Below are positions 1-64,000 of a stretch of 64,000 nt of DNA, one piece after another. Each line of letters begins with the position of its first letter. Within the stretch, counting starts at the first letter, position 1. Source of the stretch: a virus; IMG/VR virus record IMGVR_UViG_3300045918_000320, positions 1 through 64,000 of that record, one strand, 5' to 3'. The position numbers were made by a program, and so were the translations under genes. The notes beneath the pieces are model-generated. The model saw only the letters and a program-made list of their open reading frames with translations. It did not search any database and was not told the DNA's origin.

Positions 1-144
1 TTTATTATAAAATTTTACACTAGAAATGTATATTTAGCTTTTGATATAGATGAATTAAATTTAGATATAGATAGAAAATATATTCTAGATATTAAAGTTT
101 CAGAAGCACCATTATTACGAATATTATTTGATGTTACTGAATAA
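1..144 (+). CDS. 3' end of small hypothetical protein with the C-terminal PLLRxL/I(F/Y) tag (partial)
   Basis: Frame 1 is open from base 1: FIIKFYTRNVYLAFDIDELNLDIDRKYILDIKVSEAPLLRILFDVTE*. It converges on and overlaps the end of the minus-strand late operon. Confidence 0.7.
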   Translation, partial: FIIKFYTRNVYLAFDIDELNLDIDRKYILDIKVSEAPLLRILFDVTE

Positions 145-453
145 TCCCAATTTATACATTGCTACAATTATAGCTGCACTGGCAGGAATTAAATATTTTA
201 GTATCCATCCTACAGCATTTACGTGAGTAGCTATTGGCTCAAGTTTATCGTTAATTTCTTTATATTGCTCTTTTTCTTCTTCTTTTAGACGTTCTAATTC
301 CATTTCTAGAATTTTTAATTTATGTTCGGCTAAGTCTGTACGTTTTTCGTGAATGATTAGGGATTGTGTATTACGTTCAAGAATTCGAGACTGTTTCTCA
401 ATTTCTAATAATATTGCATCAATTTTAGTTTCAAGGCTACTTTTTTGTTCCAT
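124..453 (-). CDS. Coiled-coil protein with C-terminal TM helix (possible holin or lysis accessory)
   Basis: Heptad-rich N-terminus and hydrophobic C-terminus WILKYLIPASAAIIVAMY. Last gene of the late operon. Confidence 0.45.
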   Translation of the reverse strand: MEQKSSLETKIDAILLEIEKQSRILERNTQSLIIHEKRTDLAEHKLKILEMELERLKEEEKEQYKEINDKLEPIATHVNAVGWILKYLIPASAAIIVAMYKLGLFSNIK

Positions 454-2557
454 CTTTAATTCCTAGAGTATTTTTTAACGATGTACGTAATGCTGGGCTA
501 TTTAAAATAATATTCATTATTGCTTTCTTTTTTCCTTCGTCTTCAGATTCTGCTATTTTAGATACTAAACTTTTTAAAGTAGGAGATTGAATATGAGGAG
601 CTATATTTTTTAATTGAGATGGATTAGCTAGAACGTCTTTTAAAGCTGTATTAGCTATTAGGGGAGTATTTACTACATTTGTACCTCTGCCTACTAGAGC
701 AATTCCTTTTCTGGCTAACGTAAGAGGATTATACACGTTACCTTTATTTGTAAGAGTAGATAGTTCGTAATTTCTAGCCGGGGTTTCTAGAGCTTGCATT
801 TTTGAAGCAAGTTCAGTTTCCCCTAACCCAGATAATAATTGTTGAGCTTCTTTATTTTGTCTAGTTATTGCGTCTGAAGTAATTCCGCCTTCACCTTTAG
901 CTGCTTTGTATACTCTATTCGCATACTCATCTGCAGATTTAATTGCTTCTGCACCAAATTCTTTACTTGGATTTTTTAAAGCTAAATCTCTAGCTGTTAA
1001 AGCTTTACTAGTATTCGATACTGCTTGAGAATATTCCGGACTAGCATCTTTCATTTTTTCTGAAAGTACTTTACGTAAATCTTCAGAAAAATTTTGGACA
1101 GGTTGAGCTAATCCGCCTTCTAGTGGACTAATACCTTTTAACATATCATTAATTTCTAATTGTGCTTCTGGAGATAGATTTTCTAATCCCCCATACTTTT
1201 GAGCTAGAAATTCCATTCTACCTTGTAATTTATTTATATCTCCAGAAAATTCTGGATTATAAGTTGTGTTTTCTACTGGAGGTTGAGCTGCTACTTTTTG
1301 GGCTTCTTGTAATTCATTTTCTAAAGTTGATTTTTTAGCTGCTAAAGATTCTATTTTTTTAGAATTTACTTCATTTATTTTAGTTATATCTTGTTGTATT
1401 GTAGATGCTTCATTATTTACAGAATCTACATGTTTTGCAATACTATCAAAACTCGCTAAAGATTTTTCATCTTCAGATAACATAGCTTTTGCCATAGCAT
1501 CATTTTTAGCTTGTTTTAAATCTTGTAATTGTTTTAATTTCTCTTGTAACTTTTTAGTATTTTCTGAAAGTCTATCATTTACTGTATCAGATACTTCTTT
1601 TAATTGACTATTAACGTCTTCTAATTTTTTAGCTACTTCTGGAACTTTATTTTCAGCAGGAGTTAACTTCGATACGCCAAATTTAGATTTAATACCTTGT
1701 TGCATTTCTGCTACTTCTGGAGCAATATTAAGTTCTGGTAAAGTACTAGCGGCTAAAGTTTGTTGTTTTCCAAATTTACCGCCTAAATTTTTTAATTCAT
1801 TTACTACAGGCTCACCTTGAGCTACTAAATTTTCGTAATTAGCAGTTTGTGCAGGTTCTCCTAATATTTTTGTTCCGGTAGCTTCTTTACCTAAAATATC
1901 GGCTAATTCAGCATACGTACTAATATTTTCTTTTGCAAAATTATGAACACCTTTAGCCATTTTACCAGCTACAGGTAATGTAGCTCCTAAAACTCCTCCA
2001 GTAGCTCCTCCTAATAAAGCACCTTGTCCTGCAGCACTAGCTAAATTTTTATCAGCCTCTCCTACATTTTCTACAGCACCATATCCAGCACCTGTTAAAG
2101 CACCTTCTCCGGCTCCTAAAGCCATCCTAGCACCTAATCCAGCACCTGATGCTAATTCAGGTAATATGCCCAATGCACCAACGCCTTTTGCTACAGCACC
2201 TGCAGGAATTAAACTACCAGCTATTTTACCAGCAGTAGTTAAATATGGATGAGCACTTTCTGCAGATTCAATATATTTTCTTACAGCATCTCTTTTTTGT
2301 TCGTAGTCGGATACAGAAGGAGATTGAATATTAGCACCTAATAAATTAGAAGCTGCTTGCATAGCTCCAACTGGATTTTGAATAGCACCTAATAGTTCAT
2401 CTCCAAAACCTGCAGTAAGTCCTTGTCCAGCACCTGTTAAAGTAGATGCTATTGATCCGGGAACATCTTCTTCTGAAGTTTGTTTAGAAGCTAAATATCT
2501 ATCAGGATTAAATTCTTCCTGTTTCTTTTTTAAATATGCGTCTGGATCAAAAGCCAT
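437..2557 (-). CDS. Putative internal virion/DNA ejection protein
   Basis: N-terminal FDPDAYL/FNPDRYL repeats, Gly/Ala-rich GAGQGLTAGFGDE segment, long coiled coil; lies after the nozzle gene, as in podoviruses. Confidence 0.65.
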   Translation of the reverse strand: MAFDPDAYLKKKQEEFNPDRYLASKQTSEEDVPGSIASTLTGAGQGLTAGFGDELLGAIQNPVGAMQAASNLLGANIQSPSVSDYEQKRDAVRKYIESAESAHPYLTTAGKIAGSLIPAGAVAKGVGALGILPELASGAGLGARMALGAGEGALTGAGYGAVENVGEADKNLASAAGQGALLGGATGGVLGATLPVAGKMAKGVHNFAKENISTYAELADILGKEATGTKILGEPAQTANYENLVAQGEPVVNELKNLGGKFGKQQTLAASTLPELNIAPEVAEMQQGIKSKFGVSKLTPAENKVPEVAKKLEDVNSQLKEVSDTVNDRLSENTKKLQEKLKQLQDLKQAKNDAMAKAMLSEDEKSLASFDSIAKHVDSVNNEASTIQQDITKINEVNSKKIESLAAKKSTLENELQEAQKVAAQPPVENTTYNPEFSGDINKLQGRMEFLAQKYGGLENLSPEAQLEINDMLKGISPLEGGLAQPVQNFSEDLRKVLSEKMKDASPEYSQAVSNTSKALTARDLALKNPSKEFGAEAIKSADEYANRVYKAAKGEGGITSDAITRQNKEAQQLLSGLGETELASKMQALETPARNYELSTLTNKGNVYNPLTLARKGIALVGRGTNVVNTPLIANTALKDVLANPSQLKNIAPHIQSPTLKSLVSKIAESEDEGKKKAIMNIILNSPALRTSLKNTLGIKDGTKK

Positions 2558-4095
2558 TACTTTACTCCATGTAATTTTAGAATTTGCTCTGCTCTAGGAT
2601 CTTTTGGATTAGATTTAGCCCATTCTATAGCTTGTTTATCTTCGTCTGTAACTTCTGCTGTATTAGCCATTTGATTAGTTTGACCTAATCCTACAGTTTC
2701 TAATCCTGCTTGTTTTAATTCTTGCCAATCTTCAGGATGGTTAGCAATCCAATTTTTATTAGCTTTTTCTACTAAATTAAATTGAGGCTCTACTAATTTT
2801 CTAGATGTTTCAATCTGTCTATTTAGAGAATGTTTTAAAAAGTTAACTATGCCGGGAGCATTTGCTGGCATAGGCTCTCCAGTAATATTAGTCATAATAC
2901 GAGAAGCTTGAGCACTTAAAGGATTTTGAATAAGTTCATGCTTATCAGATTCCGTTAAAGCACTACCTTTAATCATACTAGCTAAAGCAACATATCCTTC
3001 AGATATAGCTGCTGCAGATAATTTACTTGGATCTGATTCACTATTTAACATATTCATCGCATGTACACCACGATTAGCCAATGCTAATTGTTGTCCCATT
3101 ACAGATCTAGAAGTAGCCATTAATCCGTTTACACTTTTAGCAATTTTGTCTCTAGTTTTTTCGTCAGCAGCAGACATTTTAGTTTGTCCTGCAGCTTGTC
3201 GGTTACTTGCTAATTCAGCATATTTTAATTTTCTATCTTCTGAAGCTTGTTCAAAAGCTTTAGCTTTTTCGTATAGAGGAGTTAATACTTTAAGTTGAGC
3301 AGCAGTAGCATTTTCAGGAACATTAGCTCCCATTCTTTTTGCAAATTCTCTGTATGCTCTACTAATTTCACTATCTGGTTTTCTAGATTCAGCTTCGCTA
3401 TCTAGAGTCATTTTTTCTTGTTGTTGTTTTCTTGCTAATGCTAACTGCTCTACTGGACTATTAGCTTGCCTACCTAATTGGTCAGCCATACTAGTATCAA
3501 TATCCACTTGTTTTCCGGCACCGTAAGTACCCGCACCAGAAATTAAATTTCCAAATACTTTAAGTAAATTTGCTGTAGTTGTATTTTGATTAGATGCTTG
3601 TAAAGCATTTTCCATTTCTTGATCACGTAACGGATTTGTTGCTATATCTTTAGAATTAGCTAATTGTGCTTGTTTTTCTGGAGAAGTATGTGCAGCTTCT
3701 TGAGCCGCTATTTGTTTTAATTCATTTCCAATTTTAGGAGATGCTGCTGGAGTAGGCTGGATATTAGGCTGCATTTCCGGAATATTGCTATCGGAAACTC
3801 CATTAGAATTATCAGCTAATCTATTATCTAAGTTTAAATTAGGGATATAAGAAGCTAGTTTACTTTCATTTAAGGAGTTATCTAAATCATTTAAACCTAA
3901 ATTATTTTCATTTTCAGATTCGGCAGATACTAAATTAGGAATTTGAGTTACAGCATTATTAAAAAATTCTGCATTTGGAGAAGGAGTACCTTCTGGAGTA
4001 ATTGTATCAGCATTAAAATCTTGAGCTGTTGGTAATTTACCATTCTTTTTATAGAAGTCAGCTAAAGCAGAATAACTAAGTTTATTATCAGCCAT
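2557..4095 (-). CDS. Putative internal virion/ejection protein
   Basis: Helical, Ala/Gln-rich 512 aa protein in the ejection-protein cluster, translationally coupled. Confidence 0.55.
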   Translation of the reverse strand: MADNKLSYSALADFYKKNGKLPTAQDFNADTITPEGTPSPNAEFFNNAVTQIPNLVSAESENENNLGLNDLDNSLNESKLASYIPNLNLDNRLADNSNGVSDSNIPEMQPNIQPTPAASPKIGNELKQIAAQEAAHTSPEKQAQLANSKDIATNPLRDQEMENALQASNQNTTTANLLKVFGNLISGAGTYGAGKQVDIDTSMADQLGRQANSPVEQLALARKQQQEKMTLDSEAESRKPDSEISRAYREFAKRMGANVPENATAAQLKVLTPLYEKAKAFEQASEDRKLKYAELASNRQAAGQTKMSAADEKTRDKIAKSVNGLMATSRSVMGQQLALANRGVHAMNMLNSESDPSKLSAAAISEGYVALASMIKGSALTESDKHELIQNPLSAQASRIMTNITGEPMPANAPGIVNFLKHSLNRQIETSRKLVEPQFNLVEKANKNWIANHPEDWQELKQAGLETVGLGQTNQMANTAEVTDEDKQAIEWAKSNPKDPRAEQILKLHGVK

Positions 4096-4102
4096 ATTTT
4101 AC

Positions 4103-5251
4103 CTATACTTTTTTATTTGGATCTTGTTGAGTATTATTTGCAGTTTTACCCATTAGCGTACCTACAGCACCTGCTCCAGCATTGAAAATATTTCCAATAC
4201 CAGCCGCTTGAGATGAACCTTTATTTTGATTAAAAGTAGCCATGTTATTTTGTTGATTTTGTACAGCTCTATCTCTAGCGTTTTGTTGATTAGTATTAAA
4301 CTGAGATACTGAATCAGTAGCGTTTGCTTTAACTTGATTTCTGTTAAAGTCAGAAGTTAACATTTGATTTGTATTATTAGCTAAATTATTTAAAGCGTTT
4401 TGTTTAGCGTTAAAAGACATAGCTGCTAATTGATCACCTTGTTGTGATGTATTTTGTAATTGAGCTTGAGAAGCACCTAAAGACTGAGCTAATCCCATTC
4501 CTGAATTTCCCATACCTCTTCTAGCCATATTTTCAGAAATCTGATTTTGATTTGCTTGAAATTGTTGGTTAGATTGATTTCTAATATTGTTTAAATCCGC
4601 TTGATCTTGCGGAGTCAATCCCATTGTAGCACGATCTTGTAGACCTTGTAAAGCAGTACCTCTTGCCGCAAGCTGTTGAGCATTATCTTGTATCTTAGCT
4701 ACCTCTGGATCTTGTAAAATATTTAATCTATTAGCGGCATCTAACGCAGCTTGTTGATTAGCTGAAGCTGCATTTAATCCTTGATTACCTTTATTGTAAG
4801 CTGCCATAGCACCAGCAGTACCTAAAGCTCCAATACCTAAATTTCCTAAAGTTTGTCCAGAAATTTTACCTATAGAATTTCCATAGGCTTTTTTTAACAT
4901 GTCCATTGCTGAAGGGCTTTGTGGATTTTGTATTGCAGAGTTATCTTGCATTCTCATATCAGCATTACTAATTCCAGTAGAACTTGGTAATCTGGTTAAA
5001 TCGTGCATTTGACTAGTTTGAGTTCCTAATATATTATCTAAAGTACCGGAGTGTATTCCTAGAGTATCTAGTATATTAGTGCCCATTCCCGGATCGTATT
5101 GAGCTGGAGCTGTTTGCTTTAAAATATCATTAATTGTAGAATCTGGCATTTTCATCTCAGCAGGAGCTTCGTCTGAAATAGTACTAGGAGTATTTGCTAC
5201 CGTAGTATCTCCACCTGTAAAAGGATTGCCTAAAAAATCGTCCCAAGCCAT
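4103..5251 (-). CDS. Putative DNA ejection (pilot-like) protein
   Basis: Gln/Asn/Ala-rich, glycine-zipper GLGIGALGTAGAMAA, ARRGMGNSG motif; own late promoter and GAGGAG SD. Confidence 0.6.
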   Translation of the reverse strand: MAWDDFLGNPFTGGDTTVANTPSTISDEAPAEMKMPDSTINDILKQTAPAQYDPGMGTNILDTLGIHSGTLDNILGTQTSQMHDLTRLPSSTGISNADMRMQDNSAIQNPQSPSAMDMLKKAYGNSIGKISGQTLGNLGIGALGTAGAMAAYNKGNQGLNAASANQQAALDAANRLNILQDPEVAKIQDNAQQLAARGTALQGLQDRATMGLTPQDQADLNNIRNQSNQQFQANQNQISENMARRGMGNSGMGLAQSLGASQAQLQNTSQQGDQLAAMSFNAKQNALNNLANNTNQMLTSDFNRNQVKANATDSVSQFNTNQQNARDRAVQNQQNNMATFNQNKGSSQAAGIGNIFNAGAGAVGTLMGKTANNTQQDPNKKV

Positions 5252-5268
5252 ATATTCTCCTCGTATTC

Positions 5269-5285
5269 CTATAAGTAGTTGTTAA
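5269..5285 (-). promoter_or_regulatory. Phage late promoter motif TTAACAACTACTTATAG
   Basis: One of 12 copies; directly upstream of the SD of 4103..5251. Confidence 0.8.
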
Positions 5286-5297
5286 TTTTATAGTTAC

Positions 5298-5717
5298 TTA
5301 TTCATCAAAAAATGCTAAGTTATCTCCGCCTAATCCCTTAACCAGTAAATACACTTCTTTACCTGAGCTACAAGATACAAATCCTTGTTTTTCCATTGCT
5401 AATACCATCCCTTTTGTCGTGGTGTAATATTGCATATATTCAAAGCCTTGCTCTTTAGCTTGAGATACAATATACTCTAATAAATGTTCTAAAGCTTCTA
5501 GGCGACGAATAGAAGACTTATTTACTATTGTATATCCCATTAGTGCCATATTCGTATCTGTCTTTAAAAAACAGCTAAAAGCTATAGGTTCGTTTTCTCG
5601 GTATACAAAATAACTATTTTCTGGAATCATTTTGGAAGTAGGTGCTGCCCAATCCCATTCTGAAAACCATTTCATGAGTAATTCTAAATCTTGAGGACTA
5701 TACTTTTTTATGTGCAT
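5298..5717 (-). CDS. GNAT-fold acetyltransferase-like protein
   Basis: Size and pattern fit GNAT (LLEYIVSQAKEQGF...MEKQGF); such genes often lie beside podovirus ejection genes. Confidence 0.6.
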   Translation of the reverse strand: MHIKKYSPQDLELLMKWFSEWDWAAPTSKMIPENSYFVYRENEPIAFSCFLKTDTNMALMGYTIVNKSSIRRLEALEHLLEYIVSQAKEQGFEYMQYYTTTKGMVLAMEKQGFVSCSSGKEVYLLVKGLGGDNLAFFDE

Positions 5718-8106
5718 TCATGTACACCTTTAATAGTCTATTTTTATTTTTCTGTGAGTTTAATTTTTCTAATCTTTCGTCTTCAGTATAATCTTGAGTA
5801 TCGTCTATTTCAGAAATATCCGCCCAGACTTGGTGATCTTTAGTTATAACAATATGCTTTTCGTTAGCTATAGGAACTACAACATGACTTTTTAAATCTG
5901 TAGATTTTGCTTGTTTACTATCTCCTACACGAATCCATTTACCATCTTCAAAAACAGCATGAGTAGAGGATACTAAAACATCTCCATAATATACCATTTT
6001 GTCAGCTACAGATTCTCCTACTCCATTTACTTTTCCGCCATGAAGCATTTCATCTCCAACTTTTAAATCTTTAACTTTTTTTAAAGATCCGTCAGCCATA
6101 AATATTTCAGTTTCTGGATCAAAACATACCCATTTTAAAGCATTAACTACAGCATTTCCTACTTTACCTGCAGTGCTACCTAAAGAATGAATTACGTTAC
6201 CAGCTAAGTCTACTGGATTTTTAACAAAAGTATCTATTAATCCTTGCCCTACACTTTTTGATAATTGTCCTAAACCTGTTCCGATATTTCCTCTAGTGAT
6301 ATTTTGTAATCCTTGCCCTGCACCTTTAAAAGAACGTACAACATTAGAAGCTGTATTACCCACACTATTTAATCCTATATTTCCTAAATCTGCTACTGCA
6401 TTTAAATTTCCCGAAACTAATCCTGAAGCACCTTTTACAGCATCTCCAGCTACTCCCATTCTATTTAAAGTATTACTATTTTTTATACTAGTAAGTCCAT
6501 TAGCTCCGGCCTGTAGAGTTTGTGGATTAACTATGTACGATAATCCTCCTGTAGCTCCAGCTAAGGCTGCCTGAGTAGCTGCTAACGCTGCAGCTTTCGC
6601 TGCTGCACTAGCTTTCTGTTCAGAGTTTCCTCCGCCTGAAAGTGACTTTAAAACATTTATAGCACCGCTTACTCCTCCCGGAATAGCTGATGCTGCTTGA
6701 TCACCTATTAAATTTGTAACTTGATCTGCTGCAAAATTTTGAGCTTGATTTTGAGCTAAGCTAGAAGCTGCTTGCCCAACATTACCGCTTGCTAAACCAT
6801 TTACTAATCCAGAAGTCATTCCAGAATCAGCTCCTGTATAATCAGAAATTAATCCTGACAAACTATTTGACACTTGCTGTTTTGCTAAATTTTGTATAGC
6901 TTGCTGAGGATTATTTATAGCTGATATACCTTGATTTAATAATCCGCCATCTATTCCTAAAGTATCTGCTACTTTATTTACAGCTTGATTTTGAACACTA
7001 GTAAAAGGATTAAATCCTGTAGCTTGCTGAATAGCATTTCCAGCTTGAGATTTTGTATCCTGAGCTTGCTGAATATATGGATTAGCTACAGCATTAGCTT
7101 GAGCTGCTACTGGTTTGTAAGCTGCCGTTGCTTGCTGATTAGCTTGTTGAAATACTGGCTGGGCAGCGTTATTAGCTGCTTTAGTAGCTTGTTGCTCTGC
7201 AAAACCTGCTACCATTTTTGGAACATCAGGTTTAGCCGAAGGTTTTTGATTTTGTGCTGCTTTTTTTATTTGTGCTTTTTGGACAGCATCATTTTGTTTC
7301 TGTACATTTTTTTCCATTTGTGACTGTTGGAATTTAGCAAAAGAACCTGAATTATTTTCAGCTTCTCCAGAATTAGTTTGTCCAAAATTATTTGCAAATT
7401 GATTTGAGAATTTATTTTGTCCGGAAAGTTTACTTCCAGACGCTAAGGCTCTACCTTCCAAATTAGGATTAATTACTGTATCTTCGTTTTTAGTAGTATT
7501 TGTAGTGCCGGTATCATTTATATCAAATTTTTTATCTGCCATTTGCTTTTTAGCAAAATCTGCAAATCCTCCAGAATTACCAAAGTTTTCTAAATCTCCA
7601 ATTTCATTTTTGTATACTAAGTTTCCACTAGCATCAAATCCTTGGAATTTATTTCCTTTAGATTCTAAATCTGAAAATTGATCTTTATTAAAATTATCTT
7701 CATAACTGCCGTTTTGAGCTTGAGGATTAGAAGTTTTAAATAAATTTGTAGCATATTTAAATTGAGTTTTATCTAGAGATTTTATATCTCCATCTTGTTT
7801 TACAACTGGATTACCATCTTTATCAAATCCGTAAAAATTACCTTTAAGGGAATCATATAATTTTTGTTGAGATTCATTATCAGCTTTATCTTGATCTGAC
7901 ATAGCAGATTGGTTAGCTTGTTGAGCCTGAGCTTGTTGTATTTGACTATTTATATCATTTATTTTTTGTAATAAAGAAGAACTTTGAGTTTGTTGATTTT
8001 TTCTAGCTACTGTATCGCTAGGGTCAGAGTAAGTTTTATTATTTATAGCAGTATATTGCTGATTTAATATCGCTAATTGTTGTTGAAGTGAAGCTATATC
8101 TGCCAT
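5698..8106 (-). CDS. Putative ejection/virion protein with C-terminal Hint autoprocessing domain
   Basis: Q/A/G-rich body, then CFDPETEIFMADGSLKKVKDLKVGD (Hint block A) and VSSTHAVF (block B TxxH-like). Confidence 0.75.
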   Translation of the reverse strand: MADIASLQQQLAILNQQYTAINNKTYSDPSDTVARKNQQTQSSSLLQKINDINSQIQQAQAQQANQSAMSDQDKADNESQQKLYDSLKGNFYGFDKDGNPVVKQDGDIKSLDKTQFKYATNLFKTSNPQAQNGSYEDNFNKDQFSDLESKGNKFQGFDASGNLVYKNEIGDLENFGNSGGFADFAKKQMADKKFDINDTGTTNTTKNEDTVINPNLEGRALASGSKLSGQNKFSNQFANNFGQTNSGEAENNSGSFAKFQQSQMEKNVQKQNDAVQKAQIKKAAQNQKPSAKPDVPKMVAGFAEQQATKAANNAAQPVFQQANQQATAAYKPVAAQANAVANPYIQQAQDTKSQAGNAIQQATGFNPFTSVQNQAVNKVADTLGIDGGLLNQGISAINNPQQAIQNLAKQQVSNSLSGLISDYTGADSGMTSGLVNGLASGNVGQAASSLAQNQAQNFAADQVTNLIGDQAASAIPGGVSGAINVLKSLSGGGNSEQKASAAAKAAALAATQAALAGATGGLSYIVNPQTLQAGANGLTSIKNSNTLNRMGVAGDAVKGASGLVSGNLNAVADLGNIGLNSVGNTASNVVRSFKGAGQGLQNITRGNIGTGLGQLSKSVGQGLIDTFVKNPVDLAGNVIHSLGSTAGKVGNAVVNALKWVCFDPETEIFMADGSLKKVKDLKVGDEMLHGGKVNGVGESVADKMVYYGDVLVSSTHAVFEDGKWIRVGDSKQAKSTDLKSHVVVPIANEKHIVITKDHQVWADISEIDDTQDYTEDERLEKLNSQKNKNRLLKVYMNAHKKV

Positions 8107-8496
8107 TTAACTAACCGCCAAAACATTTATTATAAATTTAGTACTAACTGGTAATCCAGCAATGTGCGTAATTATAGCATTGTTTTTATTTATTGTAAAG
8201 TTAATAAAAGGAGCACTAGTGGGAAATATTCCATTAGTATTTGTAGCCGAGGTTACAATAAATCCTTTAAATCCATTAACCTGAGAAAGAGGTAATATAA
8301 CCTGATTTGTAGGTACACCAAATGCATCTACTATAACCTCAAAGGTTATATATTCATAGCTTAAAGTATTAGATAAAGCTTTACTAACCTCATCAAAAAA
8401 TGGGTTAAGTGATCTTGCCAATCTTGCCATATCATCTTTAGCAGTAGAGGAAAAATCATTTACATTAATTTTTTTAGTTTGTAAATTCTTAGCCAT
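8107..8496 (-). CDS. Hypothetical tail-associated protein
   Basis: Coupled to the nozzle gene; beta-rich C-terminus. Confidence 0.5.
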   Translation of the reverse strand: MAKNLQTKKINVNDFSSTAKDDMARLARSLNPFFDEVSKALSNTLSYEYITFEVIVDAFGVPTNQVILPLSQVNGFKGFIVTSATNTNGIFPTSAPFINFTINKNNAIITHIAGLPVSTKFIINVLAVS

Positions 8497-11400
8497 TATT
8501 TATATGCCCTATCGCTATATTCGTTAAATGTAATTGCTATACCATACAAGGAATAAGTTTCCAAAGCACCGGTATGTTGAAATCTAGCACCTATAAATCT
8601 TGATCTTTGTTTTTTTCTTGGGATATACGTACGTAACGGAGCCTTGTCCCCAGCACCTCCCCATACAGCACCATCTCCGAAAACGAAATCGCCAAAATTA
8701 CCGGCACTATTAAGGGAAAAATCAATATACTCAAAATCCGTTGATAAGTCACTATTAAATCCTAGTTTAGCCAGAAAAAAGCTTCTGTATTCAAAAACAG
8801 CTTGAGCTGTTGAGAATTGTTTAAAATTAATTGGATCTCCGCCATGTTGAGGAACATATTCTACTTCAGTAGCTATTGCTTTATAAAGTGTAATATCACC
8901 TTCTAAAAATGGCAAGGAATATTTTAAATAAATATCATTATTAGAAATATTTCTAGCTGTAATTATCCCTTCAAAATTAACACTTCCTGTTGATTTAGGA
9001 TAGTTTGAAAAGAATACTGTAGGAGATTGATTTAATCTGTCTACTATTTTATTCCATTCAGTTTGAATTGTAACTACATTATTTGTTCCAGAAAATACGT
9101 AAGAAGTATTTCCCCAAGTATCTGTGAAACTACTTGTATCTCTGACATTTAATTCATTTACTAAAGATGTAATTCTTGATGCTAAGTTTTCTCCCGGCAA
9201 TGGTGAAAAATCTGGATACATTGCGGAGTGACCTTCGGATAAAAATACGTCAATATCTAGCATTTTTAATAGTTGATTAAATCTAGCTATAGTGATATAC
9301 TGAGTTTGAATTAAAACATCTCCGGCTTCCATTTGTGAAGCACCTGAAGGCTTAATTATATTCCCATTTGTAGAAAGTGTAGGCAAAGATACTAAAATCT
9401 CTCTATCTGCATAATCCATTCTGTCAAAATTCTTTCTTTCAATTTCTATTACGTTAGCATCTCCGCTACCAAAATATAAAGTATCATTATCATTATTTAA
9501 AACAGCACAAGTTTTAGAAATCTGCCAGCTAGTCCAGCATCCTGTTTCCACATTAAATCGGTATGCTATTTTAGCTACTGTATCATTTTTAGTTAATACT
9601 GTCCAAAGCATATAGCTTCTATCTGTTTCGTATGCTATTCCAAATCCTACTTCAGCTAAAACTGGAGAAGTAGTAATAAAAGGTAAAAGCTTATCTTGAA
9701 TTGGTTTTGAAATTACATCTTTTCCAACTTCTGATACTTTTGCCACACCCTGCGTTCCATAATAATAAATTTCGTTATTTAAAACAGCTACACTATCTGG
9801 AACTTTTAATAATATTGTGTTATCAAAAAGACTTACTGTAAAATCACTAGAAGAAAATCCTGATAATCGAAATAGACCATCAGTTTTAAATATAAATAAA
9901 GATTCTCTGAGAGCTTTAATTCTTAAAATAGGAGCATCAGAACTACCTACTAAAATTACGTTTAGCAAAGGTACAGATTCCGGCTCGTCTTGTTTTGAAA
10001 AATAAATAGCATTTACAGATTGAGAACTTGAACTTTCAGATTTTGGATCTGCAGACAAATTTGGGTAAAATGCTGTAGCAATTGTTGTATCTGTAGTTGT
10101 TGTAATAAATGCAGTATCAACTAAAGTTTTACGTATTAAAAGAATTTTACCGGGACTATCATTTGTTCCGGAAATATATTGAGCGGTAACTATTGAATTA
10201 GGATTTTGATTAATTATTCTAACTAAAGATTGAGCTGTAGCCTGAACTGCAGAAGAATCTATTGGATCATCTGATAAAAATACTTCAAATAAAGAAGCAT
10301 TTTCACCATCTCCATTTTGAGTAGTATTAAAAGTAAAATGAGTTTTATATGCAGAAATTGTAGAATCTGCTGTAGCGTCTGCATATCCATTATAAGTGTT
10401 AGCGACAGTTATAGTGCCTCCAACATTGTTTATAGTAAAATCATAAGGGGCTACTGCCTGAACTGCTAAAACAACTTTAGCAGCTACTGAAGCTGAAGTT
10501 ATATCTGCTGATAAACTAGAAATATCTACTTTAATTCCTACTCTACCATAAGTTTCTGCTGTAACTGGTTCTACAGTAGAACCTGATTTGTCAAACCAAA
10601 CAAAATATTTAGTTTCGTTATTAGCACTATTTAAAAAAAAGTAAGACTGATTTGTAATAAATCCGTAAGCATTTACTGCTATTGTGGAAACTTCTGCACT
10701 ACCTACAAAAACATAAGTTTCAGTATTTGTACCATCTGAAATAATAAAATTAGATACTCCAGTGGTAAAATCTGTAACATCCTGCAAAGATATTTCTTTA
10801 AAATGTCTTAAACGAGTATTAGCATAAAATACGTGATTATTAAATAATTCTACATCTACTGCAAATGGAGGTTTAAAGTTAGCAGAGTTAATGCCTCCTC
10901 CTGAAATAGGATTGGTATATAATGGTGTTCCTCCGAGTCTAAAATCTTCAGACAGTCGGTCTACGTAAAATAATTTTTTAGCAGATAATTCTCCAGAAGT
11001 AGGATTACCTTCAAATACTAAATTGTATTCATCAGACAATTCTCCGTTTACGTCTTTTAATTCGCAACGAAATACTCTGAAAATAAAATCTGTATTTGTA
11101 ACCTCGTAGGGTATAAATATTTCTAATTGTGCTGATGCGTTATTTTCTGTTGTAAAATTTTCTACTGTAACTGAGTTACTCGGAATACCTTCGATAAATA
11201 AATCATTTGTATCCTTGTATGCCCAAGTAATTTTATAAGCTGTTTTTTGATTACTAGGCACAAATCCCAATTCATCGTAAATTAAAAGAGCTTTAGCTCC
11301 TATAGATACTACTCCACCAGCTTCTTTAATGCTAGAAGTAGTAAAATCACTAGCACTTTTTGCAGATAACTTTTGCACTCCAATATCTGAAGTAAAATAT

Positions 11401-11729
11401 AAGTTACCTTTAGTTTCTATTGATTTAATTCTTGTTATTGTATTGGGTTGATTAAAATTACCAGCAAAATCAGTAAAAGTACCAGAAGCGTTATCATAAG
11501 CTATTGTACTCCCAACATGTCTTAATATTCTTGATTTATATTTTAATAATTGTTTAGCCGGACTAGCCATTATTTCAGAATAATATTTTATACCTCTTCT
11601 AGGTTCTAAAATACCTTCTCTATTTATTACTGTATTATTTGCTTTAAGTAAACTACCTTCTGGAACAGAAGCTAGATTGTTAAAATATGTATATAACCCT
11701 TTCGGTGTTAATGTGAGAGTTTTTGACAC
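8496..11729 (-). CDS. Tail nozzle / tail tubular protein B-like
   Basis: 1077 aa, beta-rich. N-terminal GL...PEGSLLKANN...GILEPRRG and IYFSKQDEPESVP are typical of podovirus nozzle (P22 gp10/T7 gp12-like) proteins. Confidence 0.7.
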   Translation of the reverse strand: MSKTLTLTPKGLYTYFNNLASVPEGSLLKANNTVINREGILEPRRGIKYYSEIMASPAKQLLKYKSRILRHVGSTIAYDNASGTFTDFAGNFNQPNTITRIKSIETKGNLYFTSDIGVQKLSAKSASDFTTSSIKEAGGVVSIGAKALLIYDELGFVPSNQKTAYKITWAYKDTNDLFIEGIPSNSVTVENFTTENNASAQLEIFIPYEVTNTDFIFRVFRCELKDVNGELSDEYNLVFEGNPTSGELSAKKLFYVDRLSEDFRLGGTPLYTNPISGGGINSANFKPPFAVDVELFNNHVFYANTRLRHFKEISLQDVTDFTTGVSNFIISDGTNTETYVFVGSAEVSTIAVNAYGFITNQSYFFLNSANNETKYFVWFDKSGSTVEPVTAETYGRVGIKVDISSLSADITSASVAAKVVLAVQAVAPYDFTINNVGGTITVANTYNGYADATADSTISAYKTHFTFNTTQNGDGENASLFEVFLSDDPIDSSAVQATAQSLVRIINQNPNSIVTAQYISGTNDSPGKILLIRKTLVDTAFITTTTDTTIATAFYPNLSADPKSESSSSQSVNAIYFSKQDEPESVPLLNVILVGSSDAPILRIKALRESLFIFKTDGLFRLSGFSSSDFTVSLFDNTILLKVPDSVAVLNNEIYYYGTQGVAKVSEVGKDVISKPIQDKLLPFITTSPVLAEVGFGIAYETDRSYMLWTVLTKNDTVAKIAYRFNVETGCWTSWQISKTCAVLNNDNDTLYFGSGDANVIEIERKNFDRMDYADREILVSLPTLSTNGNIIKPSGASQMEAGDVLIQTQYITIARFNQLLKMLDIDVFLSEGHSAMYPDFSPLPGENLASRITSLVNELNVRDTSSFTDTWGNTSYVFSGTNNVVTIQTEWNKIVDRLNQSPTVFFSNYPKSTGSVNFEGIITARNISNNDIYLKYSLPFLEGDITLYKAIATEVEYVPQHGGDPINFKQFSTAQAVFEYRSFFLAKLGFNSDLSTDFEYIDFSLNSAGNFGDFVFGDGAVWGGAGDKAPLRTYIPRKKQRSRFIGARFQHTGALETYSLYGIAITFNEYSDRAYK

Positions 11730-11739
11730 TAGTCACTCC

Positions 11740-12705
11740 TTAAAAAATACCTCTAGAAAATCGACCACGGATATTTCTTAATACTCCACGGTTTACAATT
11801 TTATGAACAGCACCTTCTACTCTATCATCTAAAAGTACACCAGATTTACTTTCCATATCTTGTAATTTAGCATTAGCATTAGTTAACCCTTGAGTATCCC
11901 CAATTGCTTCTAAAACTCTACAAGCTACTCTTTGAGCTAGTACTGGATGTAATTCTGTAGGAATATTTGGTACGCAAGTTTCCCCAGCGACAGAGATACT
12001 ATCTCCAACAATTAAATCTTTAGGAATGTCTGTAGGATTTAAAGTTATAGTTTTTGTAGCTAAGTTGATATCAGTAACAGATACATCAATTTTTATAATA
12101 CTGTGAGGAGAACGTACTCTTATAAAGTCAAATTGTTGATCTGCACTGAAAGTACTTGGAACACTAGTTAAAACTAATTGTCCTGAAGTTCTATCTATAG
12201 ATTTAATTGAGCCTACCATATTATCTTTTACTAAAGAATTTGGTCGCATATAGTAATAAAATACTAAAGATCCTACTACGCCTTGGTTATTATTTATTTC
12301 AGGGTATGGAATAATATCCGATCCCTTAACATAAAATTGTCTCATAAATCCAAATTGACGAGATAAACCTATGCCGATATATTTTTCGTCTAGATTTACT
12401 TGAGTCATTTCAAATTCATTAGATCCATCCCAATAGCTTACTTCATTTAATTTACTTCCTAAAGCTCTTTCAGGAATTGTATAGTTTGGTTTACCTGTTT
12501 CAAGAGGTACAATTTCACTATAAATTAAATAATTATCTTTCATCTGTAAAATAGTAGGTACTAATCCAATTAACATTTCTTCATTTAAAAATGAAATTAA
12601 ATCGTCATCGGAAAATGCGATCTGAGCACTTGGGATCATACAACGCATTTTTATAGATGCTAATAATTTATTAGTAGTAAGAGATGCTTTTGAAGCATTG
12701 CCCAT
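11740..12705 (-). CDS. Head-tail adaptor / tail tubular protein A-like
   Basis: N-terminal helices FSDDDLISFLNEE, YTIP motif, IPTELHPVLAQRVA near the C-terminus; immediately upstream of the nozzle gene. Confidence 0.65.
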   Translation of the reverse strand: MGNASKASLTTNKLLASIKMRCMIPSAQIAFSDDDLISFLNEEMLIGLVPTILQMKDNYLIYSEIVPLETGKPNYTIPERALGSKLNEVSYWDGSNEFEMTQVNLDEKYIGIGLSRQFGFMRQFYVKGSDIIPYPEINNNQGVVGSLVFYYYMRPNSLVKDNMVGSIKSIDRTSGQLVLTSVPSTFSADQQFDFIRVRSPHSIIKIDVSVTDINLATKTITLNPTDIPKDLIVGDSISVAGETCVPNIPTELHPVLAQRVACRVLEAIGDTQGLTNANAKLQDMESKSGVLLDDRVEGAVHKIVNRGVLRNIRGRFSRGIF

Positions 12706-12728
12706 ATAGTATCCTTTTAGTATCTATT

Positions 12729-13115
12729 TTAACAATTAATTTTTTTAGCTTTTAATTCTGCAAGTTGCTTTTCTAATTCAGCAATTTTTGAATCATCAGA
12801 ATCGCCTTCCATAGATTCGTCTTCGCCTAATTCTTCTTCGGGAGATTCCAAAGATTCTTCATCAGAAGATTCTTCTAGAGGATTTTTAGAAACTATGCCT
12901 TTAGCCATTTCTAAACCTTTTTCTAATCCGGCTTTATTTGGAGCTGCTACAGAAACTTTTTTTAAGCCTCCTATATCTTCAGCCATTCCGCCTTTTAACA
13001 TATCCATAATTCCTTGAACAACAGATTTTTTAGCATCTAAATGTTTTTGGTCTACTGGATTTTTTGATTGCTCTGCAGCTTTCTTTTTTAATAAGTCAAT
13101 AAATTCTTTTTCCAT
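12729..13115 (-). CDS. Hypothetical late protein with acidic tail
   Basis: AGGAG SD and a late promoter at 13136-13152. Confidence 0.6.
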   Translation of the reverse strand: MEKEFIDLLKKKAAEQSKNPVDQKHLDAKKSVVQGIMDMLKGGMAEDIGGLKKVSVAAPNKAGLEKGLEMAKGIVSKNPLEESSDEESLESPEEELGEDESMEGDSDDSKIAELEKQLAELKAKKINC

Positions 13116-13135
13116 ACATTCTCCTACAAATGTTT

Positions 13136-13152
13136 CTATATATAGTTGTTAT
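13136..13152 (-). promoter_or_regulatory. Late promoter motif variant (ATAACAACTATATATAG)
   Basis: One mismatch to the TTAACAACTA core; upstream of 12729..13115. Confidence 0.7.
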
Positions 13153-13153
13153 T

Positions 13154-13591
13154 TTAGCGGTTTATGGCTAAATCTTTTAAATAATTATCTATCTCTAAAG
13201 GGGTAGTATCATCCGTTACCCAATCTAATTTCAATGCTTTACCTACAAATTCAGAACAAATAAACTGACTATTGTCGTTTTTTGAAAATAATTTAATGCC
13301 AATTAGGAATTTTGTAGCTATGTTTAGTATTTGTTTATACGAATATGGCTTTCCTAATTGTTTTTTTACAAATTCAAAATCTACAGATTCGTCGGAAATC
13401 TCGTATTGGTGGATTATTTCATTTTCTACTAAAAAATTATCCATATGCATACAGTTTACAAATCCGTGAGAAGCTTGGTATACTAAATCGTCTTTAATAA
13501 TTAAAACATGAGAAAAACTAGTATTTTGATAAAATTTTATTAAGGCTGCACCAATTTTAAATTTTTTAGGACTAGATGTTGCTATAATCAT
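13154..13591 (-). CDS. Permuted papain-like (YiiX/NlpC-P60 type) amidase/peptidase
   Basis: N-terminal FSHV His, LGKPYSY, C-terminal FICSEFV Cys, TP motif. Confidence 0.75.
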   Translation of the reverse strand: MIIATSSPKKFKIGAALIKFYQNTSFSHVLIIKDDLVYQASHGFVNCMHMDNFLVENEIIHQYEISDESVDFEFVKKQLGKPYSYKQILNIATKFLIGIKLFSKNDNSQFICSEFVGKALKLDWVTDDTTPLEIDNYLKDLAINR

Positions 13592-13992
13592 AAACCGTTC
13601 TCCTGTTCAAATAAATTAACTTTAAGGATAACGCTATCAAATATATCTGAATGGCTCGTATAAGCCAATTTAAGTTGTCCTAAAGCACTTCTAGCTGTAC
13701 CTAGTGCTCCTGTTTCCAATAAAGCTCTAATTGGAGCTAAATTAGTTAGCATAGAAGTAACCTGACTAGAAGTTAAAGATAATATTTTATTTCTAGCTCC
13801 TAAAAGCTCTATACAATCATTAGATAAGGTTAATCCAAATTCTCTTTTCTTTTTTGCTAATATTCTTTCTGTAAATTCTGATTCAGATACAATTTCAAAT
13901 TTTAATAAATTATTATCTTGGCAGAATTGAATAGCTTCTGCTTTATCTATGAATTCTATTTTACAATTTTCAAATATTAGTAAATATTTCAT
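13588..13992 (-). CDS. Hypothetical protein, possible fibre assembly chaperone
   Basis: Directly follows a large fibre gene. Confidence 0.45.
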   Translation of the reverse strand: MKYLLIFENCKIEFIDKAEAIQFCQDNNLLKFEIVSESEFTERILAKKKREFGLTLSNDCIELLGARNKILSLTSSQVTSMLTNLAPIRALLETGALGTARSALGQLKLAYTSHSDIFDSVILKVNLFEQENGL

Positions 13993-13994
13993 TA

Positions 13995-16900
13995 TTACCT
14001 AATTGTCGTATATAATTTTTGTAAATCATAATAATCTACATCTATAGCTTTTGCTGCGGCATTTGTAGAGCCTGAATTCATTTTTACCATTGGAGCCATT
14101 ACAATGGCAGTAGGTAAATTTGTATTAATAGTTCCTATATAAGTATTATTTAAATAAAAGTATGCTACTGTTCCTGCTGCATTTACTATAAAACTTGCTT
14201 TATACCAAGTACCTGCCACTACTTGTACTGTAGTATCTAATGTTGTAGTTGTAGCAGCATTAGATGAGAATGCAAAAATATTAGCTGCAGTAGCTGCGGT
14301 TCCTTGGTAAGAAAAGCCAATTGCATTTAAAGGATTTGTTCCCGGAGTTACGTTTGTAGCTGCGTTTAATAATCCTCCACAATAAGATAACTGATTTGCT
14401 GCAGTTCCACCGATTGCTGGAAAAGATATTCTCTGTTCACAAAAAGTTACACTATTATTTAATAATATTTGAGAAGCTGTCCCTAAGTTTAAAGCACCTG
14501 CTGTAGCATTACCTGTACCAGTATTTACTCTTATTACTCCATTAGATGCTCCTGCAGACACTTGATATGCTACTGTACCTGATGTTATTGTCCATCCTAA
14601 AGCACCAATTTGATTTGTTGTAGCAGATGCTGATACAAAATCATCATATAGTCTAAAACTACCATAATCTATACCATAAGTTCCAATATTCCAAATTCCA
14701 GCAACTGAAGTATTATCTACTAAAATAGCTTTTATCTCTTTTGTTGGAATTATAAAAGATTGAAAAGTTCCAGCAGCATCTTTTAAATTAACTAATGGAT
14801 CTGATTTATTTACAAAATAAAAAGTATCTCCTAAAGTTAAAGTTGTAGCGTCTGGTAGAGTTACTACTTGTCCTCCTACAGTTCCTACAAATATTTTACC
14901 TTTATTACTTGCTGAAGTTAAAGCTAAAGTAGAAGCAGATACCGTTACAGAATCCCAAACTAAAGAACTTCCTCCTCCTGATGGAGTGGCTGGCGACCAA
15001 GTAGAACCGGTATAAGTCAATACTTGTCCTGTACTAGGTGCTGTAGCTGAAATTGCTACACCTTTAATTTTATCTACTGTAGATGCTCCTAAAGTTCCAG
15101 AAACATCTCCAGCTATAGTTTTAGCTGTATCTGCAGTGTTATTTACGTTACCTAAACCTACTGAAGTAGAATTTAAAGTTTGCCAAGATTTATCACCTCG
15201 CCAATATTGAGCTGTAGTACCTGCGGTGATACTAGCCTCTTTACTATTTAGAGCAGTTTGAGTAGCTGTAGAAATAGGTTTATTTAAATCACTTGTATTA
15301 TCAACATTGCCTAAACCTACAGATGTTTTATCTAAAGTTTGGAATGTTTTATCTCCTCTATAGTATTGAGAAGTAGTTCCAGCCGTAATTGTAGGTTCTT
15401 TTGCATTTAACTGAGTTTGTATCGCTGATGTTACTCCTGATACATTAGCTAATTCTGCAGAAGTTACTGTAGATATAGCTACTTTACCAGAAGCATCAGA
15501 TACTAAAGCTCTAGATACTGTTAAATTAGAACTAGTAATTGTTGTTGCAGCTCCAGTTATTGCATCTTGTTTTCCGTTCCACGTAGTTTTTTCTGTATCT
15601 GTTACGAATCTGTGGTTTGCATCTTGAGTAATATTTGCTGGATTAGTAGTATCTATATTTACAACATTTCCTAAACCGACATCTGATTTTGTAATTCCTG
15701 TAGGAGTAGTGATACTAGGGGAGCTTAGTGTAGCTCCTGATGCTCTAACAAAATTACCAGTACCTGTGCCGGTATATTCTGTTTGAGTAAGGTGATATTG
15801 TTGTCCAGTAGTACCCCCTTGTAATCCTCCCAAGTCATTATGAGCTAGGATTAGTGGAGTTTCTACATAAGAATAATGAGTAGTACCTGAATGTACAAAA
15901 GATAAAGTTACTGGAGTTGAGGTAGAATGGCTAGCATATAATTTAAATACTAGTCTATCAGTAGCTGCTACTGTAAATGTAGGTTGAGCTGTAGTTAGTG
16001 TATATTTACTTACAGCAGTATTAGTTATATTTACACTAGGAGTAGTAAATAATAAAGTTTCTACTCCAGCAGTAGTTCTAGAGTAAACAGAAAGATTTAT
16101 AGAGGTAGTACCAGAAAGGGAACTAACGTATGAATAAATATTAAAATTCCAAATACCGGCATCAACTGTAGTTTTATGAAAAGGAACGTCTGAAATATAA
16201 GGATCAACTAATATAGGGCTAGTAGTGCTATCTACAGATACAGATTCTATAACTTCTGCGACATTATCTGGAGTTTTTTGCATATAGTCGTATCCAGAAA
16301 CATCAGAGGCAGTAGCTGTAAAGAAATAGGCTACTCCGGCTCCGGCTCCAGTTACTGCTCCAGCTCCGTTAATCCAAGCTACACCGTTCCATTTTAAAAC
16401 TTCATCTAATTGCGGAGAAGATACCGAAAAATCTGTTAAATAACTTGTATCTATTGTATGAAATGTTTTATCACCTCTAAAAAATTGAGAAGTGGTTCCT
16501 GAAGTTATACTATTTTCTTTTCCATTTAATGCTGTTTGAGTAGCAGTGCTAATTGGTTTATTTAAATCAGAAGTATTATCTACGTTTGCTAAACCTACAG
16601 CAGTTTTATCTAATGTCTGCCAAGATTTATCACCTCTCCAATATTGAGCTGTAGTACCAGTAGCTATTGGAGCTTCTTTGCTATTCCAAGTAGTTTTTTC
16701 TGTATCTGTTACGAATCTGTGGTTTGCATCTTGAGTAATATTAGAGGCTACTGTAGCATCTACATTAGGTACATTTCCTAATCCTACTGCAGCTTTATCT
16801 AAAGTTTGAAATGTTTTATCACCACGAAAATACTGAGAAGTAGTTCCGGATGTGATTGTCGGCTCTTTACTATTTAAAGCAGTTTGGGTAGCCGTGCTTA

Positions 16901-17315
16901 TAGGTTTATTTAAGTCAGAAGTATTGTCAGCATTTCCTAAACCTACTTGAGATTTAGTTACTGAGTGAGGATTGCTTGTATTTGCAATATGAGTATCAAT
17001 TTGAGTATGTGAATTTGTTCCAATATTTTGTAATAGAGAATGATCAATACCTGTAGCATCTACATCATATGTAATTGTGTTAGCTGGATCGTTATAAGTA
17101 GCTACTACTGTAGTAGAGTTTGCGGTCATTGCTCCTACAATATCTTGTACATTTTCTGTAGTAAGAGTAGTTCCGGGAGTAGCGTAAGTTGTAACTGTAC
17201 CGGCATCATCTACAGTTTCTATAGCATTTGTAGTGCTGCTAATATAAATTGAAACTTCTCCTGCATCAGGAAGTAAAGTTGGAGTCGCTTGTTTTTTAAC
17301 TACTATATCAGACAT
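13995..17315 (-). CDS. Tail fibre protein with internal repeats
   Basis: Thr/Ser-rich; repeated GLGNVDNTSDLNKPISTATQTALN, GTTSQYxRGDK and ITQDANHRFVTDTEKTTWN modules. Confidence 0.8.
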   Translation of the reverse strand: MSDIVVKKQATPTLLPDAGEVSIYISSTTNAIETVDDAGTVTTYATPGTTLTTENVQDIVGAMTANSTTVVATYNDPANTITYDVDATGIDHSLLQNIGTNSHTQIDTHIANTSNPHSVTKSQVGLGNADNTSDLNKPISTATQTALNSKEPTITSGTTSQYFRGDKTFQTLDKAAVGLGNVPNVDATVASNITQDANHRFVTDTEKTTWNSKEAPIATGTTAQYWRGDKSWQTLDKTAVGLANVDNTSDLNKPISTATQTALNGKENSITSGTTSQFFRGDKTFHTIDTSYLTDFSVSSPQLDEVLKWNGVAWINGAGAVTGAGAGVAYFFTATASDVSGYDYMQKTPDNVAEVIESVSVDSTTSPILVDPYISDVPFHKTTVDAGIWNFNIYSYVSSLSGTTSINLSVYSRTTAGVETLLFTTPSVNITNTAVSKYTLTTAQPTFTVAATDRLVFKLYASHSTSTPVTLSFVHSGTTHYSYVETPLILAHNDLGGLQGGTTGQQYHLTQTEYTGTGTGNFVRASGATLSSPSITTPTGITKSDVGLGNVVNIDTTNPANITQDANHRFVTDTEKTTWNGKQDAITGAATTITSSNLTVSRALVSDASGKVAISTVTSAELANVSGVTSAIQTQLNAKEPTITAGTTSQYYRGDKTFQTLDKTSVGLGNVDNTSDLNKPISTATQTALNSKEASITAGTTAQYWRGDKSWQTLNSTSVGLGNVNNTADTAKTIAGDVSGTLGASTVDKIKGVAISATAPSTGQVLTYTGSTWSPATPSGGGSSLVWDSVTVSASTLALTSASNKGKIFVGTVGGQVVTLPDATTLTLGDTFYFVNKSDPLVNLKDAAGTFQSFIIPTKEIKAILVDNTSVAGIWNIGTYGIDYGSFRLYDDFVSASATTNQIGALGWTITSGTVAYQVSAGASNGVIRVNTGTGNATAGALNLGTASQILLNNSVTFCEQRISFPAIGGTAANQLSYCGGLLNAATNVTPGTNPLNAIGFSYQGTAATAANIFAFSSNAATTTTLDTTVQVVAGTWYKASFIVNAAGTVAYFYLNNTYIGTINTNLPTAIVMAPMVKMNSGSTNAAAKAIDVDYYDLQKLYTTIR
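15583..16742. repeat. Identical 53-bp direct repeat inside the fibre gene (15583-15635 and 16690-16742)
   Basis: gtagttttttctgtatctgttacgaatctgtggtttgcatcttgagtaatatt occurs at both positions. Confidence 0.85.
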
Positions 17316-17551
17316 AATTGACCTCTTATAATTAAAGTTCCCTCTACTCTAATTCTTCGTTTAACTATCATTTGTTGATTAATTGGTATTGTAACTGTGG
17401 TACTAGCTGGTACATTATTATATGAGAAATTGTCAGAGTCTCCAGTTCCAGTAAACCCTATATGAGTAAGAGCATTTGATAAATCATATTCAGTAGGAAT
17501 ATCTAATTCCACTCCGTCTACTTCTAATACTGCTACTTTAATTGTTCCCAT
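17303..17551 (-). CDS. Small fibre-associated protein
   Basis: AAGGA SD; C-terminal TVTIPINQQMIV...VEGTLIIRG beta pattern. Confidence 0.55.
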   Translation of the reverse strand: MGTIKVAVLEVDGVELDIPTEYDLSNALTHIGFTGTGDSDNFSYNNVPASTTVTIPINQQMIVKRRIRVEGTLIIRGQLCLI

Positions 17552-17559
17552 TTTTATCC

Positions 17560-17590
17560 TTTAAAAGAAGCCTCGTATTTCTACGAGGCC
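17560..17590 (-). terminator. Intrinsic terminator after 17621..19105
   Basis: GCCTCGTA-tttc-TACGAGGC stem followed by a U-rich run on the minus strand. Confidence 0.6.
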
Positions 17591-17620
17591 CTTACTTACC
17601 CCCCGAAAAGAGTAAGGTGA

Positions 17621-19105
17621 TTAAGCGTTCTTTTTAACGTGAGATACATTTAAGATCAAATCTGTTGCATTTTTAGCTTCACCAGCTAACCATACGTTGT
17701 TACCAGATCCACTTGGAATAGAAGTTGATAAAGCACTTCCTGTCCAGTAATATTTTGCACCTGCAGTAGCACTAGTTAAAACACCAGCACAAATAGATTC
17801 AACTGCTTTTACGTAAACAATTTGACCTACAGTAACTGCATTCATTGCTATACCTATAGCTTGAGTGTTGTTAGCTAAAGTTGAGTATACAGATACAGTA
17901 TCGTTTGCTGACATATAAACTAATTGACCTTTAGCAATTGTTCCACCAGCAGTATAAGGTTGACCTACACTTGCAGCAGCAGCAGCTAATTGTTGTAAAG
18001 CAGCTTCTACGTTATCAGTAGAAAAAAAAGATCCAGCATCTGCAATTGGCATATCAACAGCAGAAACTTGTCCTGCTCCTGTACCAAAATCAATCATAGT
18101 ATCTTTAATACCTAAAGCTTTTACTCGTAAAGTATCAACATTTATTTCGATAGAAGAAGCATCTACATTTACTGATAGTACTCCTGAAGAAAATCCTAAT
18201 CCAGCTCCGGCAGCAGAAGAGTCAATTTGAATATCATTACCTACTTTTACTAATCCAGTAGACGCCGTAATAGAATCAGCAGCATTAAAGAATACAAAGT
18301 TAATTGCATCTGTACCAATTGTTACTACTGTACCTTGTTGTACAAAAGCTTTACCAGCGTTAGAACCTAATTGAACAGCAGTATACGCACCATTGATTTC
18401 GTCAATTGGAGTAATAGCATCAAAATCAGTAGCTCTAACTGGAGCACCTGAAGCTTGAACGATATAGATACCATTTTCAGCAGGAGCAACTTGATCCTTA
18501 ATTAAAATACGCACTCCAGCTACTAAAGTTACAGTATCTACTACTTGACCAGCAGCAAAAGACGTAGCTAAAGTTCCAGCTACTACAGTAGCAACAGAAA
18601 CAGCAGCTTTTGGCTTAAGACCTTGTTGGTAAGATTGTAAAGTTTGTAAATTAACAGCATCTGTACCTGTAGATGGATCTGCTAAGTTAGTTAACTTAAA
18701 TCCGCCCATAGATTGAGCACCTGTAAATGCTCTAGTACCATCAGCTTTAGTATAGATAGTGTGGTCATCATCACCTAATCCAGCTAAAGTTCCGTGATCT
18801 AATGCAGCGTTTAAAACTGAAGTATTAATCAATGAATTGATATACCCAGCAGCATCAGTTTGAACAGGTTTTGAAGCATCAGCTACTCCAGCAGAAGATG
18901 AAATAAATTCATTTTCTCTGAAATAACGAGCATCATGAATGTGTTCGTCTGCAGCATCAGCACCATCAACTAAGTGACCTAACTTTGTATCAGTTAGTTC
19001 TTTTGTTGCAGTTTTAAATGATGCAAGTTGTAGAGAGTCCGTTGCAGCCGAGGCTTCTTGATCGAAACCGTCTGCGTTTTTGTAAATTACCTTAATATCA
19101 GCCAT
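17621..19105 (-). CDS. Fibre/decoration protein
   Basis: RILIKDQ..AENGIYIV motif common in phage fibre proteins; HGTLAGLGDDDH motif; C-terminal cement-like domain. Confidence 0.7.
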   Translation of the reverse strand: MADIKVIYKNADGFDQEASAATDSLQLASFKTATKELTDTKLGHLVDGADAADEHIHDARYFRENEFISSSAGVADASKPVQTDAAGYINSLINTSVLNAALDHGTLAGLGDDDHTIYTKADGTRAFTGAQSMGGFKLTNLADPSTGTDAVNLQTLQSYQQGLKPKAAVSVATVVAGTLATSFAAGQVVDTVTLVAGVRILIKDQVAPAENGIYIVQASGAPVRATDFDAITPIDEINGAYTAVQLGSNAGKAFVQQGTVVTIGTDAINFVFFNAADSITASTGLVKVGNDIQIDSSAAGAGLGFSSGVLSVNVDASSIEINVDTLRVKALGIKDTMIDFGTGAGQVSAVDMPIADAGSFFSTDNVEAALQQLAAAAASVGQPYTAGGTIAKGQLVYMSANDTVSVYSTLANNTQAIGIAMNAVTVGQIVYVKAVESICAGVLTSATAGAKYYWTGSALSTSIPSGSGNNVWLAGEAKNATDLILNVSHVKKNA

Positions 19106-19133
19106 TCTTTCCTCCTATTAGTAGTGTATAGCT

Positions 19134-19150
19134 ACAATACTAGTTGTTAA
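19134..19150 (-). promoter_or_regulatory. Late promoter motif (TTAACAACTAGTATTGT)
   Basis: Exact TTAACAACTA core, overlapping the stop of 19147..19488 and upstream of an AGGAGG SD. Confidence 0.7.
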
Positions 19151-19488
19151 TCTATAATTTCTCCAGTATTGGGATTGTAACTGAATTTATCACTTTCTAG
19201 CTCGTGATTTTTCATAATATCTCCCATAGCCGCAGTATATAAAGCCTTTTCCTGCGAGTATTTATGGTGACATTCTCCCACTACTCTTTTTTGTCTTTCT
19301 ATTTGAGCTTCCATAAGCTTGTATTCTAAAATCATATTCTTAAGTAACTGTTCTTCTACTGCCATTTTTAATTTAGCATTTTCTATAGTTAAAGGCATAG
19401 TTTCTACTTTTAGCCTTTCGTCTATTGTTAAAACTTTACTTACTGGTTCTTCTTGTACTTCTTGCTGTCTTTTACTTACTTTTGCCAT
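19147..19488 (-). CDS. Hypothetical coiled-coil protein
   Basis: AAGGAG SD; within the late operon. Confidence 0.6.
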   Translation of the reverse strand: MAKVSKRQQEVQEEPVSKVLTIDERLKVETMPLTIENAKLKMAVEEQLLKNMILEYKLMEAQIERQKRVVGECHHKYSQEKALYTAAMGDIMKNHELESDKFSYNPNTGEIID

Positions 19489-19500
19489 AAAATCTCCTTA

Positions 19501-19932
19501 TTAAATGAATACTGGTCTTAGTGGATTAATAAATACTTCTCCATTTCCGTAAGATCTACCTACTACTGTAGTTGAAGATGCGGCTGGAGTATTAGGTTTT
19601 GTGTCAGTAGTAGCTCCGGCAGTATCTAAAAATATAGTAGAATTTAAAGGAAATACATTAAATGCTGGATCGTTAATTATTCCCATAATTAAAACATCTA
19701 CTAAATTTCCTGCTGTAACATTATTTAAAGCCATACCAACTACAAATGCATCGTCAGGAGTAGTATTATTATTAGCTAATTTTACTTCTCCTATTGCATT
19801 ATAAGATAGTACATCTGTTCTAACTATATCTTCAGCCGCTATTCTCTGAATAACTAAATACGTAGAGCTATCGGCTGTAATAGCATCTGTAAAATCTAAA
19901 GTGCCTGTAAATGGATTCCATCTATAAGCCAT
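19501..19932 (-). CDS. Capsid cement/decoration-like protein
   Basis: AAEDI...VVGMALNNVTAGNLVDV pattern, similar to the C-terminal domain of 17621..19105. Confidence 0.55.
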   Translation of the reverse strand: MAYRWNPFTGTLDFTDAITADSSTYLVIQRIAAEDIVRTDVLSYNAIGEVKLANNNTTPDDAFVVGMALNNVTAGNLVDVLIMGIINDPAFNVFPLNSTIFLDTAGATTDTKPNTPAASSTTVVGRSYGNGEVFINPLRPVFI

Positions 19933-20670
19933 TTATATTTTCCTAACTCTAGTTAATACTCTTTTTGTAGCATCTGAGTATGTTATTTCTATTGTTGTAG
20001 CTAAAGTTGAAGTTAAATAATAAGCATATTGCTCTGTTGTAGAAGTAGGATATACTACTTGTATTTCATCAAATTGAATATTAGATAACAGGGAACCTTG
20101 CATTTTTGTATCAATACTCTGCAAGGAATTATTTCCTGTTACTTGGTTAGCCGATGTAGCCAAAGCTCCAGCACCGCTTAGTACTGCTGTAACACTATCT
20201 TGACTACTATTTAAATTTCTAATATTCTGAGTGTTTGCTGGCTCAGTTTTTTGTTCTAATTCTGTTAGTATAGTATCTTGTTTAGCTAAAATATTATTTA
20301 ATTGTCCAATTTGAATAGACTGATTAAATGCAGAGGCATCTCCTCCCCCAGAAGTTCCCCCGGAGGCTACGTGAAATCCACTACCAATAATTTCTACATA
20401 AGTAGAATTTGAAGAGTATGTAGTACAAGTAATTTCTAGAAAATCAAATAGAGAAATATCAAAAACTACTTCTTGACTACCTACTATTGTTCCTATTAAT
20501 CCAAAAGAATCTTTGCCTTGTATCTTTCCTCTAATTTGAAATATGTTTGTAGATGCAGCATTTATTACCTCAAATTTAGCTTGAGTGTCTTCATCAATAT
20601 CAAATATCCCCAGATTTTTCACTGAGGATACGTATTGATTTATGCCGAATTTACCTGAAGAAGAAGCCAT
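19933..20670 (-). CDS. Structural protein, N-terminal domain paralogous to 22087..22779
   Basis: Both share KFGIxxY...DIxxDT...GxIxGxD...FxxSxxDF...CT...VExxGSGF. Confidence 0.6.
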   Translation of the reverse strand: MASSSGKFGINQYVSSVKNLGIFDIDEDTQAKFEVINAASTNIFQIRGKIQGKDSFGLIGTIVGSQEVVFDISLFDFLEITCTTYSSNSTYVEIIGSGFHVASGGTSGGGDASAFNQSIQIGQLNNILAKQDTILTELEQKTEPANTQNIRNLNSSQDSVTAVLSGAGALATSANQVTGNNSLQSIDTKMQGSLLSNIQFDEIQVVYPTSTTEQYAYYLTSTLATTIEITYSDATKRVLTRVRKI

Positions 20671-20688
20671 TTTAACCCTTAATAATTC

Positions 20689-20705
20689 CTATAAGTAGTT
20701 GTTAA
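20689..20705 (-). promoter_or_regulatory. Late promoter motif TTAACAACTACTTATAG
   Basis: Exact copy, abutting a GGTAGG/CCTACC hairpin that ends the upstream gene. Confidence 0.8.
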
Positions 20706-20732
20706 AGGTAGGTTTTACCCTACCCTAATGGC

Positions 20733-22076
20733 TTAAATATTGGTAACTGTAGCTCTGAATTTAATTGTGTTAGATACAAATCCAGCAGAGTTAGCTGAAG
20801 TATATTGTACTTGTCCACCTGAAGTTATACTAAACACTACTCCAGAATCATCTCCTACGCCATTTACAGACATTACAAATCCTGTACCTGTTTGTATACC
20901 CATTAGTTCGAAAGTCTCGTATAAGCTTGCTGTAGCGTTTATAGCAACACTTACTTGAGCTTTAAAGCTTCTAACTACTGAACTAGAAAAAGCTAGACCA
21001 GTTACATTTGCCACAGAAGTTACGTTATTAGATGCTGAAAAAGAAGTGTGAGAAATATCCCCTAAAGTAGAAGAAGATCCAATTAAAGAATCGGCATAAG
21101 CTTTAACAGCTTTTGCTGAAGGTAAAGTATCATCACTAGCAGATACGGAACTTAAATCTGTATCTAATACTCCAGAAGCTAACATAGCTACTGTTAAATT
21201 AGAAATTGTATTACTAGAAGCATCAATTGTTTTGTTAGTTAAAGTAGCTGTAGCACTATTTTTTGTAGCATCAGAAGTATTGTCAACATTTCCTAACGAA
21301 ACATCAGATTTAGTAAGAGTTACTACTCCGGTTTGTCCGTTTACCGAAACTACAGTATTAGAATTAATTGACTTTTCCCAAATTGAACCAGAATAAACTG
21401 CCCAATCACCTACTGCAAAAGATATTGCACCTGCACCAAAATTATAAGATCCGGCTACACTTGCTAAATAAACCATACCAGCATTAGCAGCAGAATCTCC
21501 ATTTAAAAGTGGAGTAGCTGGAGTAGCTGAAGCATCAAAAGTTCCTTCATAAGTCATTACTGAGTTTGGAAGTTGAGAAGCTGGAACTTTACCTCCAGCA
21601 TCTAGAGTAGCTACACCTGAATTAGCACCTTTTTCAGAAGTGTTAATTTTTAATGCTAAAGCGTCAAATACAGCGTTTTGAGAAGGAGCTACATCTGTAA
21701 CTGCATCTGCGATACTATCTGCTACTGCAGCAGATTTTGCGGCTGAAGAAAAGTCAGAAATTGTAGCTGCTAATTGAGTACCAGTATGGTTAGCTCTATT
21801 AGTAGCGTCTACATTTGGTACATTTCCTAATCCAACTTGTGCTTTTGTAACACTATGGGGATTAGAAGTATTACTTGTATGCGAAGTTAAATCACTTGCA
21901 TTAGCTTTATTTCCAATTTGAGTTTGAATTGCACTGGTAACTCCGGATAAATATCCAAGTTCAGTGTTAGATACTGCAGAAGATTCAACTTCTCCAGAAG
22001 CACTAATTTGTAATGCTTTACTTGCCGTTTCTGCTGGGAGTTTTAACTTCCCTGTAATTTTAAATGGTGCTGTCAT
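20733..22076 (-). CDS. Tail fibre protein
   Basis: GVATLDAGGKVPASQLP, VVSVNGQTGVVTL and GNVDNTSDATKN fibre modules. Confidence 0.75.
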   Translation of the reverse strand: MTAPFKITGKLKLPAETASKALQISASGEVESSAVSNTELGYLSGVTSAIQTQIGNKANASDLTSHTSNTSNPHSVTKAQVGLGNVPNVDATNRANHTGTQLAATISDFSSAAKSAAVADSIADAVTDVAPSQNAVFDALALKINTSEKGANSGVATLDAGGKVPASQLPNSVMTYEGTFDASATPATPLLNGDSAANAGMVYLASVAGSYNFGAGAISFAVGDWAVYSGSIWEKSINSNTVVSVNGQTGVVTLTKSDVSLGNVDNTSDATKNSATATLTNKTIDASSNTISNLTVAMLASGVLDTDLSSVSASDDTLPSAKAVKAYADSLIGSSSTLGDISHTSFSASNNVTSVANVTGLAFSSSVVRSFKAQVSVAINATASLYETFELMGIQTGTGFVMSVNGVGDDSGVVFSITSGGQVQYTSANSAGFVSNTIKFRATVTNI

Positions 22077-22086
22077 AGTTTTCTCC

Positions 22087-22779
22087 TTATTCTATTATTA
22101 TTTTTCCTACAAACCGAGTATCGGGCGTAATCACTGCATAAATTGTTATATTATTACTTGTATCAATATTTACTGGAGCAATTAATAAATCAAAACTACT
22201 TCCATTATTTTCGTAACAATTTACTACAGGATTTGCTATAGCATGTGTACTAAATGGAATAGTTAAGACATATTCTCCAGAAAATGTAGCCCAATCTGTT
22301 AAAGTAATAGTTTTAACATATTTTGTAGCTAAGCTAGAGCCTCCTCCGCCTACAGATCTAATATCTATAATATTTGGAGAAATGCTAGAAATAATTACAC
22401 TACTATCACTAGAAATTAATTCTAAAGTATCTAATCCTGTTAAATCTCCGTCAGGAGTAGTTATAGTATGTACTCCAGAAGTTAATTGAAATCCGCTACC
22501 AACTAATTCAACTAATCCGCCTATTGCTGAGAATACTGTACATTCTAATCTGACAAAATCATACATACTAACAGTAAAATCTTTTTGACCAGATCCAGTT
22601 AGAGTATCAACTATTGTCCAAGTATCCTGACCAGCAATTCTTCCGTATAAAACTATAGTATTACTCGGAGCTGCTCGATTAGTAATTAATCTTATTTTTG
22701 TATCATCCGTAATGTCAATTTCGGGAGCAAATACACTTGCACCTTGTAGGTATTCTTTAATACCAAATTTATTTGACAT
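22087..22779 (-). CDS. Structural protein (paralog of 19933..20670)
   Basis: Shared N-terminal domain; beta-rich. Confidence 0.6.
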   Translation of the reverse strand: MSNKFGIKEYLQGASVFAPEIDITDDTKIRLITNRAAPSNTIVLYGRIAGQDTWTIVDTLTGSGQKDFTVSMYDFVRLECTVFSAIGGLVELVGSGFQLTSGVHTITTPDGDLTGLDTLELISSDSSVIISSISPNIIDIRSVGGGGSSLATKYVKTITLTDWATFSGEYVLTIPFSTHAIANPVVNCYENNGSSFDLLIAPVNIDTSNNITIYAVITPDTRFVGKIIIE

Positions 22780-22791
22780 TTTATTCCTTTT

Positions 22792-23214
22792 TTATTTTAC
22801 TCTTCTAGAAATTTTATAAACTAACACTTCTAAACTATCAGCTTGCCCAGCTAATAAATTTTGTGTACCTACTGATACTGAAGGATCTTTACAAGCTTGA
22901 TCTAACATTGTTAAAGTAGCTTGTAATTGTTTTAGAATTTCCATATAAAATTCTTTATTTTCCGAAACACCTTTAGTTTTTAATTGAGATAAAATCTCTG
23001 TAGCTTTTTGATTAATTAACATTAAATCTACATGTTCTTCGCCATTTAATCCAATATGTCTTTCAATTAATTGATCGTAAAAATCTTCTGCTTGTCCGTA
23101 AACTTCAGCAAAAAATGCATGGTCGGGGAAGAATGCTACTTTAGCAGCTAAATGGTGAGCTTGTACAGCAAAAAGGTATAAAGCACGATAATGAACAGCA
23201 ATTTGTAACAACAT
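22792..23214 (-). CDS. Ferritin/Dps-like four-helix-bundle protein
   Basis: AHHLAAKVAFFPDHAFFAEVY..AEDFYDQLIERHIGL matches the Dps H...F...H...Y...D..AER..LG pattern. Confidence 0.7.
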   Translation of the reverse strand: MLLQIAVHYRALYLFAVQAHHLAAKVAFFPDHAFFAEVYGQAEDFYDQLIERHIGLNGEEHVDLMLINQKATEILSQLKTKGVSENKEFYMEILKQLQATLTMLDQACKDPSVSVGTQNLLAGQADSLEVLVYKISRRVK

Positions 23215-23223
23215 AAAAAGCTC

Positions 23224-23817
23224 CTATATTTTAGCTCTAAGTACTGCTATTTGATTATCTATTGATACTATAAAACTATTATCTCCAGAAATTACAGCTT
23301 CTCTTACTCTTCTTGGAGTAATACTAGCTTCTAATTCTGCTATTTCTTTTTGTATAGCTTCTTTAGAATTTTTTAATTCTACTACAGCTACAAAGTCAAA
23401 TAATTCATCTCTAGTTGGACATGGAATATTCGTAAATCTCCAATCCTGAATTTGTCCATTTACAATATTTATAGAATCATTTTCTGTATCTCTCAATGCA
23501 GATTTATCTTTTAAATATTCTTCAATTAATATTGCTATATCAATTTCTTTTATACAGATATTTTTGTGAGCATTTAAAATTTCTTCTGTAGAAGGAAATA
23601 CTTCAAAATAAGTTTCTGTTGCCTGAATAGTTTCGTCGTATGCTGGTAAAGCAGATTCAATTACAGTCTCTCCATTCATTCTAGCCGGTACTGCATCGTG
23701 ATGAATTACTTGATCCACAATTCTAGTCTTAGCTATTTTGTCAAATCCTGTAGAAGTGATTACAAAATCTACTCCTTCTTTTAATCCAAATTGTTCTAAT
23801 ATTTTTTTATAGTTCAT
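23224..23817 (-). CDS. Putative tail fibre assembly/chaperone protein
   Basis: Follows the large fibre gene; C-terminal EIAELEASITPRRVREA...IDNQIAVLRAKI pattern. Confidence 0.55.
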   Translation of the reverse strand: MNYKKILEQFGLKEGVDFVITSTGFDKIAKTRIVDQVIHHDAVPARMNGETVIESALPAYDETIQATETYFEVFPSTEEILNAHKNICIKEIDIAILIEEYLKDKSALRDTENDSINIVNGQIQDWRFTNIPCPTRDELFDFVAVVELKNSKEAIQKEIAELEASITPRRVREAVISGDNSFIVSIDNQIAVLRAKI

Positions 23818-23851
23818 TTTCTATCCTTTGCTGTGTTATGTACTTGTAACA

Positions 23852-26800
23852 CTATTTAATTTTTTCTATTAAGAACGATGTATAAATTTCATTTTCCCCA
23901 TCAGTAAATGCAGCACCTCTACCGTTTGTCTGTGCCCCTATATCTTGTAATTCAAATATACAAGTTTGAGTTATAGTAAATATTCCATCAATTGTAGAAG
24001 TATTTGCATCTGCTATTGCTGATACTCTACCTAATTTTAAACCTACTGCTGAAGTAGTTCCTGTAGTTATATTTCTAAGTCTTGAACTTAAAGAAGATGC
24101 ACCTGCTGAACCTGTATAAAAAGAAACTCCTCCACTAATAGAATAAGTTCCTGCTGCTAATTGAACTTGAGTATTAGTACCGTTTGTTCCTGTAAATGCT
24201 GAAGAGTTTTGTACAATTCCAAAAGGGTCTATTAAAGTATTTATTGGTCTAGCTGAAAAAGATGATAATGTATTTCCACCATTTGTACCTGAAGTATATT
24301 GAGTAGAAATATGTGCAATCTTTGGCATTAAATTAGGTAACGAAACTAAACTAGGTGATTTTGAAGCATTGATTACGAAGTAACCTGAAGTGTAAGAACT
24401 TGCTGCAGCATCTTGTCCAATATACCTTACTGTGCTAGTTAAAAATGGAGAACCTGCATCAATTGTTAATACTCCAGTTACTTCATTATACATAACCCGT
24501 GTACCAATTTCAGTGTTTGTGCTGAATATTGACCAATCTGTACTTATAGTTGTACTTTTTGCTAAAGCAGCATAAGCATTTACTTGATAAGATTTTAATC
24601 CAATTCCAATAAATATATCTGCCCTAGCTGGTAAAGCTGAAGTTGATGCGGTATTATATGGTCTTGAAAAGATCTGAATACCGTTTGTATTCATAGAACT
24701 TGTAGTTTGAGTAGGTGCCGTATTAGCTATGACAGCACTAACACTGTTAGCAGCATAAGTATAAGTATTAAAAGTCCCTATAGCATCCGAAGTAGTGATA
24801 GCAGTACTCTTAAATACAAAACTCATTGTATCTGAACTTACTTGTTGAGTTGGAGAGGCTGTAGCTCCGTTGTCGGCTGTGGCTAGGATATTTACTTGTG
24901 TAAAACCAGTTAAATTAGTGCTAGACCTTTGTAATCTTATTACATCGTTAGCTGTTAATCTTATTGTAGTAGATGCACCAATAAAATAAATATTAGATGT
25001 ATCTTCTACTGCCATTATTCCATTAGGTACTCCAGTAGTAAGAGTTGTTGAGTTTTTTGTTACATAATAAGTAGTAGTACCTGAAGCAGTAGCATTTGCA
25101 CTTAATGTAAATGCACAATCTTTTAATGCTTTAAAGCTAGTACCATTCACAGAATCACTAATGACTTGAATTACTCCAACATTTGTATTCTTGGTTATGT
25201 TTAAAACTGGTACACCTGTATTTGTAGAACCAAAAGTTGATGTAGCTGTTAATGCTTCAATCGCTTCTGTATCAGTAGTCTTCATATTCACAAAAGGGGT
25301 TACGTCTACTGAGGTTAAATTAGGTTTACCGACTTTTGAGATAGTGAATTTAGCTTCAAATGTTCCATCTGAACCTGTAGATGTTCCGTTAGAGTGTGCT
25401 CTTATTACATCTCCTGCTTGTAAGTATCCTTGCCAAGAAACTGTATTCGAGTATGATGAGTTCTCCGAGTGAGAGTTAGATAAAACTTCAGAAGGATTGG
25501 CTAGTAAAAATATATTTACAGTTGGTTGAGTTGTATTTTTTGTAATACCGAACTCAGAAACTGTGGAAAAAAGATCTGAGTATGATATACCATAAGTTCC
25601 ACTTGTATTTACAGTAAAATACCCACCTAAAGCAGCATCATCAGTATAAGTAATATCTCCACCAATATTTTGAACAGTATTAGAAAATCTTCTAATTTTT
25701 GTATTAGTACTCCCATACCCATTTGCAGTACGTAGTTGAACACAAGAATCCGACTGACTCCACTGAGGTAAAACATTAGAGAAATTTGCTGCAATTGACG
25801 TTTCTGTGAGTGAGAGATTAAATTGATTTGTCCCTACCGAAACTATAGTAGTATTTCCAGATATTCTTATTTTATCTCCTATATTTACATACCCACTCCA
25901 CGACAGAGTCTTAACTCTCGAAGCCACGTTACTTGATACCGACATAGCCTCGCTAGCTAGTGGATCTGTAGTAAGCACTTGCATATTTTTAGTAATAAAG
26001 AATGTACCGTCAGCAGAATTTACGGAAGCATTTACCGATAAACTCCCTGCTTTATTTACCGTAACCACTGTACCGTTAGCGGCACTATTTACTACACTCC
26101 ACGCATCCCCTTGAGTAATAGTTTGTGTGTCAAACTTTACCGTGTAGGTATCTGTACTCCCTCTAGCACTAGCACCTTCAAATCTCAATTGATGAGTTGG
26201 GATAGTGATTTTAGAATCAGAAGATACGTTAAGTTGTTTTAGTGAACCCTGTTTAGAGATACTAAATTTAGCTTCTAAAGTACCGTTTGTTCCTGCCGGA
26301 GAACCATTTGTATGACATCTTATAACATCATTTACATATAAATATCTTGTAGTTTGTGCTGTGCTGAATAAGTTAGCAGCGGAGCCGACACCAATTGCAA
26401 TTAATTCTGAAGCATTTGTTAGTGAATCCACGTTTGTAGTTGGTTGGGTAGTATTTAAAGTAATACCAACATATGGAGCAGTGTTTACTGCTTCTACAAA
26501 CATCATTGAGTACATACCCTCTTCTTTAATTACAAAAGAAGCTCCTAAAGCAGCATCATCAATATACTGAATTGAACTTCCTAAATTTTGATGTATATTT
26601 GAAAATCTTCTAATTTTAGTATTAGTTGAGCCGTATCCATTAGCAGTTCTTACTGCAATAATACTATCAGGAGTCTGAACTAATTGAGCTGTAGTAAGAG
26701 GGATTGTAGTAGTTGTAGAAGTAGAAGCTGTTAGTCCTGCAATTGGTACTGAAGCAAAGAAAGAAAAAGTCATACCAGAAGTAGCAAAAACCGAGCCTGT

Positions 26801-28801
26801 TACTTTTGTCAATCCAGCATTTGAGCCGTTTTGAATACCAAATGTCATATATGTAACAGATGGCTCAATTAAAGTTTCCCAAACTGACCCAGAAGCAGTT
26901 AATGATGTCATGTGACCAATCATAGATATACTAGGAATTATAGAACTACTTGCACTTGTAGCTGAATTTGGTAAAGATATTCTAGCCTCTACAGCAGTAG
27001 TAGTCCCAGAAACAAACTTACCTCTAATCTCGTAATTTTCCCCAACTTGTCTCCATTCAAATTCTACAGCAGATGGTGTACCAAATCCTGTAAATGTTGG
27101 AGTATAGCTAGTCCAAGAAGTACTGTTAAAAGTATTCGTTGTAATACTTGTACTAGTTAAAGCTGTGGCTGTTAATTGTACTACAATGTCATCTAAATAT
27201 GATTCTGTATTGGCTTCAACTACTGAAGAAATTGTATAAGACAAACTTAAGCAATTGGCTGGTACATCAAAACTAAATGATTTTCTATTTACTAAATCTG
27301 AAATTCTAATACCTGTAGATACACCTGTAGCAGCTTGAGATAGAGTAGCTGTTAAAGTAGAAGTATTTAAAGCTGTAATTGTTGTACCAACTGGAATAGC
27401 ACTACCTGTAATTACCATACCTACTTTAAGTGTATTAAATGCACTTGTAGTCATTCCTGTAAGAGAGGTAGAAGCATTAGCAGTAGTAGCTGTTAAAGCT
27501 TGAGAGTTAGTAGCTATAGCTTGAGATGCTTTTAAAGTAGTAGAATTAGTTTCATCTGTAATTAATATATTTAAATTACCTGAAGTAGCAGTTGATACTA
27601 CATCTAAATTTAATGTTAAGTTTTTACCTCTAAACTTTTTATCTACTGCAATTACTTTTTTGAATGATTTAATTGAAGTAGAGTGTTGTAGTCTAAATGA
27701 TTTTGTACCATGAAGTACTATTGGAGTATCTAATATTTCTAAGCCAGTTTGAGTATAATCTGTTAAAGAAGAGTTATCGGCTATATCTGAATTTAGTATA
27801 CTAACATCAGAAATACCTCCAGCTCCACCTACTGCTGATAATAAATTATTTTTAATTACAAAAGTTTCTTGAGTATCTGTAGCAAAAACCATCTGACCGT
27901 CAGTAGCAGTTAATGCATAAGTAGTTAAATTAGACTTAGTATCTTTTTTTAAGTCTAGTCTAATTGGAGATTGTATACTAGCCCCTGTAATAGTTTTATT
28001 TGTAAGGGTAGCTGTAGCACTATTTTTTGTAGCATCTGAGGTGTTATCTACGTTTCCTAATCCTACCATAGTTTTATCGATACCAGATACAGTACCAGTA
28101 AAAGTTGGAGAGGATATATTAGCTTTTAAATTTAAAGCAGTTTGAGTAGCTGTAGATACCGGTTTATTTACATCAGAAGTATTGTCAACATTACTTAAGC
28201 CGACATCAGATTTTGTAATTCCTGTAGGTGTGTTAATTACAGGAGAAGTTAAAGTTTTATTTGTAAGAGTTTGTGTATCTGTAGTTCCTACTACATCACC
28301 TATTACTCCATGCACTCCAGAATTAGCATTTATGTGAGCATAAGCATCAGTTATAGTACTTGATAAATCAGCAGCAATTACTTCTATAGCAGCTTGAACA
28401 TTTGTAGCTCCTAATACAGTAACAGTATCATCGTAAATTATTTCAGAGGCTTCATCTTTAGATTGAATTCTTGTATCAACATAACTTTTTACTGCTTTAG
28501 CAGACGGAAGTGTGTCGTCAGAAGCGGATACAGAAGTAAGGTCAGTATCTAATACTCCTGATGCTAGCATTGGAACAGTAATATTACTTACAGTATTATT
28601 TGCTGCATCTATATTTTTATTAGTTAAAGTTTGAGCTTGATCTGCTGTAATTATTTCTCTTACTGCACCATTTAAATATGCTTTTAAAAGATGAGAAGTA
28701 GAGTTTACAAATAATGCACCTTCTATATTATCTGAAATATCTGTAGTATTTCCTCTTAATTCTATACCTTTTACAAAATAACGTAAATTGCTTGTTGACA
28801 T
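23852..28801 (-). CDS. Large tail fibre / receptor-binding protein with tandem beta-sandwich (C1q-like) domains
   Basis: 1649 aa, S/T-rich; duplicated RTANGYGSTNTKIRRFSN...DDAALG...EAKFxISK domains; N-terminal modules shared with 20733..22076. Confidence 0.8.
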   Translation of the reverse strand: MSTSNLRYFVKGIELRGNTTDISDNIEGALFVNSTSHLLKAYLNGAVREIITADQAQTLTNKNIDAANNTVSNITVPMLASGVLDTDLTSVSASDDTLPSAKAVKSYVDTRIQSKDEASEIIYDDTVTVLGATNVQAAIEVIAADLSSTITDAYAHINANSGVHGVIGDVVGTTDTQTLTNKTLTSPVINTPTGITKSDVGLSNVDNTSDVNKPVSTATQTALNLKANISSPTFTGTVSGIDKTMVGLGNVDNTSDATKNSATATLTNKTITGASIQSPIRLDLKKDTKSNLTTYALTATDGQMVFATDTQETFVIKNNLLSAVGGAGGISDVSILNSDIADNSSLTDYTQTGLEILDTPIVLHGTKSFRLQHSTSIKSFKKVIAVDKKFRGKNLTLNLDVVSTATSGNLNILITDETNSTTLKASQAIATNSQALTATTANASTSLTGMTTSAFNTLKVGMVITGSAIPVGTTITALNTSTLTATLSQAATGVSTGIRISDLVNRKSFSFDVPANCLSLSYTISSVVEANTESYLDDIVVQLTATALTSTSITTNTFNSTSWTSYTPTFTGFGTPSAVEFEWRQVGENYEIRGKFVSGTTTAVEARISLPNSATSASSSIIPSISMIGHMTSLTASGSVWETLIEPSVTYMTFGIQNGSNAGLTKVTGSVFATSGMTFSFFASVPIAGLTASTSTTTTIPLTTAQLVQTPDSIIAVRTANGYGSTNTKIRRFSNIHQNLGSSIQYIDDAALGASFVIKEEGMYSMMFVEAVNTAPYVGITLNTTQPTTNVDSLTNASELIAIGVGSAANLFSTAQTTRYLYVNDVIRCHTNGSPAGTNGTLEAKFSISKQGSLKQLNVSSDSKITIPTHQLRFEGASARGSTDTYTVKFDTQTITQGDAWSVVNSAANGTVVTVNKAGSLSVNASVNSADGTFFITKNMQVLTTDPLASEAMSVSSNVASRVKTLSWSGYVNIGDKIRISGNTTIVSVGTNQFNLSLTETSIAANFSNVLPQWSQSDSCVQLRTANGYGSTNTKIRRFSNTVQNIGGDITYTDDAALGGYFTVNTSGTYGISYSDLFSTVSEFGITKNTTQPTVNIFLLANPSEVLSNSHSENSSYSNTVSWQGYLQAGDVIRAHSNGTSTGSDGTFEAKFTISKVGKPNLTSVDVTPFVNMKTTDTEAIEALTATSTFGSTNTGVPVLNITKNTNVGVIQVISDSVNGTSFKALKDCAFTLSANATASGTTTYYVTKNSTTLTTGVPNGIMAVEDTSNIYFIGASTTIRLTANDVIRLQRSSTNLTGFTQVNILATADNGATASPTQQVSSDTMSFVFKSTAITTSDAIGTFNTYTYAANSVSAVIANTAPTQTTSSMNTNGIQIFSRPYNTASTSALPARADIFIGIGLKSYQVNAYAALAKSTTISTDWSIFSTNTEIGTRVMYNEVTGVLTIDAGSPFLTSTVRYIGQDAAASSYTSGYFVINASKSPSLVSLPNLMPKIAHISTQYTSGTNGGNTLSSFSARPINTLIDPFGIVQNSSAFTGTNGTNTQVQLAAGTYSISGGVSFYTGSAGASSLSSRLRNITTGTTSAVGLKLGRVSAIADANTSTIDGIFTITQTCIFELQDIGAQTNGRGAAFTDGENEIYTSFLIEKIK

Positions 28802-28819
28802 TTTATTTTCTCCGAATAA

Positions 28820-29287
28820 TTAAGAATTAAGTATACCAATGCCTCTAAATTTAATTAATCCAGAATATAGTCCGGAAGTTAAATTAGAAGATTTATATTG
28901 TACTTGCCCTTGTAATGTTATATCAAATGTTACTCCAGAATTACCTATACCGTCTTGTTGCAGTATCCATCCTGTACTTGTACGCAATCCTACTAATACA
29001 AATTCTTCTGCTAATTCAATAGCACCTGAAGTACGATAAATATTTCCACGTACTGCAAAAGATCTAACTATAGTTGGATTAAATTTAAAATCAGGAATAT
29101 CTGTAAGTGTTGTAACATTGTTTGCAATAATAGCTGCAGTTTCGAGAATGTCTGAAGTACCTTTTAGGGAATTAAGTACTTTAGTAACTTCGGCAGCCCA
29201 TCCAGTAGCATTCTCTCCCCAAGGCGGATTTTCACCATTCTCTGGATAGTCGAATGGAATATTATTTACTGTTAGTGTTATAGCCAA
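28820..29287 (-). CDS. Structural protein sharing a domain with the C-terminus of 20733..22076
   Basis: NNVT...VRSF...ExFxLxG...SGVxFxIT..GQVQY in both; own late promoter. Confidence 0.65.
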   Translation of the reverse strand: MAITLTVNNIPFDYPENGENPPWGENATGWAAEVTKVLNSLKGTSDILETAAIIANNVTTLTDIPDFKFNPTIVRSFAVRGNIYRTSGAIELAEEFVLVGLRTSTGWILQQDGIGNSGVTFDITLQGQVQYKSSNLTSGLYSGLIKFRGIGILNS

Positions 29288-29312
29288 AATACACCTCTCA
29301 AAAGGAAATTCT

Positions 29313-29329
29313 CTATAAGTAGTTGTTAA
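29313..29329 (-). promoter_or_regulatory. Late promoter motif TTAACAACTACTTATAG
   Basis: Exact copy. Confidence 0.8.
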
Positions 29330-29366
29330 AACTCCGAATTAGAGATGTATTTTAGATGAAAATAGA

Positions 29367-30092
29367 TTATTCTGGTAACTTATTGGATTTTTTAATGTTA
29401 TCTACTGCCCACATAGGTTTTAAATTACTGTAATGACAAAGCTTATATATTTCTTCTACTGTTTTTGCTGAATCTAGCGGTACATGGTGATCGATATGAA
29501 TATTTCCAGCATATACTTCCTCCCAAGACATATTTCCAGTAAATTGATTCTCTATATGTTGTCTAAATTCTCCTTCTGAACACCCTATATACTCTACAAA
29601 TTTACGTTTTGCAGTCCATCCTTTTTTTCTTAATGCGTCATGAGTTCTACATCTACATCTTCTTTTTAAAACAAAAATAGAATCTGATTTATATCTTTCT
29701 TTTTGTCTTCTATTTGCATTTTTAAATATTTTTTCCTTATTATTTTTATAATAAGTAATTACTTTTTCTTTAATAATTTCTTTATTTTTAATATACCTTA
29801 TTTTTGATTTTATTACTCTGCAAGATTTACATTCTGCAAAAAGTCCATTACTATTATTTTTATCTTTGTGAAAATTATCAAAAGGTAGCCAATTAGTACA
29901 TAGACAACATCTTTTAGTATTGTTTTCTAAATTTACTACTACCTCTCTGGGTTTGCATCCACTTAATCTACGTTTTTCTGATTTTCTGCAGTCATTACAT
30001 TGATGATGCGGAATTCTTTTTCCAGATTGAGTTTTTACTGAAAGATATTCTATTAATGATTTTTCTATTTTACAAAGATTACAAATTTTCAT
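29367..30092 (-). CDS. HNH homing endonuclease with Zn-ribbon repeats
   Basis: CxxC pairs; HIDHHVPL...CHYSNLKPMWAVDNIKKSN. Confidence 0.85.
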   Translation of the reverse strand: MKICNLCKIEKSLIEYLSVKTQSGKRIPHHQCNDCRKSEKRRLSGCKPREVVVNLENNTKRCCLCTNWLPFDNFHKDKNNSNGLFAECKSCRVIKSKIRYIKNKEIIKEKVITYYKNNKEKIFKNANRRQKERYKSDSIFVLKRRCRCRTHDALRKKGWTAKRKFVEYIGCSEGEFRQHIENQFTGNMSWEEVYAGNIHIDHHVPLDSAKTVEEIYKLCHYSNLKPMWAVDNIKKSNKLPE

Positions 30093-30110
30093 ATTACTCC
30101 TAACAGTATT

Positions 30111-30127
30111 CTACTAGTAGTTGTTAA
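30111..30127 (-). promoter_or_regulatory. Late promoter motif (TTAACAACTACTAGTAG)
   Basis: Exact core, upstream of the HNH gene SD. Confidence 0.75.
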
Positions 30128-30168
30128 ATAAGTCAAGCTTTTGTAGTTATTTTGGTATAAATAAAATG

Positions 30169-30195
30169 AAAAAAAAAGGGAGCCTGACGGCTCCC
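30169..30195 (-). terminator. Intrinsic terminator after the major capsid gene
   Basis: GGGAGCC-gtca-GGCTCCC followed by T9 on the minus strand. Confidence 0.85.
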
Positions 30196-30224
30196 AAAAC
30201 TTAAAGAACTTAAGTTAGCAAAGT

Positions 30225-31457
30225 TTATGGATGTGTAATTCCGCTAAGTAATAGTGTTCTACCTATTGCTTTAGAGAACAAAGCTTGATTAGAATAACAT
30301 CTTAACTCATATCCAGCATTGTTTGGAGCGATAGTTAAGAAATTATCTGGTAATCCCGGAAGAGAGAAAGTTACATCAGTAGCACCGATTCTTAAGAAAT
30401 CTTCAGTAGCTATAACGTAAGCATATCCTTCTTTACAGTAAATAGAAGAATGAATTTCGATTTTTCCAGCTTGGTGGAAGAATTCGATAGCCATAGTTCC
30501 ATTTTCTAATTTCTTAGTTGAATAAGAAGAATCGAAACGTCTTAAAGCAGCTTGATCTTTCATTAAAGAAGCCCAAGTTTTTGGGTTAACGATACAGATA
30601 GTATCTGACTCTAAACCTTTTTCTACTGGACGAGACATTTTTTTAATAAGTACTTCAAAAGTAAGTTCTCCACCTACGTTTTCTACGTTACCTTTCCACA
30701 ATTCGTATTGAGCAGCATTAATATCGAAAAGTGTGCTTGTATTAGATAAGATTTTATGTAATCCAGCAGCTTCTTTTCCGTTAGCTCCGGCAGGAAGAAT
30801 AACGTCAAGATCTTGAACAGCAGCAGAAGAAGTTGTAAAAACTACTCTTTTGTTATCAAAATCAATAGAAGAAATTACGAATACACCACGAGATGTAGCA
30901 AAAGTTGGATCGAAAATTTCAACTTTCATATCTTTAGCTCCAGAGAAAACTCCCGGTGCCCATTCAGCAGCTACGATATCGATTTGTGAACTAGTTACTG
31001 AACCAGCTTTTACAACACCAATATTAGTTTGACCGTACATTAAAGAAACTTCAAGTTTCTTTGACATAGATTCCGCCATTGCTTGAACGATATATTTAGT
31101 AGCGTTTTCGAAAGCTCTTTGTCCTTTTGCTGGAGCTGATGCCAATAGATCGTAAGCGATTACTGATCTAAGTAACATTTGAGCACCTTTTACTCTTGCA
31201 TGTTTAGTTACAGAAGAGATAGCGTCATTAAGAGCGAAAGCTCCATCATCAGCGTCTGCATAAGTAACACCGTGCTCTAATTGAAGAGCTAATGGTTGGT
31301 TGTAATAGTTACCCGGCATTTTTTCTCTTGCACCGAATTTAATTAAACCTTGAAGTTTAGATTGAATAGGTATCATGTTTGATACATTGTCTGCGTACGT
31401 TTCTTTTACTAGACCGTTAAGCGTATCTAGGTTTGCTGCACCTGCTGGTAAAGCCAT
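30225..31457 (-). CDS. Major capsid protein (HK97 fold, inferred)
   Basis: 410 aa, downstream of the scaffold, strong SD, own promoter and terminator, highly biased codons, GLHKIL...LFDINAAQYELWKG segment. Confidence 0.85.
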   Translation of the reverse strand: MALPAGAANLDTLNGLVKETYADNVSNMIPIQSKLQGLIKFGAREKMPGNYYNQPLALQLEHGVTYADADDGAFALNDAISSVTKHARVKGAQMLLRSVIAYDLLASAPAKGQRAFENATKYIVQAMAESMSKKLEVSLMYGQTNIGVVKAGSVTSSQIDIVAAEWAPGVFSGAKDMKVEIFDPTFATSRGVFVISSIDFDNKRVVFTTSSAAVQDLDVILPAGANGKEAAGLHKILSNTSTLFDINAAQYELWKGNVENVGGELTFEVLIKKMSRPVEKGLESDTICIVNPKTWASLMKDQAALRRFDSSYSTKKLENGTMAIEFFHQAGKIEIHSSIYCKEGYAYVIATEDFLRIGATDVTFSLPGLPDNFLTIAPNNAGYELRCYSNQALFSKAIGRTLLLSGITHP

Positions 31458-31596
31458 GTGAAATTCTCCTGTTAAATTGTTGTTGACAAAAAATTAATTT
31501 TGCTATAAACTATTTCAACATTCAGTTGGTTTCAGGGCTAATGCTTGCTGAAACGCCTAGTTCTACTCGGTTTAGTAGCAGCAGAGTTATTCTGCT
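31458..31596 (-). promoter_or_regulatory. Structured 5' leader of the capsid mRNA
   Basis: Hairpins AGCAGA/TCTGCT, CTACT/AGTAG, and TTTCAG/CTGAAA enclosing CAAGCATTAGCC. Confidence 0.55.
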
Positions 31597-31613
31597 CTAT
31601 AAATAGTTGTTAA
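31597..31613 (-). promoter_or_regulatory. Late promoter motif (TTAACAACTATTTATAG)
   Basis: Exact core, upstream of the capsid leader. Confidence 0.8.
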
Positions 31614-31660
31614 AATTATTCAATTTTAGTGTTAAAATCCTGTAATTACTCAAATAAAAT

Positions 31661-31683
31661 AAAAAAAGGGAGCCTAAGCTCCC
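31661..31683 (-). terminator. Intrinsic terminator after the scaffold gene
   Basis: GGGAGC-ttag-GCTCCC followed by a T-run on the minus strand. Confidence 0.8.
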
Positions 31684-31712
31684 AATATTATTACATATTG
31701 TAATTTGTGATA

Positions 31713-32654
31713 CTAGAAATGATCATCCCCTAAAGATTTCCAGAAGTCTCTTGGGCTAGGTTTTTTTGTATCAGTCTTTGGCTCCGGTCTTCTTCCTGTA
31801 TCCTGTACTTTTACTGCCTGAGAGTTTTTAGATCTTACAGATTGTATACGTTTATTACGAATTGATTTAACTCTATCAGGAGTTACTAATTCTTCTAATA
31901 CTTCATCTGGTAATTTACCCATCATATCACGCATATCTTTTAAATAAGCTTGTTTTACTAGAGGTACAATGTCTTTAGCATCTACATCTATTCCATTATC
32001 AAAAGCTACTGCTAACATTTGAGCCATTTTATTTACAATATAAGGAGAATTAGGTAAATCTCCAGTATCTATTGCTGAAATAATTTCATTTTGAATATGT
32101 TGAGAAGCTTCTTGCTCTAATCTTTCCATTTCAGCTTTTTCTTTAGCTTTAGATAATGAAGTTCTTTCATCTTCTAATTCTTGTAATCTTTTTCTAGCTT
32201 TTTCTAATTCAATTTGCTCAGGAGATTTCATTTCTTCTTCAATTTTTTGTTGAAGAATTAATTCTGCTATTTGTTCTAAATTAATTCCTAATTCTGGATG
32301 TTTTAAAATTTCTAAAGGATTAGATTTTAAACGCTCAATAAAAGCATTCATTTCAGCATTAGTTTGCTCTAATTGTTTTTTAGCCGCAGCAGATGATTGA
32401 AATGCTTCTTGGGCAGCAGCTTCCATTTGTAAAGCTTTACGAATACGAGATTCGTCGTTTAAATCAATTTTAGATTTAACTTCTTTTCCATTTACTTTTA
32501 ACAAATATTCTCTTTCTAGCTTTTCAATTACTTTTTGCTCTACTGGAGAACTTTCACTACTTTCTGATTCCATTGATTCCAATTCTACTGGATCAATAGT
32601 ATCTGCACTTGATTGTTGAGATGTTGCGGCTGAGTCGCCTGAGTTTTCTGACAT
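31713..32654 (-). CDS. Capsid scaffolding protein
   Basis: Acidic N-terminus, LKVNGKE motif, long coiled coils; lies between portal and capsid. Confidence 0.75.
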   Translation of the reverse strand: MSENSGDSAATSQQSSADTIDPVELESMESESSESSPVEQKVIEKLEREYLLKVNGKEVKSKIDLNDESRIRKALQMEAAAQEAFQSSAAAKKQLEQTNAEMNAFIERLKSNPLEILKHPELGINLEQIAELILQQKIEEEMKSPEQIELEKARKRLQELEDERTSLSKAKEKAEMERLEQEASQHIQNEIISAIDTGDLPNSPYIVNKMAQMLAVAFDNGIDVDAKDIVPLVKQAYLKDMRDMMGKLPDEVLEELVTPDRVKSIRNKRIQSVRSKNSQAVKVQDTGRRPEPKTDTKKPSPRDFWKSLGDDHF

Positions 32655-32722
32655 AAATTTTCCTTGTTTAGCCCTAATTTCCTATAGGGGTATAAATATT
32701 GGTAGAGGGCGTAATGCTTGCT

Positions 32723-32739
32723 CCAAATATAGTTGTTAA
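32723..32739 (-). promoter_or_regulatory. Late promoter motif (TTAACAACTATATTTGG)
   Basis: Exact core, upstream of the scaffold gene. Confidence 0.75.
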
Positions 32740-32760
32740 ATTAATAAGTTATAGGAAAGT

Positions 32761-32789
32761 TTGACATAAATTAGGTATTATGCTAACCT
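32761..32789 (+). promoter_or_regulatory. Sigma70-type promoter for 32806..33231
   Basis: TTGACA-17 bp-TAACCT with TG extension. Confidence 0.65.
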
Positions 32790-32805
32790 AAACAAAGAGG
32801 TACTA

Positions 32806-33231
32806 ATGATTTATTTTCAGCCAAAAATTATAAAAGAAGAAACTTTAAACATTATTCGTAAAATAGAATCTAATAATGGCAAGGATACAAAACATAAGTC
32901 TGACGCTTTCGGAGACTATGGCATTAGAATAAACACTGCTAAAGAATTAGGTTATATTATTACAAAAAAGAATGAAAGAAAAGTAGCTAGTGCTTTTTAC
33001 GATGAGATTACAAAAAAGTTAAATACAAATAATCCAGAAGTGGTAGTTTACGCTTGGTTGAAAGGAATTTATGGAGCTAAAAAGCAAATAAATAAACCTT
33101 TATATTATAGACCTATTTCTAGTCATTGGCATGTTAAGAAATATAGAAAGTATGTTAGTTATTACGATAATTTTATTACTGATATAAATAAAATATTAAC
33201 TAATTCCCAATTTACGTCTAAGAGCATTTAA
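32806..33231 (+). CDS. Lysozyme-like/lytic transglycosylase-like protein, antisense to the late module
   Basis: IRKIESNNG (catalytic ES) and AFGDYGIRINTAKELGY resemble SLT motifs I/II; GAGG SD. Confidence 0.55.
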   Translation: MIYFQPKIIKEETLNIIRKIESNNGKDTKHKSDAFGDYGIRINTAKELGYIITKKNERKVASAFYDEITKKLNTNNPEVVVYAWLKGIYGAKKQINKPLYYRPISSHWHVKKYRKYVSYYDNFITDINKILTNSQFTSKSI

Positions 33232-33444
33232 ATATTTTAATTTATTTGGATGTCTAAATCCTTCTTCTTGAATTGCTTTATCTGCTTGGATAGCATCTAC
33301 TTGTTTTGATGGAGCTTCATCTAAATGATCTCCCGCCATTAAATGCCGTACAATTTTTTCTGTACCTTGTTGCTGAATAGGCTTACTCGGATCATATTTT
33401 TTAGATAATTCTGGAAATAAATCATACAGTCTTTTAACGTCCAT
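33196..33444 (-). CDS. Small hypothetical protein, possibly internal virion
   Basis: Coupled to the upstream gene; ends LRRKLGIS. Confidence 0.55.
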   Translation of the reverse strand: MDVKRLYDLFPELSKKYDPSKPIQQQGTEKIVRHLMAGDHLDEAPSKQVDAIQADKAIQEEGFRHPNKLKYLNALRRKLGIS

Positions 33445-34204
33445 ATAATTTCTCTTTCAATTGCTGTGCTTTCATAAATTTTTCAGGATTATCGTCGCCT
33501 TTACCTAAAGATTCCGGCTCGACCATTTGCTTAACTTCTCCTAATACTGGAGTCATATCAGCTATATCAGATACAGCTCCTACATTATCCCCTGCTTGAG
33601 CTTTATTATAAGCTCCTAAAGCACCTAAGCCCATTCCAGCCACTCCTAGTCCTTTCATTACTGGAGCTAAATATCCTGCAGCTAATTTACCATTTTTAAG
33701 CAATTTTTGCCATGCTTCTTTTTCAAAAAATCCTACTTGGTGATGATCTCCAAATGCTTTCAGTGCATCCGGTAATCCTGAACCTTTTAGAGCTGAAGTT
33801 GTTTCTTCTAATGGTGCTATAGCTTTAAATCCTTTATTAGCTACTTCGTCTGCATGTCCAAATTCATGCATTTTATTTCCCATTTGTCTACTAGGAATTT
33901 CTAAATTTTCATGAGGTAAATATATTTTATTTTCTGAGAGATTATATTTACCAGCAATGTTATCTGGCAATTTTGTATATTCTACTGGAACTTGTTCTAA
34001 TAATTTTTTATTTTCAAAGGCATTTAAAGGATTATCATAATTTTTTCTAACATGTTGTCCTAAACCTGTAGATAATTCATCTCTAATAGTCATTGGACTT
34101 TTATTACGTAACAAATCTTCTACGGCATCATCGTCGCCTATTTGTAGGTATTTTGCTAAATCATCAAATAACGCTTGACGTTTTTTTGGAATGCTTTCGC
34201 CCAT
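33434..34204 (-). CDS. Putative internal virion protein with HExxH zincin motif
   Basis: AGKYNLSENKIYL...MHEFGH; Gly-rich C-terminal domain shared with 34204..34890. Confidence 0.6.
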   Translation of the reverse strand: MGESIPKKRQALFDDLAKYLQIGDDDAVEDLLRNKSPMTIRDELSTGLGQHVRKNYDNPLNAFENKKLLEQVPVEYTKLPDNIAGKYNLSENKIYLPHENLEIPSRQMGNKMHEFGHADEVANKGFKAIAPLEETTSALKGSGLPDALKAFGDHHQVGFFEKEAWQKLLKNGKLAAGYLAPVMKGLGVAGMGLGALGAYNKAQAGDNVGAVSDIADMTPVLGEVKQMVEPESLGKGDDNPEKFMKAQQLKEKLYGR

Positions 34205-34890
34205 TATTTAACTCCGAGCTTCTTTTTTAATGGATCTAAAACTGGATTATTAGATATTTCATTTTGCATATCTTCGTATCGTACTGGATTTTCTCTTTTT
34301 GTATCGTTTACTAAATATGGAGTCATGTCTGCTGGTTTTAAATTAGATACGTCATCACTACCTTTTCCTAAACCTTCGCTTCCTAGAGCCATTTTAGCCT
34401 CTCCTACACCGGGTACAAAGTTACTCGCTGTATCTGCTGCATCTAGTCCAGCACCTTTTAAATCGCCAGCCATAGCCTTCTGACCAGCTCCCATTATGCC
34501 CATCATTCCGCCACCAATAGCTAAAGTTTTTGCTAAAGGGCCTAGCATTGCTAACATTTTTCCAGCTTTTGGAATTCTACTAATTATACCGCCAGCTTCT
34601 GAAGCTTCTTCGGCTAAAGGACTAGCTTTTCTCAATTCACTTGGAATATTTACTTTACTTTTTACCATATCCGGTAAATCTTGTAAATTTTCATAAGCTT
34701 TACCTTGATTTTTAAAATGAAATGTAGTTTTAGCATTTAGATCTTTATACTGTTCTTGACTTAAAGAACCAGCATCGTAAGCTTGTCTAACTTTATTTTT
34801 AATATCTTGCCAATCAGGAGTACTGGCAGAAGCATCTCCAATTTTTTTGTAATATTGTGATAAATATTTTGCTAAACTATCAAAATCCAT
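34204..34890 (-). CDS. Putative internal virion protein, paralog of 33434..34204
   Basis: Both have N-terminal FDxLAKYL and C-terminal KAxAGD...PxxGExK...LGKG. Confidence 0.6.
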   Translation of the reverse strand: MDFDSLAKYLSQYYKKIGDASASTPDWQDIKNKVRQAYDAGSLSQEQYKDLNAKTTFHFKNQGKAYENLQDLPDMVKSKVNIPSELRKASPLAEEASEAGGIISRIPKAGKMLAMLGPLAKTLAIGGGMMGIMGAGQKAMAGDLKGAGLDAADTASNFVPGVGEAKMALGSEGLGKGSDDVSNLKPADMTPYLVNDTKRENPVRYEDMQNEISNNPVLDPLKKKLGVK

Positions 34891-35072
34891 TATAACCTCT
34901 TAGTATGATATAAATCACCAATATGATTTCTAAATCCTTTATCAAATTTCGCTTTTTCTTTTTTTATTTTAGGAATAGTTGAAACTTTTTGCTTAGGTAC
35001 AGATTCCATTTCTGGTTCTTTAGCTTCTGGTTGTTTAATTCCTAATTTTTCTTTTAGTTTTTGGAATTTCAT
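34890..35072 (-). CDS. Small basic protein
   Basis: Coupled to the portal stop; starts MKFQKLKEKLGIK. Confidence 0.55.
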   Translation of the reverse strand: MKFQKLKEKLGIKQPEAKEPEMESVPKQKVSTIPKIKKEKAKFDKGFRNHIGDLYHTKRL

Positions 35073-37105
35073 TATTGTCCGTTTCCTGTTATATTTGCTA
35101 AACCTTGTTGCGGAGTAGCTACACCTTGAGGAGGCTCTGCTGGACTCGGCTGATTTGGCATATTTTGATTTGGCATTTGCCCTTGATCTTGCATTATATC
35201 TCCTGCACTTGGATTTGGTGCTTGTTGCATTTGTCCTTGAGGTGCTTGCCCTTGAGGCTGTTGAGGAGCTGCTATAGGCTGGTATCCTAATACTTGTAGT
35301 AAAGCTGGATCTACAGTTTGTCCTAATGTAATATGTTCTTGAATATGATTCAAAATTAAAGCTGCATGTTGATCATCATCTCTAATATCTGGATCATCTA
35401 ATAAACTAGCATGTTCTTTAATATGTTCAGCATGGTCGTCAATAGCTAAAGCTTTAATTTGCTTTCCATCCATTAACTTTTCATTTTCCATTTCAATTTG
35501 ATTCATTCTTCTAGTATTTCTATCAGTCATTACTTCAAGTTTACCAGTATTAATAACTTGAATATACTGATCAATAGTAAATTCATCAGCTTTCATTTGT
35601 AATAATTGTTCCGCCATTTGAATTCTACCGGCAGTAGTTTTAGCTAAAGGATTTCCCACATCAACTACTACTCTATTTACTTCTTGAATATCATCTGATT
35701 TAAATTGTTTTAAATATGCTTTATTATTTCTACCAATAATACTAGCTACTCTAGGCTCTGTGGCATAATCTTTTAATACTTCAATTATAGCTGTACCAAC
35801 GTCCTCTAAAAGCTGAACGTATTGTTGCTGAAGCCCAGAAATAAATTGAATAGACATCGATTGTACTAATGCCAATGAAGTTCCAGACTTTAAATTAGCT
35901 TCAGGATTACCTCTAGTAACTGAGTTTACTCCTGAAAGTGTTTCCATTAATCCTTCCAACTTATTTACTAAATCAAATGACATTGGATTAGTGCCAAGTA
36001 AATTCATTACTTCAGGTTTTTCCAAACCTTCAATAATATTTAATCCACCTGATAAATTAGACATAGAAACATTAGAACCGGTTTTAACAAAAATATTTTG
36101 TGTACCAAAAGCTACTTGATTTGAAAAAATAGAAGTATAAACTGTATTCACTGCCTCTTGGAGAGGAATTAAATCGAAGAGGCTGGAATAACCCATTGTT
36201 GTACCTAGTACTTCATTCGGAGCAATTCGGTATACTGGAATTTGTTTATATGGTAAATCTTGATCTGTTAAAATAACTTTTTCTGAAAGAAATACTACTT
36301 CTCTACCATTAGGTAAAGAGTCTGTTGGTCTGTGGTAAAAAGTAAATATGGGAACTTCGTCTGTTGCCATTTGTTTATTCATTACTAAAGTTTGATATTT
36401 ATCTTTACCGTCTAATCCTAAAATATCATCTTCATATTCTGGAAATTTAGCAATTAAATCATATCTATTTTTAAAATCAATTGTAATCATCCAATCATGG
36501 TTCGTGCTATCTTTAGAAATGTCAAAAATGACTTCAAAGGGGGATAGATTAGAGAATTTAATATCTCCTTCACGAATAACTGTACCGGTTTCTTCGTCTT
36601 CTTCAACGATTTTACCAATACTAGTATCCCATTCCATTTTAATATAACCAGCACCAAGTACAATAGCATATTCCACCGCAGTTGAGATGAATCTTTCTAA
36701 TCTCTTTTCTCTCATATAATAATCTAAAAGTCCAGTAGCAAGTTGAGCTTGTATTAAACTTTTTGGATCAGTATTTGCGGCTCTAGCCTCTAAAGCTGGT
36801 CTAGAAGCGATAGTCATAGTCTTAATGTGTTGAGCAATATTTCTGATATGATTTACTGGAAGGTTAGCTAACTCGCCCTGCTCTCCCCCAAAAGAAATTT
36901 GGTGAGAACCAGCGAAAGATTGAAAAAACATACCATGGTAACTAGCCCAGCATTGTTTAATTTTATCGGAGTAGCCCATAGCTTTAGAAGTAGCTTGCCA
37001 CTCTCCAACTTTACCAATTAATACTTCAGCTAAATCAGTACCTTCTTTTTTAGCAAAATATACATTATCGGTTTTTTGTTTTTTTGTAAAATTAAAACTA
37101 TCCAT
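35072..37105 (-). CDS. Portal protein (P22-like)
   Basis: Follows the terminase; GAGYIKMEWD, LSPFEVIFD, METLSGVNSVTRG, Q/P-rich tail. Start moved to ATG 37105 because of the GGAG SD and the late promoter at 37128-37144. Confidence 0.85.
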   Translation of the reverse strand: MDSFNFTKKQKTDNVYFAKKEGTDLAEVLIGKVGEWQATSKAMGYSDKIKQCWASYHGMFFQSFAGSHQISFGGEQGELANLPVNHIRNIAQHIKTMTIASRPALEARAANTDPKSLIQAQLATGLLDYYMREKRLERFISTAVEYAIVLGAGYIKMEWDTSIGKIVEEDEETGTVIREGDIKFSNLSPFEVIFDISKDSTNHDWMITIDFKNRYDLIAKFPEYEDDILGLDGKDKYQTLVMNKQMATDEVPIFTFYHRPTDSLPNGREVVFLSEKVILTDQDLPYKQIPVYRIAPNEVLGTTMGYSSLFDLIPLQEAVNTVYTSIFSNQVAFGTQNIFVKTGSNVSMSNLSGGLNIIEGLEKPEVMNLLGTNPMSFDLVNKLEGLMETLSGVNSVTRGNPEANLKSGTSLALVQSMSIQFISGLQQQYVQLLEDVGTAIIEVLKDYATEPRVASIIGRNNKAYLKQFKSDDIQEVNRVVVDVGNPLAKTTAGRIQMAEQLLQMKADEFTIDQYIQVINTGKLEVMTDRNTRRMNQIEMENEKLMDGKQIKALAIDDHAEHIKEHASLLDDPDIRDDDQHAALILNHIQEHITLGQTVDPALLQVLGYQPIAAPQQPQGQAPQGQMQQAPNPSAGDIMQDQGQMPNQNMPNQPSPAEPPQGVATPQQGLANITGNGQ

Positions 37106-37127
37106 TAGTACTCCATGAGTATAAATC

Positions 37128-37144
37128 TCATAAGTAGTTGTTAA
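37128..37144 (-). promoter_or_regulatory. Late promoter motif (TTAACAACTACTTATGA)
   Basis: Exact core, upstream of the portal SD. Confidence 0.75.
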
Positions 37145-37194
37145 TTTCTCGAATTTACTCAAAAACTACGAAAAAATCACAGCTTTAAGCTAAA

Positions 37195-38613
37195 TTATTT
37201 TCTTTTTTTAAATGGATTAAATAAATTTTTAAGCTCTTGATGAAATTCTGGTAACTTAGATACTTGATTTGTCTCCCAGAGTGTTCCCGAAGGTAAAAAA
37301 TGACCAGAAGGATACGGATTTTTATTATATTGTACGTTTCTTACAAAATAAATTAAAGCATCTAAAGTATCGAAATGTCCATGCTGAGTATCTCTATCAA
37401 ATCCTGTTCTTTTTGTATTCCATGTAGCGTATTTTAAATGGTCTATTAAATATTTACATTTAGGGCTAATTAAAATAGATTCATTTTGAACTAGTAAACG
37501 TAATTTACTTATTGCGGCTTCTTTATTATCTTTTGCTGTAGGAATAAATACTAAATTATATGGTTCTTGAGATAATTCATTTAGTAAAATTAAATTATTA
37601 TTATCTGCATATCTTAAATAAGGTTTTGCTAACCAAAGTTCAGATTCTTTTTCAGAAATTCCGGCATGAAGGGATCTAGTAGTTACTTTATTTCCTTTAA
37701 CAACGTACTCATCTTCGATTACTACTTTATTTTGTAAAAAATCATAATATCCAAAAATTATTGCTGTAAAATCTTTAAATCCAATATCCATAGCAACATA
37801 ACAATCAAAAAATGCAGGTCTAGGTTGTTCACCTATTATTAATTTCATTTTTTCTTCTGTAGCTTCTGGTACTACTGCTGATTCTTGATCTGTAATCATG
37901 ATATTTAAATATTCACGTTTAAAATCTACAGAATCGTATCCACCAACTTCTTCAGCAAATCCATCAACATCAGTTCTAGTATATCTAGGGCAAGAAAATA
38001 TATCTTTTTTAATCAAAGTTCCATCAAATTCTGCTTTTTTTACAAGCTCCCAATATTCATGTTCCGCAGATTTAGGAAGAGTACTACATAAAAGCATTTT
38101 ACCTTTTGTAGTGTTGAGTTTAGGATACAAAACAGATCTTAATCCGTATTTTAATTCATCCATAAATCCGCACTCGTCAACGATAACTAAAACCGCTTTT
38201 CCACCTCGTTGAGATTCTATTTCTCCAGCATTAAATCCTCCAAGTTCTAGTCTAGCTCCATTTGGAAATAGGTAACAAGATTCTTGAGTTTTATATTCCG
38301 GCTGCATATCTTGAGGACATGTTTTTAATATTTCTAAAAGAGTAGCTCTAATAATTTTTTTACCTTGATTTAATCTAGGAGAAATATAAATTACTGTAGC
38401 ATTTGGAGACTTTAAACATTTCTCTACTGCAATAGTAACTAGAGAAAAAGTTTTACCCATTTGCCGAGAAAATACTGCAATTAAAGTTTTTCTTGGAGAT
38501 TTTGTATAATGTTCGTAAATTTCTTTTTGATTAGCATCGAGTAAGAATTCAGAAATATTTCCAGATTCCCAGATTAATCTTCTAGCTTCTGCTGGAGTAA
38601 TATCTCTAGCCAT
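37195..38613 (-). CDS. terL: Terminase large subunit
   Basis: Walker A SRQMGKT, Walker B VIVDECG, STLP coupling motif, FKREY, nuclease AMDIGFKD and HFDTLDALIY. Confidence 0.92.
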   Translation of the reverse strand: MARDITPAEARRLIWESGNISEFLLDANQKEIYEHYTKSPRKTLIAVFSRQMGKTFSLVTIAVEKCLKSPNATVIYISPRLNQGKKIIRATLLEILKTCPQDMQPEYKTQESCYLFPNGARLELGGFNAGEIESQRGGKAVLVIVDECGFMDELKYGLRSVLYPKLNTTKGKMLLCSTLPKSAEHEYWELVKKAEFDGTLIKKDIFSCPRYTRTDVDGFAEEVGGYDSVDFKREYLNIMITDQESAVVPEATEEKMKLIIGEQPRPAFFDCYVAMDIGFKDFTAIIFGYYDFLQNKVVIEDEYVVKGNKVTTRSLHAGISEKESELWLAKPYLRYADNNNLILLNELSQEPYNLVFIPTAKDNKEAAISKLRLLVQNESILISPKCKYLIDHLKYATWNTKRTGFDRDTQHGHFDTLDALIYFVRNVQYNKNPYPSGHFLPSGTLWETNQVSKLPEFHQELKNLFNPFKKRK

Positions 38614-38614
38614 T

Positions 38615-39019
38615 TTAATTCTCCGAATCTTCCGGACTAGATTTTAAAGCTATCTCAATTAATTCTTGAGGAGAGTATTGTTTAACTGTATCTTTAGACT
38701 TAGGTTTTTCGGCTAAATCTTTACCTTTTATTGCTAATAAAGTTTTTGTATATAGCTCTACTAATTTTGCTTCAGAATATTCTAAAGGTTTTTGTTGGCA
38801 TTTTACAAAAAGTCTACCTAATTCTATCTTACAAATTTCTTCTTCATTGCTAGCTATAGCAAGGCTATGAGAATTATGTTTAATTAAATCTTCTAAATGT
38901 TTTTTTTTATTTTCTACTTCTTTTAATTGACTTTGTAATACTAAATTAGTTTGCACTAGTCTTTCCGCAAATTCTCTTAATTCTTTTTCTGTTTTATACT
39001 GTGATAAGTCTACTATCAT
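38615..39019 (-). CDS. Hypothetical protein upstream of terL (possible small terminase)
   Basis: Position and helical/coiled-coil character only. Confidence 0.4.
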   Translation of the reverse strand: MIVDLSQYKTEKELREFAERLVQTNLVLQSQLKEVENKKKHLEDLIKHNSHSLAIASNEEEICKIELGRLFVKCQQKPLEYSEAKLVELYTKTLLAIKGKDLAEKPKSKDTVKQYSPQELIEIALKSSPEDSEN

Positions 39020-39294
39020 TTTTTAAATCCACCTAGAGATTGTACAAATTGATCTTTAGTCTTTATACTCTCTACATTATTTCTTAAATTTGTTATTTCT
39101 TCTTTTACTTTGTTAATTTCTTCAGCCTGAACTTCATTTAATTTCTCAATTTTCTTAATTTCTACTACCTTATTTATTAAATTATAGAAAATAATACTAA
39201 TTGCGATTACTGAATCAGCAAATCCTATAGGTCTAACAATACATTTTATTAAAAATAGACAAGCAATTGTGAAAAAGACATTCTTTTTTGACAT
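39016..39294 (-). CDS. Small membrane protein (two TM segments plus coiled coil), possible holin
   Basis: Two hydrophobic N-terminal stretches; first gene after the late promoter at 39392. Confidence 0.45.
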   Translation of the reverse strand: MSKKNVFFTIACLFLIKCIVRPIGFADSVIAISIIFYNLINKVVEIKKIEKLNEVQAEEINKVKEEITNLRNNVESIKTKDQFVQSLGGFKK

Positions 39295-39391
39295 TTTTTT
39301 TACTTCCTTATAAAAAGAGACTGCATGGTAAGTCGTTAACAGCTCGGCTCAAGTATTACTATTGGTAGTCTGACTTGACTTTGAGCACTCT

Positions 39392-39408
39392 CTATAAGTA
39401 GTTGTTAA
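39392..39408 (-). promoter_or_regulatory. Late promoter motif TTAACAACTACTTATAG
   Basis: Exact copy, heading the packaging operon. Confidence 0.8.
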
Positions 39409-39684
39409 AAAGGCATAGTTTGGGCTTTCAGTTCTATTTTAGGCATATGTATACTGTAGCGTAACATAAGAGAAGCTACAGGAACTTCAGCCATTATATC
39501 CAAAATGTTAAATTTGTAAATATATATTATTATAAATTATATTAAATGTCAATAAAAATAATAAGATATAGACAAATACAAAAGATAAATATTATTAATT
39601 TTACCAAAAAAACATAGTTATTCAGTATTCCACCAAGGAACTTTTAAATTTTAATATATATTTTATATTTTGTCAACTTTTTTC

Positions 39685-39712
39685 TTGACTGTAAGATATT
39701 TTGTGGTATTAT
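39685..39712 (+). promoter_or_regulatory. Sigma70-type promoter
   Basis: TTGACT-16 bp-TATTAT with TG extension. Confidence 0.6.
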
Positions 39713-39736
39713 TCTTACAAGGTCTTTAATACGTTT

Positions 39737-39775
39737 GGGAGAGATGTCGCACTACACTCTCCCTTTTTTGTTTTT
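39737..39775 (+). terminator. Terminator/attenuator in the endolysin leader
   Basis: GGGAGAG...CTCTCCC followed by T6. Confidence 0.65.
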
Positions 39776-39784
39776 GGGAGATTT

Positions 39785-40192
39785 ATGTTAATTAAAATTC
39801 AAAAAGGTCAACCTGTTCAAATAACTAATCACTTTTCTAGCACAGAATTTGAATGTCCCTGTACAAATTGTACAATAAATTATGTTGATGATCAATTAGT
39901 AAATAAATTAGAAGATTTAAGAGTTGATTATGGATCACCAATTAGAATAACTTCAGGATATCGATGTCCAAAACACAATGAAGAAGTGGGGGGAGTATCT
40001 GCTTCTGCCCACCAATCAGGCTTGGCGGCTGATATACAACCTTCAGTAGTTAATGTTGACGAATTAGATAAATTATATGATTTAGCTTATATTTCTTTTG
40101 ACAATATTGGCGATGGTAGACGTTTAAAATTTGTACACCTTGACGTTCGCCCATCTAAACCGGATGGAAAAAAAAGAACTTGGACATATTAA
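39785..40192 (+). CDS. Peptidase M15A (D-Ala-D-Ala peptidase fold) endolysin
   Basis: HFSSTEFECPC, ITSGYRCPKHN..VGG...SAHQSGLAADI, FVHLDVR. Start moved to ATG 39785 (GGGAG SD). Confidence 0.9.
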   Translation: MLIKIQKGQPVQITNHFSSTEFECPCTNCTINYVDDQLVNKLEDLRVDYGSPIRITSGYRCPKHNEEVGGVSASAHQSGLAADIQPSVVNVDELDKLYDLAYISFDNIGDGRRLKFVHLDVRPSKPDGKKRTWTY

Positions 40193-40196
40193 TTTA

Positions 40197-40224
40197 TTGA
40201 CAAATTAATTATATTTGATATACT
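40197..40224 (+). promoter_or_regulatory. Sigma70-type promoter; transcript probably leaderless
   Basis: TTGACA-16 bp-TATACT; ATG 7 nt downstream with no SD. Confidence 0.6.
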
Positions 40225-40231
40225 GTAGCCG

Positions 40232-40597
40232 ATGAAAAAAACTAAAGACTTTACTTCAGAAAATTATGTTAGAATTATAGGTAATGAATCTTATAAAAGA
40301 ATTTTAGATAAAATGTCTAAAACTACAGGTTTAAGTTATACATATTTGGACTTATTATTGCGACAATTTGCTACAGAATTTGCTGACGAAATGGCAGTTT
40401 CTGAGATTGTATCAGTACCTCTTATGGGTAATTTTAAAATAGTTAGACCGGATGGATCAACTCCTAGAGTTAGATTTTTAGCCGGAAAAACTTTTATGGA
40501 AATTTTTAAAAATGGAGGAACAGATGCGAATAAATCTCTCAGAGAACTCGGTATTATTGCTAAAGGAGCTATTACAGAGCGGAAAGGAGATAGCTGA
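40232..40597 (+). CDS. HU/IHF-like DNA-binding protein
   Basis: ILDKMSKTTGLS...VSVPLMGNFKIV...RVRFLAGKTF matches the HU fold pattern. Confidence 0.65.
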   Translation: MKKTKDFTSENYVRIIGNESYKRILDKMSKTTGLSYTYLDLLLRQFATEFADEMAVSEIVSVPLMGNFKIVRPDGSTPRVRFLAGKTFMEIFKNGGTDANKSLRELGIIAKGAITERKGDS

Positions 40598-40865
40598 ACA
40601 GGCTGATGATAATGTTCAATTATCTTACTATATACAATTAGAAAAACAATTAACTAGACATAATTTTGCTAATTTCAAAAACCATCAAATGGAATGTCTT
40701 TGGTATCTTGCTGACACAGGAAAAATATTAGCAGATACAGCTAAAGAAAATGCAGGAGAAAATGAAATAGCTTTAAAAAAAGCTGAAAAAATTTCTGCAG
40801 CATATGATGAAATAAAAACGCACATACAAGAAGTAATTATAGCTAACTCACCACGAAAACTTTAA
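40512..40865 (+). CDS. Hypothetical protein
   Basis: Helical ORF overlapping the HU-like gene; GGAGG precedes the internal ATG. Confidence 0.55.
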   Translation: MEEQMRINLSENSVLLLKELLQSGKEIAEQADDNVQLSYYIQLEKQLTRHNFANFKNHQMECLWYLADTGKILADTAKENAGENEIALKKAEKISAAYDEIKTHIQEVIIANSPRKL

Positions 40866-40884
40866 TAATTAAGGGGGATTTTTA

Positions 40885-42507
40885 ATGTCAGAATTTGATG
40901 TTTTTTCAAACAAATTTGCTCAGGATATTTTTTTACAAAAGTATTCTATGGATGGACAAGAAACTTGGGAACAAACCGCACGAAGAGTTACAGAAGCTGT
41001 ATGTAATCAGCTAGTAGATAATCAAACAAAAGAAAAAATATTCAAATTAATTAAAGATAGAAAATTTATTCCGGGAGGAAGATATTTATATTCTGCTGGA
41101 AGACCGTTTCACCAAGTAAATAATTGCTTTCTTTTTAGAGCTGAAGATTCTAGAGAAGGATGGGCAGACGCTACTTATAAAGCTACTAGTGCCTTAATGA
41201 CAGGAGGAGGAATTGGATTCGACTATTCCGCTCTTCGACCATCTGGTGCAATTATTAAACGAACTGGAGGAACTTCTACAGGGCCTTTAGCTTTAATGAA
41301 TATTATTAATGAGACAGGTAGATACGTAATGCAAGGTGGACAAAGACGTTCAGCTATTTATGGATCTTTAAACTGGCAACACGGAGATATACAAGCATTT
41401 TTAAAATGTAAAGATCATTCTCCAGAACTACGAGCAGCTAAAGAAAAAGATTTTAATTTTCCTCTACCTCTAGAACTTACAAATATTTCTGTAAACTATG
41501 ATACAGAATTTTTTGTAGCTATTGAAAATGAAGAGCATCCAAAACATAAACAAGCTAAAGAAATATTTATGCAGAATTTTAGACAAGCTGTAACTTCTGC
41601 AGAGCCGGGATTTAGTTTTAATTATTTAAAAGATAATGAAACTTTAAGAAATGCTTGTACTGAGGTGACTAGTGAAGATGATAGTGATAAGTGCAATTTG
41701 GGTACTCTATGGATTAATCGCTTTAGAGATCGTAAGGAGTTTGCCGAAGGTGTCAAATTTTCTACTATTTTTCTACTTTGCGGTGGTATTTATTCTGACG
41801 TACCTAATGACAAAATACGTGAAGTAGGATTAAAAAATAATAGAATTGGATTGGGACTTGGCGGTATGCATGAATGGTTAATGCTTCGTGGAGAAAAATA
41901 CGAAGTTACTCCAGAGTTACACAAATGGTTACGAGTATACGAACAAGAGTCTAATTCAGCAGCATTTATTTATGCAAAAGAATTAGGAGTAGCAGTACCT
42001 AAAGGTATTAGAGCTATAGCACCAACAGGCACTATTGGAATTATTGCTGAAACAACTACAGGAATTGAGCCTTTATTCTGTAAATCATACAAAAGAAGAT
42101 ATTTTAAAGATGGAAAATGGTTAACTCAGTTTGTAATTGATGGATCTGTAAAAAGACTTTTAGATAAAGGTGTAAAGATAGAAGATATACAAGATAGTTA
42201 TGATTTAACTTTCCAACAAAGAGTTAAATTTCAAGCTGATGTTCAAAATTATGTTGACATGGCAATTTCTTCTACTTGTAACATGGCTCCTTGGGGATCT
42301 GATGAAAATAATGAAAAATCTTTAGAAAAAAATGCTAAAATTTTATTAAAATATGCAAAGAGACTACGTGGATTTACAGTATATCCTGATGGATGTCGTG
42401 GTGGGCAGCCTTTAACTAGAGTAGACTTATCCGAAGCTTTAGGTAAAGAAGGGCAAGTATTTGAAGAAAATATGACAGAATGTATAGGCGGTGTTTGCGG
42501 ATTATGA
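40885..42507 (+). CDS. nrdJ: Class II (adenosylcobalamin-dependent) ribonucleotide reductase
   Basis: FIPGGR, NNCF, GGGIG, QGGQRRSA, NACTE, CNLG, IAPTGT, AISST and C-terminal CxxxxC; no beta subunit nearby. Confidence 0.9.
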   Translation: MSEFDVFSNKFAQDIFLQKYSMDGQETWEQTARRVTEAVCNQLVDNQTKEKIFKLIKDRKFIPGGRYLYSAGRPFHQVNNCFLFRAEDSREGWADATYKATSALMTGGGIGFDYSALRPSGAIIKRTGGTSTGPLALMNIINETGRYVMQGGQRRSAIYGSLNWQHGDIQAFLKCKDHSPELRAAKEKDFNFPLPLELTNISVNYDTEFFVAIENEEHPKHKQAKEIFMQNFRQAVTSAEPGFSFNYLKDNETLRNACTEVTSEDDSDKCNLGTLWINRFRDRKEFAEGVKFSTIFLLCGGIYSDVPNDKIREVGLKNNRIGLGLGGMHEWLMLRGEKYEVTPELHKWLRVYEQESNSAAFIYAKELGVAVPKGIRAIAPTGTIGIIAETTTGIEPLFCKSYKRRYFKDGKWLTQFVIDGSVKRLLDKGVKIEDIQDSYDLTFQQRVKFQADVQNYVDMAISSTCNMAPWGSDENNEKSLEKNAKILLKYAKRLRGFTVYPDGCRGGQPLTRVDLSEALGKEGQVFEENMTECIGGVCGL

Positions 42508-42668
42508 AAGCAACAAAAATGTATAATAAATTTGTAAAAATAAAATGCCCATATTGTGAGTCAGCAGTAAAAGTAGATTTTAATTTTGCTAAAGAAAATG
42601 GCAGAGTATTTTGCGGAACTTGCTGTAAAAGCTTTGATGTAGAAATAGATGATACTGAAGAAGAATAG
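42504..42668 (+). CDS. Small Zn-ribbon protein
   Basis: CPYC...CGTC. Confidence 0.6.
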   Translation: MKATKMYNKFVKIKCPYCESAVKVDFNFAKENGRVFCGTCCKSFDVEIDDTEEE

Positions 42669-42670
42669 TG

Positions 42671-42699
42671 TTGACATATAAAAATTATTATGATACAAT
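42671..42699 (+). promoter_or_regulatory. Strong sigma70-type promoter
   Basis: TTGACA-17 bp-TACAAT with TG extension. Confidence 0.8.
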
Positions 42700-42703
42700 A
42701 TAA

Positions 42704-42786
42704 GAGTCTCCTTAAACTTTAGATTAGTTTTAGAGACTCCTTTGGTTAGCCAGCTAGTTGTTCCCTCCTTCTAGCTGGTTTTTTTA
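42704..42786 (+). ncRNA. Candidate ~80-nt small RNA with anti-SD (CUCCUU) motifs
   Basis: Promoter, hairpin GAGTCTC/GAGACTC, then terminator AGCCAGCTAG/CTAGCTGGTT + T-run with loop TTGTTCCCTCCTT; no ORF. Confidence 0.65.
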
Positions 42787-42797
42787 TTTGAGGTTAT

Positions 42798-43082
42798 ATG
42801 TTTAATAAATTAAAATTTAGTATAAAAAAAATTATAGACTTAAGAATTATAAAAGTAAAAGTATTAATTACTTCTCATAATTTAGATGCGTTTGAAGCTT
42901 ACTTGGATAAACTTCCAGTAGAAGGCTCTTCTATATTTGCTTTAGATATAGAAAGATCTAAGAACTATGGACAAAACCTCTATTCTTGGATAGATGTAAC
43001 TAAAATGACAAAAGTAGGTGATGTATATCATATTTTAGATTGCTTAGATAGAAAATTTGTAGTAAGGGTATTGACAGAATAA
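42798..43082 (+). CDS. Hypothetical protein
   Basis: GAGG SD; 94 aa ORF. Confidence 0.55.
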   Translation: MFNKLKFSIKKIIDLRIIKVKVLITSHNLDAFEAYLDKLPVEGSSIFALDIERSKNYGQNLYSWIDVTKMTKVGDVYHILDCLDRKFVVRVLTE

Positions 43083-43121
43083 TATAATTGATTTATGATT
43101 TAAATATAAGTGGAGGGACTT

Positions 43122-43337
43122 ATGGAAATCAAAAAAAATCAAATTTACATTTTTAAAAAGTCGATGGAAATTGTAACAGTAATTAAAGTAAATGAAAACA
43201 AAGTAGCTTTATTATTTAACGAAACCGAAAAAGAATATGAAGTACTTACAGTAGATTTAAATTTTATGACAGAAGATAAGTTTAAGTATATAGGAGAATA
43301 TCGTGGACAAAATAGAAAGTTACAACAGGTGGCATAA
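43122..43337 (+). CDS. Hypothetical small SH3-like protein
   Basis: GGAGG SD before ATG 43122. Confidence 0.5.
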   Translation: MEIKKNQIYIFKKSMEIVTVIKVNENKVALLFNETEKEYEVLTVDLNFMTEDKFKYIGEYRGQNRKLQQVA

Positions 43338-44037
43338 TCCTAATCACGGATTTGAATTACAGCCGGATGTTAATGGAGGCCCTAGAATAACTACTGAAAA
43401 TGGTATTTTGTATCAATCTGAATTTGTAATGCTGCAGGATATTATTGGTACTCTGGACGATATGGATAAATCTAGATTTTCTAGAACGGTAGATGCTCTA
43501 GAATTAGAGCCGGGATTATATTGTCGTTCTCGACAAGAAAAATCTGAAGACTCAGCTACTAGACGTACAATATCTCAAGACAATATAGATGGTATAGTTT
43601 ATGGCGGATTAATTTGTGGTACAGATAGATACAGTAAAGACGTAGCAAAATACGCACTAAAACACTTTGGAATATTTAATAATACTTCTAGATTTGTATT
43701 ACCTCTAAACCCTGGAAATTTCTTTGACTGGTTTTTATCAGGGGGATATTTTATCTTGTCTATTTTCTTTTTACCAGTATTTATTATTAACTATTTACTT
43801 ACTATACATAAAGATAAGAATAATACGAGTTCTAAAAAACTATACCTACTTTGTCTTTATGCTATGCGTAAAACAAAAATTATGAGATATTTTTATAGAC
43901 ATTTCTGTGAGCATATGGTAGAAATGTATGGAGAGGAATTTATATCTGAAATTTATAAGATATACTATCCAGCCGAGCATCCTTTAAATTTTTTTGCTAA
44001 AGGTATAAAGTATACTAATGGAGTATTTACAAAATGA
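43303..44037 (+). CDS. Hypothetical membrane-associated protein
   Basis: 244 aa with a hydrophobic segment (YFILSIFFLPVFIINYLL); AGGAG SD before GTG. Confidence 0.6.
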   Translation: MDKIESYNRWHNPNHGFELQPDVNGGPRITTENGILYQSEFVMLQDIIGTLDDMDKSRFSRTVDALELEPGLYCRSRQEKSEDSATRRTISQDNIDGIVYGGLICGTDRYSKDVAKYALKHFGIFNNTSRFVLPLNPGNFFDWFLSGGYFILSIFFLPVFIINYLLTIHKDKNNTSSKKLYLLCLYAMRKTKIMRYFYRHFCEHMVEMYGEEFISEIYKIYYPAEHPLNFFAKGIKYTNGVFTK

Positions 44038-44297
44038 ATAAGTTAGATAATGAAACACTTTTGGAATTAGTAGAGGTAGATTTTGATAAAATCAAATTCG
44101 AGAAAGAGAGCGATGGTGGAGTTAGTATTGTTTTTACTGACGAGTCCGAGAAGATCAAGTTGGAAAACATCGCTCTTAGGGCTTTTAAGGTTAAAAAAGA
44201 TACTGTTAAAGCTCGTGAGAAAAACCTAGTAAAGCTTATAGAAATTTTATTAAATGAAGCTTTTAGATCTTTAGGAGATGAAGATGTACAAGTTTAA
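44034..44297 (+). CDS. Hypothetical protein
   Basis: Coupled ORF, GGAG SD. Confidence 0.55.
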   Translation: MNKLDNETLLELVEVDFDKIKFEKESDGGVSIVFTDESEKIKLENIALRAFKVKKDTVKAREKNLVKLIEILLNEAFRSLGDEDVQV

Positions 44298-44478
44298 AAA
44301 AGAACCAGATTCTAACAATGAATTTGATATTTCAGAAGTTGTCTTTACTGTAGACGCTAATACTGCAACTGAATTAACTACAGAAATGTTTTATTTCCTA
44401 TTAGCTTGTGGATTTCAAAAAGAATCTATATTAAATTCATTATCAGCTCTTATCGAGGAACACAATGAAGAAGTCTGA
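44278..44478 (+). CDS. Hypothetical protein
   Basis: AGGAG SD; FYFLLACGF motif. Confidence 0.55.
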   Translation: MKMYKFKKEPDSNNEFDISEVVFTVDANTATELTTEMFYFLLACGFQKESILNSLSALIEEHNEEV

Positions 44479-44644
44479 ATTAATAGAAGCAGTTCTAAAA
44501 GAAAGCATGTCTCTTTGTAATAAAGAGCAAGTAATACAGAATTTAGAGATACTGGAAAGATTAGGAATGAAACCTCCAGTAACTAAAGACTATGAAAATT
44601 TTGAAGAACATTTTGGTGTAGCGTTTAAATGGGATGAGGAATGA
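44465..44644 (+). CDS. Hypothetical 59-aa protein (not in the ORF track)
   Basis: MKKSELIEAV...LERLGMKPP...FKWDEE*; GAGG SD; fills the gap between neighbours. Confidence 0.6.
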   Translation: MKKSELIEAVLKESMSLCNKEQVIQNLEILERLGMKPPVTKDYENFEEHFGVAFKWDEE

Positions 44645-44931
44645 TTACAAAAAAAGAAGCTTACGAAAATATGATGGGATTTGATTCTCATCCTCCTGTC
44701 ACTACTATGTCTTTAATAAATGAGATAGTAGATATTTCTAGTAAGCTTGGTCAGCAAGCTATCTCAATTTATGTACCAATAAAATCTTTAGAAAAATTTA
44801 AAAACTCTTTGCGTAAAAGAGGATTTGGCGTGCAGTATGTTACATTTAAAGCTATGCCCGAAGTAGCATATATAACTATAGTTTGGGATGTAGCAGATTT
44901 TATAGCTAGCGAAGCTGGTAAGGAGATTTAA
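44641..44931 (+). CDS. Hypothetical protein
   Basis: ATGA-coupled ORF. Confidence 0.55.
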   Translation: MITKKEAYENMMGFDSHPPVTTMSLINEIVDISSKLGQQAISIYVPIKSLEKFKNSLRKRGFGVQYVTFKAMPEVAYITIVWDVADFIASEAGKEI

Positions 44932-44934
44932 ATA

Positions 44935-45438
44935 ATGTTTTATACTTTTACAGCACTAGCAATATATTTTATTACAAAAATTATTTTAAGAGATAGTAGA
45001 ACTATAAATGTAAAAGTAGTTAGATCTTTAAATGCTCAAGTATTTTCTAATCCTCCTAGACCTAGAAATAATTCTTTAGAGAATGTTGGGATAGACTTAT
45101 ATGTAGACCGAGTAGAGGATTGCGGATCTTATTTTAGAGTATATACTGGAGTATGCGTACAGCCGCCAAAAGGATATTATTTTGACGCAGTACCTAGATC
45201 TAGTATTTATAAAAAAGGCTTGATATTGTATAATTCTTGTGGTATAATAGATCAGTCGTATACAGGAGAGATACAAGCAATGTTTTTTAAAACTCCTAAT
45301 TGCGAAGCTCCGGTAGTTGGAGAAAGATTAATACAACTAATACCTAGAGAAAATTTATTAGTTGAGTTTGAAGAAGTATCGGAATTAGAAGTTAGCGAGC
45401 GTGGGAATAAAGGTTTTGGAGAAAATAGTGGACGATAA
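44935..45438 (+). CDS. dut: dUTPase (trimeric type)
   Basis: Motifs GIDL, PRSS, GIIDQSYTGEI, GERLIQL, RGNKGFG. Confidence 0.9.
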   Translation: MFYTFTALAIYFITKIILRDSRTINVKVVRSLNAQVFSNPPRPRNNSLENVGIDLYVDRVEDCGSYFRVYTGVCVQPPKGYYFDAVPRSSIYKKGLILYNSCGIIDQSYTGEIQAMFFKTPNCEAPVVGERLIQLIPRENLLVEFEEVSELEVSERGNKGFGENSGR

Positions 45439-45907
45439 TCATAAAAAGATTATGAGATTCATGAAATCTAGTTGGACTAATATGAACATTAGATGTGGAA
45501 AGTATAAACATCTACAAACTAAAAGTAAGTCTAAATCTTATATGGGATTAGAAGTTTTATTTTCTAGAAAAGAATATAAAGATTTTTGTTTTAGCCACAA
45601 AGAGGAGATTCTAAATTTAGAAAAGCCTAGTGTGGATAGAATAGATTCTTCTAAGTCATACTCCCTAGATAATATAAGATTTATAGAATTGTCCGAGAAT
45701 ATACGGATTAAAAAATATGGTAATCAATATCATGGCGGTCAATTAAGTAACACTAAACGAGGAATAAAGTCTGTAGGAAAAAAATTTGCAGCCAGAATTA
45801 CTCATAGATCTAAAGAAAAACATTTAGGAGTTTTTGAGACACAAGAAGAGGCTTACGAAGCATATAAGAAAGAGTATATAAATATCTATGGAAAGGAACC
45901 ATTTTAA
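45401..45907 (+). CDS. HNH-AP2 homing endonuclease
   Basis: PSVDRIDSSKSYSLDNIRFI...EN, plus an AP2 domain FAARI...HLGVFETQEEAYEAY. Confidence 0.85.
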   Translation: MGIKVLEKIVDDNHKKIMRFMKSSWTNMNIRCGKYKHLQTKSKSKSYMGLEVLFSRKEYKDFCFSHKEEILNLEKPSVDRIDSSKSYSLDNIRFIELSENIRIKKYGNQYHGGQLSNTKRGIKSVGKKFAARITHRSKEKHLGVFETQEEAYEAYKKEYINIYGKEPF

Positions 45908-45908
45908 A

Positions 45909-46163
45909 ATGAACGAAAAACAAATATTAGAATCTCTGCAGGAAGCAGATAGAGCGTTAAATTTAGCAGTAGTTCGGATAAAGGAATTAGAAGATCTACT
46001 TGCTTTTTATGCTAATCCCCAAACTTGGGAAAGAAATAGTTTTAAGCTAGCCACAGCTATACCTCAAGATACGGATAGCTTAGTAGGATATGATGCTCAG
46101 AATAAAACACATTACAATTTTGGCGGAGCCAAAGCAAGGAGTTATTTTTATGGTAAAAATTAA
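45909..46163 (+). CDS. Hypothetical protein
   Basis: LAFYANP...GGAKAR motif; start moved to the second ATG. Confidence 0.55.
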   Translation: MNEKQILESLQEADRALNLAVVRIKELEDLLAFYANPQTWERNSFKLATAIPQDTDSLVGYDAQNKTHYNFGGAKARSYFYGKN

Positions 46164-46425
46164 AACACTACTAGTATTAGGCTTATTAAGTTTTAACGCT
46201 ATATCTGTTGAAATTCCAAAATTTCAATATGGAGATAAAGTAAGAATAAAAAAGTCTGTAACATCTTCTGAGATAGAATTTTATAATCTTCATAAAAAAA
46301 TTGCAACAATTAGAACTTATACTGAGGGAGTATGTATGGCATATTCTATAACCTATAAAGAATACTATATACCTAACGCTACTATCTGTGAAAAGGATTT
46401 GGAGTTAATTAATGGAAAAAAATAG
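46150..46425 (+). CDS. Hypothetical protein with signal peptide and SH3/KOW-like domain
   Basis: AAGGAG SD, hydrophobic N-terminus, KFQYGDKVRI. Confidence 0.55.
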   Translation: MVKIKTLLVLGLLSFNAISVEIPKFQYGDKVRIKKSVTSSEIEFYNLHKKIATIRTYTEGVCMAYSITYKEYYIPNATICEKDLELINGKK

Positions 46426-46807
46426 TAGACTACAATTCTGGCATGAAAGAAAATGGCATTGTGATTATTATTTTGATGGATCTGAACATACTACAATATT
46501 TGCTAAAGGTGGAATTACTTTAGCCGTTCTTGTACCCACTCTAGCTGAGATTGAGGCTATGGAAATAAGTGGAGAGTACGGACTACAACTAGGTATTGCC
46601 AAGTGTCATGAGGATGATAATTTTAATAAAAGAATTGGTAGAGTAGTTTCTACTGGAAGAATGGCAGAAGTAAAAGCGAAGGTACTAGAAAAATTTATTT
46701 TACATGATCAAATCTACATTACACTTAGAGTACATAATATTGATATACAAATTTATAAAAGATTTGACAAAGAAATAGCTAGAATCGATTGCGTGGAGAT
46801 TGTATAA
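46412..46807 (+). CDS. Hypothetical phage protein
   Basis: GIAKCHEDDNFNKRIGR motif, recurrent in phage proteins. Confidence 0.6.
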   Translation: MEKNSRLQFWHERKWHCDYYFDGSEHTTIFAKGGITLAVLVPTLAEIEAMEISGEYGLQLGIAKCHEDDNFNKRIGRVVSTGRMAEVKAKVLEKFILHDQIYITLRVHNIDIQIYKRFDKEIARIDCVEIV

Positions 46808-46871
46808 TGATTGGAATATGTTTATTTAGTATGTCTGTATATATTTTCCTATTAGGATTTGTGGTGTTAAA

Positions 46872-47057
46872 ATGAGAGTATTAATTGATACAAAAACTGA
46901 TACTACTTTTATACTTGAGTATGATCATATTACTTATATGGCTACACTTACCGATAAAAAAGGTAATGAGTTAAAGTATAGTTATATACAAGAACTACCA
47001 ATAGATTTACACGTATTTCTTGTATTTTTACATAATGAGTTTATAATATTAGACTAG
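46872..47057 (+). CDS. Hypothetical protein
   Basis: 61 aa ORF ending this plus-strand block. Confidence 0.45.
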   Translation: MRVLIDTKTDTTFILEYDHITYMATLTDKKGNELKYSYIQELPIDLHVFLVFLHNEFIILD

Positions 47058-47068
47058 ACGAGAGACTG

Positions 47069-47386
47069 TCACTCTTCTTTAACTTTATTTGTATCTCTAC
47101 GACAGCTCTCGCACTTCCTATGCGAACCTCGCTTTAGAGTAATCATATTCGAACAGCCATCAGCGATACATTGTACCTCCTGTCCAATCGGCTTGTGACC
47201 AAGCTTTAAACGTCTACCAGCATCATACTCGGCCTTATGCTTTAGAGCACAGTCAGGACATCTCCTGCCTGACCATCTCCGGCCTTTATCATCCAAATAT
47301 ATTATGTTAGTACCTTGCTGCCCTATCAGGGATCTAGTATGCCATTCCCGGCAAAAGGGACAAACAACTCCATCTAGATTATTCAT
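47069..47386 (-). CDS. Cys-rich Zn-finger protein under a late promoter
   Basis: CPFC, CPDC, CIADGC, CESC; GGAGG SD; TTAACAACTA motif upstream. Confidence 0.7.
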   Translation of the reverse strand: MNNLDGVVCPFCREWHTRSLIGQQGTNIIYLDDKGRRWSGRRCPDCALKHKAEYDAGRRLKLGHKPIGQEVQCIADGCSNMITLKRGSHRKCESCRRDTNKVKEE

Positions 47387-47394
47387 AGTAGCCT

Positions 47395-47411
47395 CCAGTA
47401 ATAGTTGTTAA
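47395..47411 (-). promoter_or_regulatory. Late promoter motif (TTAACAACTATTACTGG)
   Basis: Exact core. Confidence 0.75.
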
Positions 47412-47483
47412 GCTTACATAATATTGAACCTATAGTTTCGGCTAACCACTTATGCTGCATAGTGTACATAATATAATACTCGT

Positions 47484-47500
47484 TTAACAACTACCTGTGG
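47484..47500 (+). promoter_or_regulatory. Late promoter motif on the plus strand (TTAACAACTACCTGTGG), divergent
   Basis: Exact core; points into a non-coding region. Confidence 0.6.
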
Positions 47501-48040
47501 AATATGAATAATATTCTAGTACCCTTCTCTTAGGAACGTGAAATAGAGCTAACCACTCAGGGACGGTCGGGACACAGGCTACCTAGCCCATAAAACGATT
47601 ACTGGAATGTCGAAGGTCAGAAGACACCAGCGTAAGGCCTAGCAGAAGAATCTTATTTACCAGAACAACTTCAGATGAAACATAAACTAGTAACCCTGAA
47701 GTAGATAATCAAGTAACTTTTACAGGGACTAGAGATCTACTTACCCAAATATGACACACTACATAATATTGAATACATAACTCACTATAGCCTTTATAGG
47801 CTGACTACCCTAAAACATAACTCATACTATAGCCCCAAAGCCTAAAATAGCTGTATTAAGCTCTAATAGAGGCTTAGGACATGATACAAGAATGCTAAAT
47901 GAATAATAGACATTACATATTAGATAGTTATGAGAGTGCATAATATATAGATAAGTGTGTGTAGACATAGATATATATATTTTTATTCAGTTATAGAGTT
48001 ACCTACCCCCCTACCCTGCCAACAATATCTGTCACTTGAC

Positions 48041-48118
48041 TTGGCATGACACTTGCATTGCAATCGATAAGCCAAATAAGAAGTGGCATGCTAATTGTAT
48101 AAGCAATATTGATGCCAA
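48041..48118. promoter_or_regulatory. Four sigma54 (-24/-12)-like motifs in two head-to-head pairs
   Basis: + TTGGCATGACACTTGCA 48041-57; - TTGGCTTATCGATTGCA 48059-75; + GTGGCATGCTAATTGTA 48083-99; - TTGGCATCAATATTGCT 48102-18. Confidence 0.7.
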
Positions 48119-48326
48119 GAATATGTAATCTCTACCCGATAACTACTATTATAAGGTATAGAATATAGGTGCAATATAATTGCAAGTTGCAATATGTAAA
48201 GTAAACTATACATTATTCGACAAGATTTTAGGGTAAAAAATTAAAGATATTCAAATATAAAGCATATTATATAAACGTAAGATTATATTATTCAAACACT
48301 TGTTTTATTTTAACCTACATATATTT

Positions 48327-48392
48327 AACACTGTAATGTTAATATATTCAATATATTGCTAATTTACCATAAATCAACACTATAATGTTAAT
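48327..48392. repeat. 17-bp direct repeat AACACT(G/A)TAATGTTAAT, two copies
   Basis: 48327-48343 and 48376-48392, one mismatch. Confidence 0.7.
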
Positions 48393-48503
48393 CCTACAAT
48401 ATTGAACTATCTATATTAGAAGCTATCAACTTACTTTCAATCAATACAACTACTTTATATTATTCGAATGGTGAAATTATTTTAGAATAATAATAGTTTC
48501 TAG

Positions 48504-48532
48504 TTGCTATTTAATGCATCATGTTATATACT
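48504..48532 (+). promoter_or_regulatory. Sigma70-type early promoter
   Basis: TTGCTA-17 bp-TATACT. Confidence 0.55.
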
Positions 48533-48563
48533 AGTATTAAGAAAACAAACGAAAGAGGTATAT

Positions 48564-48758
48564 ATGAATAATTATGAAACAATACTTACCTTTGAAGAAC
48601 CTACACTTACTATAATTATTTTAGCCGATGGAAATAATGGCTTTAAATATTACTTAGAATCTTTAGATGGTTACCCTTTAACTAACGTCTATAGCTCTGA
48701 AAAAAGAGATTTAATAAGTACTATTGAACAGGCTAAGGCATTATCTAAACAATATTAA
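48564..48758 (+). CDS. Hypothetical early protein
   Basis: GAGG SD before ATG 48564. Confidence 0.55.
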   Translation: MNNYETILTFEEPTLTIIILADGNNGFKYYLESLDGYPLTNVYSSEKRDLISTIEQAKALSKQY

Positions 48759-48770
48759 AAGGGGCATAAA

Positions 48771-48992
48771 ATGCAATTAAAATATAAAAGAGTATCAAGT
48801 TATATTATCGAGACTATTTACGATGATACTACAATTAGAATAGGAAAGGACTATGGCAGTCATGGCAGATGTAAACCATTTTACTATGTAGAGTCAGATA
48901 ATAAAGTTATAATGCATGGCTTTACTACTCAAAAAGAAGCAAAGAAGTATGTTTTAACTCAAATAGGGATAGACTTTAAAAAGGCGGTATAA
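48771..48992 (+). CDS. Hypothetical early protein
   Basis: AAGGGG SD; GFTTQKEAKKY motif. Confidence 0.55.
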   Translation: MQLKYKRVSSYIIETIYDDTTIRIGKDYGSHGRCKPFYYVESDNKVIMHGFTTQKEAKKYVLTQIGIDFKKAV

Positions 48993-48993
48993 T

Positions 48994-49260
48994 ATGAAAT
49001 ATGACACTTGGAAACTAGATAACAATGAAAAATCAACTACTTGCGATTGTTGTGAATGTAAAATTGATAGTAATGATGGAATATTAGCCAAAGGATATAA
49101 AAACAATGATTTAGAACTAATCTGCGAAAAATGTAGTGAAGATTTATTTATATGTGATAGATGTAATTATGCTTGTACTGAAAATGAATGTAGCTATGGA
49201 CAAGATTTATGCGATGACTGTTGTGATTTAATAGCGGAAAGATATTCCGACAATGATTAA
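48994..49260 (+). CDS. Cys-rich Zn-finger protein
   Basis: Four CxxC pairs; YDTWKL N-terminus. Confidence 0.6.
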   Translation: MKYDTWKLDNNEKSTTCDCCECKIDSNDGILAKGYKNNDLELICEKCSEDLFICDRCNYACTENECSYGQDLCDDCCDLIAERYSDND

Positions 49261-49271
49261 AAGGGGGATTT

Positions 49272-49568
49272 ATGGGCTATGTAGCTTTAGACAAAATCTA
49301 TTTAACTAAAAAAGGTAACTTAAGAGCTAAAATATTAATTGAAACTAAAGATAATACGGACAGTCATATTTTAAAGATAACTAATAAAACTAATAGCTTT
49401 ATTTCAGGCAATGGCTATGCTTTTTTTGTAACTTTAATCGATATAGAAAAACAAATTATTAAAATTACTATACAAAATAAAAGCTATAATGCTATAAAAT
49501 TAAATCATTTTATTAATGTAGGGGGCAAAATTACAATTGATACTTTAATAAATGAAACTAATATATAA
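49272..49568 (+). CDS. Hypothetical early protein
   Basis: AAGGGGG SD. Confidence 0.55.
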   Translation: MGYVALDKIYLTKKGNLRAKILIETKDNTDSHILKITNKTNSFISGNGYAFFVTLIDIEKQIIKITIQNKSYNAIKLNHFINVGGKITIDTLINETNI

Positions 49569-49577
49569 AAATAATGT

Positions 49578-49606
49578 TTGACACAATGAATTAAAAATGC
49601 TATTAT
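49578..49606 (+). promoter_or_regulatory. Early sigma70 promoter, copy 1 (TTGACACAATGAATTAA)
   Basis: TTGACA-17 bp-TATTAT. Confidence 0.8.
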
Positions 49607-49638
49607 TAATTATTGAAACAAAAACAAAGGGGAATTAT

Positions 49639-50493
49639 ATGACAAGTTTAAATTTAATTCATTCACCGGCTGACTATTTAACTACAAAATACCATACTTT
49701 AAATACTTTAGATTTAACTTCTCAATTTAACAGAGTGGGCTTTAATATTGCTAATGAAGGAAAATCAACTTTAAGAATTCCGGTTAATCCTGAATTAACT
49801 AGACTATTTAATACTTATACTCAAGAAAAACAATTAGAGCTAATTAATCAATATAATACTAAAATGACAAGATACAATCAGAGATTAGGACATGAAAAGC
49901 ATTTTATTAGATTTCAATCGAATGAATTAAAAAGTACTCGAAAAGATCATGATTTATACTTAAGAGTATCAAATTCGTATGACGGCACAAGTTCTTTAAA
50001 AGTAAGTTTAGACATTTTAAGACTAGTTTGCTTAAATGGAATGGTAGCCCCAAGAAATATTTTCGAATTTTCAGTATCTCATCGCTCTAAAAATATTTAT
50101 AATGATGCAATTGAGGCAAGTTATAAAATATTAGCTAAAAAAGAAATTATTGACAATCAAATTGAGGCAATGACTTCTAAAGTATTAAATACTGATGAGA
50201 AATTGCAACTAGTTGATAATATGCTAAAGTTTAGATTTGATGATAGGGAAATAATTATGGCAGAATCTCAAAAATTAAATTTATTAAGACCGGTAAGACA
50301 AGCGGAAATGAATGATAATTTATATCAAAATTTCAATACAATACAAGAAAAACTAACTAAAGGGGCTAGAATTGCTTTATTAGACGAGAATGGCAATCCT
50401 TTTCATAGTACTGTAAGAGCGGTAAGATCTCAAGTTACTGCAGATAATTTTAATGATCAAGCTTGGCAGTTTGCTACTAGTTTAGTTGGATAA
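49639..50493 (+). CDS. DUF932/DUF945-family protein
   Basis: KHFIRF...NSYDGTSS...RLVCLNGM...H...LYQNFNTIQEKL. Start moved to ATG 49639. Confidence 0.8.
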   Translation: MTSLNLIHSPADYLTTKYHTLNTLDLTSQFNRVGFNIANEGKSTLRIPVNPELTRLFNTYTQEKQLELINQYNTKMTRYNQRLGHEKHFIRFQSNELKSTRKDHDLYLRVSNSYDGTSSLKVSLDILRLVCLNGMVAPRNIFEFSVSHRSKNIYNDAIEASYKILAKKEIIDNQIEAMTSKVLNTDEKLQLVDNMLKFRFDDREIIMAESQKLNLLRPVRQAEMNDNLYQNFNTIQEKLTKGARIALLDENGNPFHSTVRAVRSQVTADNFNDQAWQFATSLVG

Positions 50494-50498
50494 TATTA

Positions 50499-50524
50499 AG
50501 AGGGAATTTAATTCCCTCTTTTTT
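50499..50524 (+). terminator. Intrinsic terminator
   Basis: AGAGGGAA-ttta-attccctct followed by a T-run. Confidence 0.75.
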
Positions 50525-50534
50525 CAAATAAATA

Positions 50535-50563
50535 TTGACACAATGAATTAATTTTGATAAACT
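50535..50563 (+). promoter_or_regulatory. Early sigma70 promoter, copy 2
   Basis: TTGACA-CAATGAATTAATTTTGA-TAAACT. Confidence 0.8.
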
Positions 50564-50593
50564 AATTAAGAGAACCAAACAAGAGGGGATAAA

Positions 50594-51211
50594 ATGAAAT
50601 TAAAACTTTTAACTAGTAATTCAAAATTAAAAAAAGATTCAATTTTTAACTTTGATATTCCGGCATATAAATCTAGTACCGGATTAATCACTTGCCCACA
50701 CGCTAAAGACTGTATTTCTAATTGCTATGCTCGACAAGGTACTTATATTTTTAGCAATGTAAAAGCTAAACATGAAAAAAACTTACAGGCTACTTTAGAA
50801 AATGATTTTTGCGAAAACATGATAATAGATGTTATTGAATCTAAAGCTAATATAATTAGAATTCATTCAGCCGGTGACTTTTATAATAAAGAATATATTT
50901 CTAAATGGTTAAAAATTATTGACGCTTTGCCTCATGTAACTTTTTATGCATATACTAAAAGTTTTAAAATGTTTGATGGTATTGAATTGCCTAAAAATTT
51001 TAAAATTATTCAATCTCAAGGGGGGATTTATGAGATTGACGAAAATAAAGCTCATTCTAAAGTTTTTGAAAATGAATCTGATATACCTAAAAATTATTCT
51101 AAAGCTATAGAATCGGATTTAAATGCGGTATATAATGATAAAATAGCTTTAGTTTACCATGGCAGTAAAAAACATAATGGCAATAGTTTTATTAATAAAA
51201 AAATAGCTTAG
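50594..51211 (+). CDS. GP88-like (Cx3Cx3C, radical-SAM-like) phage protein
   Basis: NSKLKK...TCPHAKDCISNCYA...RIHSAGDF...FYAYTK. Confidence 0.8.
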   Translation: MKLKLLTSNSKLKKDSIFNFDIPAYKSSTGLITCPHAKDCISNCYARQGTYIFSNVKAKHEKNLQATLENDFCENMIIDVIESKANIIRIHSAGDFYNKEYISKWLKIIDALPHVTFYAYTKSFKMFDGIELPKNFKIIQSQGGIYEIDENKAHSKVFENESDIPKNYSKAIESDLNAVYNDKIALVYHGSKKHNGNSFINKKIA

Positions 51212-51214
51212 TAC

Positions 51215-51243
51215 TTGACACAATGAATTAAAAATGTAATAAT
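51215..51243 (+). promoter_or_regulatory. Early sigma70 promoter, copy 3
   Basis: TTGACA-CAATGAATTAAAAATG, followed by an AT-rich -10 (TAATAA/AATAAT). Confidence 0.75.
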
Positions 51244-51260
51244 AAATAAAAGGAGGATTT

Positions 51261-51521
51261 ATGGAATTAAGATCGAAACAAATTAGACAATTAGTAGGTA
51301 ACAAATTTTTTACGGTAGAATTTATTAAAAAAGACGGTACTATTCGAGTAATGAATTGTAGATTGAACGTAAAAAAACATTTGAAAGGGGGAGAATTAAA
51401 ACATAATCCCGAAGCTTTAAATCATTTAATTGTTTTTGATGTAGTAGCTAAAGAATATCGAACTATTAATTTAAATACACTTTTAAGAGTAAAATTTAAT
51501 GGAATTGAACTATCATTTTAA
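51261..51521 (+). CDS. SH3-fold (WYL_2-like) phage protein
   Basis: FFTVEFIKKDGTIRVM...VFDV...YRTINL. Confidence 0.75.
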   Translation: MELRSKQIRQLVGNKFFTVEFIKKDGTIRVMNCRLNVKKHLKGGELKHNPEALNHLIVFDVVAKEYRTINLNTLLRVKFNGIELSF

Positions 51522-51536
51522 TACAAGGGGGATTTT

Positions 51537-52091
51537 ATGGGAACACGACACTTAATAATGGTACAATTAGATAATGAATATAAAGTAACTCAATACGGTC
51601 AATGGGATGGCTATCCTACCGGTACGGGCAAAGATATAGTAGAGATACTAAAAAAGATTGACTTAAACCGGTTTAAAGCTCAATTGAGAGACTTTACTTT
51701 GTTAGTACCTGAGGACATGGCATTCAATTCAGACATTGAAAATATGCTAGGTAATGACTTTAGTTCAAATTATCCTGAATTGTCGAGAAATACAGGGGCT
51801 AAAATACTTGAATTAATTTATAATACTAATACAGGGTTAATTTTAGCCGATAATTTAGATTTTGGGAATGATTCGCTGTATTGTGAATGGGCGTATTGTA
51901 TAAATCTAGATAAAAATACTTTAGAAATTTATCAGGGATTTAATAAAGATAGCTCTAAAGTAAATTATAGATTTGATAAAAATGCTAAAATTAGTATGGA
52001 CTATTCAGCCGTAAAGTTTATAGGGGAATATCCTTTAGAAATGATTAGTGAGTCTTTAATGGAAAGATTAGAAAAAACTTTAGGAGAATAA
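51537..52091 (+). CDS. Conserved hypothetical phage protein
   Basis: MGTR...YGQWDGYP...CEWAYCINLD family motif. Confidence 0.75.
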   Translation: MGTRHLIMVQLDNEYKVTQYGQWDGYPTGTGKDIVEILKKIDLNRFKAQLRDFTLLVPEDMAFNSDIENMLGNDFSSNYPELSRNTGAKILELIYNTNTGLILADNLDFGNDSLYCEWAYCINLDKNTLEIYQGFNKDSSKVNYRFDKNAKISMDYSAVKFIGEYPLEMISESLMERLEKTLGE

Positions 52092-52270
52092 TATGAGTAC
52101 ATTTACTTTTAAGCAATTAAAATTTACATCTAAAATTAAAGCCTGTAAAGATTATATAACAGGGCAAGGGCTAAAGGTTAGTGATTTAAGATTAGATGAA
52201 ACTTATACTATTTTATGGCAAAATGATAATTTCCAATATGCTCATTCTGGAAAATATATAGGAGAATAAT

Positions 52271-52489
52271 ATGAAAGTACTATTTAAAAGATCGGAGAAG
52301 GCAGCTAATAGTTTTAAAATTGAAAGACAATGTTATAACATAAATGAAACTTTTACTAAATATGACAAGTTAACTAGTTTAGATTTAGTAACTAAAATAG
52401 AAGGTAAGGAATATAGATTTGAATTAAATAGAAATGAGATTTTAGATTTAATTAAACGTCTAAATGATTCTTTAAATGGAGGCTATTAA
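52271..52489 (+). CDS. Hypothetical protein
   Basis: AGGAG SD. Confidence 0.55.
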   Translation: MKVLFKRSEKAANSFKIERQCYNINETFTKYDKLTSLDLVTKIEGKEYRFELNRNEILDLIKRLNDSLNGGY

Positions 52490-52490
52490 A

Positions 52491-52679
52491 ATGAAACAAT
52501 TTTTATTTATAACTACAATATTTTTAAGTTTTTGTTTAGGAATGTACTCAATAATTGAAATGGTTCAAATTAAAACAATCCTAAAGCATTATCCTAAAGC
52601 TAAAATTTCAATGGCAATAGGCATTAAAATAGATAAACCTAAAGGATGTAACAACACTTTTAAATGTAGAGTAGGATAA
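52491..52679 (+). CDS. Hypothetical membrane/secreted protein
   Basis: GGAGG SD; hydrophobic N-terminus. Confidence 0.5.
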   Translation: MKQFLFITTIFLSFCLGMYSIIEMVQIKTILKHYPKAKISMAIGIKIDKPKGCNNTFKCRVG

Positions 52680-52683
52680 TTTT

Positions 52684-53169
52684 ATGAGAATAATAATATT
52701 AAGTTTATTTCTAATTGGATGCGGTAAACCTAAAATATTAAGTATTGAACCTAAAATGCAATACTTGATAAATAATTTTGAACAAAAATCTAAAATACTA
52801 GGTAAACCTATCAAAATTGATAACTTGATATTAGAATTTAAAGATACTTATAACAATGAGTCAATTTTGGGACAGTGCGGTATTAAGAATAATACTCCTA
52901 AAATAACTATTAAAAAGAGCTATTTTGAGGCATCTAATAAGGCATTAAAAGAAATTATAGTATTCCACGAGCTTGGACATTGTTTATTAAATAGAGATCA
53001 TTTAAGCGGATACGATTATGGAAATCATAGATTGTATAGTATAATGAATGCTTATGAGTTTAATGATGAAATGTATAAATTAAATTATGATTATTACCTA
53101 AAGGAGCTTTTCGGAGTAATTAATTATACTGAAATTCCGACTAGGACAGATTTTATATTTGAAGATTAA
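52684..53169 (+). CDS. Lipoprotein Zn-metallopeptidase
   Basis: Lipobox LIGC; FHELGHCLLNRDH (HExxHxxxxxH) and SIM Met-turn. Confidence 0.75.
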   Translation: MRIIILSLFLIGCGKPKILSIEPKMQYLINNFEQKSKILGKPIKIDNLILEFKDTYNNESILGQCGIKNNTPKITIKKSYFEASNKALKEIIVFHELGHCLLNRDHLSGYDYGNHRLYSIMNAYEFNDEMYKLNYDYYLKELFGVINYTEIPTRTDFIFED

Positions 53170-53204
53170 GATTTAAAACTAAAGGAAAAAAGGAGGATAA
53201 GAAA

Positions 53205-53462
53205 ATGTTAACAGAAATTTTAAGTGGTATAGTCTTAGTAATATTAGCAGTAACCTTGCTTATAGTGGTACTGGCACTATTAGGCTTTGCCTTTACAGGA
53301 TTGTTAATTGAAAATAGAAATGTTGTTAGTAAAGCTTTTGGAATATTTATGGGAATTTGGGGGAGCTTTTTAATTACTGGATTGTGCTTAATAACTTTAC
53401 ACTGGACATCTATTCCTACAGAGGTTAAAGCTCAATGGAATGGATTTACTAAAGGAGTATAG
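53205..53462 (+). CDS. Two-TM membrane protein
   Basis: Two long hydrophobic segments; AGGAGG SD. Confidence 0.65.
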   Translation: MLTEILSGIVLVILAVTLLIVVLALLGFAFTGLLIENRNVVSKAFGIFMGIWGSFLITGLCLITLHWTSIPTEVKAQWNGFTKGV

Positions 53463-53463
53463 A

Positions 53464-53682
53464 ATGAATACAGTAAAAAAATATGAAAACAGAAAACTTT
53501 ATTTTGATGGAAAATATATAACATTATTAGATATTATTGCAATGTTAAAACGAGGTGAATCTGTTACAGTAGTTAGCCATAAAGACGGTTTAGACGTTAC
53601 CAATAGCGTTTTAAAAGAAGCTTTATTATTTTTAAATATAAGTACAGACTCACTAATTGAAATGGTTAAAAAAGGCGAATAA
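53464..53682 (+). CDS. PhaR/PhbF-like N-terminal DNA-binding domain protein
   Basis: VKKYENRKLY...YITLLDI...GESVTVVSHKDGLDVTNSVL matches the PHB-accumulation regulator DNA-binding domain. Confidence 0.8.
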   Translation: MNTVKKYENRKLYFDGKYITLLDIIAMLKRGESVTVVSHKDGLDVTNSVLKEALLFLNISTDSLIEMVKKGE

Positions 53683-53869
53683 TATGCTTAAAACAATAAG
53701 ACATTTTGAAGATCAAATATTATTTATAATTATAGCCGGCAATTGTTTAGTATGGCTTTACAGTTTTACACTGGCTCAGTTGTTTAATTATTAAAACTCC
53801 CTAAAGGAGCTTTACAGTTAAACTTTTTTGTGATAGATTTATAAATAGGGAAATACCCTTGGAGGAAAT

Positions 53870-53977
53870 ATGAGTAAAATAATTTTAATTTTAGCAGCAA
53901 TAAGCATTTTAGCAAGTTGCACCACTAACACAGTAAAAAAGAATATTATTCCTCGGCAAGGATCTAGCCGAAATTAA
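53870..53977 (+). CDS. 35-aa mini-lipoprotein (not in the ORF track)
   Basis: GGAGG SD; MSKIILILAAISILAS-CTTNTVKKNIIPRQGSSRN*. Confidence 0.6.
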   Translation: MSKIILILAAISILASCTTNTVKKNIIPRQGSSRN

Positions 53978-54001
53978 TAATCAAATACCTAGGAGGTACG
54001 T

Positions 54002-54196
54002 ATGTTTACAGGTATTACAAATGCAGAAATGAGAGAGTTTGAAGAATTTCTAGAATCAGAAGCAGCGGATGCTTTAATGGCAGATCCTGATGTAATAGCT
54101 TTTTTTAAAGCTTTACGAGATGAAGTAGTGGATAGCTATTATCCTCCATTGGTTTTGGAGGAAGATGTTGAAGAGGAATATCCGGAGGTGGCGTAA
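54002..54196 (+). CDS. Small very acidic protein
   Basis: AGGAGG SD; Asp/Glu-rich with few basic residues. Confidence 0.65.
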   Translation: MFTGITNAEMREFEEFLESEAADALMADPDVIAFFKALRDEVVDSYYPPLVLEEDVEEEYPEVA

Positions 54197-54414
54197 TGAG
54201 TGCTAATGCAGCTTATTTAATCACTAAAGTATATTCTAACCTGAAACAAAGAGGAGAAGAAGAATTGGCAATGCCTTTAGAATTATTGTATAAAAGATAC
54301 AATAAAGCTCACCAAAGAGATAAAGGAAAAATATTCCAAGATTTTCTTGACTATTGTAATGATTATGATATAAATATAAGAGAAGAACAAATTTCAGAAA
54401 AGGAAGCGGCATAG
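54196..54414 (+). CDS. Hypothetical protein
   Basis: GGAGG SD; coupled. Confidence 0.6.
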   Translation: MSANAAYLITKVYSNLKQRGEEELAMPLELLYKRYNKAHQRDKGKIFQDFLDYCNDYDINIREEQISEKEAA

Positions 54415-54438
54415 CCGCTTCCCCTTGAGGGAGGATTT

Positions 54439-54849
54439 ATGAAATTAATTATACTTTTATTTTTTGTATCTCTGCTGCAAAGTTGTGCTAGCCATTTAAC
54501 TAAAGAAGATAAGCAGGCTGTAGTCCGAGTACATACTAGATGTACTCTAGAATTTCTAGACATTTTAAAAACAAATGACCAAAGATTTACTGCTGAATAT
54601 TGCCGGAGATTTTTAAGTAAGATAGCCGGTTCAGATCAACATGATGTACCTAAATTAGTATTTAATTATAAAGCTAAAATTAATGTAGCCAGAATATTAA
54701 AAACTGGAACTATAAAAGATATACAAGATTTACCTATTGAGTATGCAACAGAAACGGCTAAACAAATTGATGATACATTTAATGAAACTACAGAATTCTT
54801 TTACGAAAAAGAAATGGACAATAGAATAAATACTAAATTAGGAGTATAG
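54439..54849 (+). CDS. Putative lipoprotein
   Basis: Lipobox LQSC after a hydrophobic stretch. Confidence 0.6.
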   Translation: MKLIILLFFVSLLQSCASHLTKEDKQAVVRVHTRCTLEFLDILKTNDQRFTAEYCRRFLSKIAGSDQHDVPKLVFNYKAKINVARILKTGTIKDIQDLPIEYATETAKQIDDTFNETTEFFYEKEMDNRINTKLGV

Positions 54850-54850
54850 G

Positions 54851-55171
54851 ATGAGAATAATTAAAGCTATAGCACATTTTATAATGAGGATATTAGGACT
54901 TAGAGTTTATCCTATTGGTAGCTTATTATTTCAAACTCAGCACCATTTATATTTTATCTTAGAAGATTATCAGGAAGGTAGAGCTATTTTAATTGACGAA
55001 TTTGGAATGTTACTGTATATTAAAAAAGAAGATCTTAAAGCCAATTTTGAAGAAGTATTAGCAGTATTTAGAGATGGTAAAATTCAGTCAGTGAAGGAAA
55101 TAATAGGAGATACTGTTTACTTAGATAATGAAACGGTAATGCTTTCAGATTTAAACGAAGGGAGTAACTAA
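54851..55171 (+). CDS. Hypothetical protein
   Basis: AGGAG SD. Confidence 0.55.
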   Translation: MRIIKAIAHFIMRILGLRVYPIGSLLFQTQHHLYFILEDYQEGRAILIDEFGMLLYIKKEDLKANFEEVLAVFRDGKIQSVKEIIGDTVYLDNETVMLSDLNEGSN

Positions 55172-55331
55172 TGAATTATGTAGAGTATGTATTAAGTTTA
55201 ATAAATGATAAAAACGAAATAGTAGTAGACGATAGATTTAAATTACAAGTAGCTATTACTATTATAAATCAACATGATCATTTAAAAAGAGCTTTAGAAT
55301 TAGGTGTTAAAGATAAGGTTAAATTACAATA

Positions 55332-55541
55332 ATGAAATGTACTAATAAAGACGATACTTATTTTTTACAAGATAGCAGTAATGATACTTTTATTTCGTAT
55401 TTTGATTCATTAGTAAATATTTTTGGAGAATGGACTCCTCACAAATATGGAGCATTAGGTACTAGAGGCGGATATTGGGGAAACGAAATTAAAGTGGAGG
55501 TTTTTAGATCTCCTCTAATTATAGTAATATTTAAAGGATAA
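55332..55541 (+). CDS. Small protein with C-terminal tag (SPLIIVIFKG)
   Basis: ORF track plus the shared motif. Confidence 0.6.
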   Translation: MKCTNKDDTYFLQDSSNDTFISYFDSLVNIFGEWTPHKYGALGTRGGYWGNEIKVEVFRSPLIIVIFKG

Positions 55542-55544
55542 TAA

Positions 55545-55901
55545 ATGAAATTACACGAATTGGCTAAAGAATTAAACACAAAAGCTACAGAATTATTAAA
55601 AAAAGCTACAGAGCTTAACATGGAAATTAAATCTGTAAATGCTCACGTAAGCTTAGAGGACGAGCAAACTTTAAGAAATGAGTTTGGAATTGTTGTATCG
55701 GGAGGCTCGCTAATTACTCCTATTGCCTTTGTAAGACGTTTAGGATTGGATGCTAACAATATGATGAGATACGAATTAGTTGAAGCTGAAATTTGTGAGA
55801 ATGGATTTGTAGAAATTAAATCTAGAAAAGAATTTAATAGTCGTACCAGAGCATTCCATGAATTAGGATACAAAAATGGTCATTTAGAAATGGATGTATA
55901 A
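55545..55901 (+). CDS. Protein with translation initiation factor IF2 N-terminal-like domain
   Basis: MKLHELAKELNTKATELLKKATELNMEIKSVNAHVSLEDEQTLR matches the IF2_N pattern. Confidence 0.75.
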   Translation: MKLHELAKELNTKATELLKKATELNMEIKSVNAHVSLEDEQTLRNEFGIVVSGGSLITPIAFVRRLGLDANNMMRYELVEAEICENGFVEIKSRKEFNSRTRAFHELGYKNGHLEMDV

Positions 55902-56090
55902 ATGAAATTTATTTGTAATATAGCATCTTTAGTATCTATGTTTATGTTTGTAGGCTGTACAGCAATTTCATTGCTTACAGCTATTAATTTAGATTTTGGT
56001 GCGAGTATTGGCTATGGACTTTTAGCTGGTGTTCATTTTGTTCTTATGGTAATATTTGGATATATTTCTATAAAAGCTTAGGGAGTTTTT

Positions 56091-56456
56091 ATGTGGAAAA
56101 TTTTGAATAAAAGTAATGGTCAGGAATTAATATTTAAAACTGATAGCGACTTTTGTCAGTGGTATGACAATACACATTTAGCACAATACGAAAGCTCAGT
56201 AGGTGCTATGGATCAAGCTAAAGATCAGCAAAATGGATACTATATAGGTTTAGGATACTATTTAAACTATATTGATATTCCGGATTACGTATCCTATCCG
56301 CCTAAAAAAGAAGAAACTAAAACTTGTCAGCATCCCAGAAAATATTTAAATAAAATTAGCAATAGTTTAGAATTTATGGTTTGTCCGGATTGTAAAGAAG
56401 AAGTAAAAGAAGAGCCAGTAGTTAATAAAAATACTGGATGGGAATGGGGATTTTGA
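56091..56456 (+). CDS. Hypothetical protein with C-terminal Zn ribbon
   Basis: CQH...CPDC; GGGAG SD. Confidence 0.6.
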   Translation: MWKILNKSNGQELIFKTDSDFCQWYDNTHLAQYESSVGAMDQAKDQQNGYYIGLGYYLNYIDIPDYVSYPPKKEETKTCQHPRKYLNKISNSLEFMVCPDCKEEVKEEPVVNKNTGWEWGF

Positions 56457-57304
56457 AACTGTCACACTCTGCTAAAGATCTTTGGAAAACCTGCAAATAC
56501 AAATGGCATTTACATTACCAAAAAAGATATCGCTCTGTCAGAGTTAGCTCTGCATTAGCTTTTGGAAATAGCTTTGACTTAGCTTTAAACGAATTATTGC
56601 TAACTAAAGATTTGCTAAAAGCTGCAGATGTTTTCTGGAATAGCTGGGAAGAATGGAAATATAAACCACTAATTGATTTTTATAAATCTGATTTTAATTC
56701 AGATTTATTATCCAAATCAGATCTAGACGAAATTCAAGCAGTAGAGGCAGATGCCGATCTACAGGATCATTTATTAAATTGGTACTCACTCCGAGCTAAA
56801 GGTCTTAGGATGCTAGCAGAATATGATCTTCAGATCATGCCTAGCCTAGCTGAGATCATTTCTATTCAAGGAGAGTTTGAAATACCTATCCCAAATACAG
56901 AACACACTGTAGGAGGTAAATTAGATTTAATAGCACGTATTGGAGAACACACTTATATTCTAGATAACAAAACTACTAGTCAGCCTTATGCCAAAAATAG
57001 TTGTCAAACTAAAGAGCAGACAGCTTTATATGCAAGAGGAGTGCCAGAATACGATTCTAATGTAGGATTTTTAACTATAAACAAAAAAGATTTTAGAACA
57101 CAAATTTTGTTAGGGCAAGCTCCTAAAGAATTACAAGAATCTGTAATGCAAGATTTTGTATCTATGGCTACAGAAATTGATAATACTACAGAATTTGACA
57201 AGAATAAAAAAGGATGTTATTCTTTTGGTAGCAAGTGTCAGTTTTATTCGCATTGCTGGGGAGAAGGATTCAGTGAAAACATTTATGAAGCTGAAAAAGA
57301 ATAA
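56438..57304 (+). CDS. PD-(D/E)XK exonuclease (Cas4/AddB-like, 4-Cys Fe-S)
   Basis: LSHS...C near the N-terminus, GKLDL...ILDNKT, QTALY, C-terminal CxxxxxxCxxxxxC. Confidence 0.85.
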   Translation: MGMGILKLSHSAKDLWKTCKYKWHLHYQKRYRSVRVSSALAFGNSFDLALNELLLTKDLLKAADVFWNSWEEWKYKPLIDFYKSDFNSDLLSKSDLDEIQAVEADADLQDHLLNWYSLRAKGLRMLAEYDLQIMPSLAEIISIQGEFEIPIPNTEHTVGGKLDLIARIGEHTYILDNKTTSQPYAKNSCQTKEQTALYARGVPEYDSNVGFLTINKKDFRTQILLGQAPKELQESVMQDFVSMATEIDNTTEFDKNKKGCYSFGSKCQFYSHCWGEGFSENIYEAEKE

Positions 57305-57495
57305 TGAAAAGAAATAATTTACATAATTATTATACCGCCCACAGATTATCACATGATATACTATATCTATTAAAAGGATATGCACCTTGGATTACAGGCA
57401 CTTATGTAAAGTATTACGGAAAGGAAACTCACTATCTTATAGATATGGTAACAATAGATAATGCAAAATTATTAAGGATTATTTTTGAAATATAA
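57304..57495 (+). CDS. Small protein with C-terminal tag (AKLLRIIFEI)
   Basis: ORF track plus the shared motif. Confidence 0.55.
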   Translation: MKRNNLHNYYTAHRLSHDILYLLKGYAPWITGTYVKYYGKETHYLIDMVTIDNAKLLRIIFEI

Positions 57496-57664
57496 AAACA
57501 CAGAATTATATTTTATCTACAGATCAAAACTCCGATACTGTTTTACAGGTTTAAATTACTTATATGATACTTACGAAATATTAAATCTAACAAATAATGA
57601 AAAAATTTTTTTAAATAGAAAAATATTAATATCTCCTATGCTGAGAGAAATTTATGAGTTATAA
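57485..57664 (+). CDS. 59-aa protein with C-terminal tag (SPMLREIYEL); not in the ORF track
   Basis: TTG start with AAGGA SD; fills the gap and overlaps both neighbours. Confidence 0.6.
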   Translation: MKYKNTELYFIYRSKLRYCFTGLNYLYDTYEILNLTNNEKIFLNRKILISPMLREIYEL

Positions 57665-57848
57665 ATTAAAAACTAGTGATTTAGTTTGTATATTTTGGGA
57701 TAAAGATTTTGATATAGGATTTTACGTGCATCTAAATAATAAACATTTATATACTAAAAATAGTTCATTTGTTAGCAATTTACCAAAATATAAAATAGAA
57801 TTAATAAGTAGTCCTTTACTTAGAGTAATTTACACTGGAGATTTTTAA
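57654..57848 (+). CDS. Small protein with C-terminal tag (SPLLRVIYTGDF)
   Basis: ORF track plus the shared motif. Confidence 0.6.
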   Translation: MSYKLKTSDLVCIFWDKDFDIGFYVHLNNKHLYTKNSSFVSNLPKYKIELISSPLLRVIYTGDF

Positions 57849-57849
57849 A

Positions 57850-58059
57850 ATGGAAAAAGCAATAAAGACTTACAAAATCATAAATGTATTAAGTATAATA
57901 TGTTTAGCTATTTGGGCAGCAGCATTTTTATTTTCAAATAAACCTATAGAAACTATTGACAAGATAATAATAGCTATGTTAGTATTTAAGAGTATTAATT
58001 ATAATCTAAAAGAAAATGAATTTTTAGATGAGTTTAAACCGGAGGAAAAAAATGAGTAA
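57850..58059 (+). CDS. Small membrane protein
   Basis: Two hydrophobic segments; GGAG SD. Confidence 0.55.
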   Translation: MEKAIKTYKIINVLSIICLAIWAAAFLFSNKPIETIDKIIIAMLVFKSINYNLKENEFLDEFKPEEKNE

Positions 58060-58693
58060 TTTAATTTTTAAGAAAATGTCAGAAGTAATGAAAGATGTTG
58101 GATCTATTGGTAAAGACCAAAAGAATACAGCTCAAGGATTTAAATTCAGAGGTATAGACCAATTTGTAAATGCTTTGTATCCTGCTTTAACTAAACATGG
58201 AGTATTTATGGCTCCTAGATGTGTTAGAGAAGATCACGAAGTAAAAGATGTTACTAGATCTAACGGAAAGGCTGGAGTAGATAAACATGTTACTATTATG
58301 ATGGAATATGATTTCTTTGCTGAAGATGGATCTAAAGTAACTGTAGGGCCAATTCCTGCTGAAGGATTAGATTCTGGGGACAAAGCTACAAATAAAGCTT
58401 TATCAGCAGCTTTAAAATATGCTTTAATTCAGACTTTCAGTATCCCAACAGAAGATATGGCTGAAGCAGATTTAGAATCTCCAACTATCGGACAACAGTT
58501 AGTTGGGAATACCGGATTAACTACTATAACTTTAACTGATTCTTCATTTTCAAAAGGAGGAGCTGTATCAGGAAATACTGATGCTCCTCCTAAAATGACA
58601 GCAGCAGCCGCTACAGCAAAAGCAGTTGAGAAAAAAGTTAGTAGTATGCGAAAAGTAGAAGTTAAAAGTAACGATTCAGATTTAGACTTGTAG
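58052..58693 (+). CDS. ERF-family single-strand annealing protein
   Basis: IGKDQKN..QGFKFRGID...DSGDKATNKALSAALKYALIQTFSIPTED. Start 58052 (GGAGG SD). Confidence 0.85.
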   Translation: MSNLIFKKMSEVMKDVGSIGKDQKNTAQGFKFRGIDQFVNALYPALTKHGVFMAPRCVREDHEVKDVTRSNGKAGVDKHVTIMMEYDFFAEDGSKVTVGPIPAEGLDSGDKATNKALSAALKYALIQTFSIPTEDMAEADLESPTIGQQLVGNTGLTTITLTDSSFSKGGAVSGNTDAPPKMTAAAATAKAVEKKVSSMRKVEVKSNDSDLDL

Positions 58694-58717
58694 GAGTTAA
58701 AATAAAAAGGAGTTATT

Positions 58718-58921
58718 ATGCGAGTAGCAATGCTAGGTATAGAAAATGATAAAATAAAAATCGGAGCATTAGAAGAAGTGGAAACTCTGAAAAAAGCAAG
58801 AGAATATATTCAAAATGAATTGAATAATATTCCATCTTTAAAAGACTGTAAGGTAGTAGTATTTGAAGTAGAAGATGATTTTGATATGTCAACTCTTATG
58901 TTTGATGATGGGGATGAATAA
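58718..58921 (+). CDS. Hypothetical protein
   Basis: AAGGAG SD. Confidence 0.55.
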   Translation: MRVAMLGIENDKIKIGALEEVETLKKAREYIQNELNNIPSLKDCKVVVFEVEDDFDMSTLMFDDGDE

Positions 58922-59187
58922 TGACTTTAGATGAATTTATTAATGAACAAATAGAAAAAGATCCCGAAGGTTTATTAGACATGCTATTAACTATGGCTCT
59001 CCAAGAAGGAGATAAATATAGTGCAGAGGATACAGAAAAAGACTTTATGGATGCTGCAGAAAATGCTTTTGAAGTTATTAAATTCATAAATGCATTAAAT
59101 AACCAACAGCCGCAATTAGAAGAAGATACTGAAGGATTAGAAGATTTAATATTACAATCAAACAGCAATGTAAAATTGCTACATTAG
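58921..59187 (+). CDS. Acidic hypothetical protein
   Basis: Coupled ORF. Confidence 0.55.
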   Translation: MTLDEFINEQIEKDPEGLLDMLLTMALQEGDKYSAEDTEKDFMDAAENAFEVIKFINALNNQQPQLEEDTEGLEDLILQSNSNVKLLH

Positions 59188-59196
59188 GAGATTAAA

Positions 59197-59469
59197 ATGT
59201 CAGAAGTAGGATTATTAAAAGAAGCTAAAAACAAAGACAAGAACGGAAAAACTGTTTTAACAATTGAAGTTACAAATGATATTACTTTAAAAAAAGGTGA
59301 TGTTATTTTTCTAAACGATCCAAAAGATTATTTAAACTTTATTGTTAAATCTGAAAAATCTTCAGATAAGCAAAGAGCTTGGGCAGAAGGGCAGTTAGAA
59401 GGATTTGAAACTGGTAAGTTAGGATTTATTAAAAAGAGATTACAACTTGCAAAACGCAAAGAAAACTAG
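59197..59469 (+). CDS. Hypothetical protein (possible ssDNA-binding)
   Basis: AGGAG SD; recombination/replication context only. Confidence 0.5.
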   Translation: MSEVGLLKEAKNKDKNGKTVLTIEVTNDITLKKGDVIFLNDPKDYLNFIVKSEKSSDKQRAWAEGQLEGFETGKLGFIKKRLQLAKRKEN

Positions 59470-59653
59470 GAAAAAGGGATACTTTTATGTATCCTTAGAA
59501 TATTATAATAGATCATTAAAACGTAAAGTTGAAAATCCAAATAGCTATGACATATATTTTAATGATTATGATAATACTTCTAAATCGTCTACACATTTAG
59601 ATATTAGAATTTTTTATAAAGGGTTACTAAAAGAAATATTCAAAGGAGTTTAA
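59447..59653 (+). CDS. Small protein with C-terminal tag (KGLLKEIFKGV)
   Basis: ORF track plus the shared motif; immediately upstream of the AAA gene. Confidence 0.5.
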   Translation: MQNAKKTRKKGYFYVSLEYYNRSLKRKVENPNSYDIYFNDYDNTSKSSTHLDIRIFYKGLLKEIFKGV

Positions 59654-59654
59654 A

Positions 59655-60803
59655 ATGCAAGTTAAAGATTTAAAGAGAGCTATTCCATATTTATTTAAAA
59701 CTAAAATCACACCACTACTAATTGGACTACACGGAAAAGGTAAAACATCTTTTGTATCTGAGTTAGCTCAGGAAATGGATGCTAATTTACTAGTGGTGCG
59801 TTTAGGTACATTGTCAGATTCAGGAGATCTAATTGGTTTACCGGCTCACCTACAAGATTCTTTAGGTAAAGCTATAGAAACTATTTATGTAGCACCTAGC
59901 TTCTTACCAGTAGCTAGAGAAGGATTTGACAATACCAGAAAGACTGTATTATTTCTAGATGAGATTAACAGATGCCACAAAGATTTAATTCAAGCTATTT
60001 TCCAGTTAGTAGAAAAAGGTGAACAGCTAGGGCCTCATAAATTAATTAATACTCACGTAATTGCTGCAGCTAACCCAGCTACAGACGACTATTCAGTAAT
60101 GGATATTTCAGATAAAGCTTTTACAGACAGATTTTGCCACTTAGCTTTCGAGCCTAGCACTCAAGAATTTTTAGATTATGGTAAAGCTAATTTTAACTCT
60201 CCATATTTAAATTTCTTATCTAATAGACCAGAAATGATTAGAAAAAAGAATGATCTAATTATAATTGATTATATTGATCAGTCTGAAAGATCTGCTGAAA
60301 AAATTTGTAGATTGGAATTAGCAGGACTACCTACAGATTTATTTCTAGAAGTAGCTTCGGGGATAGTAGGTACTGAAGCAGCCTCGGCAGCAGTAGCTTT
60401 TTACTTAGAAAATAATGTTAAAATCTCAGGAAATGATATTATTTATAATTACGAATCTGTAAAAGAAAAAGTATTAAAGCACAATATGCCAGCATTAGCA
60501 CTTGCTATAGACGAAATTGAAAAGATACTTATTGATAAAAAAGAAGAGCCGAACACTCAGCAAGAAATTGATAATTTTATTCAATTCCTAACTGACATTC
60601 CTGCAGATCTTTGTATTGGTACTATTATTAATTTTGCTAAAATTGAATCTTGGTCTAATGATGAACTTGTAATTCAAAACTTTTACGGGTACGATTCTGG
60701 AAAAGGTATTTCAGATACATGTTCTAAATTCCTAGATTATATTCGAGAAATGCGTAAAGCAGGTAAATTAAAATTGCCAGAAGAAAAGAAAGAAGAAAAT
60801 TAA
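59655..60803 (+). CDS. MoxR/dynein-related AAA+ ATPase
   Basis: Walker A GLHGKGKT, DLIGLP, Walker B LFLDEINR, AAANP, DKAFTDRF. Confidence 0.9.
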   Translation: MQVKDLKRAIPYLFKTKITPLLIGLHGKGKTSFVSELAQEMDANLLVVRLGTLSDSGDLIGLPAHLQDSLGKAIETIYVAPSFLPVAREGFDNTRKTVLFLDEINRCHKDLIQAIFQLVEKGEQLGPHKLINTHVIAAANPATDDYSVMDISDKAFTDRFCHLAFEPSTQEFLDYGKANFNSPYLNFLSNRPEMIRKKNDLIIIDYIDQSERSAEKICRLELAGLPTDLFLEVASGIVGTEAASAAVAFYLENNVKISGNDIIYNYESVKEKVLKHNMPALALAIDEIEKILIDKKEEPNTQQEIDNFIQFLTDIPADLCIGTIINFAKIESWSNDELVIQNFYGYDSGKGISDTCSKFLDYIREMRKAGKLKLPEEKKEEN

Positions 60804-60825
60804 TATTTACAACAGGAAAAATTAA

Positions 60826-61998
60826 ATGTCAGTACAACAAGCTATAATAGAATTAATTGTTTCTGGTAATCAATTTTATGCAAGTTTTTTAGCACAATGT
60901 AATAGAAAAATACGTTACGATTTACCAGCTCCGGCTGGTATTTCAGTAACCTCTTCTATTAATTTGTATATTAATCCAACATTATTTGATAAGTTTACTT
61001 TAAAGCAACAACAAGATATTTTAAAGCACGAAATAATGCATTTAATAAACGAACATTGTGGAGTTAAACCTTCAGATGAAAATTTATCAGCAAAGCAATT
61101 AAATATAGCTATGGACTGTGCTATAAACCAATTAGAAGGTATTGAGCAGTCAGTAGATGAGATTGGCGGAGTAACTTTAGAACGCTTTAAAAAAGCTTGC
61201 AGTGAGTTTATAGAACCCGATAGTATCAAGCCTAAAATGGACTTTAGATATTATGGTAGAATTATAAAACAATGTCAGGATAAATTTGACGAAGAGCAAG
61301 CTGGAAAAGAAATAGACGATCACTCCAAAATGGAGAATGATACTGAAGGCGATTCGAGAGAAACTACTTATGGAAAAGAATTCCAAAAGCAAGTTGTAAA
61401 AAATGCTGTAGGTAGAGCTAAAAATGCTGCTGGAAATGTTGGTGGAGATTTACAAAGATTAATTGATCAAATGTTTGCTAGTAAGGTAAACTGGAAACAG
61501 CAATTAACACGGATTGTTTCTAATGCTGTTACAATTAAAAAGACTACTACTAGAACACGTTTAAACAGACGTTACGGATTGATGTCACCCGGAAAAAAGA
61601 AAGATTATGTTCTTAAAGTCGGATATGTTTTAGATACTTCTGGTAGTATGTCTTCTTATAACCTAGCCCAAGGCTGGGGAGAAATTTCTAAATTACAATC
61701 TCTATTCCCAGAAATGGAAATTATTTTATACGAATGTGATGCAGACGTTCAGCCGGGAAGAAAATTTGATAGGAAATTGAAGCCAGAAGTTAAAGGTGGA
61801 GGAGGAACAGATATGAATCCTGCATTCCAATTAGCTTTAAAAGATGGTGCTGATTTAATTATATGTTTTACAGATGGTGATTTTTACGAAAATATAGATA
61901 ATCCAAATGTACCAGTTATTTTTTGTATCGACGGTAAAAATAGTTATAGCTACCCTTTTGGTAAAGTGTTATGTTTAGGTGAGCATAGAGATGGTTGA
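60826..61998 (+). CDS. DUF2201-type metallopeptidase + vWA domain protein
   Basis: LYINP...LKHEIMH...NIAMDCAIN; MIDAS DTSGSM, GGGGTD, FTDG. Confidence 0.88.
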   Translation: MSVQQAIIELIVSGNQFYASFLAQCNRKIRYDLPAPAGISVTSSINLYINPTLFDKFTLKQQQDILKHEIMHLINEHCGVKPSDENLSAKQLNIAMDCAINQLEGIEQSVDEIGGVTLERFKKACSEFIEPDSIKPKMDFRYYGRIIKQCQDKFDEEQAGKEIDDHSKMENDTEGDSRETTYGKEFQKQVVKNAVGRAKNAAGNVGGDLQRLIDQMFASKVNWKQQLTRIVSNAVTIKKTTTRTRLNRRYGLMSPGKKKDYVLKVGYVLDTSGSMSSYNLAQGWGEISKLQSLFPEMEIILYECDADVQPGRKFDRKLKPEVKGGGGTDMNPAFQLALKDGADLIICFTDGDFYENIDNPNVPVIFCIDGKNSYSYPFGKVLCLGEHRDG

Positions 61999-62098
61999 TA
62001 AATTTATGGACAGTTATGTTGATGAATTTGTCAGGCAATACAGACGTATGAAATATAAAAATAAACCATTAATATATATTATTTACGGATTAGAATGA
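61991..62098 (+). CDS. 35-aa protein with C-terminal tag (KPLIYIIYGLE); not in the ORF track
   Basis: MVDKFMDSYVDEFVRQYRRMKYKNKPLIYIIYGLE*; overlaps both neighbours. Confidence 0.55.
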   Translation: MVDKFMDSYVDEFVRQYRRMKYKNKPLIYIIYGLE

Positions 62099-62379
62099 TT
62101 TTAAATACAGACTATTTAGAAAATATTTTTAGAGGTATAGTTCCGGGGCCAGTGATTGTAACTAAAAGTTCTGAGAGAGATGGTTATAGAATTTGCATAG
62201 TTCATCCGTTCCCTGTATTGCCTTCATATTTTTATATTAATACCATAGAATTACATAGACCAAAATCCGATTTAGTTTATGAATTAGGAATTAGAGTTAA
62301 GTTTAATTCTATATTTAAAAAAGACGTAGAAGCCTTTAAAGCACCATTATTAAAAATTATTTATGGATATAGAGAATGA
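62095..62379 (+). CDS. Small protein with C-terminal tag (APLLKIIYGYRE)
   Basis: ORF track plus the shared motif. Confidence 0.6.
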   Translation: MILNTDYLENIFRGIVPGPVIVTKSSERDGYRICIVHPFPVLPSYFYINTIELHRPKSDLVYELGIRVKFNSIFKKDVEAFKAPLLKIIYGYRE

Positions 62380-62720
62380 TGCAAACTTCCATGGACGACT
62401 ATAACTATGTATCAAAACATTTTGAAGTTGTCCGAAAAAAATATGGCACAGAAATTAACTTCACAATTAGCCCTATAGTAAACGAAAATTCTCAGCCTTG
62501 TATAATTAGTTTTTATACTTTAGTTACTGATTATTTCGGGTATATGGATTTTATATCTTTAGAGGGTATAGAATTGTGGGAAATGCTTGACAAAGTAAAG
62601 GTAATGAATTATGCTCTTACTGTGATGATTCGCAAAGCATTATTTAATTATGGAATAAAGGGATTAAAAGGAGAGAGATTATCCAAAACTCCTTTATTGA
62701 GATTAATTTATGAAGTATAA
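62376..62720 (+). CDS. Small protein with C-terminal tag (TPLLRLIYEV)
   Basis: ORF track plus the shared motif. Confidence 0.6.
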   Translation: MMQTSMDDYNYVSKHFEVVRKKYGTEINFTISPIVNENSQPCIISFYTLVTDYFGYMDFISLEGIELWEMLDKVKVMNYALTVMIRKALFNYGIKGLKGERLSKTPLLRLIYEV

Positions 62721-62955
62721 ATTTCCCGGAGAGTATATTGAGTTACTACACGAAGAAACTGGATTAATAGAATGTCTAAATTGGTATGTAAAAAATGACG
62801 ATCATCAGTTTTTACTTCTTGACAATATAAGAGATGTTAATTTACTGGCAGTATGGACAGATTTACTAGATTCTAGAATTTTAGCAGGAAAATTGTTACC
62901 AATAATATTAGGAGAGGAATATGTATCAGAGATTTACAGAAACGCAAAAAGATAA
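62710..62955 (+). CDS. Small protein with near-C-terminal tag (GKLLPIILGE)
   Basis: ORF track; the last 11 codons overlap the primase start. Confidence 0.55.
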   Translation: MKYKFPGEYIELLHEETGLIECLNWYVKNDDHQFLLLDNIRDVNLLAVWTDLLDSRILAGKLLPIILGEEYVSEIYRNAKR

Positions 62956-64000
62956 AGGTTTATTAGTTCCAGTAGGGACTGATGTATACAAATTAATGCG
63001 TAACGCTAACAAAGATTATTACACTTCATTTTATAGATATAACGATGAGCACAAAAAAGAATTCGATGCTAAAGGTTCTGTAGCTGGATTTAAAGGTGTT
63101 GTATCTGATTTGCTACCTTGGGATTTCGACAATGAATCAGATCCATCTATTGCTCAAGCAGATGCTTTAGAAATGGTTTACCGGCTAAAGAAAGACGGAT
63201 ACAAAGAAGAGAATATTAGAATATTTTTTTCAGGTATGAAAGGATTTGAGGTATCAGTACCTATTTCAGAATTGCTTACTCCGGCTGAATTAAAAAATGT
63301 ATGTTTAAATTATGCGGAAGGATTAAAAGCTGATACTAGTGTTTATAACGATACTAGAATATTCAGATTACCATTTACTAAACACAATAAATCTGGACTA
63401 TATAAAATTCCTTTAACACTGGAACAATTAGAATCTCTCAGTATTTCAGAAATTAGAGATGAAGCTAAAAGTATAGAAGGATTTGATAAGCATGAGATAT
63501 TAGCAGCTTATAAACCAGCTAAACTTACAGAAAAAATGAGACAATTTAAAGCTAAAACTCCAGAAGTAAAAGTTACTAGAGAATTATTAGAATCTATTAG
63601 TTTAGAAAATATCGATTGGGGAAAGAAGCCTAGAGATTTAACTCACGAAAAATATTTACTATCTTTAGGTTATTTCTCGCAAGGAAATCGTAGCGAGGCT
63701 TTAATTATTTTAGCAGCTACTTTAAAAAATTTAGGATGGAATGAAACTCAGGTATACTATGCTTGTAAAGCTGCAGCCGATTTACAGGCTAGCCGAACAG
63801 GCGAAGATAAATTTCCTAAAAATGAAATATACAAAAATATTATTGAGCAAGTCTTTGGGCCGAATTGGAAAAATGGTAGCTATTCTGTAAAAGATAATTC
63901 TTTATTGCAGCAATTATCTCTATTAGTTCCGGCTGAAGTGAGAATGACTTCTTCTGAGGATAATATTGTATCTATTACTGAATCTTTTGGATCTTTCAGT
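62921..64000 (+). CDS. AEP-family primase(-helicase), N-terminal part (runs off the window)
   Basis: Open from ATG 62921 (GGAG/GAGG SD): WDFD motif I, IFFSGMKGFEV motif II, DTSVYNDTRIFRLPFTKHNKSGLYKIPL motif III, QGNRSEAL. Confidence 0.8.
   Translation, partial: MYQRFTETQKDKGLLVPVGTDVYKLMRNANKDYYTSFYRYNDEHKKEFDAKGSVAGFKGVVSDLLPWDFDNESDPSIAQADALEMVYRLKKDGYKEENIRIFFSGMKGFEVSVPISELLTPAELKNVCLNYAEGLKADTSVYNDTRIFRLPFTKHNKSGLYKIPLTLEQLESLSISEIRDEAKSIEGFDKHEILAAYKPAKLTEKMRQFKAKTPEVKVTRELLESISLENIDWGKKPRDLTHEKYLLSLGYFSQGNRSEALIILAATLKNLGWNETQVYYACKAAADLQASRTGEDKFPKNEIYKNIIEQVFGPNWKNGSYSVKDNSLLQQLSLLVPAEVRMTSSEDNIVSITESFGSFS

What the first reader, a model, noticed from the sequence alone, without database searches (positions are those of the whole stretch)
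48001..48120. Two head-to-head pairs of sigma54-like -24/-12 elements before the early genes
Within 78 bp are four TGGC-N9-GC/GT elements with exact GG-N10-GC spacing (one has GT), arranged +/-/+/- so each pair forms an imperfect palindrome. Known: sigma54 holoenzyme binds such sites as a stable closed complex that needs an enhancer-binding ATPase. Convergent pairs 1-2 bp apart are unlikely to be productive promoters. Inference: a decoy/sink for host sigma54-RNAP, a protein-bound cap protecting a genome end, or a sensor of host state. They are preceded by a C-rich tract (CCTACCCCCCTACCCTGCC; G-runs on the minus strand) in an otherwise very AT-rich genome.
Basis: partly seen in the sequence, partly recalled or inferred. 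Interest (0 to 1): 0.72.

Follow-up and report, generated by a model that had tools for sequence, protein, structure and literature searches.

The report
Paired sigma-54 sites in phage control region
An uncultivated 81-kb pond phage keeps four docking sites for the bacterial sigma-54 transcription factor, arranged as two face-to-face pairs, in its largest gene-free control region; related phages and many unrelated ones keep similar sites although none encodes the activator that sigma-54 needs.

Summary
Four TGGC-N7-TTGY elements lie at 48042(+), 48060(-), 48084(+) and 48103(-). They are 4 of only 5 such matches in the whole 81-kb phage, and a C-rich tract precedes them.

They match the sigma-54 (-24/-12) consensus. 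Two are strong (48042+, 48103-) and two are weak. TerL-defined relatives carry strict sites at the syntenic place, 5.5-10 kb from the terminase gene, in 6 of 11 cases. The closest complete relative repeats the layout: C-run plus two face-to-face pairs.

The face-to-face palindrome occurs in at least 120 other viral contigs, against 1 for a reversed control. It is enriched at divergent gene junctions. Its free positions reproduce the sigma-54 consensus.

No sigma-54 or enhancer-binding activator gene was found in 30 phage records.

Best reading (about 45%): host sigma-54 RNA polymerase promoters that fire in both directions from the control region. Silent docking (decoy or roadblock, about 25%) and a phage-protein operator (about 13%) remain open. 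The genome-end idea gains no support here.

Earlier notes of this scan describe sigma-54 site arrays in at least 138 other genomes. My four literature searches found only a brief mention for phage YuA.

The parts
48002..48020 (+). C-rich tract CCTACCCCCCTACCCTGCC, 21 nt left of the first site
   Evidence: A C6-C9 (or G) run stands next to the site cluster in G001, G002, G003 and G004. G002 holds the same 13-mer CTACCCCCCTACC. A C5+/G5+ run lies within 60 bp of the palindromes in 41 of 120 other viral loci, against 13.9% of background windows. Function unknown.
48042..48056 (+). Sigma-54-like site 1, TGGCATGACACTTGC (strong); predicted start near 48068, rightward
   Evidence: At 23.6 bits it is the best hit in the genome and lies above the maxima of all 20 simulated genomes.
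48060..48074 (-). Sigma-54-like site 2, TGGCTTATCGATTGC (weak; T instead of A after TGGC); predicted start near 48048, leftward
   Evidence: Scores 11.6 bits, rank 4 in the genome. Face to face with site 1, 3 nt between the 15-mers.
48084..48098 (+). Sigma-54-like site 3, TGGCATGCTAATTGT (weak; TTGT at -12); predicted start near 48110, rightward
   Evidence: Scores 10.4 bits, rank 7. TTGT at -12 also occurs in the bound Salmonella pspA and pspG sites (PMC3844500 table, passage seen).
48103..48117 (-). Sigma-54-like site 4, TGGCATCAATATTGC (strong); predicted start near 48091, leftward
   Evidence: Scores 17.7 bits, rank 3. Face to face with site 3, 4 nt between the 15-mers.
47387..48001 (.). 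Gene-free segment, richer in G+C, left of the sites. It holds two copies of the phage-specific decamer TTAACAACTA that face away from each other (47402-47411 minus, 47484-47493 plus).
   Evidence: ORF-free gap 47387-48503. G+C is 0.373 against about 0.30 around it. The decamer has 11 copies against 0.5 expected. No RNA family, tRNA or fold signal was found.
48120..48503 (.). AT-rich spacer with short direct repeats between the sites and the first small gene
   Evidence: Repeat families D1, D4 and D5; G+C is 0.276 for 48001-49000. Possible origin or further promoters; not tested.
48505..48758 (+). Sigma-70-like promoter TTGCTA-17-TATACT (48505-48533), Shine-Dalgarno AAAGAGG, and the first small gene (ATG 48564, stop 48758)
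   Evidence: This shows that the gene array to the right does not need the sigma-54-like sites for its own start.
47069..47386 (-). 105-aa Cys-rich (zinc-ribbon-like) ORF pointing away from the sites. It is the only flanking protein conserved in the closest complete relative.
   Evidence: Its homologue in G001 (36-38% identity) lies on the matching side of G001's site cluster and also points away from it.

Best explanation
The four elements are genuine binding sites for the host's sigma-54 (RpoN) RNA polymerase holoenzyme. They form a small promoter cluster in the phage's main gene-free control region.

The two strong sites (48042 plus, 48103 minus) would start transcription near 48068 rightward and near 48091 leftward. 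Rightward transcripts would cross the AT-rich spacer toward the small-gene array. Leftward transcripts would cross the C-run and the gene-free segment toward the zinc-ribbon gene.

Each site overlaps a face-to-face partner, so one bound polymerase excludes its partner. The two directions are then mutually exclusive on one DNA molecule.

Sigma-54 holoenzyme sits as a silent closed complex until an AAA+ enhancer-binding activator opens it, and the phage encodes no such activator. Firing would therefore depend on a host activator, that is, on host state.

What is shown: the motif, its clustering, its conservation in place among relatives, its wide occurrence in other phages, and its orientation bias there. 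What is inferred: binding by sigma-54, the start points, activator dependence, and mutual exclusion.
For: (1) Four of the 5 genome-wide matches lie in 76 bp, and they take ranks 1, 3, 4 and 7 of a foreign matrix.

(2) Strict TGGCAY-N5-TTGC sites sit 5.5-10.1 kb from the terminase gene, as in this phage (9.4 kb), in G001 (3 sites), G002 (4), G003 (6 within 2.9 kb, plus degenerate partners), G004 (2), G005 (1) and L011 (1). Flanking proteins and DNA are otherwise not conserved.

(3) G001 repeats the layout: C8 run, two face-to-face pairs, then AAGATATGTA.

(4) In relatives the sites point at flanking genes. G002 33339(+) lies 77 nt before a plus ORF and 33094(-) points toward the minus genes. 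G004 85920(-) lies about 140 nt before a minus ORF.

(5) Free positions of 279 foreign single sites give the sigma-54 consensus. Bound Salmonella sites show the same variants.

(6) The face-to-face palindrome occurs in at least 120 viral loci against 1 for the reversed control. Those loci hold 251 further single sites against 7 control.

(7) Palindrome clusters lie between divergent ORFs in 43 of 93 non-edge cases. Among background ORF pairs the figure is 206 of 1337.

(8) Tandem arrays in intergenic DNA have a co-oriented downstream ORF 26 times against 11, and a divergent upstream ORF 28 times against 6.

(9) Regions around the RNR gene of 39 other viral loci show background level: 5 sites, 5 control, in 581 kb.

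(10) There is precedent: phage YuA is said to have a sigma-54-like promoter (PMC10914365, passage seen).
Against: No sigma-54 DNA-binding domain and no convincing enhancer-binding ATPase was found in G000-G004 (only a MoxR-like AAA+ next to a vWA gene). None was found in 25 other palindrome-bearing viral records either.

The first small gene has its own sigma-70-like promoter, and the sites lie about 450-500 nt from it. Leftward there are about 660 nt without a gene.

In the wider set most sites lie far from ORF starts: 806 of 1269 are more than 100 nt away.

Sites 16-22 bp apart cannot all hold a holoenzyme at once.

In G003 three sites and in G005 one site are antisense to the ORFs and stand just after a hairpin.

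Two of the four sites here are weak.

Five of 11 TerL relatives with 7 kb or more upstream show no site at that place in the sequence held. L002, L005, L544 and L553 have none, and L549 has one only 1.0 kb from TerL.

Host unknown; no RNA data.
Confidence: 0.45

Rival explanations
1. Silent docking sites. Host sigma-54 holoenzyme (or sigma-54 alone) binds but is never activated. The phage uses the stable closed complex in one of three ways: as a sponge for host sigma-54, as a roadblock or insulator between transcription units (for example against read-through from the phage-specific promoter at 47484+ into the small-gene array), or as a protein cover on this stretch of DNA.
For: Closed complexes are stable and silent without an activator (PMC3844500 passages; PMC4591121 abstract in the listing). 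No activator gene was found in 30 phage records. The geometry is overlapping and face to face. G/C runs stand beside or downstream of the -12 element in relatives; they would resist melting. The G003 and G005 sites are antisense and stand directly after hairpins at gene ends. Leaders are long. The single plus-strand copy of the phage-specific decamer points at the cluster.
Against: Sites packed 16-22 bp apart cannot all be occupied, which is wasteful for a sponge. Orientation is biased toward downstream genes (26 against 11) and toward divergent junctions, which fits promoters. Only four sites per genome here, two of them weak. A roadblock by a sigma-54 closed complex is, to my knowledge (recalled), not demonstrated.
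Confidence: 0.25
2. Operators or iterons for a phage-encoded DNA-binding protein (repressor, replication initiator, partition or packaging protein) whose half-site happens to resemble the sigma-54 consensus.
For: The pairs are palindromic and 42-43 bp apart, about four helical turns. In other contigs there are tandem arrays of 18-19 bp period, too tight for polymerase. In about 30 of 120 other loci the palindromes stand directly before a small AT-hook protein gene followed by terminase and portal genes. A Cys-rich ORF next to the region is conserved in G001.
Against: Inner spacing varies: 3 and 4 nt here, and 3-7 nt in 161 palindromes. Single, tandem and back-to-back sites are about as common. 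The same motif, down to its free positions, recurs in contigs of 30-68% G+C that share no gene near the site. A universal host factor explains this more simply. In this phage the terminase gene is 9.4 kb away. The Cys-rich ORF was not found in the held parts of G002-G005.
Confidence: 0.13
3. Part of a replication origin or of the packaging/terminal region. Transcription from the sites, or proteins bound to them, would activate an origin in the adjacent AT-rich repeat-bearing spacer, or would mark the physical genome end.
For: The sites lie in the largest gene-free region but one, beside an AT-rich spacer with direct repeats. Palindromes in other contigs lie in large gaps (median 612 bp) at module junctions, and 32 of 125 clusters lie at locus edges.
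Against: No read-start data are available. Contigs of two runs cross the site without a break (contigs cannot show ends). The G003 contig begins and ends in poly-C, and the G004 overlap starts beside a C8 run. Contig ends beside the sites are therefore explained by assembly breaks at homopolymers. The record's 127-bp end repeat lies elsewhere, at 1/81165.
Confidence: 0.12
4. Chance clustering or a plain hairpin or cruciform with no sequence-specific reader.
For: Two of the four sites are individually weak. Single hits of about 20 bits occur in 2 of 20 simulated genomes.
Against: Four of 5 matches lie in 76 bp. The cluster is conserved in relatives. The arms agree only at consensus positions: in 161 foreign palindromes the inner 5 nt agree at 0-2 positions in 140 cases. 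So there is no extended stem.
Confidence: 0.03

Closest known systems
Bacterial sigma-54 (RpoN) -24/-12 promoters, for example the Salmonella sites bound in ChIP (prpB, glnK, hypA, pspA, pspG; PMC3844500, passages and table seen)
   Same: The sequence is the same: TGGCA(C/T)-N5-TTGC(A/T) with GG and GC ten bases apart. This includes the TGGCAT variant and the TTGT variant of pspA and pspG. The free positions also agree.
   Different: Four sites overlap as two face-to-face pairs. No enhancer-binding activator gene and no recognisable enhancer is present. The distance to the next genes is long. The sites lie in a virus that encodes neither sigma-54 nor an activator.
Sigma-54-like promoter of Pseudomonas phage YuA (Ceyssens et al. 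2008, as cited in PMC10914365; passage seen)
   Same: A phage without its own RNA polymerase that is reported to use a sigma-54-type promoter beside sigma-70-type ones.
   Different: YuA has one mapped sigma-54-like promoter region. The passage I read describes no paired or clustered arrangement and no family-wide conservation. I did not read the original paper.
Silent or intragenic sigma-54 binding sites of E. coli and Salmonella (PMC4591121, title and start of abstract in the search listing; PMC3844500 passages)
   Same: Holoenzyme bound in a transcriptionally inactive state at consensus sites, some of them antisense. This is the basis of the docking rival.
   Different: Those sites are scattered single sites inside genes. 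Here they form a conserved intergenic cluster of paired sites.
Clusters of strong host-polymerase promoters at the head of phage early regions (T7 A1-A3; recalled, from no call) and symmetric bidirectional sigma-70 promoters (recalled)
   Same: Several polymerase sites are packed into the control region at the head of a gene array, and symmetry gives two directions.
   Different: Those use sigma-70, need no activator, and are tandem or back to back. They are not face to face and overlapping.

Membership tests
Sigma-54 (RpoN)-dependent promoter | GG and GC (TGC) elements exactly ten bases apart (-24/-12) | tested here: met
   Three of 4 sites have GG-N10-GC. The fourth has GT, as do the bound pspA and pspG sites.
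Sigma-54 (RpoN)-dependent promoter | Extended consensus (Y)TGGCA(C/T)(G/A)-N4-TTGC(A/T) | tested here: met
   Fully met by 48042(+) and 48103(-). There is one departure each in 48060(-) and 48084(+). Matrix ranks are 1, 3, 4 and 7 in the genome.
Sigma-54 (RpoN)-dependent promoter | Bound by sigma-54 holoenzyme as a closed complex | not testable with these tools
   Needs a band-shift or footprint experiment.
Sigma-54 (RpoN)-dependent promoter | Activated by an AAA+ enhancer-binding protein, usually from an enhancer 80-150 bp upstream | tested here: inconclusive
   No PF00158 match of activator type in G000-G004 (only a MoxR-like AAA+), and none in 25 other records. A host activator cannot be examined. 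The palindrome TGCAATATAATTGCA at 48170-48184 is a possible enhancer but is not conserved in G001.
Sigma-54 (RpoN)-dependent promoter | Transcript starts about 12 nt downstream of the GC | not testable with these tools
   No RNA run was listed.
Sigma-54 (RpoN)-dependent promoter | The host encodes rpoN | not testable with these tools
   Host unknown. The nearest cultured phage by terminase and capsid (26-28% identity) infects Silvanigrella. The RNR search gave no usable host name.
Sigma-54 (RpoN)-dependent promoter | Points at a gene at a plausible leader distance | tested here: inconclusive
   Here the leaders are about 450-500 nt rightward, to a gene with its own promoter, and about 660 nt leftward. 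In relatives the distances are 77 and about 140 nt.
Operator of a dimeric phage repressor | Fixed spacing of the two half-sites | tested here: not met
   The spacing is 3 against 4 nt here, and 3-7 nt in 161 foreign palindromes.
Operator of a dimeric phage repressor | Sites occur as inverted pairs only | tested here: not met
   Single sites exist in relatives. There are 251 single sites in palindrome loci and 91 loci with tandem pairs.
Operator of a dimeric phage repressor | A cognate DNA-binding gene nearby, conserved together with the sites | tested here: inconclusive
   A Cys-rich 105-aa ORF is conserved in G001 only. No gene family is shared by all palindrome loci.
Phage genome terminus, cos or pac region | Read starts pile up at the place, or the assembly ends there for a physical reason | tested here: inconclusive
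   Contigs of two runs cross the place. Contig ends of relatives coincide with poly-C runs. Raw reads were not available.
Phage genome terminus, cos or pac region | Lies next to the terminase genes | tested here: not met
   The terminase large subunit lies at 37195-38613, which is 9.4 kb away.
Hairpin or cruciform | The arms are complementary throughout | tested here: not met
   Ten of 15 positions agree in each pair, and only at consensus positions. Foreign palindromes show the same.

The most novel reading that the evidence does not exclude
The sites are never used to start RNA. On this reading the phage lineage, and many unrelated uncultivated phages that also lack any activator gene, borrows the host's sigma-54 holoenzyme because it sits on DNA silently and stably. 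The packed, overlapping consensus sites would then act as a DNA-level trap or barrier. They could drain sigma-54 from host promoters as the genome replicates, or insulate the control region from read-through. No phage protein would be spent on either task.
Probability: 0.25. Interest if true: 0.85.

Novelty: new variant of a known kind. Interest (0 to 1): 0.6.

Why it matters
Sigma-54 is the one bacterial sigma factor that cannot start transcription without an ATP-driven activator. A phage that relies on it ties part of its programme to a host signal. A phage that only docks it gains a free, stable DNA-bound protein.

Conserved clusters of consensus sigma-54 sites in phage control regions, with no activator gene, pose a clear and testable question: who opens these complexes, if anyone?

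The four literature searches I ran turned up only the YuA mention and a putative sigma-54-like phage protein. They turned up no description of such clusters. Supplements were closed, and subscription journals are not searched.

The motif is compact and easy to test with purified holoenzyme and a promiscuous activator.

Tried and rejected
T7-type promoters. The strings ACTCACTATAG-like at 47780 and 47820 looked like single-subunit polymerase promoters. There are only two copies, and the phage has no RNA polymerase gene among the ORFs scanned. I dropped this idea.

RNA genes. There were no Rfam hits at gathering score and no tRNA in the window. Folds of 47495-48025(+) and 47387-48048(-) are no better than shuffles, with z of -0.12 and -0.89.

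Relatives by DNA or by neighbouring proteins.
- DNA similarity of 47000-49500 to 50,697 phage records: no match.
- DUF932 protein as an anchor: none of 8 candidate stretches is a relative.
- Zinc-ribbon ORF alignment as an anchor: only G001.
- RNR as an anchor: 39 loci, but RNR is not syntenic with the sites. Those loci show background level, 5 sites against 5 control.
- Five whole records that share RNR have 0-3 scattered sites and no cluster.
- Terminase in metagenome contigs: 12 loci, mostly the same phages as in IMG/VR.

Host. The nearest cultured phage infects Silvanigrella, but at 26-28% identity only, and it has a single site. The RNR search listed 120 of 8000 hits. The only organism-like name was one MAG label, so the host stays unknown.

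Leaderless test. A peak at 14 nt between the -12 C and the next ATG comes from the ATGCCA of the partner site. It is an artefact, and I did not use it.

Genome scan. At least 120 loci matched. They are dominated by one repeat family of saprophytic Leptospira and by perfect hairpins, so the scan does not serve as a host survey.

Expression. No RNA holder was listed.

Contigs of two DNA runs cross the sites without break, variant or indel. This cannot show ends.

Only the back-to-back count (107) and the tandem count (91) are complete.

Gene calls in foreign loci are crude (longest ORFs of 60-70 aa or more). All orientation counts carry that error. Forty-eight of 88 tandem arrays fell inside such ORFs and were left out of the orientation count.
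Full report
WHAT THE DNA IS. The window is the first 64 kb of an 81,292-bp virus record whose ends overlap by 127 bp. IMG/VR labels this overlap 'direct terminal repeats'. It therefore says nothing about the physical ends. G+C is 31%.

The genes are arranged as follows:
- Structural genes run leftward from about 39 kb: terminase large subunit at 37195-38613, portal, major head protein and tail proteins.
- A rightward arm holds ribonucleotide reductase, dUTPase and an HNH endonuclease.
- From 48.5 kb onward come many small genes and then DUF932, GP88, a PD-(D/E)XK nuclease, ERF, a MoxR-like AAA+ with a vWA partner, a DnaB-type helicase, ThyX, a family A DNA polymerase, a dNMP kinase and a ClpP-like protease.

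No RNA polymerase gene was seen among these, so the phage must use the host enzyme. The finding lies in the ORF-free gap 47387-48503 (1,117 bp), the second largest in the genome.

THE OBSERVATION. The four elements, their strands, their spacing and the C-rich tract are as described.
- TGGC-N7-TTGY occurs 5 times in the whole record, and 4 of these lie within 76 bp.
- The fifth (57032, minus) lies antisense inside the nuclease gene.
- GG-N10-GC alone is too common to mean anything: 198 matches.

I built a matrix from 259 single sites of other viral contigs. It ranks the four sites 1st, 3rd, 4th and 7th in the genome, at 23.6, 17.7, 11.6 and 10.4 bits. Simulated genomes reach 10.3-21.9 bits. So each pair has one strong and one weak member, and the strong ones are the outer two. 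They face inward.

The matrix has TGGC and TTGC fixed by how its sites were picked. It therefore tests only the other positions.

RELATIVES. The terminase protein found 14 viral loci and 12 metagenome loci, mostly the same phages. In the five long records, strict sites cluster as follows:

| Record | Sites |
|---|---|
| G001 | 78703+, 78758+, 78778- |
| G002 | 33094-, 33137+, 33173+, 33339+ |
| G003 | 53+, 97+, 1293-, 1823-, 2457-, 2832+, plus degenerate partners |
| G004 | 20-, 142- |
| G005 | 63834- |

The looser pattern against its reversed control gave 5:4, 11:1, 11:1, 7:2 and 3:1 for G001 to G005.

By my arithmetic, the clusters lie 9.0, 8.6, 10.1, 5.5 and 9.3 kb from the terminase gene, on the same side as here (9.4 kb). 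L011 has one site at 7.1 kb.

Misses:
- L002 (7.2 kb upstream held), L005 (9.0 kb), L544 and L553 (10 kb each) have none in the sequence held.
- L549 has one site, at 1.0 kb.
- Seven shorter loci do not reach far enough.

So 6 of 11 relatives with 7 kb or more show sites at the place.

Around the sites almost nothing else is conserved. Of all ORFs between 39 and 56 kb, only three have a tblastn match in the held parts of the relatives. Only the 105-aa Cys-rich ORF lies beside the cluster, and only in G001.

G001, read in the same orientation, has ACCACCCCCCCC, then a face-to-face pair, 20 nt, a second pair with one degenerate arm, and then AAGATATGTA. This is the same order as in this phage. 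All flanks together give yTTGGCAY(R)nnnnTTGCA.

BEYOND THE FAMILY. The same pattern read backwards matched 1.

The 161 palindromes come from contigs of 30-68% G+C. Their inner gaps are 3 to 7 nt (19, 61, 26, 19 and 36 cases). The five inner bases of the two arms agree at 0-2 positions in 140 of 161. They are therefore two protein-reading half-sites and not stems.

The same 976,512 bp hold 251 further single sites against 7 reversed controls. Back-to-back pairs (107 loci) and tandem pairs (91 loci, 58 of 101 with a 3-nt gap) are also far above the control. Face-to-face is thus one common arrangement of a motif that clusters in every orientation.

Where only TGGC and TTGC were required, the free positions of 279 single sites are:
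- T 64% before TGGC;
- A 88%, then C or T 90%, then G or A 87%, then A or G 70%;
- A or T 83% after TTGC.

This is the sigma-54 consensus as I recall it from Barrios et al. 1999 (recalled, from no call). It also agrees with the bound Salmonella sites printed in PMC3844500.

As negative controls, 39 loci around the RNR gene of other phages hold 5 sites and 5 controls in 581 kb. Five whole records, three of them complete phages of about 85 kb, hold 0-3 scattered sites.

WHERE THE PALINDROMES SIT. With crude ORF calls, 125 palindrome clusters fall as follows: between divergent ORFs 43 times, tandem 34, convergent 16, and at a locus edge 32. All neighbouring ORF pairs in the same loci are 206 divergent, 926 tandem and 205 convergent. 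The gap between flanking ORFs has a median of 612 bp.

Many loci show small leftward genes, then the palindromes, then a rightward block. That block holds a small AT-hook protein, an M15 peptidase, terminase and portal.

Tandem arrays have a direction. In intergenic DNA they have a co-oriented downstream ORF in 26 cases against 11, and a divergent upstream ORF in 28 against 6. Forty-eight of 88 fell inside crude ORFs, some of them coding repeats, and were set aside.

Single sites in intergenic DNA are co-oriented with the next ORF 77 times against 33.

Against simple promoters, 806 of 1269 sites are more than 100 nt from the next possible start.

NO ACTIVATOR. Neither the sigma-54 DNA-binding domain nor the sigma-54 interaction domain gave a credible hit in G000-G004. 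The only signal is the MoxR-like AAA+ at 59655-60803, which pairs with a vWA-like gene. In the control genomes that family model also matches archaea and other organisms, so such weak matches carry no meaning. Twenty-five further palindrome-bearing records, 9 of them at least 90% complete, gave none.

THE NEIGHBOURHOOD HERE.
- To the left, the phage-specific decamer TTAACAACTA has 11 copies against 0.5 expected, ten of them on the minus strand. Nine of these lie in the structural arm.
- The tenth minus copy lies at 47402, just before the Cys-rich ORF. The single plus-strand copy, at 47484, points through 520 gene-free bases at the C-run and the sites. This decamer was a lead from note e1-6125198.
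- To the right lie 390 AT-rich bases with short direct repeats.
- Then comes TTGCTA-17-TATACT, a Shine-Dalgarno sequence and the first small gene at 48564.

So the small-gene array has a sigma-70-type promoter of its own.

THE C-RUN. A run of five or more C or G lies within 60 bp of the palindromes in 41 of 120 loci, against 13.9% of control windows. Such a run stands next to the cluster in G001-G004.

In G003 the contig both begins and ends in poly-C. In G004 the end overlap starts beside a C8 run. Contig ends beside such sites are thus most simply assembly breaks at homopolymers. This weakens the argument that the sites mark genome ends.

In three G003 modules the G-run closes the stem of a hairpin at the end of a gene. 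The sigma-54-like site stands just beyond it on the opposite strand, followed by a sigma-70-like promoter for the next gene. This layout suits a barrier better than a promoter.

READING. The motif is that of sigma-54, and a host factor best explains its identity across unrelated phages. Positional conservation, divergent junctions and orientation bias favour real promoters that fire outward in both directions. I put this at 0.45.

The face-to-face overlap means that the predicted starts fall inside the partner site. These are 48068 and 48110 rightward, and 48048 and 48091 leftward, counted 12 nt from the C of the -12 element. The two directions therefore compete.

Several facts keep silent docking alive at 0.25: the absence of any activator gene, the long leaders, the G/C runs, the very tight packing elsewhere and the antisense sites of G003 and G005. 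A phage-protein operator (0.13), an origin or terminal role (0.12) and chance (0.03) follow.

LITERATURE. Four searches gave three relevant items:
- YuA, said to depend on sigma-70 and sigma-54 and to have one sigma-54-like promoter region (PMC10914365, passage seen);
- a putative sigma-54-like protein of a Pectobacterium phage (PMC7693777, passages seen);
- general work on sigma-54 regulons.

I found no description of conserved sigma-54 site clusters in phage control regions. Subscription journals and supplements were not searched.

EARLIER NOTES OF THIS SCAN. The index holds 150 notes in at least 138 genomes on sigma-54-type sites in phages. One describes paired copies between two gene arms with no activator (e1-3539627), which my results match. 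One reads an array as a genome end (e1-5838169), which my poly-C observation qualifies. These are unchecked AI notes and I do not count them as evidence.

Noticed in passing
L185-L303 (genome contigs; for example L196 1204-6943): Saprophytic Leptospira genomes (L. yanagawae, L. vanthielii, L. soteropolitanensis, L. abararensis and others) carry a conserved repeat of about 90 bp at intervals of about 0.9-1.7 kb. Its core is a face-to-face sigma-54-like palindrome, TGGCAT-N5-TTGC-N4-GCAA-N5-ATGCCA, whose inner bases are not complementary. It is flanked by GTTAGGGAC and a short hairpin. The layout looks like a cassette array; many small contigs end in the repeat.
   Followed up: partly
window 47484-48001: The only plus-strand copy of the phage-specific decamer TTAACAACTA (11 copies in all, otherwise before leftward genes) points into about 520 gene-free bases of higher G+C that end at the C-run. 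No ORF, no Rfam hit and no fold signal was found.
   Followed up: partly
window 57032-57046 (minus): An isolated strong sigma-54-like site, TGGCACTCCTCTTGC (20.6 bits, rank 2 in the genome), lies antisense inside the PD-(D/E)XK nuclease gene 56438-57304. Single hits of this strength occur in 2 of 20 simulated genomes.
   Followed up: no
L052 (G003) 1250-2850: Three repeated modules share one layout: a small plus-strand gene, a GC-stemmed hairpin, a minus-strand sigma-54-like site, an A-tract, and a conserved sigma-70-like promoter CCGATAAGTTATTATAAG before the next gene.
   Followed up: partly
L073, L077, L086, L092, L098, L103, L130, L162, L167, L180: A family of contigs with about 46% G+C has 2-4 palindromes in tandem with a period of 46-47 bp. 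They stand directly before a small AT-hook protein gene, an M15 peptidase, terminase and portal. Thymidylate synthase ThyX and small genes lie on the other side.
   Followed up: partly
window 49420-50427: In one of the two DNA runs that hold this phage, the contigs break around the DUF932 gene. One contig skips 643 bases (49624-50268) and has 46 other letters there. This looks like strain variation in that gene.
   Followed up: no
window 40885-42507: The class I ribonucleotide reductase large subunit is 75-97% identical to proteins on many metagenome contigs of 75-87 kb and also of 110-175 kb. Some copies are longer and carry LAGLIDADG or intein domains. The gene is not syntenic with the sigma-54-like sites in other phages.
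   Followed up: partly
window 48205-48467: Three copies of a TATA(C/T)ATTATTC(G/A)A-like repeat and two copies of AACACTRTAATGTTAAT lie in the AT-rich spacer between the sites and the first small gene. They could be iterons or further promoters.
   Followed up: no

What the first reader, a model, noticed from the sequence alone, without database searches (positions are those of the whole stretch)
55332..62955. Ten unrelated small proteins share a C-terminal xPLL(R/K)xI(Y/F) tag and cluster around a MoxR AAA+/vWA-metallopeptidase pair
Seen, C-termini: SPLIIVIFKG (55332-55541), AKLLRIIFEI (57304-57495), SPMLREIYEL (57485-57664, unannotated), SPLLRVIYTGDF (57654-57848), KGLLKEIFKGV (59447-59653), KPLIYIIYGLE (61991-62098, unannotated), APLLKIIYGYRE (62095-62379), TPLLRLIYEV (62376-62720), GKLLPIILGE (62710-62955) and APLLRILFDVTE (1-144). 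The upstream parts show no visible similarity and the codons differ, so conservation looks protein-level. One tagged gene sits directly before and four directly after the AAA/vWA genes. Known: MoxR ATPases use vWA partners as substrate adaptors, and AAA+ machines often read short terminal peptides. Inference: a phage address-tag system in which a cohort of variable effectors is docked, remodelled, cleaved or degraded via one amphipathic C-terminal helix, either by the phage MoxR/vWA-HExxH machine or by one host or phage hub protein. Caveat: the final Y/F-E/G residues could partly reflect SD/start-codon overlaps, but PLL(R/K)xI cannot.
Basis: partly seen in the sequence, partly recalled or inferred. 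Interest (0 to 1): 0.9.

Follow-up and report, generated by a model that had tools for sequence, protein, structure and literature searches.

The report
Shared C-terminal tail on phage mini-proteins
An uncultivated pond phage ends about 28 otherwise dissimilar small early proteins with the same 17-residue tail, which most likely lets one still-unknown partner handle them all; no link to the neighbouring MoxR/vWA genes could be shown.

Summary
The tail occurs on 28 small plus-strand ORFs between 55332 and the genome end, not ten. The genome is an 81.3-kb phage with a 127-bp terminal repeat.

The conserved module is about 17 residues: h-h-[KD]-x-[EKR]-h-h-x-[SA]-P-L-L-[RK]-h-I-[YF]-[GED]. It is strongly enriched (18 ORF tails against 1.4 expected). 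Selection acts on the protein, because synonymous codons vary as in the rest of the genome. Only the last two or three codons are also constrained as DNA. They carry the next gene's start codon (11 of 27) or its SD (16 of 27).

The protein bodies show no detectable similarity (4 of 26 in a leave-one-out test). Their narrow size range leaves hyper-diverged paralogy open.

The MoxR/vWA link rests on adjacency alone. The family is spread over 26 kb. Of six MoxR-carrying phage regions tested, two have a tail family.

One of these is Vibrio phage Va1. There, 72 mostly unrelated proteins end in a different tail, PE-x-[FL]-I. That makes the phenomenon testable in culture.

Earlier notes of this scan report similar tags in other phages, including the Va1 type. 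The reader of the tag remains unidentified.

The parts
1..144 (+). 3' end of a family member that starts at G000 81109 and crosses the 127-bp terminal overlap. It ends APLLRILFDVTE.
55332..55541 (+). Family member, 69 aa, tail SPLIIVIFKG. The next start is 15 nt after the F codon, with an AAAGGA SD inside the K-G codons.
57304..57495 (+). Family member, 63 aa, tail AKLLRIIFEI. The TTG start of the next member lies in the F-E codons, and the L-R codons spell AAGGA.
57485..57664 (+). Family member, 59 aa (TTG start), tail SPMLREIYEL. The ATG of the next member lies in the Y-E codons.
57654..57848 (+). Family member, 64 aa, tail SPLLRVIYTGDF. The next start is 19 nt after the Y codon, with GGAG in the tail extension.
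59447..59653 (+). Family member, 68 aa (TTG start, uncertain), tail KGLLKEIFKGV. It lies directly upstream of the MoxR gene, whose SD (AAAGGAG) sits in its last codons.
59655..60803 (+). MoxR-type AAA+ ATPase, 382 aa. It is context only and is not shown to belong to the tail system.
   Evidence: AAA_5, 37.3 bits against a cut-off of 22; phrog_1297, E 3e-42
60826..61998 (+). Metallopeptidase-vWA protein, 390 aa (HEIMH; MIDAS DTSGS). It is context only and its own C-terminus has no tail motif.
   Evidence: DUF2201_N 50.6 bits, DUF2201 56.3 bits; phrog_1314, E 3e-59
61979..62098 (+). Minimal family member, 39 aa from the GTG at 61979 (35 aa from the ATG at 61991), tail KPLIYIIYGLE. It overlaps the end of the vWA gene.
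62095..62379 (+). Family member, 94 aa, tail APLLKIIYGYRE. In the model the tail is helix 72-81, then A-P, then helix 84-89.
62376..62720 (+). Family member, 114 aa, tail TPLLRLIYEV. The ATG of the next member lies in the Y-E codons.
62710..62955 (+). Family member, 81 aa. The motif GKLLPIILGE lies 14 aa before the stop, and the ORF overlaps the primase-helicase start at 62921.
62921..64000 (+). Start of the primase-helicase gene (650 aa, ends at G000 64873). It served as the anchor for finding relatives.

Best explanation
About 28 small early proteins (38-114 aa, median about 67) of this phage carry one conserved C-terminal module of about 17 residues. The models give it as a short helix or strand, an [SA]-Pro break, and a two-turn amphipathic helix L-L-[RK]-h-I-[YF]. 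The rest of each protein has diverged beyond recognition.

The module is kept by selection on the amino acids. Its most likely role is a common handle, through which one partner protein of the phage or the host binds, localises, remodels or degrades the whole cohort. The variable bodies would provide different activities or targets. This role is inferred; no binding was shown.

A second layer sits on top of the first. The last codons of the module, and the 0-4 residues after it, also encode the start codon or SD of the next cistron. The genes are therefore translationally chained, and the residues after the Y/F are dictated by RNA needs. This layer is shown by the sequence.

MoxR/vWA is only one of about 20 candidates specific to this phage.
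For: Enrichment and strand/region restriction.

Module extent.

Protein-level constraint:
- Codon identity among identical-residue pairs equals the expectation at -10..+3.
- Codon frequencies in the motif match genome usage, for example TTA in 17 of 25 Leu codons against 0.67 genome-wide.

The core is equally conserved whether or not the next start overlaps it. Leu0 is present in 9 of 10 and 17 of 18 members, and Ile4 in 10 of 10 and 15 of 18.

DNA-level excess occurs only at two places:
- I4/Y5, when the next start overlaps: 65 vs 43.1.
- G6, otherwise: 26 vs 11.9.

The ORFs are maintained:
- The chance that 50 codons stay open at this composition is 0.009.
- The in-frame codon score is 0.44 per codon, against 0.55 for 38 other small genes.

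The bodies are not detectably related:
- One significant blastp pair.
- 4 of 26 members beat 95% of shuffles in leave-one-out HMM tests.

Both AF2 models are low in confidence overall but best at the tail, which comes out helical around the Pro.

There is an independent parallel. In Vibrio phage Va1, 72 of 970 ORFs end in PE.[FLMI][IVLF], against 0.14 in shuffles. Their bodies fall into 70 blastp clusters, the tail is not overlapped by a next start, and sizes run from 58 to 379 aa, including a nucleotidyltransferase-like protein.
Against: - No partner is identified and nothing about binding is measured.
- No data on expression or translation exist.
- The members have a narrow size range: 23 of 28 are 54-82 aa. 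One clear paralogous pair exists and junction DNA is repeated. All this fits a tandemly duplicated, fast-diverging single family, in which the tail could be a structural core or an oligomerisation helix rather than an address on independent effectors.
- The tail lies at a variable distance from the C-terminus: 1-4 aa in 22 of 28 members and 7-14 aa in 6. That argues against readers that need a free terminal carboxylate.
- The family is confined to one phage lineage. Only one outside homologue exists, and it is about 90% identical to one member (my reading of the two sequences). Co-evolution with a reader therefore cannot be tested.
Confidence: 0.45

Rival explanations
1. One tandemly amplified, fast-diverging paralogous family. 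All members descend from one small gene of about 65 aa. The C-terminal helix pair is the functional or structural core, for example an oligomerisation element or the part that contacts a single host target. The N-terminal part is a fast-drifting or diversifying scaffold. Under this reading the tail is not an address tag placed on unrelated effectors.
For: - Narrow size range and a common layout.
- Tandem arrays of 2-6 members.
- One significant paralogous pair, 77862 and 79322: 38% identity, E 6e-7.
- Repeated junction DNA of 33-43 nt at 73-85% identity (families D1 and D3).
- A perfect 24-nt repeat that brackets a minimal member, which points to recent rearrangement.
- The members fill slots between genes that are syntenic with relative G001, which lacks them.
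Against: - No residual similarity outside the module: information content is at null level upstream of -10, and 22 of 26 members fail the leave-one-out test.
- In the Va1 parallel the tail sits on proteins of 58-379 aa with different PHROG matches. A tail can therefore be shared by truly unrelated bodies.
Confidence: 0.3
2. One reading: the phage MoxR AAA+ ATPase and its vWA-HExxH partner read the tail and then dock, remodel or cleave the cohort.
For: - One member lies directly before the pair and four directly after it.
- The pair and these five members occupy one slot of 4.2 kb. In relative G001 the same slot is about 0.55 kb, and G001 has neither the pair nor the family.
- The vWA domain has an intact MIDAS motif and an HExxH motif.
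- Va1 has homologues of both proteins as well as a tail family. Tailed genes directly follow its MoxR gene (29648, 30797) and its vWA gene (179375-180668).
- In print, vWA MIDAS sites bind extended peptides (PMC7159879, passages read). The NorD C-terminus contacts the NorQ MoxR ring (PMC13036017, abstract and passages read).
Against: - 23 of 28 members lie elsewhere, next to many other genes.
- Four of six MoxR-carrying phage regions tested show no tail family.
- In Va1 about a fifth of the ORFs are tailed, so adjacency is expected by chance.
- Neither vWA protein carries the tail.
- For jumbo phages this pair has been proposed to act in virion assembly (PMC7824862, passage read).
Confidence: 0.08
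3. The element is mainly about translation. The mini-ORFs act as ribosome relays, and their last codons are kept because they build the SD and start of the next cistron. Alternatively, the nascent tail acts inside the ribosome at termination or re-initiation. The protein products themselves would matter little.
For: - In 11 of 27 members the next start sits 1 nt into the Y/F codon. In 16 of 27 it lies 7-28 nt downstream, behind a GGA/GGAG in the tail extension (with two rows corrected).
- AGG makes up 3 of 8 Arg codons, against 0.05 genome-wide. GGA makes up 8 of 9 Gly codons, against 0.50.
- Codon identity is in excess at exactly those positions.
- The bodies look unconstrained.
Against: - Columns -10..+3 show no DNA-level constraint, although their amino acids are the most conserved.
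- The core is kept equally well where the next start is up to 28 nt away.
- About 50 extra codons per relay would be costly in a phage, yet all 28 stay open.
- The Va1 tails are followed by 8-25 nt gaps with no overlap.
- The variable distance from motif to stop fits poorly with a fixed geometry in the ribosome exit tunnel.
Confidence: 0.1
4. The tail is a degron. It delivers the early mini-proteins to a host or phage protease or unfoldase, so that they are removed on schedule. This is a special case of the docking reading.
For: - The tail is exposed, hydrophobic and amphipathic, and it marks a cohort of early genes.
- The phage also encodes a ClpP-family protein (G000 77061-77834) and a small HExxH lipoprotein (76511-77017) among the family genes.
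Against: - The ClpP-like protein starts with a signal-peptide-like N-terminus (seen in the sequence). It is shared with G001, which has no tails.
- The tail is not at the extreme C-terminus.
- Nothing is known about stability.
Confidence: 0.07

Closest known systems
Short C-terminal tails that dock several different phage proteins on one hub (T4 polymerase and late-transcription proteins on the gp45 clamp; acidic tails of T7 gp2.5 and gp4 on the polymerase). Recalled, not read here.
   Same: A short C-terminal peptide with hydrophobic or aromatic residues is shared by otherwise different proteins of one phage and is read by one partner.
   Different: Those cases involve a handful of proteins with known functions and a known hub. 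Here there are about 28 tiny proteins of unknown function and no identified hub. The tail is not strictly terminal, and this phage has a family A polymerase with no clamp gene identified. In Va1 the polymerase, RNase H and helicase end differently from the tail family.
T4 internal proteins with a common capsid-targeting sequence (recalled)
   Same: Hypervariable, small, probably anti-host proteins share a short conserved address peptide.
   Different: That tag is N-terminal, is cut off by the prohead protease, and sits on late-packaged proteins. Here the tag is C-terminal and the genes lie in the early/replication arm.
Docking of the vWA protein NorD on the MoxR ring NorQ by a pore finger and its C-terminus (PMC13036017, abstract and passages read); vWA MIDAS sites binding extended peptides (PMC7159879, passages read)
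   Same: These cases show that MoxR/vWA machines can read short peptides, including a C-terminus.
   Different: That is a one-to-one contact between chaperone and cochaperone. Nothing here ties the tail to the MoxR/vWA pair beyond adjacency.
Translational coupling of overlapping cistrons, with the SD and start inside the upstream gene
   Same: The last codons of the module carry the next gene's start (11 of 27) or are followed by its SD (16 of 27).
   Different: Coupling explains only columns +2 and +4 to +8. It does not explain the amino-acid conservation at -10 to +1.
The PE-x-[FL]-I tail family of Vibrio phage Va1 and its relatives. I found no description in print (listings only).
   Same: It is a genome-specific C-terminal tail of 10-13 residues with a conserved Pro, placed on many small early proteins with unrelated bodies. 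It is conserved at protein level.
   Different: The sequence differs and the tail is strictly terminal. There are 72 members of 58-379 aa, no overlap with the next start, and the host is cultured.
Poxvirus ankyrin proteins with a C-terminal PRANC/F-box-like motif (recalled)
   Same: A viral multigene family combines variable target-binding bodies with one conserved C-terminal docking element for a host hub.
   Different: It is eukaryotic, the domains are larger, and the hub is known.

Membership tests
MoxR-class AAA+ ATPase (for 59655-60803) | An AAA_5/MoxR-type ATPase domain scoring above the curated threshold | tested here: met
   Pfam AAA_5 scores 37.3 bits against a cut-off of 22, and AAA scores 38 bits against 21.2. 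phrog_1297 matches at E 3.2e-42. tblastn hits are annotated as MoxR-like ATPase.
MoxR-class AAA+ ATPase (for 59655-60803) | An adjacent vWA-domain partner gene | tested here: met
   The gene at 60826-61998 carries DUF2201 (vWA-like) at 56.3 bits against a cut-off of 26.4.
Phage metallopeptidase-vWA cochaperone (DUF2201_N + DUF2201; for 60826-61998) | Both domains score above their cut-offs, and the HExxH and MIDAS DxSxS motifs are present | tested here: met
   DUF2201_N scores 50.6 bits against 23.2, and DUF2201 scores 56.3 bits against 26.4. HEIMH and DTSGS were found.
Single paralogous protein family (the 28 mini-proteins) | Detectable sequence similarity outside the shared tail | tested here: not met
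   Among bodies lacking the tail, blastp gives one pair below E 1e-3. In leave-one-out HMM tests, 4 of 26 members beat 95% of shuffles, with a median z of 0.17. Information content is at null level upstream of -10. Hyper-divergence is not excluded.
Single paralogous protein family (the 28 mini-proteins) | A match to a described family (Pfam, PHROGs) | tested here: not met
   All 28 members were scanned against PHROGs and 8 of the 28 against Pfam. No member has a hit at E of 0.001 or better.
Extreme-C-terminus degrons or PDZ-type ligands | The motif ends at the free C-terminal carboxylate | tested here: not met
   The motif ends 1-4 residues before the stop in 22 of 28 members and 7-14 residues before it in 6 of 28.
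Clamp-binding terminal peptides | A match to the bacterial clamp-binding consensus (recalled: begins with Gln), or sharing of the tail with the phage's own replisome proteins | tested here: inconclusive
   No Gln is conserved in the module. The primase, polymerase and exonuclease of G000 do not end in the tail. The host clamp is unknown, and the consensus was recalled, not taken from a call.
Translationally coupled overlapping cistrons | The next start lies at or before the upstream stop, with an SD-like run 5-10 nt upstream and DNA-level constraint at those bases | tested here: met
   The next start is 1 nt into the Y/F codon in 11 of 27 members and 7-28 nt after it in 16 of 27 (corrected). 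Codon identity is in excess only at I4/Y5 (65 vs 43.1) and G6 (26 vs 11.9).
Address/docking tag read by a common partner | A demonstrated common binding partner | not testable with these tools
   No partner is identified. This needs pull-down or two-hybrid work.

The most novel reading that the evidence does not exclude
Genome-specific C-terminal address tails may be a general, undescribed way for large and medium phages to organise a cohort of early proteins. Each lineage would evolve its own tail (LL[RK]xI[YF] here, PE-x-F-I in Va1), and one reader would gather, activate or clear all tailed proteins.
Probability: 0.1. Interest if true: 0.9.

Novelty: new variant of a known kind. Interest (0 to 1): 0.65.

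Why it matters
About 7% of this phage genome is spent on tiny genes whose only conserved part is a shared tail. In Vibrio phage Va1, 72 ORFs end in such a tail. That is strong selection on something nobody has explained.

It would also give a portable tag for directing proteins during infection. Because the Va1 family sits in a cultured phage-host pair, the question can be taken to the bench directly.

Tried and rejected
Co-folding. The vWA-peptidase, MoxR and one member (alignment A2) gave 'no answer' (score 0.01 against a mark of 0.32). This is no evidence either way.

RNA and population data. No RNA holder was listed. The two DNA runs (pond and wetland) may be the source samples. Laying their contigs gave an identical source contig. 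In the second run, identical contigs cover only L019 1-7193 and 18665-20000, so no usable polymorphism for dN/dS was obtained.

Search for relatives carrying the family.
- With the vWA protein in viral contigs: none.
- With the primase in viral contigs and metagenomes: five loci at 51-59% identity, none with the family.
- A degenerate DNA pattern for P-L-L-[KR]-I-I-Y-G in viral contigs: 7 stretches, all outside proper ORF ends or single, taken as chance.
- tblastn of a 25-aa tail against phage records: no match.
- Family profile against 5.8 billion proteins: 7 hits, of which 6 are the phage's own and 1 is a close orthologue.
- Family profile against 1.84 billion representatives: 17 hits. Fifteen are the phage's own, one is the same orthologue, and one is a 1015-aa protein that I did not inspect.

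Other attempts.
- ESM Atlas look-alikes scored 0.81, which is chance level.
- The promoter and terminator scan of 54.5-64 kb was no better than shuffles.
- No fold search was run, because both models have a mean pLDDT of about 60.
- Literature searches for a described tail family gave nothing relevant. I saw listings only. Supplementary files were not opened and could hold gene tables that mention such endings.

Readings rejected.
- A DNA repeat or recombination site as the cause of the conservation. Codon identity is at expectation, and the longest junction repeats are 33-43 nt at 73-85% identity.
- A clamp-binding tail in Va1. Its polymerase, RNase H and helicase end differently.

Caveat. 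The regex used was written after seeing the motif. The motif-free test covers that weakness.

Full report
**What is there**

The window is the first 64 kb of an 81,292-bp virus record. Its ends overlap by 127 bp, and it is rated complete with direct terminal repeats. Structural genes lie on the minus strand up to about 39 kb. A plus-strand early/replication arm runs from about 40 kb to the end.

A scan of the whole genome gives 28 plus-strand ORFs with the same ending:
- Nine lie inside the finding's coordinates.
- Eighteen lie beyond the window: G000 64870, 65079, 66238, 74022, 74771, 74874, 75889, 76022, 77862, 78485, 78671, 78920, 79322, 79512, 79669, 79865, 80037 and 80221.
- One starts at 81109 and ends at window 144.

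The members are 38-114 aa long, and 23 of 28 are 54-82 aa. By my sum of the lengths they total about 5.8 kb, or 7% of the genome. They occur singly or in tandem runs of two to six.

**More than chance**

The pattern [LM][LIM]xxI[YF] occurs in the last 12 residues of 18 of 382 six-frame ORFs of at least 30 aa. Within-protein shuffles gave 1.43 +/- 1.20 (1000 shuffles, max 7). All 18 are among the 78 plus-strand ORFs from 55 kb on. None is among the 141 earlier plus-strand ORFs or the 163 minus-strand ORFs.

That pattern was written after seeing the motif, so I added a motif-free test. It counts pairs of tails of genes of 150 aa or less that share an 8-residue window scoring at least 22 in BLOSUM62. 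The count is 91, against 8.8 +/- 2.9 in shuffles.

Anchoring all 28 on the first Leu shows which columns are conserved. They are -9, -8, -6, -5, -4, -3, -2 (S/A/G), -1 (P in 15 of 28), 0 (L 26, M 2), +1 (L 19, I 6), +2 (R 9, K 8), +3, +4 (I 25), +5 (Y 15, F 9) and +6 (G 10, E 6, D 4). Upstream of -10 the columns are at null level.

**Protein or DNA?**

Codon frequencies in the motif follow genome usage:
- TTA makes up 17 of 25 Leu codons at column 0, against 0.67 genome-wide.
- Pro is written CCT 8, CCA 5 and CCG 1.
- Ser is written with both TCN and AGY codons.

Among pairs of members with the same residue, the same codon is used as often as expected at three column blocks. The counts are 230 vs 234.5 at -10..-3, 308 vs 323.7 at -2..+1, and 86 vs 95.9 at +2..+3.

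An excess appears only at two places:
- I4/Y5, in members whose successor starts there: 65 vs 43.1.
- The Gly at +6, in the others: 26 vs 11.9, nearly always GGA.

AGG is also over-used for Arg, at 3 of 8 against 0.05 genome-wide. The core is therefore under amino-acid selection, and only its 3' edge is also an RNA signal.

**The dual-coding layer**

In 10 of 27 members the next gene's ATG or TTG begins one base into the Y/F codon. An eleventh case is the TTG ORF at 80402, which my gene map had dropped.

In the other 16 the next start lies 7-28 nt further on, usually across the stop, behind GGA/GGAG in the residues after Y/F. The row for 75889 was corrected with the start implied by the outside orthologue.

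This layer explains the G/E/D after the aromatic residue and part of the R/K preference. R/K is present in 8 of 10 members where the start overlaps and in 9 of 18 elsewhere.

It does not explain Leu0, Leu1, Ile4 or the upstream columns, which are equally conserved in both groups. I agree for the 3' edge only.

**Are the bodies related, and are they genes?**

With the tail removed, blastp finds one significant pair, 77862 and 79322 (E 6e-7). Leave-one-out profile tests detect 4 of 26 members at the 5% level, with a median z of 0.17.

No member matches Pfam or PHROGs at E of 0.001 or better. Eight of the 28 were scanned in Pfam and all 28 in PHROGs.

The ORFs are nevertheless maintained. At this composition 50 codons stay open by chance with probability 0.009. 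The in-frame codon score of the bodies is 0.44 per codon, against 0.55 for 38 other small genes. That comparison favours any open frame, because stop codons count against the other frames.

Junction DNA is weakly repeated between some members (33-43 nt at 73-85% identity). A perfect 24-nt repeat brackets the 38-aa minimal member at G000 74771. Duplication and rearrangement therefore go on in this family.

**Distribution**

The family profile finds 29 places in the phage's own genome. This is a positive control, and the profile was trained on these sequences.

It finds nothing in G001, a 95%-complete relative that is syntenic with 40-58% identical core proteins. G001 also lacks MoxR and the vWA protein. 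Four metagenome loci with 51-59% identical primases show no family either.

In 5.8 billion and in 1.84 billion proteins, the only outside hit is a 64-aa JGI protein. By my reading of the two sequences it is about 90% identical to member 76022. The phage DNA itself is held by a pond run and a wetland run.

**The MoxR/vWA link**

One is a MoxR-type AAA+ ATPase. The other is a DUF2201_N/DUF2201 metallopeptidase-vWA protein with HEIMH and a DTSGS MIDAS motif. This pair is already described for phages, where a role in virion assembly and processing was proposed (PMC7824862, passage read).

One family member precedes the pair and four follow it. All seven genes lie in a 4.2-kb slot that is about 0.55 kb in G001.

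However, 23 of 28 members lie elsewhere: after the exonuclease, before the primase, ThyX and the DNA polymerase, and in the 74-81 kb block with a dNMP kinase, a ClpP-family protein and others.

I applied the motif-free statistic to regions of about 23-41 kb around the MoxR gene of five other phages, and to two controls:

| Region | Observed pairs | Shuffle mean |
|---|---|---|
| Va1 (MoxR present) | 34 | 3.9 +/- 2.1 |
| CRP-7 (MoxR present) | 1 | 0.8 |
| BpSp (MoxR present) | 4 | 1.3 (max 4) |
| S-TIM5 (MoxR present) | 3 | 1.7 |
| PAC2 (MoxR present) | 1 | 1.1 |
| G001, whole genome (no MoxR) | 16 | 12.3 |
| T4 1-50 kb (no MoxR) | 3 | 2.9 |

In BpSp the linked tails include members of an annotated tryptophan-repeat gene family.

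So 2 of 6 MoxR-carrying phages and 0 of 2 without MoxR have a tail family. This neither supports nor refutes the link.

**A second case**

In Vibrio phage Va1 (MK387337.2, T4-like, 194.9 kb), 72 of 970 six-frame ORFs of at least 40 aa end in PE.[FLMI][IVLF]. Shuffled tails gave 0.14 (max 3). All 72 are on the plus strand, 58-379 aa long, with a median of 105.

- With the last 25 residues removed, the bodies fall into 70 blastp clusters.
- Ten were scanned against Pfam and ten against PHROGs, nine of them in both. None matched Pfam. Two matched PHROGs, each a different set, and one of those sets includes a nucleotidyltransferase family.
- Codons vary, and the tails are followed by gaps of 8-25 nt, not by overlapping starts.
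- Conservation covers about -13 to -1, again with a Pro five residues from the end, preceded by h-x-x-h-[KR].
- Va1 has homologues of the MoxR, vWA-peptidase and ClpP genes.
- Its polymerase, RNase H, helicase and gp32 end differently, so the tail is not its clamp-binding peptide.

**Structure**

Two AF2 models built on the family alignments are poor overall, with mean pLDDT of 60 and 61. They are best at the tail (blocks of 72-80). One gives strand 48-51, helix 52-55 and helix 58-63. The other gives helix 72-81, a break at A-P, and helix 84-89.

On a helical wheel, Leu0, Leu1, Ile4 and Tyr5 fall on one face and R/K on the other. This is my inference.

**Reading**

- Shown: a protein-level, lineage-specific 17-residue C-terminal module on 28 maintained mini-ORFs, with its 3' edge doubling as the next cistron's initiation region.
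- Inferred, at 0.45: the module is a common handle for one partner.
- Main rival, at 0.3: a fast-diverging tandem family whose tail is the core of the protein itself.
- Translation-only reading: 0.1.
- MoxR/vWA-specific reading: 0.08.
- Degron reading: 0.07.

**Compared with what is known**

Shared terminal peptides read by one hub are established for a few phage replication and transcription proteins and for T4 internal proteins (recalled). MoxR/vWA machines can read peptides (PMC7159879, PMC13036017).

What differs here is the scale: a fifth of the small genes carry the tail. The tail is also specific to its lineage, the bodies are tiny and hypervariable, and no reader is known.

I found no description in print (listings only; supplements not seen). 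Earlier notes of this scan describe comparable tails in several other phages. The phenomenon is therefore recurrent, and this is a further, well-documented instance of it.

Noticed in passing
L021-L025 (Vibrio phage Va1, MK387337.2), e.g. L021 376-1620, 14463-15629, 39399-40139: 72 of 970 ORFs of at least 40 aa end in PE.[FLMI][IVLF]-COOH, and their bodies are unrelated (70 blastp clusters). This is a second, different genome-specific C-terminal tail family, in a cultured T4-like phage that also has MoxR, vWA-peptidase and ClpP homologues.
   Followed up: partly
L001 10754-10777 and 10857-10880 (G000 74754-74777 and 74857-74880): A perfect 24-nt direct repeat, containing an SD-like run and a GTG start, brackets 79 nt that encode little more than the tail of the 38-aa minimal member. 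It looks like a recent insertion or rearrangement at a gene junction.
   Followed up: partly
L019 15219-16539 (G000 76511-77834): Among the family genes lie two proteins. One is a 168-aa protein with a lipoprotein-like N-terminus and weak HExxH metallopeptidase matches. The other is a 257-aa ClpP-family protein with a signal-peptide-like N-terminus. The ClpP-like gene is shared with relative G001.
   Followed up: no
L019 7194-18664 (G000 about 68.5-80 kb): In the wetland run, identical contigs cover both flanks, but no long contig was listed across this stretch, which holds most family members. This may be an assembly break or a variable region between samples.
   Followed up: no
L003 14874-15071, L012 13698-13850, L013 3361-3525, L014 1761-1955: In the relatives found by primase similarity, several small ORFs end in h-h-h-G-W-L or L-G-S-L. 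Two are clearly orthologues, but two have different N-termini. This is possibly a small tail motif of that lineage.
   Followed up: no
window 58896-59168 (-) against 58921-59187 (+): A 90-aa minus-strand ORF lies antisense to an acidic 88-aa plus-strand ORF. The minus-strand product is Ser-rich and looks like an antisense artefact.
   Followed up: no
L019 7520-8035 (G000 68812-69330): An HNH_3/NUMOD4 homing-endonuclease-like gene lies directly after the family A DNA polymerase gene. It has no match in relative G001.
   Followed up: no
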